DNA from: Stramenopiles sp. TOSAG23-3
Lineage: Eukaryota
Reading direction: 5' to 3'
Length of the DNA stretch: 38,036 nt
Assembly: GCA_900128585.1 (NCBI GenBank)
Contig: LT642188.1
Coordinates: 1-38,036 of the forward strand
The notes under the pieces are model-generated. The model saw nothing but the letters and a program-made list of their open reading frames with translations. It was not told the origin of the DNA and ran no database searches. Numbering within the stretch: the stretch's first letter is position 1; each line of letters begins with the position of its first letter. Position numbers and translations under genes: made by a program. Shown here in pieces: positions 1 through 38,036 of this stretch.

Positions 1-891
1 TTCCAGATGATAGAATTATGAATGATGAGGATGAAGTCCTCGTAGGCGAGTGTGATTTCTTGATTTTTCTTCTTTTTTCGATGCTGTGTCTATATATATA
101 CTAAATCATAATAAAATCAATTAAATTTCTTATTATTTGGAAATGAACGATTTGCATGCAATGCTAAATGATGTTGTTTGGGAAGAAGATTCATAATGTA
201 CTTAAATAATCAACAAAAATCGAAAATGACGCTTGCTCCCCCTTAATTATTACAGTAATTAAATTATTAAATAATAAAGTTTCAAACAAACAACAAAAAA
301 TACAAATTAAAAATGAAGCAGTGTTCTTTCTTTCTTTCTTCCTTCTCTCCTCATAAGTAAATAATATTAATAAATAAATAACACAAAGATGGTCGTCTAA
401 AAATCAAATAGTATACATTATACTTGTATTTCATCTATTAGGGTTAGGTTATTATAGCCTAATAGGCCATCGTTTGATGCATTAATTCTTAATTCTAAAT
501 GTTTTGATTGGTTCATTCTTTTCTTCATACCAAGGTACTATAGAGACTAGTCAATTCAGTTCAACCATGTGGTATTACTATGGCTGCCGTTATTTAATTA
601 CGAAGAAGTACTTTCTTAGCTATATTACATTATACTACTTACAATGGGTCTTCTTCGCTTTTTTCTTCCTTTCTTCGTCGGTTCTTCCACCATACTAGTC
701 TACTTATTACGGAATATAATACTTCTTACCAGCACCATGCTTCTTCTTCTTGTTGCACGAAAAGTACAGTATTAATATTGATCTCGTTTCTTTCGTTCAA
801 AAGGAATAAAGGCACCGCTTTGAACGTGAATGTCGAAGAGACAGCCCCGTACGCTTCAACATAAATAGGTTACCTCGTGGATATTGTAGAA

Positions 892-2091
892 ATGGATTCG
901 TACGCCAGGGTTCGGGGGGTTCTACTCGTCGCAGTCTGTACAGTCCTGTTGCAGTCAACAGACGCCCTGTTGTGCTCTAGGAACGATATTTTTGTGCAAG
1001 GAGCGCGGCAAGTAGTGAAGCGCCCGGGTTGTTCTATTTTTGATGCTACCTCACGACTTCATCAGAATGGATACGACAGTCTGTTGAGCACGTTAACGGG
1101 CACGCTAAGTCTGGTGGATATGATGTTGGGGTATGCCAGTTTGGGGGACGAAGGCCTTAAAAGTTTGGCAGAGGAGTTAAAAACCAACACAACTATGACC
1201 AAGGTATTTTTGCACCTAAACGATGTCAAGGATAAAGGAGTAACGGAGATTGCTATGGCACTTAGCAACAACGATTATGTAAACGAACTTTCGCTTCACA
1301 CCAACGATATTGGTGGGCCGGGCGCGCTGGCCCTTGCCAACTTGCTAACGAACAAGCCCAATTCTGGGCTGGAACGACTCCACCTTGGGGACAACCACAT
1401 CGGCGAAATCGGGGGGGAGTACCTGGGGAACGCATTAAAGGTAAATAGACACTTGAAGCACCTCTACTTGTTCAAAGACTCCATTGGTTTGAACAACACG
1501 AAGTCGACATCCCAGGCGATGGTGAATGGGGAGTTTACCAGTGGTATCGTGAGTAACTTTTATGTGATAGGAAACAACATAAACGACAAGGGGGTCGTGT
1601 TCGTGGCCGACGCCCTGAAGGTAAACAACGTCTTGACCCACCTTGACTTGGGGAAAAATGTAATCAAGCTCAGGGGTGCGGAACTCCTCTCGGATGCTTT
1701 AAAGGTCAACACAGGCCTTAAAACGCTATCCCTGGGCTTTAACCAGATTGACAACAACGGCGCCGTCCATCTGGGCAACATGCTGGCCGTGAACAGTGAC
1801 CTAGTCTGCCTGGACCTGAACGGGAACTGGATCAACTGGCAAGGGGCGCAGTACATAGCAACGGCTTTGAACGCTTCGAATACGGCCCTGAAATACATAG
1901 ATTTGTCGTCGAACTATATTCCCGACAGTGCACTTCTCATGCTCACGTACTACTTTGAAAATACGAACCTTGAAAAGTACTACTTGACAACTTTCCCGGA
2001 TGGGGATTACGTATGTGACAAACTGAAGTATTGTGGAATCGAAGACGAGGACATGTACAACCTATGCCAGCAGAAAGGTCTGTTGCCTTGA
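892..2091 (+). CDS. Secreted or membrane-targeted RI-like (NLRC3-type) leucine-rich repeat protein
   Basis: About ten 28-aa repeats (LKVNxxLxxLxLxxNxIxxxG, e.g. LKVNTGLKTLSLGFNQIDNNGAVHLG). Hydrophobic N-terminus VLLVAVCTVLLQSTDA. First ATG at 892 (track start 877 is GTG). Ends TGA TGA TGA. Confidence 0.85.
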   Translation: MDSYARVRGVLLVAVCTVLLQSTDALLCSRNDIFVQGARQVVKRPGCSIFDATSRLHQNGYDSLLSTLTGTLSLVDMMLGYASLGDEGLKSLAEELKTNTTMTKVFLHLNDVKDKGVTEIAMALSNNDYVNELSLHTNDIGGPGALALANLLTNKPNSGLERLHLGDNHIGEIGGEYLGNALKVNRHLKHLYLFKDSIGLNNTKSTSQAMVNGEFTSGIVSNFYVIGNNINDKGVVFVADALKVNNVLTHLDLGKNVIKLRGAELLSDALKVNTGLKTLSLGFNQIDNNGAVHLGNMLAVNSDLVCLDLNGNWINWQGAQYIATALNASNTALKYIDLSSNYIPDSALLMLTYYFENTNLEKYYLTTFPDGDYVCDKLKYCGIEDEDMYNLCQQKGLLP

Positions 2092-2450
2092 TGATGAGGG
2101 TCCATTCCAAATTCTTACAAAAAAACAAAAAAATAGAATTTATTTTTGTTGTATACTAAAATATATTTTATACCTATATATATAATTGATTGGCTCCTGA
2201 AAGGATACGCTGTCTCTTATTCTGTCTGTCCGTCCGTCTCCGTCTCCATCATCCGTTGTTTATATATTTTTTTAATAATCTTTATATAATAAAGTTGAAT
2301 TGAATCCAAAGAAAGATTTTATTGTCGAACAATATAGGTTCTACGTACGTCTTATTCAAATTACAACCATTAATTTTTTTTAGGAAGTAGCTTTTTTTTT
2401 TTGTACTATTTATCTATGGAAAAAGGAGGACTTGTTCAACGGAGAACTTG

Positions 2451-5400
2451 ATGATGATAAATATGAATGGTAAAGTGGTGGAAGTCACCGTTCCGCGCCA
2501 TGAGTCTGGTGAGCTGTGTGGTTCACTGGGAATCGAGATCAAGGAGGTCAAGTTTACTGACCTGTCTGGGGGGAAACGACGAATGGTAATGGTCGATTTT
2601 TCTCCCAATGCTTTAGTACCGTTGCCGGCCCCATCCATAATCTTCGCAATAGGAGGGACGGACATTTCGAAGAAGAACTTGAACCTGGGCGAGGTCATAA
2701 CGCTCTTTAACCGCGACAGGACAAAGCCAATGGTCGCGAGACTGTGCCCCGTCCCGCAGCAATGGAAGGCTGAGCGACAAATCGCTGACAAGTGTGCTTC
2801 GATCAAAAGCGTTATGGGCCTGCAATGCAAAGCATACCTCTCTCAGCTCGAACAATTGCACCGGTTAAACCGGGACTACGAGCGGCGCCGCGGGGTACCA
2901 GCTCTACAGCTAAACCCGCTTGACCTGGACTACGGGGACCGCAACGAAAAGGACCAACCCTTGGACGCGATGCCCCTCGAAGAAGAGGAGGCCCTGTTCG
3001 ATTGCCTCGATAAGAAAGGAGAGATCAGCGATGTGGCGTTTGTCCCTAACGTGGTTTCAATCCTGAAGGTGGCTAATGAAAAGTTGGTTGCGGTGGTGAT
3101 GGCCGCCCTGGTGAGGACAAGGGATGTAGCGATCCTGACGATTTTTGTGGAGGAAGGGGGCGGGATGGCCGTAAGAAGGTTGCTAAGCAAGCTCAACGAC
3201 GGCAGGAAGGCGGGGGAAACTGCACCAGAGAACAAATCCGGTGGCGCACCGAGTGAGGGGGAGGGACCCGCGCAGCAGAAAGAAGCAGATGTGCTGGCCA
3301 TGATATTCGAATTTCTCGACCGCGTTCCAATGACGAAAAGGGGGCTGAAAGAGAGCAAGCTTGGGAAAGCGATGCATTCGTGGGCGAAACAGACCGAAGA
3401 TGAAAAATATTCGAGAATTGCTGAACAACTTATTGAGCGCTGGAAAAAAGACTTGGAGTCCGAAAAGTTAGAGAAAGAACGCCTGCTAAAGGAGGAAGAG
3501 AGACAGGCAGAGGAAGAGAGGCTTCGTAAAGCAAGAGAAGAGGAAGAGGAAAAAACCCGTAAAGCAAGAGAAGAGGAAGAGGAAAGGCGCGCCAGGGAGC
3601 TCAGGGAGCAGGAGCTAAAAGCAGAAAAGGAACGGAAGGCGAAACTTCGCGAAGTAGAGAAGCTTGCCCGGGAAGAGAGGAAGCGCTACGAAGAACAAAT
3701 CCGCCAGCAAGAGGGTATGGAGAACGCTATATTTCGCTCTGACGGTGCCGTGGTTAAGTCTTCGCTAAAACGGCGAAACAGGAGCCTGGCGGATAAAAGC
3801 AATGGCGCAAAATCCGTACGACGAATAAGCATAAACGAGGGCAAGAACCAAACCAAGGTATATACGGTAGGCGCACGGTTGGACAGTGGGGTGAGAAGCA
3901 ATAGAAAACGAAAACAGGTCACAGACAAGACCGACGGGGTCTTGCTTAAGAGGGCGAAGAGAGAGGTAGCAGTGAAGAAAGAGGGGAATGCTGCCATTGA
4001 CAAAGTTGCTCTTTCCGAACAGGAGCGTGCGGTACGGGCGGAGGAGGAGGAACGGCGGCGACAAGAGGAGGCGGAAAGGAAGCGGCAGGAGGAGGGAAGG
4101 AAACGGCAAGAGGAGGAAAGGAAACGGCAGGAGGAGGAAAGGAAACGGCAGGAGGAGGAAAGGAAACGGCAAGAGGAGGAGGAGACAAAAAAGAAGCTGG
4201 AAGAAGAAAGAAAACGGAAAGAAGAAGAAGATGCGAGAGCTCTGATGGAATCGATGACGATGATGATTCCCAACACAGTCAAAATCCCAAAGGCCGTAGA
4301 AAAGATCAGGAACAAGATTCGAAAGAAGCACTTAGCGGATAAAAACTCGCTTGCGCAAGCTGAAGCAAAGAAAGCGAAAGATTTCCCCCCAGTATTCATA
4401 CCGAGCGCCGCTGAAAAAGTACCAGCCCCTGAGGGCATTGGAGAATGCGAAAAGGTCATGATGCTTAGTCCGGAAGAGCAAGGCCTGGTGCACGTACGAG
4501 AAACGGAAGTGTACGTGTTTGAAGGTGCAGCAGTAGACGAAGAGGCGGGGTCGGAGTCGCCAGCGTATGACATTGACTCCGACGATGAGCCATCCGAGCC
4601 TGGACCCTCGGCCGTGGCCCAAGGGCAGCTGTCTGCACCGCTGCCTGCGTTAATTAAGTTGCTGCGGATGGAAGGTGGGAAGTTCTTAGAAAACGAGCTC
4701 ATGCCTAAGATACTGATTCAGCCCCAGGAAAACACCAATGCAGAAATTTTGAGTGAGAGACTGTCCCTGTTCCAGTCCATACCGCAGGTTGACCAAATAC
4801 TGAAAGGACCCGGGCTTACGCAAACCGCCATGCTAGGGCAAATTCGGCACTTCCTCACGCACTACCCTTATCCGCTGTCGATGGTCCCCCCGGCGTTTAT
4901 TTCGCGAGTTCCACCGCAATTTCAGGGAGGTGCCCCAGCGCCCCCGGCAACCCCTGACGCTGTTGCTGCCGCAATTGCTAATGCATTAATGGGAAGTGGT
5001 CCTACGGCAGCGCCCATGGCCGTCAACCTAACCCCGCCGCCGCCGGACTACTCGATCCCGGGAAGCATAGACGCAGCAGGCATGGTGACGAAAGTTCTCA
5101 ATGGTTTTTGCATTGTAAACCAAGATATTTTTTTGCCCCAACAAGTCGTAGAGCAGTGCGCCAATTCGTGGCCGCCAAACGTTGGCCAAGGGGTGCGGAT
5201 GGTTGTAGTTTCTCACCAGCAGGGCAGAAACAACTGGAAAGCGACGTGGGCTGTGTACGACGCGGCAATGGTCCGGGATGCGGGAGGTCGAAACATCGAA
5301 GGTAACGTCAGTTACGTTAGTGACAATTGGTTGATAATCAACGATGACATCTACTGCCCCAAAATTGTAGTGGAGCAGAGTGGCTTGCCATGGCCTCCGC

Positions 5401-5483
5401 CGGTCAACACCCGAGTCAAATGCACTGCGGTTTCCCATGTTCAGGGGAGAAACAACTGGAAGGCTGTACGGTTTTGGGTGTAG
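2451..5483 (+). CDS. PNUTS/PPP1R10-like protein: PDZ-like N-terminus, TFIIS N-terminal (TND) domain, E/R/K helical region, Pro-rich region, two S1-like (CCAR1/DBC1-type) domains
   Basis: TND motif FLDRVPMTKRGLKESKLGKAMHSWAK...AEQLIERWKK, preceded by RTRDVAILTIFVEEGG (resembles the PNUTS N-terminus). Two C-terminal repeats GxVxxVxxxxxIxNxDI[FY]xP...WPPxVxxxV...SHxQGRNNWKA. Exact start uncertain. Confidence 0.7.
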   Translation: MMINMNGKVVEVTVPRHESGELCGSLGIEIKEVKFTDLSGGKRRMVMVDFSPNALVPLPAPSIIFAIGGTDISKKNLNLGEVITLFNRDRTKPMVARLCPVPQQWKAERQIADKCASIKSVMGLQCKAYLSQLEQLHRLNRDYERRRGVPALQLNPLDLDYGDRNEKDQPLDAMPLEEEEALFDCLDKKGEISDVAFVPNVVSILKVANEKLVAVVMAALVRTRDVAILTIFVEEGGGMAVRRLLSKLNDGRKAGETAPENKSGGAPSEGEGPAQQKEADVLAMIFEFLDRVPMTKRGLKESKLGKAMHSWAKQTEDEKYSRIAEQLIERWKKDLESEKLEKERLLKEEERQAEEERLRKAREEEEEKTRKAREEEEERRARELREQELKAEKERKAKLREVEKLAREERKRYEEQIRQQEGMENAIFRSDGAVVKSSLKRRNRSLADKSNGAKSVRRISINEGKNQTKVYTVGARLDSGVRSNRKRKQVTDKTDGVLLKRAKREVAVKKEGNAAIDKVALSEQERAVRAEEEERRRQEEAERKRQEEGRKRQEEERKRQEEERKRQEEERKRQEEEETKKKLEEERKRKEEEDARALMESMTMMIPNTVKIPKAVEKIRNKIRKKHLADKNSLAQAEAKKAKDFPPVFIPSAAEKVPAPEGIGECEKVMMLSPEEQGLVHVRETEVYVFEGAAVDEEAGSESPAYDIDSDDEPSEPGPSAVAQGQLSAPLPALIKLLRMEGGKFLENELMPKILIQPQENTNAEILSERLSLFQSIPQVDQILKGPGLTQTAMLGQIRHFLTHYPYPLSMVPPAFISRVPPQFQGGAPAPPATPDAVAAAIANALMGSGPTAAPMAVNLTPPPPDYSIPGSIDAAGMVTKVLNGFCIVNQDIFLPQQVVEQCANSWPPNVGQGVRMVVVSHQQGRNNWKATWAVYDAAMVRDAGGRNIEGNVSYVSDNWLIINDDIYCPKIVVEQSGLPWPPPVNTRVKCTAVSHVQGRNNWKAVRFWV
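4077..4181 (+). repeat. 21-nt coding tandem repeat (RKRQEEE)n, about 5 units
   Basis: aggaaacggca[g/a]gaggaggaa units. Encodes a single-alpha-helix-like charged tract. Confidence 0.9.
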
Positions 5484-5488
5484 GCTCT

Positions 5489-5701
5489 TGTAAGTTACGA
5501 ATATACATGAAAAACTAAAACAAGAAAAATTGGCTGTTATTTTATATGAATAGTAAATTAAATAATTAAATTTAGCTTCGTCGTACCCTAATCCTAACTT
5601 CGTAAGATTCGTAACTCTTACACAGTAATTTAAAAAACACAAGAAAATTGGCTGTTATTTAAGTAATTAAATTTAGCTTCGTCGTACCCTAATCCTAACT
5701 T
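5489..5701. repeat. Duplicated small element with imperfect inverted termini (MITE-like)
   Basis: Identical 38-nt direct repeat at 5563-5600 and 5664-5701, each preceded by CAAGAAAA(A)TTGGCTGTTATTT. tgtaagttacgaat (5489-5502) is an imperfect inverted repeat of attcgtaactcttaca (5607-5622). Confidence 0.7.
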
Positions 5702-6083
5702 GGTTCTGTAATTTCGTTGGTCAAGATTCCAATTGATTGGTCTCAAAAGTACACAGCGGCATAAATGTTTTAAAGGGGCTCGTTGTCTGTGGTACTGCTC
5801 AATGAAATAATGATCTCGGTATATTGAGTTTGATCGTTTCGTGGTCGTATACACATACAGATGTAAGTCCATTCAGGGACTTTGATTGGGACTTGGATCG
5901 ATTTGTTGATTACAGATCGCACCTTTAACAAGAAAAGAAACATTTATCACTTGGCATGAATTGACTTTGCGTGCGTAATAAAGTAAATTATATTATTTTA
6001 TTTTCACACTTCGTGTGTATGATACAAATATTTATCAATATCATTACCTTGGTATCATAATAAGATTTTTAAGAAATAATTTT

Positions 6084-9002
6084 TTAGTTAGACATTTGGA
6101 TCCTCACGTTCATGTCCTTTGGATTTGGTCCACGAAGGGAGTTTTTCGGTGCAAACGATGGTTGCATCCATTTCGGGTCTCCAGAGTCTGGTTTCATCTT
6201 CGACTTTGTGAGAATGATGCCTTCTTCTTGCATTTCGGGCCCACTGGCGGAGCCGGAGCCGGAGCCAGAGCCGCTACCACTACCACTACCACTACCGTCT
6301 TCGGACGACCCCTCGTCTTCGCCGCTACCGCTACCATTCTCTTTCGCCTCCTTCGCCGCTTTGTCTTTCTTTGCCTTAGCGTCTTGGGGGGTATCTACCC
6401 TGCTTACTTCGTCTTTCTTTTTCTCTAATTCGTCCACTTTCTTCTTGGCCGACTTCAAGTCGGATCCCGAGCCACTGCCTTCGCCCGCAGCGCCACTGGC
6501 GCCACTTTCGCCGTCCGAAGGGCCGCTTGCGCCACTGATACCTAATATTTGTTCCAATTCCGAAACTTTCTTGTGGAGCGACAACAACTCGCCTCCGCCA
6601 GAAGCCCCCGACGCCCCGGATCCACCAGATTCATCAGACCCCTCCTCGGCACCTCCCGACTTGCCCATGTCTTGGGGAAGAGTGATTCTACTCTTTTGGT
6701 CCTTCTTGCCTTCGGCCCCACTGGAGCCACTGGAGCCACTTTCGTCGTCGCCGCCGGGGCCACTCGCGCCGGTGGCGCCAACGCCGGTGGCGCCGGTGGG
6801 GATACCCGGGAGGCCGGTCAACTTCAACAAAGAATCAGCGATCTTGCGAAGGGCTTTCGCGTCTTCGCCCTCGTCAATTCCCCCCTTCTCGAGCCCGGAC
6901 ACGCTATCGGCGCCCGCCAACTTTTTTGAAATTTGAAACAATGCGTCTGCGTCTTTGGTATCAACGCCCGCGATCTGCTTTGCAACGTTTGCAATGGCTT
7001 TGCTGTCCGCAAACGGTTGGTCGTCACCGGGGGTATCCGAGGTGGCGTTGCTGCCGTCCATACGGGAGGCAATCAATTTCAAGATGGTTGCGTCTGTCAC
7101 CCCGTTGATGGGGCTGGCCGCGGCCGCACCGCTGGCCCCAGAGGAGTCGGCACTGCCGCTGGCATCCACAGGGCCGGAGGCTCCGCTCGACCCGCTCCCT
7201 CCGCGCAGTTCGGCTTCCAACTCGGCCAACTTTTTCTCCAACGGGGAGGCCTCGCCGGTCGCCCCACCGGTGGCGGTGGAGCCCGAGTCGCTCTTCTTCT
7301 GGGCCTCTAGGGCCTTGACCTTCTTCCAGAGCGCGGCCTTGCTGTCGCCCTTTTGAAAAATGGTGGTCACGGTCGAAGTCGCGCCTTTCGAAACGAAGGT
7401 CCGGGTCAAGGTCTTGTACTCGGGCCCGCTCATGTCTTCGGGCTGCTGGGCTGGCCCACTGGCCGCGTCCTCGTCCTCGTCCTCGGCGGCGCCGGAGGCA
7501 CCAGAGGCGTCGGTGTTGTTCTGCTTCGGCCCGCCGAGCATGTCGCTGGCCATCTTGGCGATCGCCGACATGCGCGTCTTCAGCACATCCAAAGGGGTGG
7601 ACGCGTCAGTCGCGTTCCCCGCGATGGCGTCGTTGCCGGTGGGGCCGGAGGCCGAGGGTTCCGCCGGCCCGGAGGCCGAGGGTTCCTCCGGCCCGGAGGC
7701 CGCGTCCTCGTCGGTCTGGCCGATGGGCTGGCCGATCACCTGCTCTAGCTCCCCGCGAACTTGGTTTGCGGAGTCGACCTTCTCCTGGACGTTGACCGCC
7801 ATGTCGTCTAATTCTGGGGTCCCCCAGCTGGGCGGCTCCTTCTTCTCGCTGGTGTCCTCCTCTTTCTCCTCCTTTTCCACGAACTGCGGTCGGCCGGCCT
7901 CGGCCAAGTACGAGTTCATCTTGGCGAGCAAGAAGTTCTTCCGGTCCTTAACGGCCCGCAAGTACTTCTTCGCGTGCATCGCCGCTTCGTTCGCTTGGTT
8001 GGTCGTCTTCAGCTTCAGGGTGATGTGGGAGTCCTGGGCGGTGCCGGTCTCGTTGTGGACGTCGTCCCTCGCGAGCAAGGAGACGTGGGCGCCGATGGCC
8101 ATCATGGCCTTCAGTTGGCTCTTGGTGAGCACGATCTTGGCCTTGGCCTTGTCGTAGGCGGCGCGGGCCCGCTTGATCCTTTCGTCGCGGAGGGCCTCCA
8201 GCTCGTCCATGGCGCCCTGGTAGGTCAGGCAGGCCTTCTTCTGGGTCACGCTGGCCTTGTCCTTCACCCGGCGCATGGCCTTCACCTTTGGGCGCATGGT
8301 CAGGGTCGACTTGGTGTCGTCCAGGGCCTGCTCGAGGCCCCCGAGGACCTGGTCGCCCCCGGCCTCTTTCTGGTCCTGGTGGGCCCCGGTGATGGCGATG
8401 TGGGCGGTTTTCAGCTTTCCGACGAGCAGGTCTCGCTCCTCCTCGTACGCTTCCGTGGCCTTGGTCTCCATTGCGGTGGCCTTGTCGCACGCCTCTTTGG
8501 TCATCTCCACCTTCTTCTTGGCCGCGGCGAAGACTGGGTCTTCCGGTTCGGCGGGCTTGGGCTTGGGCTTGGGCTTGGGCTTGGGGGACGCGCCGCCGGT
8601 GGCGGTGTGGTTGGTCTTGTTCGTCGGGGTCTCGTCGGTGTCGACGTCCTCGCTCACCTCCAGGAATGAGGTCCCGGCGAAGGAGAGCGCGGTGTCGCGC
8701 TCGACGCGCGGGCGGGCGGCGTACGTCTTGGCGGCGGCCTTCAGCGCCATTTCAAGCTCCTGCTTCTCCATGGCCTGCTCCTTGGACGCGGTGGCGACGA
8801 CAGAGGCATGCTCTATGTGGTGGTGCTTGGGCGCACCGCCAAGGTTCAAGTGTTTCACGACCTTTGCCTTGTGGTACCCATTGTCGTGGTGGGCGGTGTG
8901 GTGCTTCGCCGCCGCTGCTGGGTGATTGCTGGCATGGTGGTGTCCCCCGTTGACTGCCGCAACGGCACCCAACACAACGAGCGCAGTGATACCTCTCTTC
9001 AT
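6084..9002 (-). CDS. Secreted Ser/Gly/acidic-rich coiled-coil protein (proteoglycan- or matrix-like), unknown family
   Basis: 972-aa ORF. Signal peptide MKRGITALVVLGAVAAVNG, His-rich segment, (KP)n, helical core with 2 Cys, and many SG/SGP/SGASG/ATG motifs among D/E residues. Confidence 0.85.
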   Translation of the reverse strand: MKRGITALVVLGAVAAVNGGHHHASNHPAAAAKHHTAHHDNGYHKAKVVKHLNLGGAPKHHHIEHASVVATASKEQAMEKQELEMALKAAAKTYAARPRVERDTALSFAGTSFLEVSEDVDTDETPTNKTNHTATGGASPKPKPKPKPKPAEPEDPVFAAAKKKVEMTKEACDKATAMETKATEAYEEERDLLVGKLKTAHIAITGAHQDQKEAGGDQVLGGLEQALDDTKSTLTMRPKVKAMRRVKDKASVTQKKACLTYQGAMDELEALRDERIKRARAAYDKAKAKIVLTKSQLKAMMAIGAHVSLLARDDVHNETGTAQDSHITLKLKTTNQANEAAMHAKKYLRAVKDRKNFLLAKMNSYLAEAGRPQFVEKEEKEEDTSEKKEPPSWGTPELDDMAVNVQEKVDSANQVRGELEQVIGQPIGQTDEDAASGPEEPSASGPAEPSASGPTGNDAIAGNATDASTPLDVLKTRMSAIAKMASDMLGGPKQNNTDASGASGAAEDEDEDAASGPAQQPEDMSGPEYKTLTRTFVSKGATSTVTTIFQKGDSKAALWKKVKALEAQKKSDSGSTATGGATGEASPLEKKLAELEAELRGGSGSSGASGPVDASGSADSSGASGAAAASPINGVTDATILKLIASRMDGSNATSDTPGDDQPFADSKAIANVAKQIAGVDTKDADALFQISKKLAGADSVSGLEKGGIDEGEDAKALRKIADSLLKLTGLPGIPTGATGVGATGASGPGGDDESGSSGSSGAEGKKDQKSRITLPQDMGKSGGAEEGSDESGGSGASGASGGGELLSLHKKVSELEQILGISGASGPSDGESGASGAAGEGSGSGSDLKSAKKKVDELEKKKDEVSRVDTPQDAKAKKDKAAKEAKENGSGSGEDEGSSEDGSGSGSGSGSGSGSGSASGPEMQEEGIILTKSKMKPDSGDPKWMQPSFAPKNSLRGPNPKDMNVRIQMSN

Positions 9003-9667
9003 ATGGCCTTTCGTTCTTTCGTTCGTCGGTAGTTAATCGAGTCGTTCCTGCCTTTCTTCCCCTTCCTTTCTGTATAAGAAACTGAAAACAAAAGAGGATA
9101 CAACGATGAATGGAATGGAAACAAACAAATCGAAACAGTCTAACGTTTGTTGAAGTAGAAGAATGAATCCAAACCGCAAATGGATTATTATTATCCCATC
9201 CACTCATACTCCTCCGCTTCAAACTATCTATCTGTTTCTGTTCCACTTCCTTTTTTAATTGGAGCAAATAAAACTCACTTTTCTTTTAACTTTTCTTCCT
9301 TCTCCTTCTTATTTCCATATTAATTAATTCTAAAAATGAATTAAAAATGAATTTCTTCTTTTCTTCTTAAAATTATAACATTCCTTAAGCCTGGGTTGTC
9401 TTCTTCTACATTTGTACTATATATTATATTATATAGGATATATTTGTAGTATTATATTATATTACTTTTCTTATCTTATATATATATATTTATAGATCAT
9501 TTTTATTAATTATATAGGTAAATATATTTTAATTGTATATATATAATTATTAGTATACATATATTATAATTTAAAGAAAGACTCTCTTCCTCCCCCCTCT
9601 TTTTTTTTAATTTCTTCCTTTTTTTAAAAACAAAAAGACTCCTTACCTTCCTTCCTTCTCTTCTTCC

Positions 9668-9729
9668 CTAAATTCCACTAAATTCCACTAAATTCCACTA
9701 AATCTAAAATCTAAAATCTAAAATCTAAA
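9668..9729. repeat. Tandem repeat (CTAAATTCCA)3 followed by (CTAAAAT)n
   Basis: Read directly from the sequence. Confidence 0.9.
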
Positions 9730-9939
9730 CTTCTTCCATTTTAAATATAAATAAATTTAAATAAATAAATATATTTTAATGTAATTATATATGCCGTGTG
9801 CTGTGTGTATATATATAAATAGATGTATTTTATTATCACTTTTTTCATTCTATTTAGGGTTATAGTTAGGGTTTCATATAAATTCGGCATATCTCTACAA
9901 TGGCTTTATCATTAAAACATCGTTATCCATATAAACATA

Positions 9940-10204
9940 TTTCCTTTCTTTCCTTCTTTCTTTCTCTTTCCTTCTTTCCTTCTCTTTCCTTCTTTCCTTC
10001 TTTCCTTCTCTTTCCTTCTCTTTCCTTCTCTTTCCTTCTCTTTCCTTCTCTTTCCTTCTCTTTCCTTCTCTTTCCTTCTTTCCTTCTTTCCTTCTCTTTC
10101 CTTCTCTTTCCTTCCTTCCTTCTCTTTCCTTCTCTTTCCTTCTCTTTCCTTCCTTCCTTCTCTTTCCTTCTTTCTTCCCTCTTCTTCTTCTTTTTCTTTT
10201 TTTT
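9940..10204 (+). repeat. About 265-nt polypyrimidine tract, largely (TTTCCTTCTC)n
   Basis: Essentially only C/T over this span. Confidence 0.95.
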
Positions 10205-10536
10205 ATTAAAGCAGTGCTATTCCTATATTACTGTATGATGATGATGTTTGCTTTTTTTTTATTATAATTATTATTATTATTGGATGGACGGACGGACAAG
10301 AAGAAGAAGAAGAATGGAAACAGAAGTAAAACAAAATAAGAGCTAGACGACCTATTAATACTAGTAAGTACAATTTATTTGTAACGACAGTAGATGTAAA
10401 TACACAATATACAGAAACAGCATATGTGACCATTCAAAGAAACATTCACACACATATTATCCCAGGAATAGTTTGTATACCATATATACATACATAATCC
10501 TTTGTCAATAAGTTCACCACCACCGCCGCCTTCACC

Positions 10537-11283
10537 ATGGCCGACAACATTGTCTTGCTGGACCCGCAGATTCGAAACTGGGTGCTTTACCCCATCTTTA
10601 TCATCACGTTGTTGGTCGGTTTAGGGCGGCACTACGTTACCCAGTTAGTAAAGAGCGAACACCCCGCGGAAGCCAAAAAGTTGAAGGCAATCAACATCCT
10701 GTCCCGCTCGGCGAGGTTGCGAACGAACGCTAGGTTCATCCCCCCCTTCGCCTTCAAAGTCAGGAAAGAATATTTGGCGGAAAAGAAAGTGGGCGCCCTG
10801 TCCATAAAGCAGGATGGGGCGCAGAACCCGATGATGAGCGGGAACTCGAACATGCAGATGGACATGATGAAAGGCCAGATGACCACCATGATCCCAAGCA
10901 TCCTCATGATGACCTTTGTCAACCATTTCTTCTCCGGGTACGTCATTTCGAAAGTCCCGTTCCCGCTGACCCCAAAGTTTAAAATGATGCTTCAGCAAGG
11001 CGTCCAGCTCAGCACGCTGGACTCCTCCTACGTCAGCTCCTTGTCCTGGTACTTTTTGGTCATGTTCGGGCTGAACGGCGTGTACAAACTGGTGCTAGGG
11101 GCAAACGCCAACTACCAGTCCATGCAGGCGGCCCAGATGCAAATGCAGATGGGAATGGTCGGCGGCGCCAACAACCCGCAGTTCGACGCACAGAAGGCCT
11201 TTCAGCAGGAAAAGCAGTCCGTTATCATCACCAAGCACAGCTGGCTGGCCGAGAAAATAGAGTTGGAGTATGCAGGCATGTAA
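10537..11283 (+). CDS. EMC3: ER membrane protein complex subunit 3
   Basis: LLDPQIRNWVLYPI, GLGRHYVTQL, FFSGYVISKVPFPLTPKFKMMLQQG, LDSSYVSSLSWYFLVMFGL and KAFQQEK are EMC3/TMEM111 hallmarks. Kozak-like context caccATGg. Confidence 0.97.
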   Translation: MADNIVLLDPQIRNWVLYPIFIITLLVGLGRHYVTQLVKSEHPAEAKKLKAINILSRSARLRTNARFIPPFAFKVRKEYLAEKKVGALSIKQDGAQNPMMSGNSNMQMDMMKGQMTTMIPSILMMTFVNHFFSGYVISKVPFPLTPKFKMMLQQGVQLSTLDSSYVSSLSWYFLVMFGLNGVYKLVLGANANYQSMQAAQMQMQMGMVGGANNPQFDAQKAFQQEKQSVIITKHSWLAEKIELEYAGM

Positions 11284-11759
11284 ATACGGCGGGGGAGAAC
11301 GGCCTGGCCGCCCCTGTTTTTGAAACAGCAAATATTAATCTTTAACACTTAAGAGGTGAGTGTAACTCGCGGGAGAGACGGTGTGCCGGTTCTCAGAAAA
11401 GCAAATATTTTATTTTTGTGACGATACTCACAGTAAAGATTTTTTTAAGAGATAATATTTTTTTAAAAAGACTCTAAAAATTAAAAACAAGAAAATTGGC
11501 TCTAAAAATTTAAAGTGTTTTCATTTTTTTGTGAACATTTATTCACATGATGTGCACGTAATGATACATAATCATGTGACAAAAAACTAATTAACTAATG
11601 GTGCGATATATTAATGAATTACATTTTTGCAAAGATATAAAACCACCGCCGCTTTTTTCCTCCATCCCCTTACTTTTTCACTTTTGAATCACTATGTTTA
11701 CACTTCTTGGATGGAAAAGGTTTAAACTCCAGGTGTGCTAGTGCTGTCATTCATTATTT

Positions 11760-12134
11760 TTAAGCAAAGCCCCCGTTCAGCAACTGGCATTTCGCCATGT
11801 ACTCCTGGAACTCTGTCTTGTATGCCGCTTCGTCCACAGTCTTCTGCTTCAAGGCCATCTCCACACCCTTTCTCAGTTTGTGGCATAGTTTGCCCCCAAA
11901 CCCAACCCCGCGGGTCCTGTCAAAGGGGTCCGCCTGGTACCCCTCCGTGCCGGGCATCTCATCTTTGGCAACCGGTCTTTCTTCCGTTTGAACATGAGGG
12001 TTTCGAGCGTAACGCGAGCCTCGCAGACTCTTCGTTTCCACTGAGTTCCCTACGTCAACAGCCAAGGACGCCCGTTGAACCAAAAAGAAACAAAACAAAA
12101 ATATATACACCCGTCCGCAACGGCAACGTCCCAT
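11760..12134 (-). CDS. Small secreted protein of unknown function (about 124 aa)
   Basis: ATG at 12134 (alternative 12149) gives MGRCRCGRVYIFLFCFFLVQRASLA (signal-like), then KSLRG, then a C-terminal helical region with two Cys. Coding-like GC content. Confidence 0.7.
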   Translation of the reverse strand: MGRCRCGRVYIFLFCFFLVQRASLAVDVGNSVETKSLRGSRYARNPHVQTEERPVAKDEMPGTEGYQADPFDRTRGVGFGGKLCHKLRKGVEMALKQKTVDEAAYKTEFQEYMAKCQLLNGGFA

Positions 12135-13233
12135 CGGCAACCCCAGCATACCGCCTACTCCTACAATGAAAATTAATATGCAAACCTCACCGAACGCTAT
12201 GGCAACTCGCCAACTAATCCCTTGCGAATTCGTTTCGTTCGTTTGAAACCCTGCGTTCTGCTGTTCCTTGAATTGAAATACGCAGCTTTCCCCCAGCCCT
12301 ATCAACTTGTACACGTACCGCTTGAACTAAAGAAAAAAAACTATAGAGAAACAATAACTTACATTATTATTTCTCGTTCGTTCGTTGTTTTCTCTGCTAT
12401 TATCTATATGCTGTGTTCTTGTTGTATTTGTATTATTATCATCACCGACCTCCCACCATATACCTTCTTCTTCTTTGTATTCCCCTACTGTATGCCCCCT
12501 TCCCTCAATCAAAGAAGACTAGTTTTTATTTTTTATTGAAGTTTTCTTCTTCTTCTCTCTCTTCTCTGTTCTTCTCTCTCTTTGTACCGTGCATCTTTTT
12601 TTTAGTACAAATATAAATAGATATATTTATTCATTAGAATACAATATAATATTAATATAACTTATATGTTGATTATTAAGGATAAATAATCTTATTGAAA
12701 TAAATAATTATATTTTATAAAATTATTTAGTATTATATTTTGTGTTTGTTTATTTAAATTAAAAATACAATTACCTTATTTTCCATTGCCACGCGTCAGG
12801 AGTATACTTTTTAATTACATACATAGACACAGGACAGAACCTTCATCTCAATTCCCCCCCTCCCTCTCATTTGTTTTTATTTAATTTTTTGATCGATTAT
12901 TTATTATTATTTAATTTTGATTATTGATTGGCCATTCATCTTTCTTCTTGCCAATATAATCATCATCTCACCACCACAGGAGGCACAGGAGGCTGTGGTG
13001 GTGGTGTGCTCATCATAAATAAAAAAATATACTAATAATAATAAAAAATGATGATGAATCATCACGGTTGGTTCGTCTTCATTTACTACTCCTCATACAG
13101 TCGTTCGATCAAATTGATTGTTGGATTTGCTGATTTTTCCGTATCATGTAGTGTTCATCGATCACAATTTCCAACCTGCTTCATAGCTATAAATAGTCAT
13201 TGATATTTTAAACCCTGCCGTTTTTCACGTAAA

Positions 13234-14079
13234 ATGAAAGTACAACGCACTGCCTTGATCTGCATAGCCTTTGCGGCGCTGTTTTTGTCCGGCCAAGTTT
13301 ACGCAGACGATGCGGACGCCGCGGAAGAGGACGAACTGGACCTGTCTGGGGAAGATATGTCTGTAACTGAAGAGGAGACTGTGGAATTGGACGAATCGTG
13401 GCTTCCAATCGATAATTTGGGCGCGGATTTGGCGTGCAGCGCTTGTGAACTAGTAGTGGACCGACTTACGGCGCAAATGCGCACGGCAGAGTACGCCGCC
13501 AAAGCCGCCGCGGAGAAGGAGGCATCAGAAAAGAAGAAGGACGAAGAAGAGGCCGCGAAGGAGGAGGACAAGTCCGACGAACAAGATGCCGAAGCGAAGG
13601 AGGAAAAAGACACCGACAAGAAGAAGAAGGACAAGAAGAAGAAGGACAAGAAAAAGAAAAATTCTGAAGTCAAAATCAACAAAAAGGTGGTCGCCGAGAC
13701 CGTCCTGCAGTACGCGTGCAACCGAACCAATTTTCTAGGGTTGAACGTTATCGGCTCGTACCCGGGGCGCCAGTACCAGATCGGCGGGAAGAGCCTTTCT
13801 ACCCCAGATTCTAAAAACATCGTTTTGGCTTGCCAGTACTTCCTAAAGGAAGAAGGAACGACCACGTACTTAGCAAAAACATTAGCGGGGAATGGAAAAA
13901 GTAAGATTAAGAAGATGAAGAGGAACGTGTGCGAACGCCGTGCCAAGGTTTGCAAAAGCGCCGCCTTGGGGTTTGAAGCAGAAAGTGCCTGCTTGATGAA
14001 ATCCATGCGTGCCTTTGACCGAGGCGATTACGAGAAAGCGAAGAAGCATGCTGGCGATTGTTCAGAAACGGAAGTATAA
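13234..14079 (+). CDS. Saposin B-like / Canopy (CNPY/Seele)-like secretory protein
   Basis: Signal peptide, acidic pro-region, and the saposin six-Cys pattern LACSACELVV...QYAC...LACQYFL...NVCERRAKVC with a charged insertion. Confidence 0.8.
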   Translation: MKVQRTALICIAFAALFLSGQVYADDADAAEEDELDLSGEDMSVTEEETVELDESWLPIDNLGADLACSACELVVDRLTAQMRTAEYAAKAAAEKEASEKKKDEEEAAKEEDKSDEQDAEAKEEKDTDKKKKDKKKKDKKKKNSEVKINKKVVAETVLQYACNRTNFLGLNVIGSYPGRQYQIGGKSLSTPDSKNIVLACQYFLKEEGTTTYLAKTLAGNGKSKIKKMKRNVCERRAKVCKSAALGFEAESACLMKSMRAFDRGDYEKAKKHAGDCSETEV

Positions 14080-14396
14080 CTTTTGCAGACGAAAGGAAGT
14101 GCACACCCTGTACATTTTCTTTTTTCCATTTACCTTATTAAAACAAACACTTATGAAAATTACTATAATACGGTATCATATATTAAAATGTAAGTTTATA
14201 TTCCCGTTCATCATTCATTCGCACGAATAATTTAAGCAGAGAGAGGAGAGGAGAGAGGAGAGATAAATAGATTATTAATGTTGTTGTTAAGATTAGGGCT
14301 TGTTGATCTGTCATCTGTACGAGGATACATCTGTGTCAGTCATCCTGTCTGTCATCCTGTCATCCTCCGTTAGACCGACTGTTTGTCATCTGGTCA

Positions 14397-14474
14397 TCCT
14401 CCTCTCTCTCTCTCTCTCTTTCTTTCTCTCTTTCTCTCTTTCTCTTTTTCTCTTTTTCTCTTTTTCTCTCTTTT
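14397..14474 (+). repeat. CT-rich microsatellite
   Basis: (CT)n and (CTTT)n tract. Confidence 0.9.
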
Positions 14475-15082
14475 ATATTACCTTTTTAAATCTATAATAA
14501 TAATAGTCGTCTCTCTTTCTATATTAATAAAATAGTAGTTTTTAGTAATAAATATAAATAAATACAAAATAAATACAAAAAACAAAATAGAACATTAGGA
14601 ATTCTTATCAATAATTGGAAAATAATATCAACACAGTATGGAATAAATAAGTCTAAATGGAATTAAAAAAGAACAGTAAGAAGAAGAAGAAGGAAGAGGA
14701 AGGGGAAGAATTAAATAATCTGAAATTCCAATACTGCTGTGGTGTTGATGTTTTAATTGTTTGAGCTGAGGGTGGTGTCGCATACCGCATGCCCATACAC
14801 TAGTAGTCATGGACGGACAGATGTACGAGCAGAGGAAAGGAAAGGAAGGGATCGATTGTTTGTAAGGAAATGGTTGATATGGAAGAAGTAACGGTGAAGA
14901 AGTTGAATCTATCCAACAGTAACCACAACGCCGTTCGTTGTATTCACCTTCCTCCGTTTACTTTTCTAGACTGAGACTACTGCCTTGCCTGCCTGCTAAT
15001 CCCGTACGTTGTGTGTGTCCTCGGTGTGCCAACGCTTTCGGACGACCAGCCGTAAAATACTTGCTTCGGTGGGAGAAATTTC

Positions 15083-17110
15083 ATGGCTGACCCTTCCTGC
15101 ATCGCGGCAACGAAAAGTGGAGGCTGCGACATCTATTCGCTTGCGCCAGAAATGTGCCAAACTTCCAGGGACCGGGTCACTTTGTTTGAAACCGCGACGC
15201 TGAGGTACCAAAACGTCGTCCGGGGTGCAAGGGCCTCGGGCGTCACGGAGATGGAGGCCAAGACCAGCGAAACGGCGTCGAAGAAGCGGAGACGGGGGCG
15301 ATCCTACTATAGAAAAAAACTCAACCATGACATGATATTTGAATCCGCGTTGAAAAAGTTGAGGACGGGGCTAGAACACACCGAACAGGTGCAGAAGTAC
15401 ACGCCAAACCCCTTGTCCAACCCAAACTCGAGAGCGAGCAGGACGGGAATGGCCCTTTTCCCGTGGGACACGATGCCGACAGCGGCGGACGTTGTTGGTG
15501 GCGGGCTTCCCCCGGATCGCGCGCCGAGAAAAAGGCAGCAACTGCTCAACCTGATGACCTTCGTCGTGCCGTTTATGTTCGATGGGTGCACGGTGGTCGA
15601 TTTTGCGTCCGGCTGCGGCCACCAATCGATCCCGTTGGCCCTTAAATTTCCCCGCTGCAAGTTCATTCTGATCGATATGAAAAAGAAAAGCATCGAGATT
15701 GCTGCCCGGCGGGCCAAAGAGTTGAACTTGAAGAATGTCACGTTCATTACTGGGAGAATAGAGAAGGAGACCAAGGCCCTTCAACGGTTCGATATCGGGA
15801 TTGCCCTTCACGCCTGCGGGGTCGTCTCTGACCTTATGCAAGAGATTTGTTTGCAGCAGAACGCCGTGTACATATCGTGCCCTTGCTGCGTGGGGAAAGT
15901 GGTGAACTGGCGGGAGAACGAGATGAAATACCCGAGAAGCCCGACCTTTAGGAAGATCTTGACCAACACGGAGTATGAGCAGTTGGCCAAAGCGGCGGAC
16001 TTCGGTCACAATGGCTACGATCAGGCCGGGAAAAGGGGGGCCAAAAAGAAGGAAGAAGAACTCGAGCACAGGGGCGCAACGAAGCGTGCCGAAAACCGGC
16101 GGCTGGCAAAGACGTACATTGAGCACGATAGAAACCTGTACGCGTCCACTCGCGTGCCTCGGTACAAGACGTGGCTCATGGTGTTGCACCCCGCCACATG
16201 CACCCCGAAGAACGACCTGTTGATAGGGTGCATCAAGGCGAAGGACATTAGGAAGTTTGAGATTTTTTTATCGCCTGGGGGCGAGGGGGGGGAAGAGTCC
16301 AAAAACGACTCCGTGGAGACCCCATCGCTCGGGAGGACCTTGTCGTCCGAGGACGTGGTGGACCTCGCCGAACGCGTAGTCTCTTGCCCGACGCTTTCCG
16401 AGGCGCTGCCGTTTGGGATGTTCTCTGTAAGCGATAGCGTGTGTGTTCATACCAGGGCTTCCTCTGCGTGTGACGAGGAGGAGCAGCTACTGTTTGCCGA
16501 TGAAATATGGGCCGGGAGTGTAGTCATGAGCGAGTACTTGAAGCGTCGGCCGGACATTTGCGCAGGCAAACACGTGCTGGAGCTTGGCGCAGGGGCTGCG
16601 CTACCGTCCCTCGTGTCCTTGGCCCTGGGTTGCGAGCGTGCGGTGATAACGGACTTTCCCAACGAAAGGGTGGTGTCGAACATAACGGCGGTCGTAAAGG
16701 AGAACGGTCACGAGCTGGAAAACAGGGCGTTTGTACGGACGCACAAATGGGGAGAGTCCATCACCGGATTAAAAGAGCTCAGCCCCGCCAAGAAAGGCTT
16801 CGACACCATCCTATGCGCGGAGCTTCTGTGGCGGGGCACCTACAAGCAGCACAAGGCCCTGCTGACCAGCATCTCGTCGGCTCTTTCAGACAAAGAAGAC
16901 AGCACCGTGCTTGTATCGTTTTGCCATCATACTACCAGTGATCACCCTCCAGAGAAGGACATTGAATTTTTTGCGTTGGCGGACACACAATTTGGTTTCA
17001 CAGTCGAAAAGATCGAAGACAAGGACGATTTAAGCGCATTTGATGCGGAGTCCGGCGGGTACGATTCCGAAAAGGTGCACATGTACTCCATGAAACGCAG
17101 CAAACGGTAA
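15083..17110 (+). CDS. Two-domain SAM-dependent methyltransferase: GSTCD-type domain plus EFM7/NNT1-type (Methyltransf_16) domain
   Basis: Domain 1: RKRQQLLNL, VVDFASGCGH, ALHACG..SD, CPCCVGK, YPRS, CTPKNDLLIG. Domain 2: IWAGSVVMSEYL, GKHVLELGAGAALPSLV, VITDFP, DTILCAELLW, FCHH. Confidence 0.88.
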   Translation: MADPSCIAATKSGGCDIYSLAPEMCQTSRDRVTLFETATLRYQNVVRGARASGVTEMEAKTSETASKKRRRGRSYYRKKLNHDMIFESALKKLRTGLEHTEQVQKYTPNPLSNPNSRASRTGMALFPWDTMPTAADVVGGGLPPDRAPRKRQQLLNLMTFVVPFMFDGCTVVDFASGCGHQSIPLALKFPRCKFILIDMKKKSIEIAARRAKELNLKNVTFITGRIEKETKALQRFDIGIALHACGVVSDLMQEICLQQNAVYISCPCCVGKVVNWRENEMKYPRSPTFRKILTNTEYEQLAKAADFGHNGYDQAGKRGAKKKEEELEHRGATKRAENRRLAKTYIEHDRNLYASTRVPRYKTWLMVLHPATCTPKNDLLIGCIKAKDIRKFEIFLSPGGEGGEESKNDSVETPSLGRTLSSEDVVDLAERVVSCPTLSEALPFGMFSVSDSVCVHTRASSACDEEEQLLFADEIWAGSVVMSEYLKRRPDICAGKHVLELGAGAALPSLVSLALGCERAVITDFPNERVVSNITAVVKENGHELENRAFVRTHKWGESITGLKELSPAKKGFDTILCAELLWRGTYKQHKALLTSISSALSDKEDSTVLVSFCHHTTSDHPPEKDIEFFALADTQFGFTVEKIEDKDDLSAFDAESGGYDSEKVHMYSMKRSKR

Positions 17111-17402
17111 GGAAAGGCGCACGGCGGTGTGGTCCAGCGGAAAGTTCTCTGTACAAAATGTGAAGCCAACTTTTGTTACTAAGAATAGATTTTTTTTCTC
17201 GACAGTGTAACACACTCTGTAAAAACATATTATGTTCTCTTTAAAATCTCACCGCGTTTAAAAAATTTGTGACATGCGGCACATTTTTTGCTTTCTTTCT
17301 CCACGGCAGCCAAGAACGGCGCGCGAAACATTTGTTCACATGTCAGTGTGTCCGAATCCTGGCTGGATTCTCTGACACACACGAACACACATCTCCTTCC
17401 TG

Positions 17403-18209
17403 CTAAGCGTTGGAATGCCAGCCTCCCAATGCCATGATGCCCCCATCAACCGTTAAGCTAGTGCCAGTAATGAAAGACGCGCGATCGCTCGCAAGAAACA
17501 GGACCGCATGGGCAACTTCGCAAGGCTTTCCGATCCGCTTCATTGGGTACGGAATGCCCGCATCTTCTACTTTTTTTCCCCTTGACATAATCAGGTTTCT
17601 CACGAGGGGTGTTTCAATTGTTCCAGGGCACACTGCATTCACGCGGATGTTCTGAGCGGCGTACTCGACCCCCATTTGACGGGTCAAACTCAGAATCGCG
17701 CCTTTCGTCGACGCGTACGCGGGAATTCCAGGCTGAGATTGGAGGCCTTGTACGGAGGCAATATTTATAATAGCGCCGCCGCTATCATTCTTCAGCATAT
17801 GAGGTATGCAGTGTTTGCTACACCTGTAGTAACTCTTTAGGTTGATGTCAAGCACTTTATCCCACACGTCCTCTTCGAGCTCATGGATGGGCGTGCCGTC
17901 GTCGAACTGAACGCCGACGTTGTTCACCAAGACGTCCACGCGTCCGAAGGTTTCAAAGGCGAGTCGAACCAGGTTTTCGCAGTCCTCCTTCTTGCCACAG
18001 TCAGTACGGATGAACACAAACGTACAGTCATCGTACTTGTTCATAAGATCTTCCTCCAATTCCGTTTCCACAATATCCCCACAGACGACAATAGCACCTT
18101 CGTCCTTGATAAATTGCTCGCATATTGCAGCTCCAATTCCGTTCGCCCCGCCCGTTACTATAACGACCCGATTCTTCACAGGTGGTCGTGAAGAGCCAAA
18201 ACTGGCCAT
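17403..18209 (-). CDS. Classical short-chain dehydrogenase/reductase (probably NAD(H)-dependent)
   Basis: TGGANGIG, NNVG, IASVQG, catalytic YASTK, IRVNAVCPG, ASFITG..LTVDGG. Asp after beta-2 (CGDI). First ATG at 18209. Confidence 0.95.
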   Translation of the reverse strand: MASFGSSRPPVKNRVVIVTGGANGIGAAICEQFIKDEGAIVVCGDIVETELEEDLMNKYDDCTFVFIRTDCGKKEDCENLVRLAFETFGRVDVLVNNVGVQFDDGTPIHELEEDVWDKVLDINLKSYYRCSKHCIPHMLKNDSGGAIINIASVQGLQSQPGIPAYASTKGAILSLTRQMGVEYAAQNIRVNAVCPGTIETPLVRNLIMSRGKKVEDAGIPYPMKRIGKPCEVAHAVLFLASDRASFITGTSLTVDGGIMALGGWHSNA

Positions 18210-18500
18210 TATTGACAATACCTTGCTCTTTGAACTATATGTATATAAATTAAAACTTTGTACAATTCAAAATTGCGAACAAACGAGCCGGGCGAAACAA
18301 TCTCTCTCCTTTTTTCTAATTTATGTAATAAATTGCATTGGGTAAATGGATGAGATCTTCTTATATACATACATTTATAAAGATTTGGCCATTGCTCCAA
18401 ATCAAAATTTTGTTCTTCTTCTTTTCAACACGGGTACCGGTACACTACACGTAACCGAACAAGAAGAGGAGGAAATGGAGGAGGGTGTTAAGGCAGGGTT

Positions 18501-18612
18501 AAGAAGAAGAAGAAGAAAGAAGAAGAAGAAGAAGAAAGAAGAAGAAGAAGAAGAAGAAGAAGAAGAAGAAGAAGAAGAAAAGAAGAAGAAGAAGAAGAAG
18601 AAGAAAGAAGAG
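18501..18612 (+). repeat. (GAA)n polypurine tract
   Basis: Read directly from the sequence. Confidence 0.95.
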
Positions 18613-19227
18613 CTAAAGATAATTGGAGTTTTGATAGGTGTATGTATTTAAATTGAATAAATACTACTAGACTACGAAGAAGAAGAGAAATCTAAATTTG
18701 GTATTTTTTTTTTTTCATTGGCCAATGGCACACAGTCGGCTAGTCTACATTTTTATTATACTTATTAATTATTATTATCATAGCGCATTTTCTCCATAAT
18801 AAAAAGGCCACGAATCACAGAGAGGAGGCAGGTCGATGGTCTGTACCCAAAAAAATAATATTTTAATTAACAGGTAAATAGCATATAAACTATTTATTTA
18901 TTGTTGAGAAGAAGAAGAAGAAGAAGAAGAAAAAAAAAAGAAGAAGATCTTCTTGTTTTTTAGATTGTTAAAGCAACCTATTAGAATGAATGAAATGAGA
19001 TTGAGAAAGAGAGTGTAGACGAGATCAAGTAAAACAACAGTTGATTTGGATGAAGTAAACTTATCGTTCTGAAATTTAAACGAAAACTACTTGATTCATA
19101 GATAACACTTTTTCGCGAGAGAGTGAGTGAGAGCGTGAGAGTGAGAGAAAGTTGTTTCAGGCTTTGTTCGCTGTATTGGGGGTTTTGAAGTGACTGGCGT
19201 GTGGCATAGTTAAAAATATATATAAAT

Positions 19228-20693
19228 ATGATTGGCATGAAACCTCTCTTTGTTTTGTCCGTTGCGGCACTATGCGTGCTCGCCGTTTTTGCGGGGAAGG
19301 CCCTGACCCCCGCGAAACTACGGTCGAAGGGTGACACGGCGTTCGTGTCGGGAAAACCGGACGGCGTCAAGAAAGCGCTGAGGCTGTACACCCAAGCGAT
19401 TGACATGGAGCCGGACAACCACGAAAACTACTACAAGCGCTACCGTGCGTGGTTGCGGCTGAAAAAGGACGACAAAGCCCTCCGAGATCTGACGAAGGCG
19501 GTCAAAGTCAACCCAAACTTTCAGCGTGGGCACCTGCACCGCGGGAAGATGCTGCGGAAAAAAGGGAAGTGCGAGGAGGCGGCGGAAGCCTTGGAGAAGG
19601 CGTTCGCCCTGAAGTCGACCTGTAAGACTACCAAGAAAGAGTATGATGCGGCGAAAGAGTGCGCCCAAGCGTTTTTCACACTGCGCAGGCTGAAGTCACA
19701 GGGGGACATAAAGGGGGCGCGCGACCAGATCGACAAGATCATGGAGACTGCGAAGGCAACCGACACGCTCCTGTACGAGCGCGCCTTGCTGAGCTTCGAG
19801 CTGAAGGACTATTTCGAGGTCCTGGCGGACAGTGGGCGGGCCTTAAAGATAAAGAAAAACAACATTGCGGCCCTGCAGTTGCGGGCGAACGCGTACTACA
19901 AACTTGCCGACCACGATATGGCAATGCGGCATCACCGCGAGGGGCTGAAGCTGGACCCAGAGCACAAGGAACTGAAGGCGCAGTACAAGAAGACGAAAAA
20001 GATCCACAAGGCGTTCTCGGCGGTGGACGTCCACGTGGACAAAGGGGAGTTCAACAAAGCCTTGAACCGCATCAAGTTCTGCAGCGCGGTCGACCCGGGC
20101 CACGACGAGTTCAACAAAAAGGCCCTCGCCAAAGAGTGCGAGCTCTATGTCAAGCATTTGAAGGAGTCTAACAATGCCCTGAAAGCGGCTGAGCGCGCGC
20201 TGGCCATTGACGACCGCTTTGGCCCAGCCCTGATGTGCCAAGCCAAGGCGCACGACCTTGCAGAAAACTTTGAAGAGGCGGTGCGCAGCTGGCAGCGGGC
20301 GTCCGAGGTTCTCGGCGAAGGGAATAACGAGGTGAACGACGGGTTCAACCGCGCCCAAGCAGCGCTGAAACAGTCGAAGGAGAAGAACTACTACAAGATC
20401 CTCGGCGTCTCGCGCAGCGCAGAGAAGAAGGAGATTAAAAAGGCGTACCGAAAGCTGGCCCTGAGGTGGCACCCAGACAAAGTGTCGGAGGAGGACAAGG
20501 AGAAGGCAACCCAGATGTTTGCGGACATCGGGGAGGCGTACGAAGTGTTGTCGGACGAGGAGAAGCGTGAAAAATACGACCGGGGGGAAGACGTCTTCGA
20601 GAACCAAGGCGGTGGCGGCCAACGGCGGAACCCGTTTGGCCAAGGCTTTCCGGGGGGGGGGGGAATACGTTTACCTTTAACTTTAGGCTGTAA
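19228..20693 (+). CDS. DNAJC3: DnaJ homolog subfamily C member 3 (P58IPK): signal peptide, TPRs, J domain
   Basis: TPR repeats and J domain KNYYKILGV...LRWHPDK...[20 protein letters not shown]. As written the ORF runs to 20766. The end given here assumes a 1-nt error in G12 (20652-20663), which restores [13 protein letters not shown]. Confidence 0.93.
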
Positions 20694-21480
20694 ACGGGCC
20701 GCGGTTGAACGCGGTGGGATTCTCCTGTTGAAATTAGATCTTGGGTTGTGTGTTTGCATGTGTTAACGTGGTATGAAACTGGGTGACGGAGAAAGAGGTC
20801 ATGTGCCCCCGGCGCATTACGCAGCCATCTTGGAGTCCATGCGTGGGCAAGAGTGGAAATAGCCAACACGAGTGTCTCTCTTGAATGTTTAAAAAATTCG
20901 GGGAAAAAAAAGTAAACTTTAATCTCTTGCAAAAAACTGTCTTTGAAGTAATGATGAAAACATTTGATACGAAGTGTAACTTTTTTAAGAGTACGATACG
21001 AAAGATTTAATGAATTCATGATAAGGTACATAGTTTTAAGACCAGGAAATAAAATTTGATGAGCTTTCTGCGATGTCGGATGATTCTGAATTTTGGTCTG
21101 ACTGAATTTTTAAAAACGAAAAATTGGCTGTTATTTAAAAAGTAATTTAAAACAAATCTACCTTCTTCAAGATATACTGCTTTCTATATAATTGGTTTTT
21201 TTACTGCGAAGTTATCTCTCTGCTCCTGAGATTTTACTAATCAAATTTAAACCCTTGTCACTTAGTCTTGATTATCATTCTCGTGTGTACTCCATGCATG
21301 ATCCGAATCGGTGTTGAATTTCTTTTATAAAATACGTATTAAGACGGATCAACTTTTGTTGTGTACTACTTTTTTTATAAGATCTTATAAAATACAACAT
21401 TTTATCAAAATGAAAAATGCTACAGCCCAATTAATACACGCTCGGGGCTCGGTTTTGCCGCGTCATAGGCAGGACAATTT

Positions 21481-22245
21481 TCAAGCGGTGGCGTTGATGA
21501 TCTCGATGAAGTCGGCTTTCAAACTGCACCCTCCGACAAGAAAACCATCAATGTTCGGTTTGGAGATCAAAGAGGCAGCGTTTGCGGGCTTGACCGATCC
21601 ACCGTAGATGATGCGCAATGCATTTGCAATATCACCCCCAAGTTTGTCGCTAAGCCAGGTGCGCAGAGACGCATGGACTTCTTCCGCCTGTTCTGGCGTT
21701 GCGGTCTCGCCGGTACCGATGGCCCATACGGGCTCGTACGCGACGACTACATTTTGCCAATCGTCCTTCTCCAGGCCGCTTACCAATGCCTGCAAGTGGT
21801 CCTTGCACACGTCCAGCGTTTCCCCTGCTTGGCGCTGAGCAAGGCTCTCGCCGATGCAAAAGATGATCTTCAATCCTTTAGACAACCCTACTTTTGTCTT
21901 GGAGAAAAGCAATTCGTTAGACTCTTTGGCAACTTTTGAGCGGCGTTCGGAGTGCCCAATAATGGCCCAGTTCAACCCAAAGTCCTTTACCATGTCTGCG
22001 GTCAGCTCTCCGGTGTACGCACCTTGTTTCTCTGCGTCCCACGTGTTTTGAACGGACACGTGGTAGTCATCTCTCAAGTTTGCCTGTACGAATCCTATGT
22101 GCAGCGCCGTTGGTGCCACCACTACATCTGTGTTCTCTGGTTTCGGCCCACCCTTGTTAAGCGTTTCCACCAAGGTCGCCACGGACGCCTTGGTCCCGTT
22201 GCACTTCCAGTTCCCCCCAACAAAAAGTCTTCTTCCTCCAGACAT
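21481..22245 (-). CDS. TPI1: Triosephosphate isomerase (cytosolic)
   Basis: FVGGNWKCNG, GAYTGE, IGHSERR, AYEPVWAIGTG, IIYGGSV, DGFLVGG. No targeting extension. Confidence 0.99.
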   Translation of the reverse strand: MSGGRRLFVGGNWKCNGTKASVATLVETLNKGGPKPENTDVVVAPTALHIGFVQANLRDDYHVSVQNTWDAEKQGAYTGELTADMVKDFGLNWAIIGHSERRSKVAKESNELLFSKTKVGLSKGLKIIFCIGESLAQRQAGETLDVCKDHLQALVSGLEKDDWQNVVVAYEPVWAIGTGETATPEQAEEVHASLRTWLSDKLGGDIANALRIIYGGSVKPANAASLISKPNIDGFLVGGCSLKADFIEIINATA

Positions 22246-22428
22246 TGTATAAATTGTATTTCTTGTTGTTGTTGTTAAGTGTGAATGTTAGAGTTAAACT
22301 TTCTTTATAAAACAAATTATCCAATCTAACTTTTAATTCATCATTCCATTCTTTTGCATATTTTTTTGTTGTTATATATATATGATATATGTTTAAAAGA
22401 TACAACAAAAAGTGAACGTATATAGTAG

Positions 22429-22456
22429 TAGAATGTAGAATGTAGAATGTAGAATG
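22429..22456. repeat. (TAGAATG)4 tandem repeat
   Basis: Read directly from the sequence. Confidence 0.9.
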
Positions 22457-22689
22457 ATGGATCGATCCACAATAATAATAATAAATAATTAATCAACCAC
22501 CGTATAGTATAAAAGGTAGTAGTACGGTTCCAAATTATTATTTGAGTTTGAGTACCGTAGTTATTTAGGTGAGGAGGAATGGAATCTCTCTTCTTCCTGT
22601 TTTCCTGTTGAATCATTAGAGCGTCACCATGTCGCGTCATCTTCTTTTTTCTTCTTTTTGTTTTTTGTTTTTCATCACAGAGCATTCTC

Positions 22690-22765
22690 AGAAGAAGAAA
22701 TAAAAAAAGAAGAAGAAGAAAAGAAGAAAGAAAGAGTCGAAAGAAAGAAAGAAAGAAAGTGTCGA

Positions 22766-22817
<52 letters not shown>

Positions 22818-22819
22818 AC
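22690..22819 (+). repeat. (GAA)/(GAAA)n polypurine tract
   Basis: Read directly from the sequence. Confidence 0.95.
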
Positions 22820-23151
22820 GATGATCCGTATATATGTCGTAAGGTAATAGTCTATCTAAATCCAATACTGACTTATTGCTAGTATTAGTACTATCAATGC
22901 AATAAAATATATTATTGTAATAAATACCTTAATTATTGTTAGGCATATTCCTGCGTCTTCAACATTTTTTGAAGATGTCTTTTATGTGTTGGGATCTTTG
23001 GGGAGAAAATACGAAAAGAAGGATCCGGAATTCATCCAGCGACTCTGAAACTTTATAAAATTTAAGAATATTTGAAGTGAATGTATATACACAAAACCAT
23101 CGTGCTTAAATATAAAGAGAATTAAAGAGAAAGCTTTTCTGACACACATTC

Positions 23152-23694
23152 TTAATAAGGAAAGCAGGCGTATTCTCCACAGCAGTCATGGCCAATAGGG
23201 ACGGCCTTTTCCCCTAGCCTGCATTTTGGCCCGTACTTTTTTGACCGGTGAGTGCAAATGACATCGCTGCACATCTTCTCCATCTCGTCGAAGCGCTTGG
23301 TCCACTTGATCATAATGTATCCCCCGCGCTCTCTCCTCAAACGGCGCGGGCGGGCGCACTCGTAATTGCAGCATCCAGGTCCACTTTTTCTTATATGGAA
23401 ACCTCGAGGGCAAGCCGGCCTACGGCACATGAATTGAGCACAGTTCAAGGGTCCTCGTGCAACAAGCCCAACCTCCTCATTTGCATCGTCCATCTCGTCC
23501 CATTTGTGAGTAAAGTCAATCTTAACGTACCCGCCGTCCCCAACTGCCTCCTCGGCATCGTCCATCTTGTCCCATTTGTGAGTAAAGTCAATCTTAACGT
23601 ACCCGCCGTCCCCTGGTGGTTGAGCAACAGCTGGCGGAGCCGCCAACAGCGCAAGCCCAACAGTGCCAAGTATGAAAAGGTGAAGCTTATGCAT
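23152..23694 (-). CDS. Small secreted repeat-containing precursor with two 6-Cys modules
   Basis: Signal peptide ending PAVA. Two 24-aa repeats GDGGYVKIDFTHKWD[KE]MDDA[EN]E[AE]V. Cys module, then RPRRLRR, then a third core RGGYIMIKWTKRFDEME, then a second Cys module. Confidence 0.88.
   Translation of the reverse strand: MHKLHLFILGTVGLALLAAPPAVAQPPGDGGYVKIDFTHKWDKMDDAEEAVGDGGYVKIDFTHKWDEMDDANEEVGLVARGPLNCAQFMCRRPACPRGFHIRKSGPGCCNYECARPRRLRRERGGYIMIKWTKRFDEMEKMCSDVICTHRSKKYGPKCRLGEKAVPIGHDCCGEYACFPY
23470..23613 (-). repeat. 72-nt coding tandem duplication (2 units)
   Basis: gcatcgtccatc...catttgtgagtaaagtcaatcttaacgtacccgccgtcccc recurs at a 72-nt offset (23483 and 23555). Confidence 0.95.
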
Positions 23695-24537
23695 TGATTT
23701 CTTTGTTCAATGAAACCAAGAAGTTTCTTTCGCTTATTTACGAGGTAACAGAAAACTTGTCTGTAGAATTATAATCAAATGAAGGATAAACCTTTATCAT
23801 TTTTATATTTTCTATCATCAAAATCATCTTCTTCAACAACATTTTTTTTTTTTTAATTCTATCTCTTCTTCTCTCTCTCTCTCTTCTTCTTCTTCTTTCA
23901 TCTCTCTCTTCTTTCTTCGTTCTTCTATCATCATCATGTTCTCTCCTCATTTAAAATTTTATCAACAACTAACTACCACCTACTTCCCCAGTTCCTTCTT
24001 CTGCCTGTCACCTGTACCGTACTAACTATTTTATTATTGGCAGCTGTTTTTTTTATTTGATGTTATTTCTATACTATGGTACCCGTACTGTCTCTCCTTC
24101 CTTCTCCAGTGCGTTCTGTAGTACTTATTTATTTGTAATCTTTTTTTTTTTGTACTGAAACAAAATTACTTTTTTTAAGGGTGTGTATGAATGAATCCGT
24201 AATTCTGAAGGGAACCAGCTAAAATATACCTTACTTATAAAATAAAACAATACCAATTGTTTCCTATTCAATTGCTATCATTTTTATTGGTTCTCCCGTG
24301 ATTTCTATCGTATTTATATATTAATGTATTATATGTTATTACCTGTATCTAAATTTTTTTCCTTTTTTTTTTTTATAGGACTAATTAATTATATTTATTA
24401 CACTTTTTTTTTTTCCTGTTTTTTTTTTTTTTGTCATCCTACCACCTACCGGTATGAGTAAAAAAAAAGCAATAAATAGCGCAACAAATAGTCTAGAAGA
24501 TCGGAATGAATTGAAATAAATGAAGAGAAAACGTTAG

Positions 24538-24658
24538 GTAAGGCATTTGTGTAATCGTGCATTGTATTAGGTTTTTCTACGTTCTGTTCTGGGTTCTGTT
24601 TTTAATCCATTTTATTGTTTAGTCCGTTACATATATATATATATACATTTATATATAG
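24538..24658 (+). other. Candidate 5'-UTR spliceosomal intron of the uL23m gene
   Basis: AG|GTAAGG donor, T-rich body, ...TATATAG|G acceptor 44 nt before the ATG. Confidence 0.45.
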
Positions 24659-24702
24659 GTTTGGTGGACAGAAGACGGACGGACGAGGAACGAGGAGGAA
24701 GT

Positions 24703-25035
24703 ATGGTTTGGAACAAAGTACGGTTGCCACGCCAGATAGTCACGCTTATGGTCAAATCGACCGAACAGTTGCCGACGGGAAGGATGGCGAAGTTTCGGGT
24801 GGAACCTTCCATGACGAAGTTTGACATAAAGGAATATTTGGACAAGGTCTACGATTTGCCAGAAATAACGAAGGTCAACACTGTAAACTACGATGGAAAA
24901 CTGAAGCGGGCCCCAAACCCGAGGGGCCGCTCGATTAAGATTAAGAGGTTGAAGGCGTATAAGACTGCGTATGTACATTTTGCGGCTGACCTTGGCTCGC
25001 CATTGCTGCAAGTGGAAGAAGGAGGCGAGAAATAG
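24703..25035 (+). CDS. MRPL23: Mitochondrial-type ribosomal protein uL23
   Basis: FRVEPSMTKFDIKEYLDKVYDL...VNTVNYDGKLKR...YKTAYV. First ATG at 24703. Confidence 0.92.
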   Translation: MVWNKVRLPRQIVTLMVKSTEQLPTGRMAKFRVEPSMTKFDIKEYLDKVYDLPEITKVNTVNYDGKLKRAPNPRGRSIKIKRLKAYKTAYVHFAADLGSPLLQVEEGGEK

Positions 25036-25339
25036 AAGGCGCCATCCAAGGCAAGGAGCGTAATAAGCAAACGTTTGTAATGCGCACTGAAGCAAGTTAC
25101 GCTGTTTTTCTTCTATCATACACTATGTGAAATAACATAAACCGGGGTGACACATCCTGTCGTGCTGTTCTAGTAATTACAAGTAGAGATGATGTGGTCA
25201 CGAATAAATCTTTCGCTTTGGTGTATAAACAAAAATAATTTTTCATAGCACACTCTCGAGACGACATTATTTATTTTTACAGTATTACAAAATGTGTATG
25301 TACAGGCAGCGGTGCGGAGGTTCTCGGGGTTTGTTTTCC

Positions 25340-27013
25340 CTACCTCCTGCCCGCGCCGCTCTCGTTCAAGTAACTTTTCGCCGACTCGATCTCTTTCGTT
25401 GCCAACTCTATGACAGCCCGCATCGGTCTGTCAGATCTCATGACCAAGTCTTGGGGGGCAGTCAAAAGGTCGTACAGCAAGGAATGTTCCATGTAATCGT
25501 CGTGCCAGCCCAACGTCTCTTCCCCCGCAGTTGCCCCGTCGCCGTCGCCCCCACCGGGGTATTCCCCGTGCAATATCCACGTCGTGTCTATCTTTCCGTA
25601 ACGGCACTCCTTTCCTGCCCGCTGCGCCACAACGCCAAGCGTGGAACCCCAGGGGGAGTGAACGATCTCCCCCGAGCCGCTGCTGGCCCCCGTCGCCAAC
25701 CCAGAGTGGGTCAACGAGGCGCGCGACGCGTTCCCGTGGGCGAGGGACGAGGCGGCCAGCGACGAGCTGAGGAAATAGGTCGGGCCGGGCGGGGACGGCG
25801 TCGGCTTTGGCATTCTGTACCCCAAGGAACCGCCGCTGTGACCGCCGCTGCTGCTGCCGTGCGCCCCGCTCCGGTGGCTGGTTCCCCCCGACGGGGTCGT
25901 CGAGGTGAGCGTGACCATGCCGTGAAACGGCGGGCTCGAGCCTGTAATGCCCATTGGCAAATTCTTGTAAAACGGAGACGCGCTCGAGGACTTCAGCGAG
26001 CCGGCCAGGAACGGGGGGGTCCCAGGGCTAGGGCTGGTGGAGCCAATGAAGTGCCCCATCGGACTGTTCCTGTACGGCATGTACCCGTGCTGTTGCTGCT
26101 GCTGCAGATGGTGGTGGCCTGCTGCCGTGGACGGGGGCGTCGGGTAGCTCTGCGGCCAACGCCCATGGCTGCCCATGCTGGATGGGTGGAGGGGCGGGGT
26201 CCCAACGGAAAAATTGCTGGAGCTCAGGTGGCCCAGCCCGGTGCCGTACGAGAACGCGCGGTCGCGGCCTTGGTCGTTGTACGAGGACCCGCCGCCGCCG
26301 CCGGAAGAGGTCGACGGGGCCCGCTTCGACGTGGGAATTTGACGGGGGTTGGACGAAACCCGCGTCAACGGGCTTGGCCCGGGAATGTAGTCCTTGATGA
26401 TGCCTGGGGAGTCGCTGCTATCGCCACCCGCCTCCGCCAACGCTTCGTTCAGCAGGTAGGCCGCCCTGTTGTTTGCAAACGTCTCCACCTTTTCCCGGTA
26501 CGTAACACTAAACTCAAAAATTCCTAACGGCGAAGAGATGCCCTTGAACGGGTAAGCCGTCGTCCGCGCGTCGTTCGCGAACCGCTGCTTTCCCGGGACG
26601 GACAAGGTAATGGTGTACGTCTCGTTCCGGTTGCGCAAAGACCTCGCGGCGGCGGGGAGGACGTGAACGTACGACTGGAGTGACCGCAAGAACACGGACA
26701 GCTCCAGCAGCGCTTTGCTCATCCCGGACGTCGGTGAGGCGGACGGCTGGGCGAGGTCGTGCGGCTTCAGGCGCACCGTCCACGTCTCTAGCAACACGTT
26801 GTCCCCAGCAACGACATTCAAACAGATAGGCTGCCTGAGGCCGGCGCCCGTCTGGTCGATTTGCTTTCGCAGCCGCAGCAGTTGCGGAAGGAGCAAATTG
26901 AACATTTTCGCCTCTGGCCGATGCCAAACCGGGCCGCGAGGACAGCGGGCGTGCGCTACGATCTCATATGCCATGTAAACGGCATACTTGAACACCTTTT
27001 CCCACTTGTCCAT
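25340..27013 (-). CDS. ATG13: Autophagy-related protein 13 (HORMA domain plus Ser/Pro-rich disordered region)
   Basis: IVAHAR...FNLLL...VLLETWTV...LSVFLRSLQSYVHVLPA...SPLGIFEFSVTYR matches the ATG13 HORMA domain. Long S/P/G-rich tail follows. Confidence 0.88.
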   Translation of the reverse strand: MDKWEKVFKYAVYMAYEIVAHARCPRGPVWHRPEAKMFNLLLPQLLRLRKQIDQTGAGLRQPICLNVVAGDNVLLETWTVRLKPHDLAQPSASPTSGMSKALLELSVFLRSLQSYVHVLPAAARSLRNRNETYTITLSVPGKQRFANDARTTAYPFKGISSPLGIFEFSVTYREKVETFANNRAAYLLNEALAEAGGDSSDSPGIIKDYIPGPSPLTRVSSNPRQIPTSKRAPSTSSGGGGGSSYNDQGRDRAFSYGTGLGHLSSSNFSVGTPPLHPSSMGSHGRWPQSYPTPPSTAAGHHHLQQQQQHGYMPYRNSPMGHFIGSTSPSPGTPPFLAGSLKSSSASPFYKNLPMGITGSSPPFHGMVTLTSTTPSGGTSHRSGAHGSSSGGHSGGSLGYRMPKPTPSPPGPTYFLSSSLAASSLAHGNASRASLTHSGLATGASSGSGEIVHSPWGSTLGVVAQRAGKECRYGKIDTTWILHGEYPGGGDGDGATAGEETLGWHDDYMEHSLLYDLLTAPQDLVMRSDRPMRAVIELATKEIESAKSYLNESGAGRR

Positions 27014-27092
27014 ACTAACACCGTCCCCCGGAACTAAAAACTAAAGGGTGCCCGTGCACCTACCGGTTGTTGAAAATAGAAAAAATCAACGA

Positions 27093-27093
<1 letters not shown>

Positions 27094-27125
<32 letters not shown>

Positions 27126-27148
27126 ACAAAAAAAAAAAAAAAGGGGGG
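27094..27148 (+). repeat. G31-AAC-A15-G6 homopolymer block
   Basis: Read directly. Lies about 80 nt upstream of the ATG13 start. Confidence 0.9.
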
Positions 27149-27465
27149 CAGGGCGCAAGAACAACTAGAAATAACAAACTTTACCATACGTGCGTTGTAC
27201 ACACTTTATCTATTAAATACTATTAAAACTATTAAAGTGGAATGTAAACCGATAGAGACAATCAAGCACCAAACCATTTTTGTATAAAATAATTACCCTG
27301 CTGGTAGACTAGTCGTCTAGTAAAATAATAAAATAATAAAAAAAAAAGAGTATTTAATAATATAAAATACCAAGGAGGTGGTACGGTATTAATAACGTGA
27401 ACCCGTACACCCGTTATTACCATAGTATTTCTATTTATTATTTTTTATTTATTAAAAATAAGAAG

Positions 27466-27573
27466 CCTCTTTCTTCTTTTCTTCTTCTTCTTCTTTCTTT
27501 CTTCTTCTTTCTTTCTTCTTTCTTCTTCTTTCTTCTTCTTTCTTCTTCTTTCTTCTTCTTTCTTCTTCTTTCT
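27466..27573 (+). repeat. (CTT)/(CTTT)n polypyrimidine tract
   Basis: Read directly from the sequence. Confidence 0.95.
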
Positions 27574-29296
27574 ATATAGAATCAACAACAAACAAACAAG
27601 AAGAAGTGCAATGTAATAAAGGTCATCTCTCTCTTCTAATTCTCTCTCTCTCTCTCTCTCTATTTTTTATTATAGTCTCTATCTCCTCTACGTAGTTTAC
27701 TTATCTTAGACTAGCTAATAATTAAATAACGGTAGACTATGAGGTACCGGTATTGTTTTAAAACCTCACCTCGTACGTTACGAGGAGTAGAGCTGAGGAA
27801 ATTTAGTATTTAGTTTGTCTCGTACTGTAGTATTCATATTTGGTATTATTTTATTCGTTTTGTATTCTAATGTATTTTGATAGGAATATCTTACATTGGT
27901 AGACAGGGACGGTCGAGTTGGTTTGTACTCTATTCGTGGGTCTAGCTCCCCGTGTAATGTAATGTACAATGAAGAACAGAACGTGATGATGGTATTTCTA
28001 TTAGATGAAAAGGTGACAAAACGCCTGTGGTATTTCTATATATACAGTATGAAAAGCGACAAAACTACTTTGTACTCTAATTTAATGTTTCCTGGCTGAA
28101 TTTTGAATTAATTGTACAGGATCCTTCTGATAATTAAGGTAAATGTATTTATTATTAAATTAACTTTTATTTATAATAACAATATAATAGAAAATACAAA
28201 ATAGTATTCATTTTGTGTATATATACTTAATTATGAAGCAATCTCGATGTTCTAAAAAAACTGAATTTTCGGTACTGTATATACCCTACCCTGTATTAAT
28301 ATACGTTTTTAAAAAAATAAACGAGGAATCGAATCATTCCAGAATAAAAATAGAGTACGGTACTTTTAAATTACAATTAAAACAGTGATCACGACGGAGC
28401 ACTCCTCGTACTTCTTATAAATAATAATAATAGCTGTGTGAGGTTCGATCGATCTTCGAGAAGACGTGGAAAATTCTATCAACAAGTTATTTCGTGGTAA
28501 AAAATCAGTAAACAGAACGAAAGATCCTTTTTTTTTCTTCCCCTTTGTTCTTCCTGTACTGTACAACATTGTGTTGCGTTACCGGGACTTCGCTTAGCAG
28601 TTAAATAAATTGAAGTACGTGTTAATACGTACGTACGTCCAGCTAGGAGAGGATGAGGAGCACGGATAGATAATGCGAGGACCATTACACAGTCGTAGCA
28701 TTACCAGAGCAGTTCAAATTTGGAGTTGATCGTTCGTTCGATAATAATAATAATTATGGTACACAGAAGGAAATGACCACCCACCATCCATACATCCATA
28801 CCATATTACAATTTGATTTGACTACTACTACCTCGAATGATAGCTAACTGTACTTAAAAATACTGTACTCCTTGATTTTAAAGATATAAATAATAAAGAA
28901 GTTCTATATTATATAGTGTCTACGTGTCTAATTCCTTTAATTATTACTCAAAAATAATAAAAGAAAAACAACACCCTTAGCTTACGAGTAAGTTGAAAGT
29001 ATGTAGGTCTACACAGCATTGCGCAGGAGGATTAAAAATTATAATTTTAATAAAGAAGATGAATGACAGACAAGACAAGACAGATTAGCAGACAGACAAG
29101 ACAGACTAGCTGATAGTCGGAATAGTTAACAAACTATTACAGACAAGTGGAAAACAATCAAACTGCGGAGTTTAGGAGACATGACAAAAGCTTGCGTCAT
29201 TCGTCCAATTCACAATTTAGAACACGGAAGACAAAGTAGCTAAATCCGTGCTGTGTAATCTTGTTGTTGTTTCTGGAAACACAAAGCAGGGAGATA

Positions 29297-32200
29297 ATGT
29301 CAGATTCTCCCTCCCGGGACCGGGCTGACACCGTTGACAAAGGCGTAGAACTCAAAAGGGTAAAGAAAACGGAGTTTGCAAAACGCCAAAAGTCTCACAT
29401 GGAAAGACACGACACGTTCAAAACGCCAGAGAAATTAAAGCTTGACCGTGAAGAAATCTTGAGTCGGGTATTATCCGTGCGCCCAGACCTTTCGCGAGAA
29501 CGGGGGGGGCACATCGTAGACGATGTACTGCACAAGTACGATAACCACCCAAGGATATTGGCCAACATAATGGACGACCAAGAGAAGCTGAATCGCTTGG
29601 TGAAGGAATTTTGCCCGCACAATACCAGCAAGTGGGCATTTAAAAAGATTCGGGATAAAACAAGGCACTCTATCCGAGAGAAACTCACGGGGCACGGCAT
29701 CGGCGAGGTCTGGGATAGCACTATACTGCTAGCCAGTTTTGTTACTGTTGTGGTGTACGTCGGGGAGACGTACACGGACGGTTTCGACAGCAGTGCGAAG
29801 GAGACGTACGTGACCGTACTTGTATGGACTGATTTTGTGTGCACGCTCTTTTTCCTGTTGGATTTTCTTCTCCATACGGTCGCCGCGGTTCCCTTTTGGA
29901 ATAAAACGTTCGGCGGGTGGTTTTCGTACCCCGCCTACCCTTTTGGCGGCGGCATCATTGATCTGCTCACGGTGGTCCCGTATTTCGTCACCCTCGCAGT
30001 CTTCGGCCCTACGTCTCCCGATATTGGGGACTCGTCTGCAAAGGGTTACATATTTCAAGAACAATTCATTAATAAGGACACAGGCACAATAAAATTTGGG
30101 ATCATCATCATATTGCTGCTGCGCATGCTTCGTGTAATCAAGACGCTCCGCTTTACCAGGGAAGTGCGGCTGGAAAACTGCTTGCGTACGCAGGCTGGGA
30201 TGCAAACCACTTACGCAAAACTTACTGCCATCATAGTGTCGATGTTCTTGGGGTATTTTTGCTTCTTCGCCAGTGTCATATACTTGCTGGAGTATGAACT
30301 TGAACAGCTTCAAGTTGCAATTCACAACCAAGAGTGCCCTTCAAGCTCGTACACCTCGTATCCCTGGGCAACGTGCCCCTCCCTTTGCGTCTCGTCCTCG
30401 GGCTGCCAGGAGCTGACATGGTTCTCGTCCATGTGGATGATCGTAGTAACGTTCACAACCGTAGGGTACGGGGACATCAGCCCCGTGACGGTGTTGGGGC
30501 AAGCGTTTGGGATGATCATCTTGATCATTGGGGTTGGTCTTATCGGTCTAAAAATCGGGGACATGACCACTATCATTACCACGGCCAACGCATACAAAAG
30601 TCCCTACAAGACGATAGAGGAGATTGGCCACATCATCGTTACCGGTACGATCACCAAGGTAAGTCTTAAAGCGCTCCTGAACGAACATTTTCACCCCGAC
30701 CATATGACTCCGGAGAAGTTCGAAGTCGAGGACGTGGTTATTATGAACCCGACTGCCCCCCCTCCGTTTGTGATGCACATGCTCGTTCACGGGGACCACG
30801 CGCTGAAAGTGAGCTATTACGAAGGGGATGTCATGAGCCAGGAGGACCTGGATAACGTTGCGATTAACCAGGCAAAGCACGTGCATCTTCTTGTAAACCC
30901 TGAAGCACCGAACCATGAACTTGACGATGCCAGAATCATGGTCCGAGCGACTGCCTTGAAAAGCCACAATCCGAACGTGACTATTCATGCTCAGTGTCAT
31001 TTGATTGTCACGAAACGGCATTTGGAGAAGCTGATGACACGAGGGACGGAACAGCATTGCCCAGACGCCGTCGTTTGCCTCGATCTGTTGAAAGCTCGAA
31101 TGTTTGCCCAGAACTGCTTGTGCCCAGGATCGTCGACGTTGATTGCGAATCTCTTCGCGTCGTTTTCTGGCCCAGAAAACGCTGTGTACAAAGAAAGTGA
31201 GGCCTTCCTTGACAACTACTTTCATGGATGTGACCAAGAACTGTACTCGAAGCGGGCCCCCACCTGCCTGCAACACCGTTCGTTTGAAGAGGCGGCAGAT
31301 GCAATCTTCCGTGGCCACTTCATAACAAAGGAGGACGGTCCGGACGATGAAGACGAGCCGGGGGGCGTCGTGCTTATCGGGGTAGTAGAAAACCCAGATA
31401 ATGTCGGGAACGAAAAAGGGACGCGCAGAAGAGTCTTAATTAACCCAGGCAAAGACTACCTTATTCCGTCCGATTGCAAGCTCCTTTTGATCGCCGATGA
31501 CGAGGAGGTCGCAACTGCTGTAATGTACGCAACCGAAACTCCAAGAAAAAGCAAGCACAACAAGTACCTTGCTGGGCAAATGCGCATCAATCTGCACCCT
31601 GACAACCACCCGCACAACACCAATATGGAACAGTTAGAGCGTTCGCGGGACGAGAGGGCGGCGCGGCGGAAATCGCTGAACAGGAAGAGCATGAGAAAAG
31701 CTAAGGAATCGGCAGAAGTTGTAGAATTGCAGAGCAATGAGGTCACGTCTGCTCTCTCTAAGGCCCTCGCAAACGGGACCGATGCAGACCACATTAAAAT
31801 TTTAGTTGAGCACACTAAAAAAATTGACAAGAAGTTAGACTCTTTGAGCAAAATGCGCAAAGCAAGGCACAAGATGCGCCTGCATTGGAGGCACCTTGAC
31901 GCGTTCGACGAAGTGGACACGTCCCACCATCTGAAATTCCACAACCATATTGTTATTTGTGGAGACAATCCGAGGCTCAGCGTTTTCGTCGCGTCCGTGC
32001 GGGAATGCCTACCAAAACATTTGGGGCAAGATGGCACTACCGCTAACATCCCCATTGTCGTGCTCAGCCAAACGGATGCCATGCATGGTGGCCGAGCTGC
32101 CTGGGGATTTGGTTTGGAAGAAGTCCCAGAGCACATGATTGCCGACGTTTATCATGCCCAGGGAAATCCGGGAAAATCTCACGATTTGATGGAAGTCTGC

Positions 32201-32959
32201 GTTACTACCGCTGCTTGTGTCATTATTATGCCTACCAGCAACGAAAGCGACAAGGACGAGCTGGACGCAGAGCTCCTTACCACGTTCCTAGCGGTAGAGG
32301 CTGCCTTGGTCGGTGTGGAACACAAGCCCCGCATCATCGTAGAGTCGGCCTACCCGATGGCAATGCACCTGCTGAACACGTACCACCAAACCCATTTCAA
32401 TCCGCACAACAAAATAGACGAGTATGAAGCTGCTGAAGAAATGGTCGTCAGAGACGCCAATAGTTATATTGAAATTCCGTTGTATGCGGCGGGAAAAATT
32501 ATGTCCACAAGCTCCTTGGATGCGATCCTGTGCCAGACTACGTACACCCCTGAGGTTCTTGATTTCTTAAACTGTTGCCTTTCCATGACCCCTGGTGACA
32601 ACCTAAGCGTCATGAACGAAATGGATGATGACCAAAGTTCAGGAATACTGGTCCAAGTGGACGTTGAAGAAGATTATTACGGGAAACCATATATGCGTGT
32701 GTTTGAAGGGATGGTGCAAGAGTATGGTATGATCCCGATCGGACTATACCGATTTGATGGTTACACCGGCTTGCCGTACGTGTACACTTGCCCGGATCCC
32801 AAACATATCATTGAGGAAACCGACAAAGTTTTTGCAATCGTTTCCTTCCCTTGCAACAAAGACTGTTCGGCCTTTCTGGAGGAGCGATCTAGTTGCAATT
32901 GGTTCAGCCCCAAGAGGTCCAAAAGCGTTCCAAGCTCCCCCCGCCCAGGCGGAAATTGA
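29297..32959 (+). CDS. Slo-family (BK/KNa-like) potassium channel alpha subunit
   Basis: Six TM segments, S4 LRMLRVIKTLR, filter TTVGYGD, RCK1 HIIVTG, AQNCLCPGSSTLIANLF, RCK2 HIVICG, LYAAG...LDAILCQ, PIGLYR, YVYTCP. First ATG at 29297. Confidence 0.95.
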   Translation: MSDSPSRDRADTVDKGVELKRVKKTEFAKRQKSHMERHDTFKTPEKLKLDREEILSRVLSVRPDLSRERGGHIVDDVLHKYDNHPRILANIMDDQEKLNRLVKEFCPHNTSKWAFKKIRDKTRHSIREKLTGHGIGEVWDSTILLASFVTVVVYVGETYTDGFDSSAKETYVTVLVWTDFVCTLFFLLDFLLHTVAAVPFWNKTFGGWFSYPAYPFGGGIIDLLTVVPYFVTLAVFGPTSPDIGDSSAKGYIFQEQFINKDTGTIKFGIIIILLLRMLRVIKTLRFTREVRLENCLRTQAGMQTTYAKLTAIIVSMFLGYFCFFASVIYLLEYELEQLQVAIHNQECPSSSYTSYPWATCPSLCVSSSGCQELTWFSSMWMIVVTFTTVGYGDISPVTVLGQAFGMIILIIGVGLIGLKIGDMTTIITTANAYKSPYKTIEEIGHIIVTGTITKVSLKALLNEHFHPDHMTPEKFEVEDVVIMNPTAPPPFVMHMLVHGDHALKVSYYEGDVMSQEDLDNVAINQAKHVHLLVNPEAPNHELDDARIMVRATALKSHNPNVTIHAQCHLIVTKRHLEKLMTRGTEQHCPDAVVCLDLLKARMFAQNCLCPGSSTLIANLFASFSGPENAVYKESEAFLDNYFHGCDQELYSKRAPTCLQHRSFEEAADAIFRGHFITKEDGPDDEDEPGGVVLIGVVENPDNVGNEKGTRRRVLINPGKDYLIPSDCKLLLIADDEEVATAVMYATETPRKSKHNKYLAGQMRINLHPDNHPHNTNMEQLERSRDERAARRKSLNRKSMRKAKESAEVVELQSNEVTSALSKALANGTDADHIKILVEHTKKIDKKLDSLSKMRKARHKMRLHWRHLDAFDEVDTSHHLKFHNHIVICGDNPRLSVFVASVRECLPKHLGQDGTTANIPIVVLSQTDAMHGGRAAWGFGLEEVPEHMIADVYHAQGNPGKSHDLMEVCVTTAACVIIMPTSNESDKDELDAELLTTFLAVEAALVGVEHKPRIIVESAYPMAMHLLNTYHQTHFNPHNKIDEYEAAEEMVVRDANSYIEIPLYAAGKIMSTSSLDAILCQTTYTPEVLDFLNCCLSMTPGDNLSVMNEMDDDQSSGILVQVDVEEDYYGKPYMRVFEGMVQEYGMIPIGLYRFDGYTGLPYVYTCPDPKHIIEETDKVFAIVSFPCNKDCSAFLEERSSCNWFSPKRSKSVPSSPRPGGN

Positions 32960-33328
32960 CAGCACAATTCAGAAGGCAGAATCGATGTAAAAAAACTTAA
33001 TCTTTGCTCTTTTGGTCTGTAAAAAAACTTCTTAATAAAAACTTATCTTTAAACTGACACCACTTGTTATTCTACGTAAGTTTAGGTATTTAAAATTTAT
33101 CTTCTTCCTGTACCGCGAATTTATTTCTGCTCCTTATGTTCAGTAAACTAAAAAGTTAAATTTGAAAATACTTTCCATGCGAAATGCGATGCGTTCTTAT
33201 GGATGATTCTTGTCAATAAAAAAATCTTTCCACTGCATTTTCAAATCTGTTATTAAGAATTCTTAAATCATTCGGCGCGTAAGTTTTACTTTTGCTTTTT
33301 CGAGTTCGACTTAAATTTTTTTCTTGTT

Positions 33329-35551
33329 TCACTTTTGTCGTTTGTTGGTCGTTTTTTTTCCCACATTACCCCTTCCTCTCTTCCTGCTTCTGTCAAAGCC
33401 GTTAACGCCCGTTTCGGCGTTTAACCTTTTTAAATCGGCTGAAGCCTCATCGGCGTTACCTTCGCCGCTTTCGACAATGTCTTTATAGATTTCAATCGCT
33501 TTTCCAACGTCTATTTTACAGCCATTGCCATTTTCATAGTACTGCGCAAGACGGTACTGAGCGGCATCATCCCCTTCTTCAGCAGCTTGTTGATATAATC
33601 CAAATGCCTTTTTCAAATCCTTTTTTACCCCATCCCCATTTTCATAGTACGAAGCAAGGTTGTACAGAGCCACGGGGCTCCCTTGTTCGGCTGCTTTTGA
33701 GTACCACTCAAACGCCTTTTTGAAATCTTTTTCCACGCCATCCCCACTTTCGTACAGCACAGCTACCCTCGTTTGAGCTACCTCATCTCCTTCCTCGGCT
33801 GCTTTATAGAACCATTCCATTGCTCTTTTGGAATCTTGCTCAACGCCTCGGCCATCCAAGTACATGTCCGCCAGATCTACCATTGCTTCAGCCTCTCCTT
33901 GCTCTGCTGCTTTGGTGCAGAATTCAAACGCCTTTTCCAGGTCTTTCTCCACCCCTTCTCCATGCTCGTAGCATGAAGCAACATTGTGTTGCGCCTTTGC
34001 ATCACCTTGTTCGGCTGCTTCTAAATACCATTTAAATGCTTTTTTTAAATCCTGGATCACGCCTTCCCCACTTTCATAGTAGGAGCCAAGATTGTACTGC
34101 GCCAACGGAAATCCTAGGTTAGCGGCGCTTAAATAGAACTCAAAGGCTTTTTTCATATCCTTTTCGACACCCCCTTCTCCGGTTTCATGCATTAACCCAG
34201 CGTTGTAATTCGATTCAGCTAATTCCATCCTAGCCTCTGCCCCCATTTGACATTGCTGGGCAACGAAGGGGTCTGGCAGGGAAATCCAGCTGTCTTTTCC
34301 TGTTGCGTACTCCTCGTCTGTCAAAAGGCAGTTTTCCAGCACTGCTTTCATAGCGGGAACATCCATTCGTTGCCCTATTAGCACCAGGGCTTGCTGCCGA
34401 TCGCCGTGGGGCTCGCGCCAGAGAGGGTCAATGACCTCTTTAATTTTTTCAGGCCATTGTTTTTTTGGTATCGTTGCCCACCAAACAGGTCCAGGTTGAA
34501 GCGAATAATGCTGGCCTGCTAGCGCAAAAATAGCCTGCTTGTCGTACTGTGACGCAAGCCAAGCAAAACCTTTTGCGCGTAGAATGGTCTTGAACGGCCC
34601 CTGTCTCTGGGCCATCATGTCCAATGCGTTTTGCAGCCTTTCCGGGTGCATCGGGCGACCGGATTTAAACGAAAACGAATGAATACCGTACTCTTCCGTC
34701 TCCGGGACGTGCTCTCCGGTTCTTGCCTCTTTCAGCCATTCCTCGTGTTGCTCCCCCCAACTCATTGTGAATCGCTTTGTTCCAAGGACTTTCGTTGGAT
34801 CTACCAGACCATTTGTGGTTTCGATAATTTCTGCCTCTGGGTTGAACTTTTTTAGAAGCGCGCGAACAATGCCTTTCTGGGTCTCATTGATCAGGTCACA
34901 CTTGTTCAGCACGATTACGTTCGCAAACTCTACCTGGTCACAGAGTAAATGTGAAATTGTCCTTTCGTCCTCTGCATCAGCGTGCCAACCCCTGCTACGC
35001 AACGATTCTAACGTTTTAAGCTCACGAAGGAACGATTCTCCGTCGACAACAGTGACCAAAGTGTCCAGCGTAGCCACGTCGGACAGATTCACGCCTTTGT
35101 CGTCCTTGAACGTAAACGTCTCTGCCACCGGCAGCGGTTCCGAAATACCGCTCGATTCGATTACCAAATAATCAAACCGCTGCTGTGCGGCCAATGCGGA
35201 AACTTCCGTGAGTAAATCTTCCCTCAACGTGCAACAAATGCAGCCGTTGGAAAGTTCGATCATGCTTTCCTCCGTCTGTTTTAAGGAAACGCCGTTTTGC
35301 AAAAGTGCAGCGTCGATATTTATTGCGCCCATATCGTTTACAATTAGCGCTACTTTCAGTCCTTGCCGGTTTTGCAGTACGTGTGTCAACAGGGTAGTTT
35401 TCCCTGCTCCCAGAAAGCCTGAAAGTACCGTCACAGGCAACAGCTTTTGCCCCTTCATCTTTTGCACCAATGCACGCATGTCCTGAGACTCTTTCTTCGT
35501 GGGGGCCTTTGGTGGCACGGCCGCTGTATGTTGCTGTGTTTTCTTCGACAT
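33329..35551 (-). CDS. COG0523/CobW-family metal-binding GTPase (YciC/ZagA-like) fused to seven Sel1-like repeats
   Basis: PVTVLSGFLGAGKTTLL, SNGCICCTLREDLL, IESSGISEPLPVAETF, NKCD, PETEEYGI, LRAKGF, GDRQQALVLIG. Then seven 36-aa AQYNLGxxYExGxGVxxDxKKAFxWYxxAAEQG-type repeats. Confidence 0.95.
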   Translation of the reverse strand: MSKKTQQHTAAVPPKAPTKKESQDMRALVQKMKGQKLLPVTVLSGFLGAGKTTLLTHVLQNRQGLKVALIVNDMGAINIDAALLQNGVSLKQTEESMIELSNGCICCTLREDLLTEVSALAAQQRFDYLVIESSGISEPLPVAETFTFKDDKGVNLSDVATLDTLVTVVDGESFLRELKTLESLRSRGWHADAEDERTISHLLCDQVEFANVIVLNKCDLINETQKGIVRALLKKFNPEAEIIETTNGLVDPTKVLGTKRFTMSWGEQHEEWLKEARTGEHVPETEEYGIHSFSFKSGRPMHPERLQNALDMMAQRQGPFKTILRAKGFAWLASQYDKQAIFALAGQHYSLQPGPVWWATIPKKQWPEKIKEVIDPLWREPHGDRQQALVLIGQRMDVPAMKAVLENCLLTDEEYATGKDSWISLPDPFVAQQCQMGAEARMELAESNYNAGLMHETGEGGVEKDMKKAFEFYLSAANLGFPLAQYNLGSYYESGEGVIQDLKKAFKWYLEAAEQGDAKAQHNVASCYEHGEGVEKDLEKAFEFCTKAAEQGEAEAMVDLADMYLDGRGVEQDSKRAMEWFYKAAEEGDEVAQTRVAVLYESGDGVEKDFKKAFEWYSKAAEQGSPVALYNLASYYENGDGVKKDLKKAFGLYQQAAEEGDDAAQYRLAQYYENGNGCKIDVGKAIEIYKDIVESGEGNADEASADLKRLNAETGVNGFDRSRKRGRGNVGKKTTNKRQK

Positions 35552-36752
35552 TTTTGGATACTTTGCAGTGATCGTGTATGCTTTTGCAGTTTCTTGCTCG
35601 TGGTGATTACACTAAGATCCAACCGCGTTGAAAACGTTGACATTCTCCTTCCGAATTATTTAGTCGAGTAGTCACACTCCTGTACAAGAAAGGCGCATCA
35701 AATCCAAATATGTATAACTAACATAGGAGATAATATGTTCTTCGCGTATTATTTTATTATTATTATTTATAATAAATAATAAATTACTGCCGCGTACTAA
35801 CTACTACTAACTATCATCAAAAAAAAAAAAAATAAAGTTTTTTTTTACAATGATAATTCACTGTAAATAACAACCACTAAAATAGAAATGGTTGTGGAAC
35901 GTAAAAAGCTGTAAATATATTAGACTATAATACAAGGAACAGGACCGTGTATAATCATTGGAATTATCACTGTATACAACTACGCGTACTAGTATACTAC
36001 GAATAATGCGTATACTACGAGGGATGTAGGACTACTAGACTACTAGAACGAACGACCAAAAAATAAATTGTTCCGGAGTCACTGAGTCTTAACTTAAAAT
36101 TAGATAAATGTAAAAATGTAATAATAAAAATATTATCTAAAATATGATGTACAATTTAAAATATTGAATAGGTATCATAATTGACAACCGTTTCGGCGCA
36201 TTTTTCTCCTCACACTGCTGTCTTTGTTACAGTATTATCGTGTTATTATTAGTTATAATGATAGATAAATAAATATAATAATATTAGAATAAATACATAT
36301 ACACAACAGGAAGAAGAAGAAAAAAGAAGAAGAGGAAAAAATTATTTTATTATTATTATACCTTCCTATACAATGTAGATTTTGGCATTAATACTTCACC
36401 CTTCACTGTACTCTCCCTATATTCCGTACCAAATTAACTGCCTCTCGAATGCTCGATGTGTGTTTCTTCTTGGGTCTCTTTCGCTCGCTCGCCACCGCTA
36501 TTGGTAACGGAAGTATTAAAATAACCGTCGCGTTCGACCACGCACCTCTAACGTTTTATATAAACTGATTGCCAACGTTTTACTATTAGAATTTTCATTT
36601 ACTATATCACTCGATATAGTTTATTCTAGAGGAACGTATTTTTTTCCTGCTTGTGAACATTTACATCCGCCAGTGAGGGTAAGAGACTGAATAGTAACGC
36701 TTTGGGCAAACTAAACTTGGTGCATAACAATCGCTTAAATTAGAGCCTAGGG

Positions 36753-37832
36753 ATGAACATGGTGTTTGGTTGGAGGAAAAAAAAGCCCGCTGAAATTGTC
36801 AAAAAACTTTCAAAGCATCTGGAAACCTTGACAAAAGCACCAAGTTCTAGGCAAGTAGAGCATGCACACGCAAGCATTATTCAAACTTTGCAAGACTTAA
36901 AGGCTCTTCTCGTTGGGTCGGATGGAAAAAGTACTTCCACTTCTAAACGAAAGAAAAGAAAAATTGAAGCGAGGCCAGAAGACCGTCAGATTATTGCAGA
37001 ACATGTAGTTAACATGAATGTGTTCATCGTGTTAATAACCCAAATGCACAAAATGCCTTTCGAAACCAAGAAAGACATAGCATTTTTGTTTAATTTCCTG
37101 TTTCACCACGAAAAGATATTTCAAGAGTACGTTCTCGGGAATCCCTCCATAATATGGACCATAGTTAGTGGGTACAGACCTGAAAATAAGGCCGTTTCAA
37201 TGGCGTGCGGGAAAATGTTAGAAGAGTGTATAAAAAATAGCAAGGTTTGTCACCTTATTTTGACATCGAACGAGTTGTGGAGGTTTTTAGACACTTACAT
37301 TGTGCTGAAAGACTTCGAAACCCAGAGTTCGGCGTTTGATGTATTGAAGGGCTTAATGACGCTGCACCCCTCTGTATCGGCTGAATTTTTTGAGCAACGG
37401 TACGAAAAGTTCTTCTCTTCCTTCAACGACTTGTTGCGATCCGACGAATACGTTGTTCGTAGGCATGCGACGAAGGTAATGTGCCGCACCTTGACCATTC
37501 CGGAACATTTTGACACAATGATGCGCTACGTTAGCTCCAAATCACACTTGAAAATTTGGATGAATTTGCTTAGAGATGACAGTGACCAAGTACAACTCGA
37601 CGCGTTCCACGTATTTAAGTTGTTCGTTGCGAACCCCCAAATGCCAAAGGATGTTGATCATACACTGACCACAAATGGAAAAAGGTTGATTTCCTTTTTG
37701 AACAGATTCCACGATAAGTCCCACTCTGTGGATGAAGATTTTTTTGCGGAAAAGTCGATGATTATAGACCACATCAAGAAAATGAGCTCCAGTCCTTTTG
37801 GAGACCTTACTGGCCTGCATAACAATTCATAA
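36753..37832 (+). CDS. CAB39: MO25/CAB39-like scaffold protein
   Basis: KKPAEIVK, PFETKKD, CGKMLEECI, FETQSSAF, YVVRRHATK, MNLLRDDSDQVQLDAFHVFKLFVANP, FFAEK. Confidence 0.93.
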   Translation: MNMVFGWRKKKPAEIVKKLSKHLETLTKAPSSRQVEHAHASIIQTLQDLKALLVGSDGKSTSTSKRKKRKIEARPEDRQIIAEHVVNMNVFIVLITQMHKMPFETKKDIAFLFNFLFHHEKIFQEYVLGNPSIIWTIVSGYRPENKAVSMACGKMLEECIKNSKVCHLILTSNELWRFLDTYIVLKDFETQSSAFDVLKGLMTLHPSVSAEFFEQRYEKFFSSFNDLLRSDEYVVRRHATKVMCRTLTIPEHFDTMMRYVSSKSHLKIWMNLLRDDSDQVQLDAFHVFKLFVANPQMPKDVDHTLTTNGKRLISFLNRFHDKSHSVDEDFFAEKSMIIDHIKKMSSSPFGDLTGLHNNS

Positions 37833-38036
37833 AGAGAGGGGAAGGAAAAATGTTCGCGCGCGTACACGGTAGAAGTATTTTCGGGCTTATCTGCGAGAGA
37901 AGAATTATTTTACATACTATATCATTAGTTTTTTTACATACTATATAATTTGTTTTTGGGCGAATACCAGTTACAGACACACAACAACTGTATAAGTCTG
38001 ATAAACGAACAAGCGGAAAATAACCTACGGGCAGTT

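What the first reader, a model, noticed from the sequence alone, without database searches (positions are those of the whole stretch)
23152..23694. Candidate multi-core secreted peptide precursor whose cores resemble outer-membrane-protein beta-signals
Seen: after a signal peptide (mature N-terminus likely Gln) there are three homologous cores, GGYVKIDFTHKW x2 and GGYIMIKWTKRF. Each is followed by D[K/E]M[D/E] and preceded by the signal peptide plus QPPGD, an acidic spacer (DDAEEAVG) or a polybasic site (RPRRLRRER). Two C-x4-C-xn-C-x12-CC-x3/4-C modules are interleaved. Two cores arose by a recent 72-nt duplication. Knowledge: signal peptide plus repeated cores plus conserved flanks is the layout of kexin-processed and RiPP-like precursors. 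Bacterial beta-signals end in an aromatic residue with alternating hydrophobics upstream (Neisseria PorA ends GLRHKF), and darobactin kills by mimicking this strand at BamA. Inference: the cores have exactly this periodicity (W/F at -1, F/W at -5, I at -7, V/I at -9). They could be released antibacterial, pore-forming or amyloid beta-strand peptides delivered with disulfide-rich modules, which would be an undescribed protist peptide system.
Basis: partly seen in the sequence, partly recalled or inferred. Interest (0 to 1): 0.8.

Follow-up and report, generated by a model that had tools for sequence, protein, structure and literature searches.

The report
Small secreted cysteine-rich protein with repeated module
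This is a real, expressed gene of a marine single-celled eukaryote for a small secreted protein built from cysteine-rich units and a short conserved strand-like unit whose copy number varies in nature, but nothing found here shows that the unit is cut out as an antibacterial peptide.

Summary
Window 23152-23694 (-) is an intronless 180-aa ORF with a signal-peptide-like N-terminus, three homologous cores, two 6-Cys modules and a 72-nt tandem duplication (66/72 identical). RNA contigs from three metatranscriptome studies cover only ~23099-23733, so it is transcribed.

Only three other small secreted lineages are related (P0004, P0005, P0006/7-type). Each carries one core, so the core is the conserved part and its N-flanks vary. 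Seven of 15 near-identical natural variants have two cores, not three. No dibasic sites bracket the cores. The window's cores meet only 2 of 4 and 1 of 4 positions of the published beta-signal consensus.

The relatives share a layout: a strongly basic Cys-rich body, then RR[L/M]x, then an acidic tail that begins at the core. My best reading (confidence 0.38) is a thionin- or defensin-like pre-pro-protein. The cationic disulfide modules would be the payload, and the conserved anionic module a pro-, sorting or masking piece cleaved at RRLx. Binding to BamA remains untested. This is a new orphan family of moderate interest.

The parts
23099..23733 (-). Approximate transcript: ORF plus about 39 nt of 5' leader and about 53 nt of 3' trailer, no intron
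   Evidence: RNA contigs of X14, X16 and X20 (three studies) are collinear with the DNA and stop at 23099/23109 and 23729-23733. These are contigs, so the ends are approximate.
23152..23694 (-). ORF of 180 aa (P0001), including the stop codon
   Evidence: kept open in 15 of 15 cluster members
23623..23694 (-). Signal-peptide-like N-terminus, residues 1-24, with likely cleavage A-V-A|Q
   Evidence: Read directly from the sequence. The N-termini of relatives P0004 and P0005 are similar. No predictor was run.
23557..23613 (-). Module copy 1, residues 28-46: GDGGYVKIDFTHKWDKMDD
   Evidence: absent from 7 of 15 natural variants
23485..23541 (-). Module copy 2, residues 52-70: GDGGYVKIDFTHKWDEMDD
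   Evidence: With its upstream spacer it is 87% identical in DNA over 79 nt to the module of an otherwise unrelated gene in L002.
23467..23610 (-). Two tandem 72-nt units (23467-23538 and 23539-23610), 66 of 72 identical
   Evidence: A 72-nt skip occurs in one RNA contig and 156-aa variants exist.
23356..23442 (-). Cys module 1, residues 85-113, C-x4-C-x4-C-x12-CC-x3-C; basic and the fastest-changing part among variants
   Evidence: It has the best local AF2 confidence: block mean pLDDT of 76 for residues 91-100, modelled as a beta-hairpin.
23326..23352 (-). Polybasic linker RPRRLRRER, residues 115-123, holding the family-wide RR[L/M] motif (candidate cleavage site)
23275..23325 (-). Module copy 3, residues 124-140: GGYIMIKWTKRFDEMEK (divergent, net charge about +1)
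23164..23271 (-). Cys module 2, residues 142-177, C-x4-C-x10-C-x12-CC-x4-C

Best explanation
The gene encodes a lineage-restricted, secreted, modular pre-pro-protein of a marine picoeukaryote.

Shown:
- It is transcribed without introns.
- It has a signal-peptide-like N-terminus.
- It is built from two kinds of unit: basic 6-Cys (three-disulfide-type) modules, and a conserved module of about 17-26 aa, G-[D/E]-G-x-Y-V-K-[I/V]-x-F-x-x-K-W-D-[E/Q]-[M/L], followed by acidic residues.
- The same module occurs once in each of three other small secreted protein lineages. It sits downstream of the strongly basic Cys-rich body and a conserved RR[L/M] motif: immediately after it in P0004 and P0005, and about 30 residues further on in the P0006/7 type.
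- The extra copy in this gene is a young, polymorphic 72-nt duplication.

Inferred: the family works like thionin or class-II-defensin precursors. The cationic disulfide-rich modules are the stable functional products (antimicrobial, membrane-active or inhibitor-like). The conserved anionic module is a pro-region that masks the charge and/or carries the sorting or processing signal. A secretory-pathway protease separates the two at RR[L/M]x, either subtilase S1P-like (RRXL) or aspartyl ASP5-like (RRLxx).

On this reading the 'cores' are not the payload, and the window's gene is a rearranged member with its acidic modules moved to the N-terminus and doubled.
For: 1. Real gene: RNA contigs of three studies cover ~23099-23733 only, and the ORF is open in 15 of 15 cluster members.
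2. Small family: an exhaustive HMMER search of 1.84 billion representatives gave 5 hits at E<=1e-3. Four are credible (P0002, P0004, P0005, P0006). I set aside the fifth, P0003, a 2652-aa repetitive protein, as low-complexity. The profile search added P0007 to P0010.
3. Shared layout:
- P0004: body net +17, pI 10.0, 12 Cys | RRMI | tail net -12, pI 4.1, 0 Cys, starting at GDG of the core.
- P0005: +12 | RRLQ | -9, again starting at GDG.
- P0006, P0007, P0025 and P0008 types: +12 to +14 | RRLx | -2 to -8.
4. RR[L/M] occurs in all four lineages between the Cys-rich body and the next core. Shuffles of each protein give it in 5-13% of trials.
5. In the window protein the two N-terminal modules carry -4 and -5, against +4 for Cys module 1 and +5 for the linker.
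6. [quoted passage not shown] RRXL is cleaved by plant S1P (PMC9113046, passages). RRLxx is cleaved by Golgi ASP5 at either end of proteins (PMC4764566, abstract and passages).
7. Among variants the Cys module 1 region changes fastest, as expected of an interaction surface. In P0023, by my count on the alignment, 15 of 43 positions in residues 71-113 differ, against 0 of 19 in the N-terminal module.
Against: - No cleavage has been observed, so all processing is inferred from motifs.
- There is no sequence or fold link to any antimicrobial or inhibitor family. The models are of low confidence: mean pLDDT 41.6 and 47.7.
- In the window protein the simple 'basic body, acidic tail' order is broken. 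Core 3 is not acidic and abuts Cys module 2.
- The supposed pro-piece is the most conserved non-Cys part of the family. That is unusual for a disposable pro-region and fits a functional peptide or binding motif equally well.
- pN/pS between two alleles is about 0.95 on only 9 substitutions, which is uninformative.
- The family is tiny, so conservation statistics are weak.
Confidence: 0.38

Rival explanations
1. The protein stays unprocessed and acts as an extracellular or cell-surface protein. The conserved module is a short strand-plus-helix interaction motif used to bind a partner or to self-associate (beta-strand addition). The Cys modules are stable spacers or binding domains. Copy number tunes valency.
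For: - The module is conserved as a unit with its D-[E/Q]-[M/L] continuation and acidic flank.
- It has moved between otherwise unrelated genes. Its DNA is 87% identical over 79 nt between the window and L002 while the rest of the two genes does not match.
- It varies in copy number.
- AF2 models each copy as a strand followed by a helix, at low confidence.
Against: - The conserved RR[L/M]x lies directly before GDG in P0004 and P0005, and the body and tail differ sharply in charge. Both look more like a processing junction.
- No partner is known.
- No confident fold was obtained.
Confidence: 0.3
2. One reading: a multi-core precursor from which the 12-aa beta-strand cores are released as antibacterial, pore-forming or amyloid peptides that mimic the outer-membrane-protein beta-signal at BamA.
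For: - A signal peptide plus repeated conserved cores.
- One face of the strand is hydrophobic (V, I, F, x, W) and it ends in an aromatic residue.
- 2 of the 6 distinct family cores (P0005 and a P0024 variant) meet all four positions of the published beta-signal consensus.
- Tethered beta-signal mimics exist in bacterial Llp / L-type pyocins (bioRxiv 10.64898/2026.09.25.754295, abstract and section 11).
- RR[L/M]x would free an N-terminus at or near GDG.
Against: - The window's own cores meet only 2 of 4 and 1 of 4 consensus positions.
- No cleavage motif follows any core, and every core continues into conserved D-[E/Q/K]-[M/L].
- Relatives have one core, and 7 of 15 alleles have two.
- The cores are conserved, not variable.
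- No modifying enzyme lies among the 10 neighbouring ORFs scanned.
- No relative was found in prokaryote or viral contigs.
Confidence: 0.07
3. A secreted protease inhibitor or ligand trap. The Cys modules are small inhibitor- or VWC-like knots, and the acidic, Tyr/Phe-rich tails act as exosite-binding (possibly sulfated) tails, as in hirudin-type inhibitors. That comparison is recalled, not tested.
For: - The Cys spacing resembles the C-terminal half of VWC (recalled).
- P0004 gives a sub-threshold Pfam VWC match: E 0.7, 10.7 bits against a cutoff of 27.6.
- Relatives have acidic aromatic tails such as the D/E/Y/F-rich end of P0004.
Against: - The Pfam match is far below threshold, and P0001 itself gave no such match.
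- There is no PDB relative.
- This reading does not explain the conserved core or RR[L/M].
Confidence: 0.1
4. A fast-evolving orphan ORF with no selected function, whose repeats reflect replication slippage only.
For: - pN/pS is about 0.95 between two alleles.
- The family is tiny.
- One variant (P0018) has a frameshifted tail.
Against: - It is transcribed in three studies.
- The ORF is open in 15 of 15 variants, all 12 Cys are kept in the full-length forms apart from one C-to-W change in P0021, and the module is conserved down to about 40% overall identity.
Confidence: 0.05

Closest known systems
Thionin (and, as recalled, class II plant defensin) preproproteins
   Same: A signal peptide, then a basic disulfide-rich peptide, then an acidic domain removed by a secretory-pathway subtilase (PMC8279376, passages). 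The relatives P0004 and P0005 have exactly this charge layout.
   Different: No sequence similarity was detected. The acidic part here has no cysteines but does hold a conserved strand motif. The modules are repeated and, in the window gene, permuted so that the acidic modules come first. Processing is unproven.
RRXL (plant S1P; RALF precursors) and RRLxx (Toxoplasma ASP5 'TEXEL') cleavage motifs
   Same: An RR-L motif in secretory proteins marks the junction between the pro-piece and the product (PMC9113046 and PMC4764566, passages). RR[L/M] is conserved at the junction between body and module in all four lineages.
   Different: This is a three- to four-residue motif match only. The protease repertoire of this organism could not be examined because no genome is held. 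One member has M in place of L.
Beta-signal mimics at BamA: darobactin and the C-terminal peptides of Llp / L-type pyocins
   Same: An amphipathic strand with an aromatic end, carried in relatives at the C-terminal side of a folded body, much like Llp architecture.
   Different: The window's cores fail the Gly position and the -3 position of the aromatic/hydrophobic dyad. The +2 'cap' (aromatic or His) described for Llps is E, Q or K here. The producer is a eukaryote. Binding is untested. Supplementary Data 13 of that paper, which lists the Llp peptides, could not be seen.
Multi-copy peptide precursors of the yeast alpha-factor or neuropeptide type (recalled)
   Same: A signal peptide and tandem copies of a conserved short peptide, with variable copy number.
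   Different: Those cores are bracketed by dibasic sites. Here no basic residue follows any core and only core 3 has a basic stretch before it.
von Willebrand factor type C domain, C-terminal half
   Same: Similar cysteine spacing ending in CC-x(2-4)-C (recalled). A weak Pfam VWC alignment covers residues 51-95 of P0004 against profile positions 15-57 of 57.
   Different: E = 0.7, far below the gathering score, and P0001 gave no match. Only six of the ten VWC cysteines would be present.

Membership tests
Kexin-type multi-core peptide precursor | N-terminal signal peptide | tested here: inconclusive
   A hydrophobic N-terminus with A-V-A|Q is read from the sequence. No predictor was available.
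Kexin-type multi-core peptide precursor | Each core bracketed by dibasic (K/R-R) processing sites | tested here: not met
   Cores 1 and 2 have no basic flank on either side. All three are followed by D-[K/E]-M. Only core 3 is preceded by RRLRRER. The KR inside core 3 varies as KR/KH/KS among alleles.
Kexin-type multi-core peptide precursor | Several cores as a stable family property | tested here: not met
   Relatives P0004, P0005, P0006 and P0007 carry one core. Seven of the 15 cluster members carry two.
RiPP-like precursor | Variable cores between fixed recognition flanks | tested here: not met
   The core is the conserved element and the N-flanks differ in every lineage.
RiPP-like precursor | Modifying or processing enzyme genes nearby | tested here: not met
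   Pfam on 10 large neighbouring ORFs found TIM, LRR, Med26, methyltransferases, DnaJ/TPR, ATG13, a BK channel, CobW/Sel1 and Mo25, plus one ORF without a match. None is a peptide-modifying enzyme. Eukaryotic genes need not cluster, so this is weak evidence.
OMP beta-signal / beta-signal mimic | Consensus zeta-x-G-x-x-[aromatic/hydrophobic]-x-[aromatic/hydrophobic] (as quoted in the paper read) | tested here: not met
   Window cores: KIDFTHKW meets 2 of 4 positions and MIKWTKRF meets 1 of 4. Of the 6 distinct family octamers, 2 meet all four.
OMP beta-signal / beta-signal mimic | Motif at or within two residues of the C-terminus of the released or tethered peptide | tested here: not met
   In every protein examined the core is followed by at least 8 more residues. 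The shortest case is P0025, which ends 8 residues after the W.
OMP beta-signal / beta-signal mimic | Binding to BamA strand 1 | not tested
Thionin/defensin-type preproprotein (layout, not homology) | Basic disulfide-rich domain plus a separate acidic domain after a signal peptide | tested here: met
   P0004 is +17 / -12 and P0005 is +12 / -9. The window protein has modules of -4 and -5 against Cys module 1 plus linker at +9.
Thionin/defensin-type preproprotein (layout, not homology) | Sequence or fold homology to thionins or defensins | tested here: not met
   No Pfam, PDB or Atlas match. The models were too poor for a fold search.
Thionin/defensin-type preproprotein (layout, not homology) | Proteolytic removal of the acidic domain | not testable with these tools
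   Only the conserved RR[L/M]x motif points to it.
VWC domain (PF00093) | Pfam score above the gathering threshold | tested here: not met
   P0004 scored 10.7 bits against a cutoff of 27.6, E 0.7. P0001 gave no match.

The most novel reading that the evidence does not exclude
The family could be a eukaryotic counterpart of bacterial Llp / L-type pyocin protein antibiotics. A cationic disulfide-rich body would bring the protein to the Gram-negative surface, and a tethered or RRLx-released amphipathic strand (V-K-I-x-F-x-[Y/V/H]-K-W) would add onto BamA strand 1 as a beta-signal mimic. In the window's gene this strand has been multiplied to three copies. That would be the first BAM-directed weapon described from a protist. 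The one literature search I made for a eukaryotic BamA-directed mimic listed only bacterial, synthetic or review items among the 10 of 121 hits shown.
Probability: 0.04. Interest if true: 0.85.

Novelty: new variant of a known kind. Interest (0 to 1): 0.36.

Why it matters
Marine picoeukaryotes carry many orphan secreted proteins whose roles in feeding, defence and cell-surface biology are unknown. This gene gives a compact, expressed example with several useful properties:
- It is present in metagenomes and metatranscriptomes of 16 studies among the holders listed.
- It has a clearly delimited, conserved mini-module that has moved between unrelated genes and varies in copy number within natural populations.
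- It has a conserved RR[L/M] junction that makes a testable prediction about pro-protein processing in a little-studied lineage.

If the cationic Cys modules prove antimicrobial, this would be a new family of protist host-defence or prey-killing peptides. If the strand module proves active, it would be a new kind of peptide effector.

Tried and rejected
- Pfam on P0001 gave only sub-threshold noise (DUF4019, FKBP26_IF and others).
- PHMMER against PDB chains with P0001 and P0004 gave only chance hits (ribosomal eL37 at E 0.04, and others).
- The ESM Atlas gave no usable hit.
- AF2 gave mean pLDDT 41.6 on the single sequence and 47.7 with a 14-row alignment. Both are too poor for a fold search, so none was run.
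It gives no information either way.
- The window's own genome is not held, so no paralogue census was possible.
- The first module alignment (A2) was too diverse for the contig scan. The closer A3 worked after one busy answer.
- The genome-contig scan had 47 pattern matches and 0 relatives. The viral-contig scan had 119 pattern matches and 0 relatives.
- A profile search with P0004 and P0005 added only P0034. This fragment overlaps the C-terminal end of P0005 and runs on into a methyltransferase-like sequence, so the last ~30 residues of P0005 are probably gene-call read-through.
- P0003 (2652 aa, E 1.7e-24, 16 stretches) was set aside as a low-complexity repetitive match without further test.
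- A six-frame motif scan found no further module copy in the 38-kb window.
- The core regex was too strict and found almost nothing. Only its RR[L/M] output was used.
- A literature search for the diatom RXL pro-peptide motif found 0 papers holding all four terms, so that parallel is not used.
- EF-hand, PEXEL and oomycete RxLR readings of the flanks were considered by eye and dropped, because the positions do not fit across the family.
- RNA and DNA parts of the laid stretch without cover are not interpreted.
Full report
**1. What is there**

Window 23152-23694 on the minus strand is an ATG-to-stop ORF of 180 aa, P0001. It lies in a compact eukaryotic region. Coding stretches are GC-rich and intergenic DNA is AT-rich. 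The neighbours are ordinary nuclear genes: triosephosphate isomerase, a DnaJ/TPR protein, ATG13, a BK-type channel, a CobW/Sel1 protein and Mo25.

The protein reads as follows:
- residues 1-24, a signal-peptide-like N-terminus ending A-V-A before Gln25 (by inspection only)
- module copy 1 (28-46)
- module copy 2 (52-70)
- Cys module 1 (85-113, C-x4-C-x4-C-x12-CC-x3-C)
- polybasic linker RPRRLRRER (115-123)
- module copy 3 (124-140)
- Cys module 2 (142-177, C-x4-C-x10-C-x12-CC-x4-C)
- FPY

The 72-nt tandem duplication (23467-23538 / 23539-23610) is 66/72 identical. Five of the six differences lie in the spacer, and the core-coding part is identical.

**2. Is it a real gene?**

The stretch is held by marine metagenomes and metatranscriptomes. 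Twenty rows from 16 studies hold it, six of them RNA. Four runs were laid on 2 kb around the gene. RNA contigs from three different studies (X14, X16, X20; two are polyA libraries) cover ~23099-23733 and nothing else, and they are collinear with the DNA. These are contigs, so they show presence and approximate bounds, not expression level. The gene is transcribed and has no intron.

**3. Relatives**

- A near-length word search found one protein, P0002, at 97% identity (1 hit at E<=0.01 among 280 candidates).
- The exhaustive HMMER search of 1.84 billion representatives found 5 hits at E<=1e-3: P0002, P0003, P0004, P0005 and P0006. I set P0003 aside untested as low-complexity; it is 2652 aa and highly repetitive.
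- A profile search added P0007, plus P0008 to P0010, which are P0006-type bodies without the module (7 hits at E<=1 among 2148 candidates).
- A second profile search with P0004 and P0005 added only a read-through fragment.
- The metagenome contig scan gave 2 relatives among 278 pattern matches. L001 is an allele at 98%. L002 is a P0006-type gene.
- Prokaryote genomes gave 0 relatives among 47 pattern matches, and viral contigs 0 among 119.
- Pfam, PDB sequences and the Atlas gave nothing significant.

This is an orphan family of about four lineages.

**4. What the relatives show**

P0004 and P0005 have this order: signal peptide, two Cys modules of the same spacing, RRMI or RRLQ, one module (GDGFSAQIRFTHTWDQL or GDGPYVKIGFEYKWDQL), then a long acidic, aromatic tail.

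The P0006/P0007 type has a different Cys-rich body, then PPRRL, a small Cys cluster, an acidic stretch, and one module with the same upstream flank as copy 2 of the window (DDAEEAVG-E-G-AYVKVDFKVKWDEMDD). Some alleles stop 8 residues after the Trp. All 12 listed members of those two clusters carry the module. P0008 to P0010 lack it.

Four conclusions follow:
- (a) The module is the conserved element and its N-flanks vary.
- (b) One copy is the norm.
- (c) The module is independent of the Cys modules and can sit N-terminal, internal or C-terminal.
- (d) It has been exchanged at the DNA level. L002 1903-1981 is 87% identical to window 23562-23484, while the rest of the two genes does not match. 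Metatranscriptome contigs of 303-989 nt match only this ~79-nt (or ~32-nt) piece.

**5. Copy number**

Of the 15 members of the window protein's 90% cluster, 7 are 180 aa with three cores. One (P0018) is 158 aa with three cores and a frameshifted tail. Seven are 156 aa and lack exactly one 24-aa unit.

The most divergent member, P0023 (88% identity), is a two-core form. One polyA RNA contig (X16) skips exactly 72 nt. Contigs spanning the copy junction exist in X14, X20 and X5.

Assembly collapse of a repeat with a 45-nt identical stretch cannot be excluded for individual contigs. The divergent two-core lineage nonetheless argues that two cores is the older state and that three is a young, polymorphic duplication.

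**6. Variation**

Between the window and L001 there are 9 nucleotide differences in the ORF, 7 non-synonymous and 2 synonymous. That gives pN/pS of about 0.95, too few changes to interpret.

My count on the alignment for P0023 against P0001:

| Region | Positions differing |
|---|---|
| Residues 71-113 (spacer plus Cys module 1) | 15 of 43 |
| N-terminal module | 0 of 19 |
| Module 3 | 2 of 17 |
| Cys module 2 | 1 of 36 |

The KR inside core 3 is KR, KH or KS among alleles, so it is not a conserved dibasic site.

**7. Charge and junction**

In P0004 the part from the signal-peptide end to RRMI has net charge +17 (pI 10.0, 12 Cys). The rest has -12 (pI 4.1, no Cys) and starts exactly at GDG. 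P0005 gives +12 and -9 with RRLQ|GDG. The P0006, P0007, P0025 and P0008 types give +12 to +14 and -2 to -8.

RR[L/M] is present in all four lineages between the body and the next module. Composition-preserving shuffles produce it in 5-13% of trials per protein.

In the window protein the two N-terminal modules carry -4 and -5. Cys module 1 carries +4, the linker +5, module 3 +1 and Cys module 2 +2.

**8. Mechanism**

The layout of a basic disulfide-rich part and an acidic part joined at a conserved basic-hydrophobic motif matches thionin preproproteins. [quoted passage not shown] The acidic domain is conserved although its function is unknown (PMC8279376, passages).

RRXL is the plant S1P site in RALF precursors (PMC9113046, passages). 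RRLxx is the Golgi ASP5 site in Toxoplasma, used at either end of proteins (PMC4764566, abstract and passages).

I therefore favour, at 0.38, a pre-pro-protein in which the cationic Cys modules are the products. The conserved anionic module would be a masking, sorting or processing piece removed at RR[L/M]x. Shown are transcription, architecture, conservation, charge layout and the motif. Inferred are secretion, cleavage and activity.

The main rival (0.30) is an unprocessed extracellular protein whose module is a strand-type interaction motif.

**9. The beta-signal idea**

The consensus quoted in section 11 of bioRxiv 10.64898/2026.09.25.754295 is zeta-x-G-x-x-[aromatic/hydrophobic]-x-[aromatic/hydrophobic]. 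Octamers ending at the W/F score as follows:

| Octamer | Source | Positions met |
|---|---|---|
| KIDFTHKW | window | 2 of 4 |
| MIKWTKRF | window | 1 of 4 |
| QIRFTHTW | P0004 | 2 of 4 |
| KVDFKVKW | P0006 | 3 of 4 |
| KIGFEYKW | P0005 | 4 of 4 |
| KVGVKVKW | P0024 | 4 of 4 |

The strand is amphipathic and ends in an aromatic residue, so the resemblance is real but generic. It is weakest in the window's own cores. The strand is never terminal and always continues into conserved D-[E/Q/K]-[M/L].

The same paper shows that tethered beta-signal mimics exist in bacterial Llps, a folded body plus a C-terminal peptide. That is the nearest precedent for the boldest reading, which I keep at about 0.04. 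Its Supplementary Data 13 could not be seen.

**10. Structure**

AF2 gave mean pLDDT 41.6 on the single sequence and 47.7 with 14 rows. At low confidence, each module is drawn as a short strand followed by a helix, and Cys module 1 as a hairpin (block mean pLDDT 76 for residues 91-100). No fold search was justified.

A VWC-like reading of the Cys modules rests on recalled spacing and a sub-threshold Pfam match in P0004 (E 0.7). Membership is not met.

**11. Verdict**

Its central claims are not supported: a multi-core precursor with variable cores, kexin or RiPP-type flanks, and beta-signal mimicry.

This is a new orphan family whose layout is a variant of the known pattern of a cationic Cys-rich peptide with an anionic pro-domain. 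It also has an unusual conserved, mobile, copy-number-variable mini-module. Interest is moderate.

Noticed in passing
window 22692-22830 and 27468-27570; L001 1-4349: The allele contig L001 equals the reverse complement of window 22692-23791 joined to window 27468-30656. The two break regions are inverted microsatellites, (GAAA)n and (CTTT/CTT)n. This is either a ~4.8-kb inversion between strains, carrying this gene, a ribosomal-protein-like ORF and ATG13, or an assembly chimera at simple repeats.
   Followed up: partly
window 5780-5868; L002 2491-2577: An ~90-nt non-coding element between two genes is 91% identical to a stretch of the unrelated contig L002. It is single-copy in the window. 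It may be a dispersed repeat or a conserved UTR/RNA element, and it suggests L002 comes from the same or a sister genome.
   Followed up: partly
L002 1480-1992 (+); proteins P0006-P0010, P0024-P0033: A second family of small secreted Cys-rich proteins (conserved body ...YHEKYHGKREDDSVYLCEY..PRRL) has a hypervariable C-terminal end. Some alleles stop 8 residues after the module, some add a short Cys pair ending in RL, and some lack the module altogether.
   Followed up: partly
protein P0018 (cluster of the window protein): One natural variant is frameshifted just after module 3 and lacks Cys module 2 (158 aa). It may be a true truncated allele or an assembly error.
   Followed up: no
window 6084-9002 (-): A 972-aa ORF in the most GC-rich part of the window (65% GC) has no Pfam match at E<=1e-5.
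   Followed up: no
proteins P0005 and P0034: The last ~30 residues of P0005 recur at the start of P0034 and continue into a methyltransferase-like sequence. The end of P0005 is therefore probably read-through into a neighbouring gene on a short contig.
   Followed up: partly
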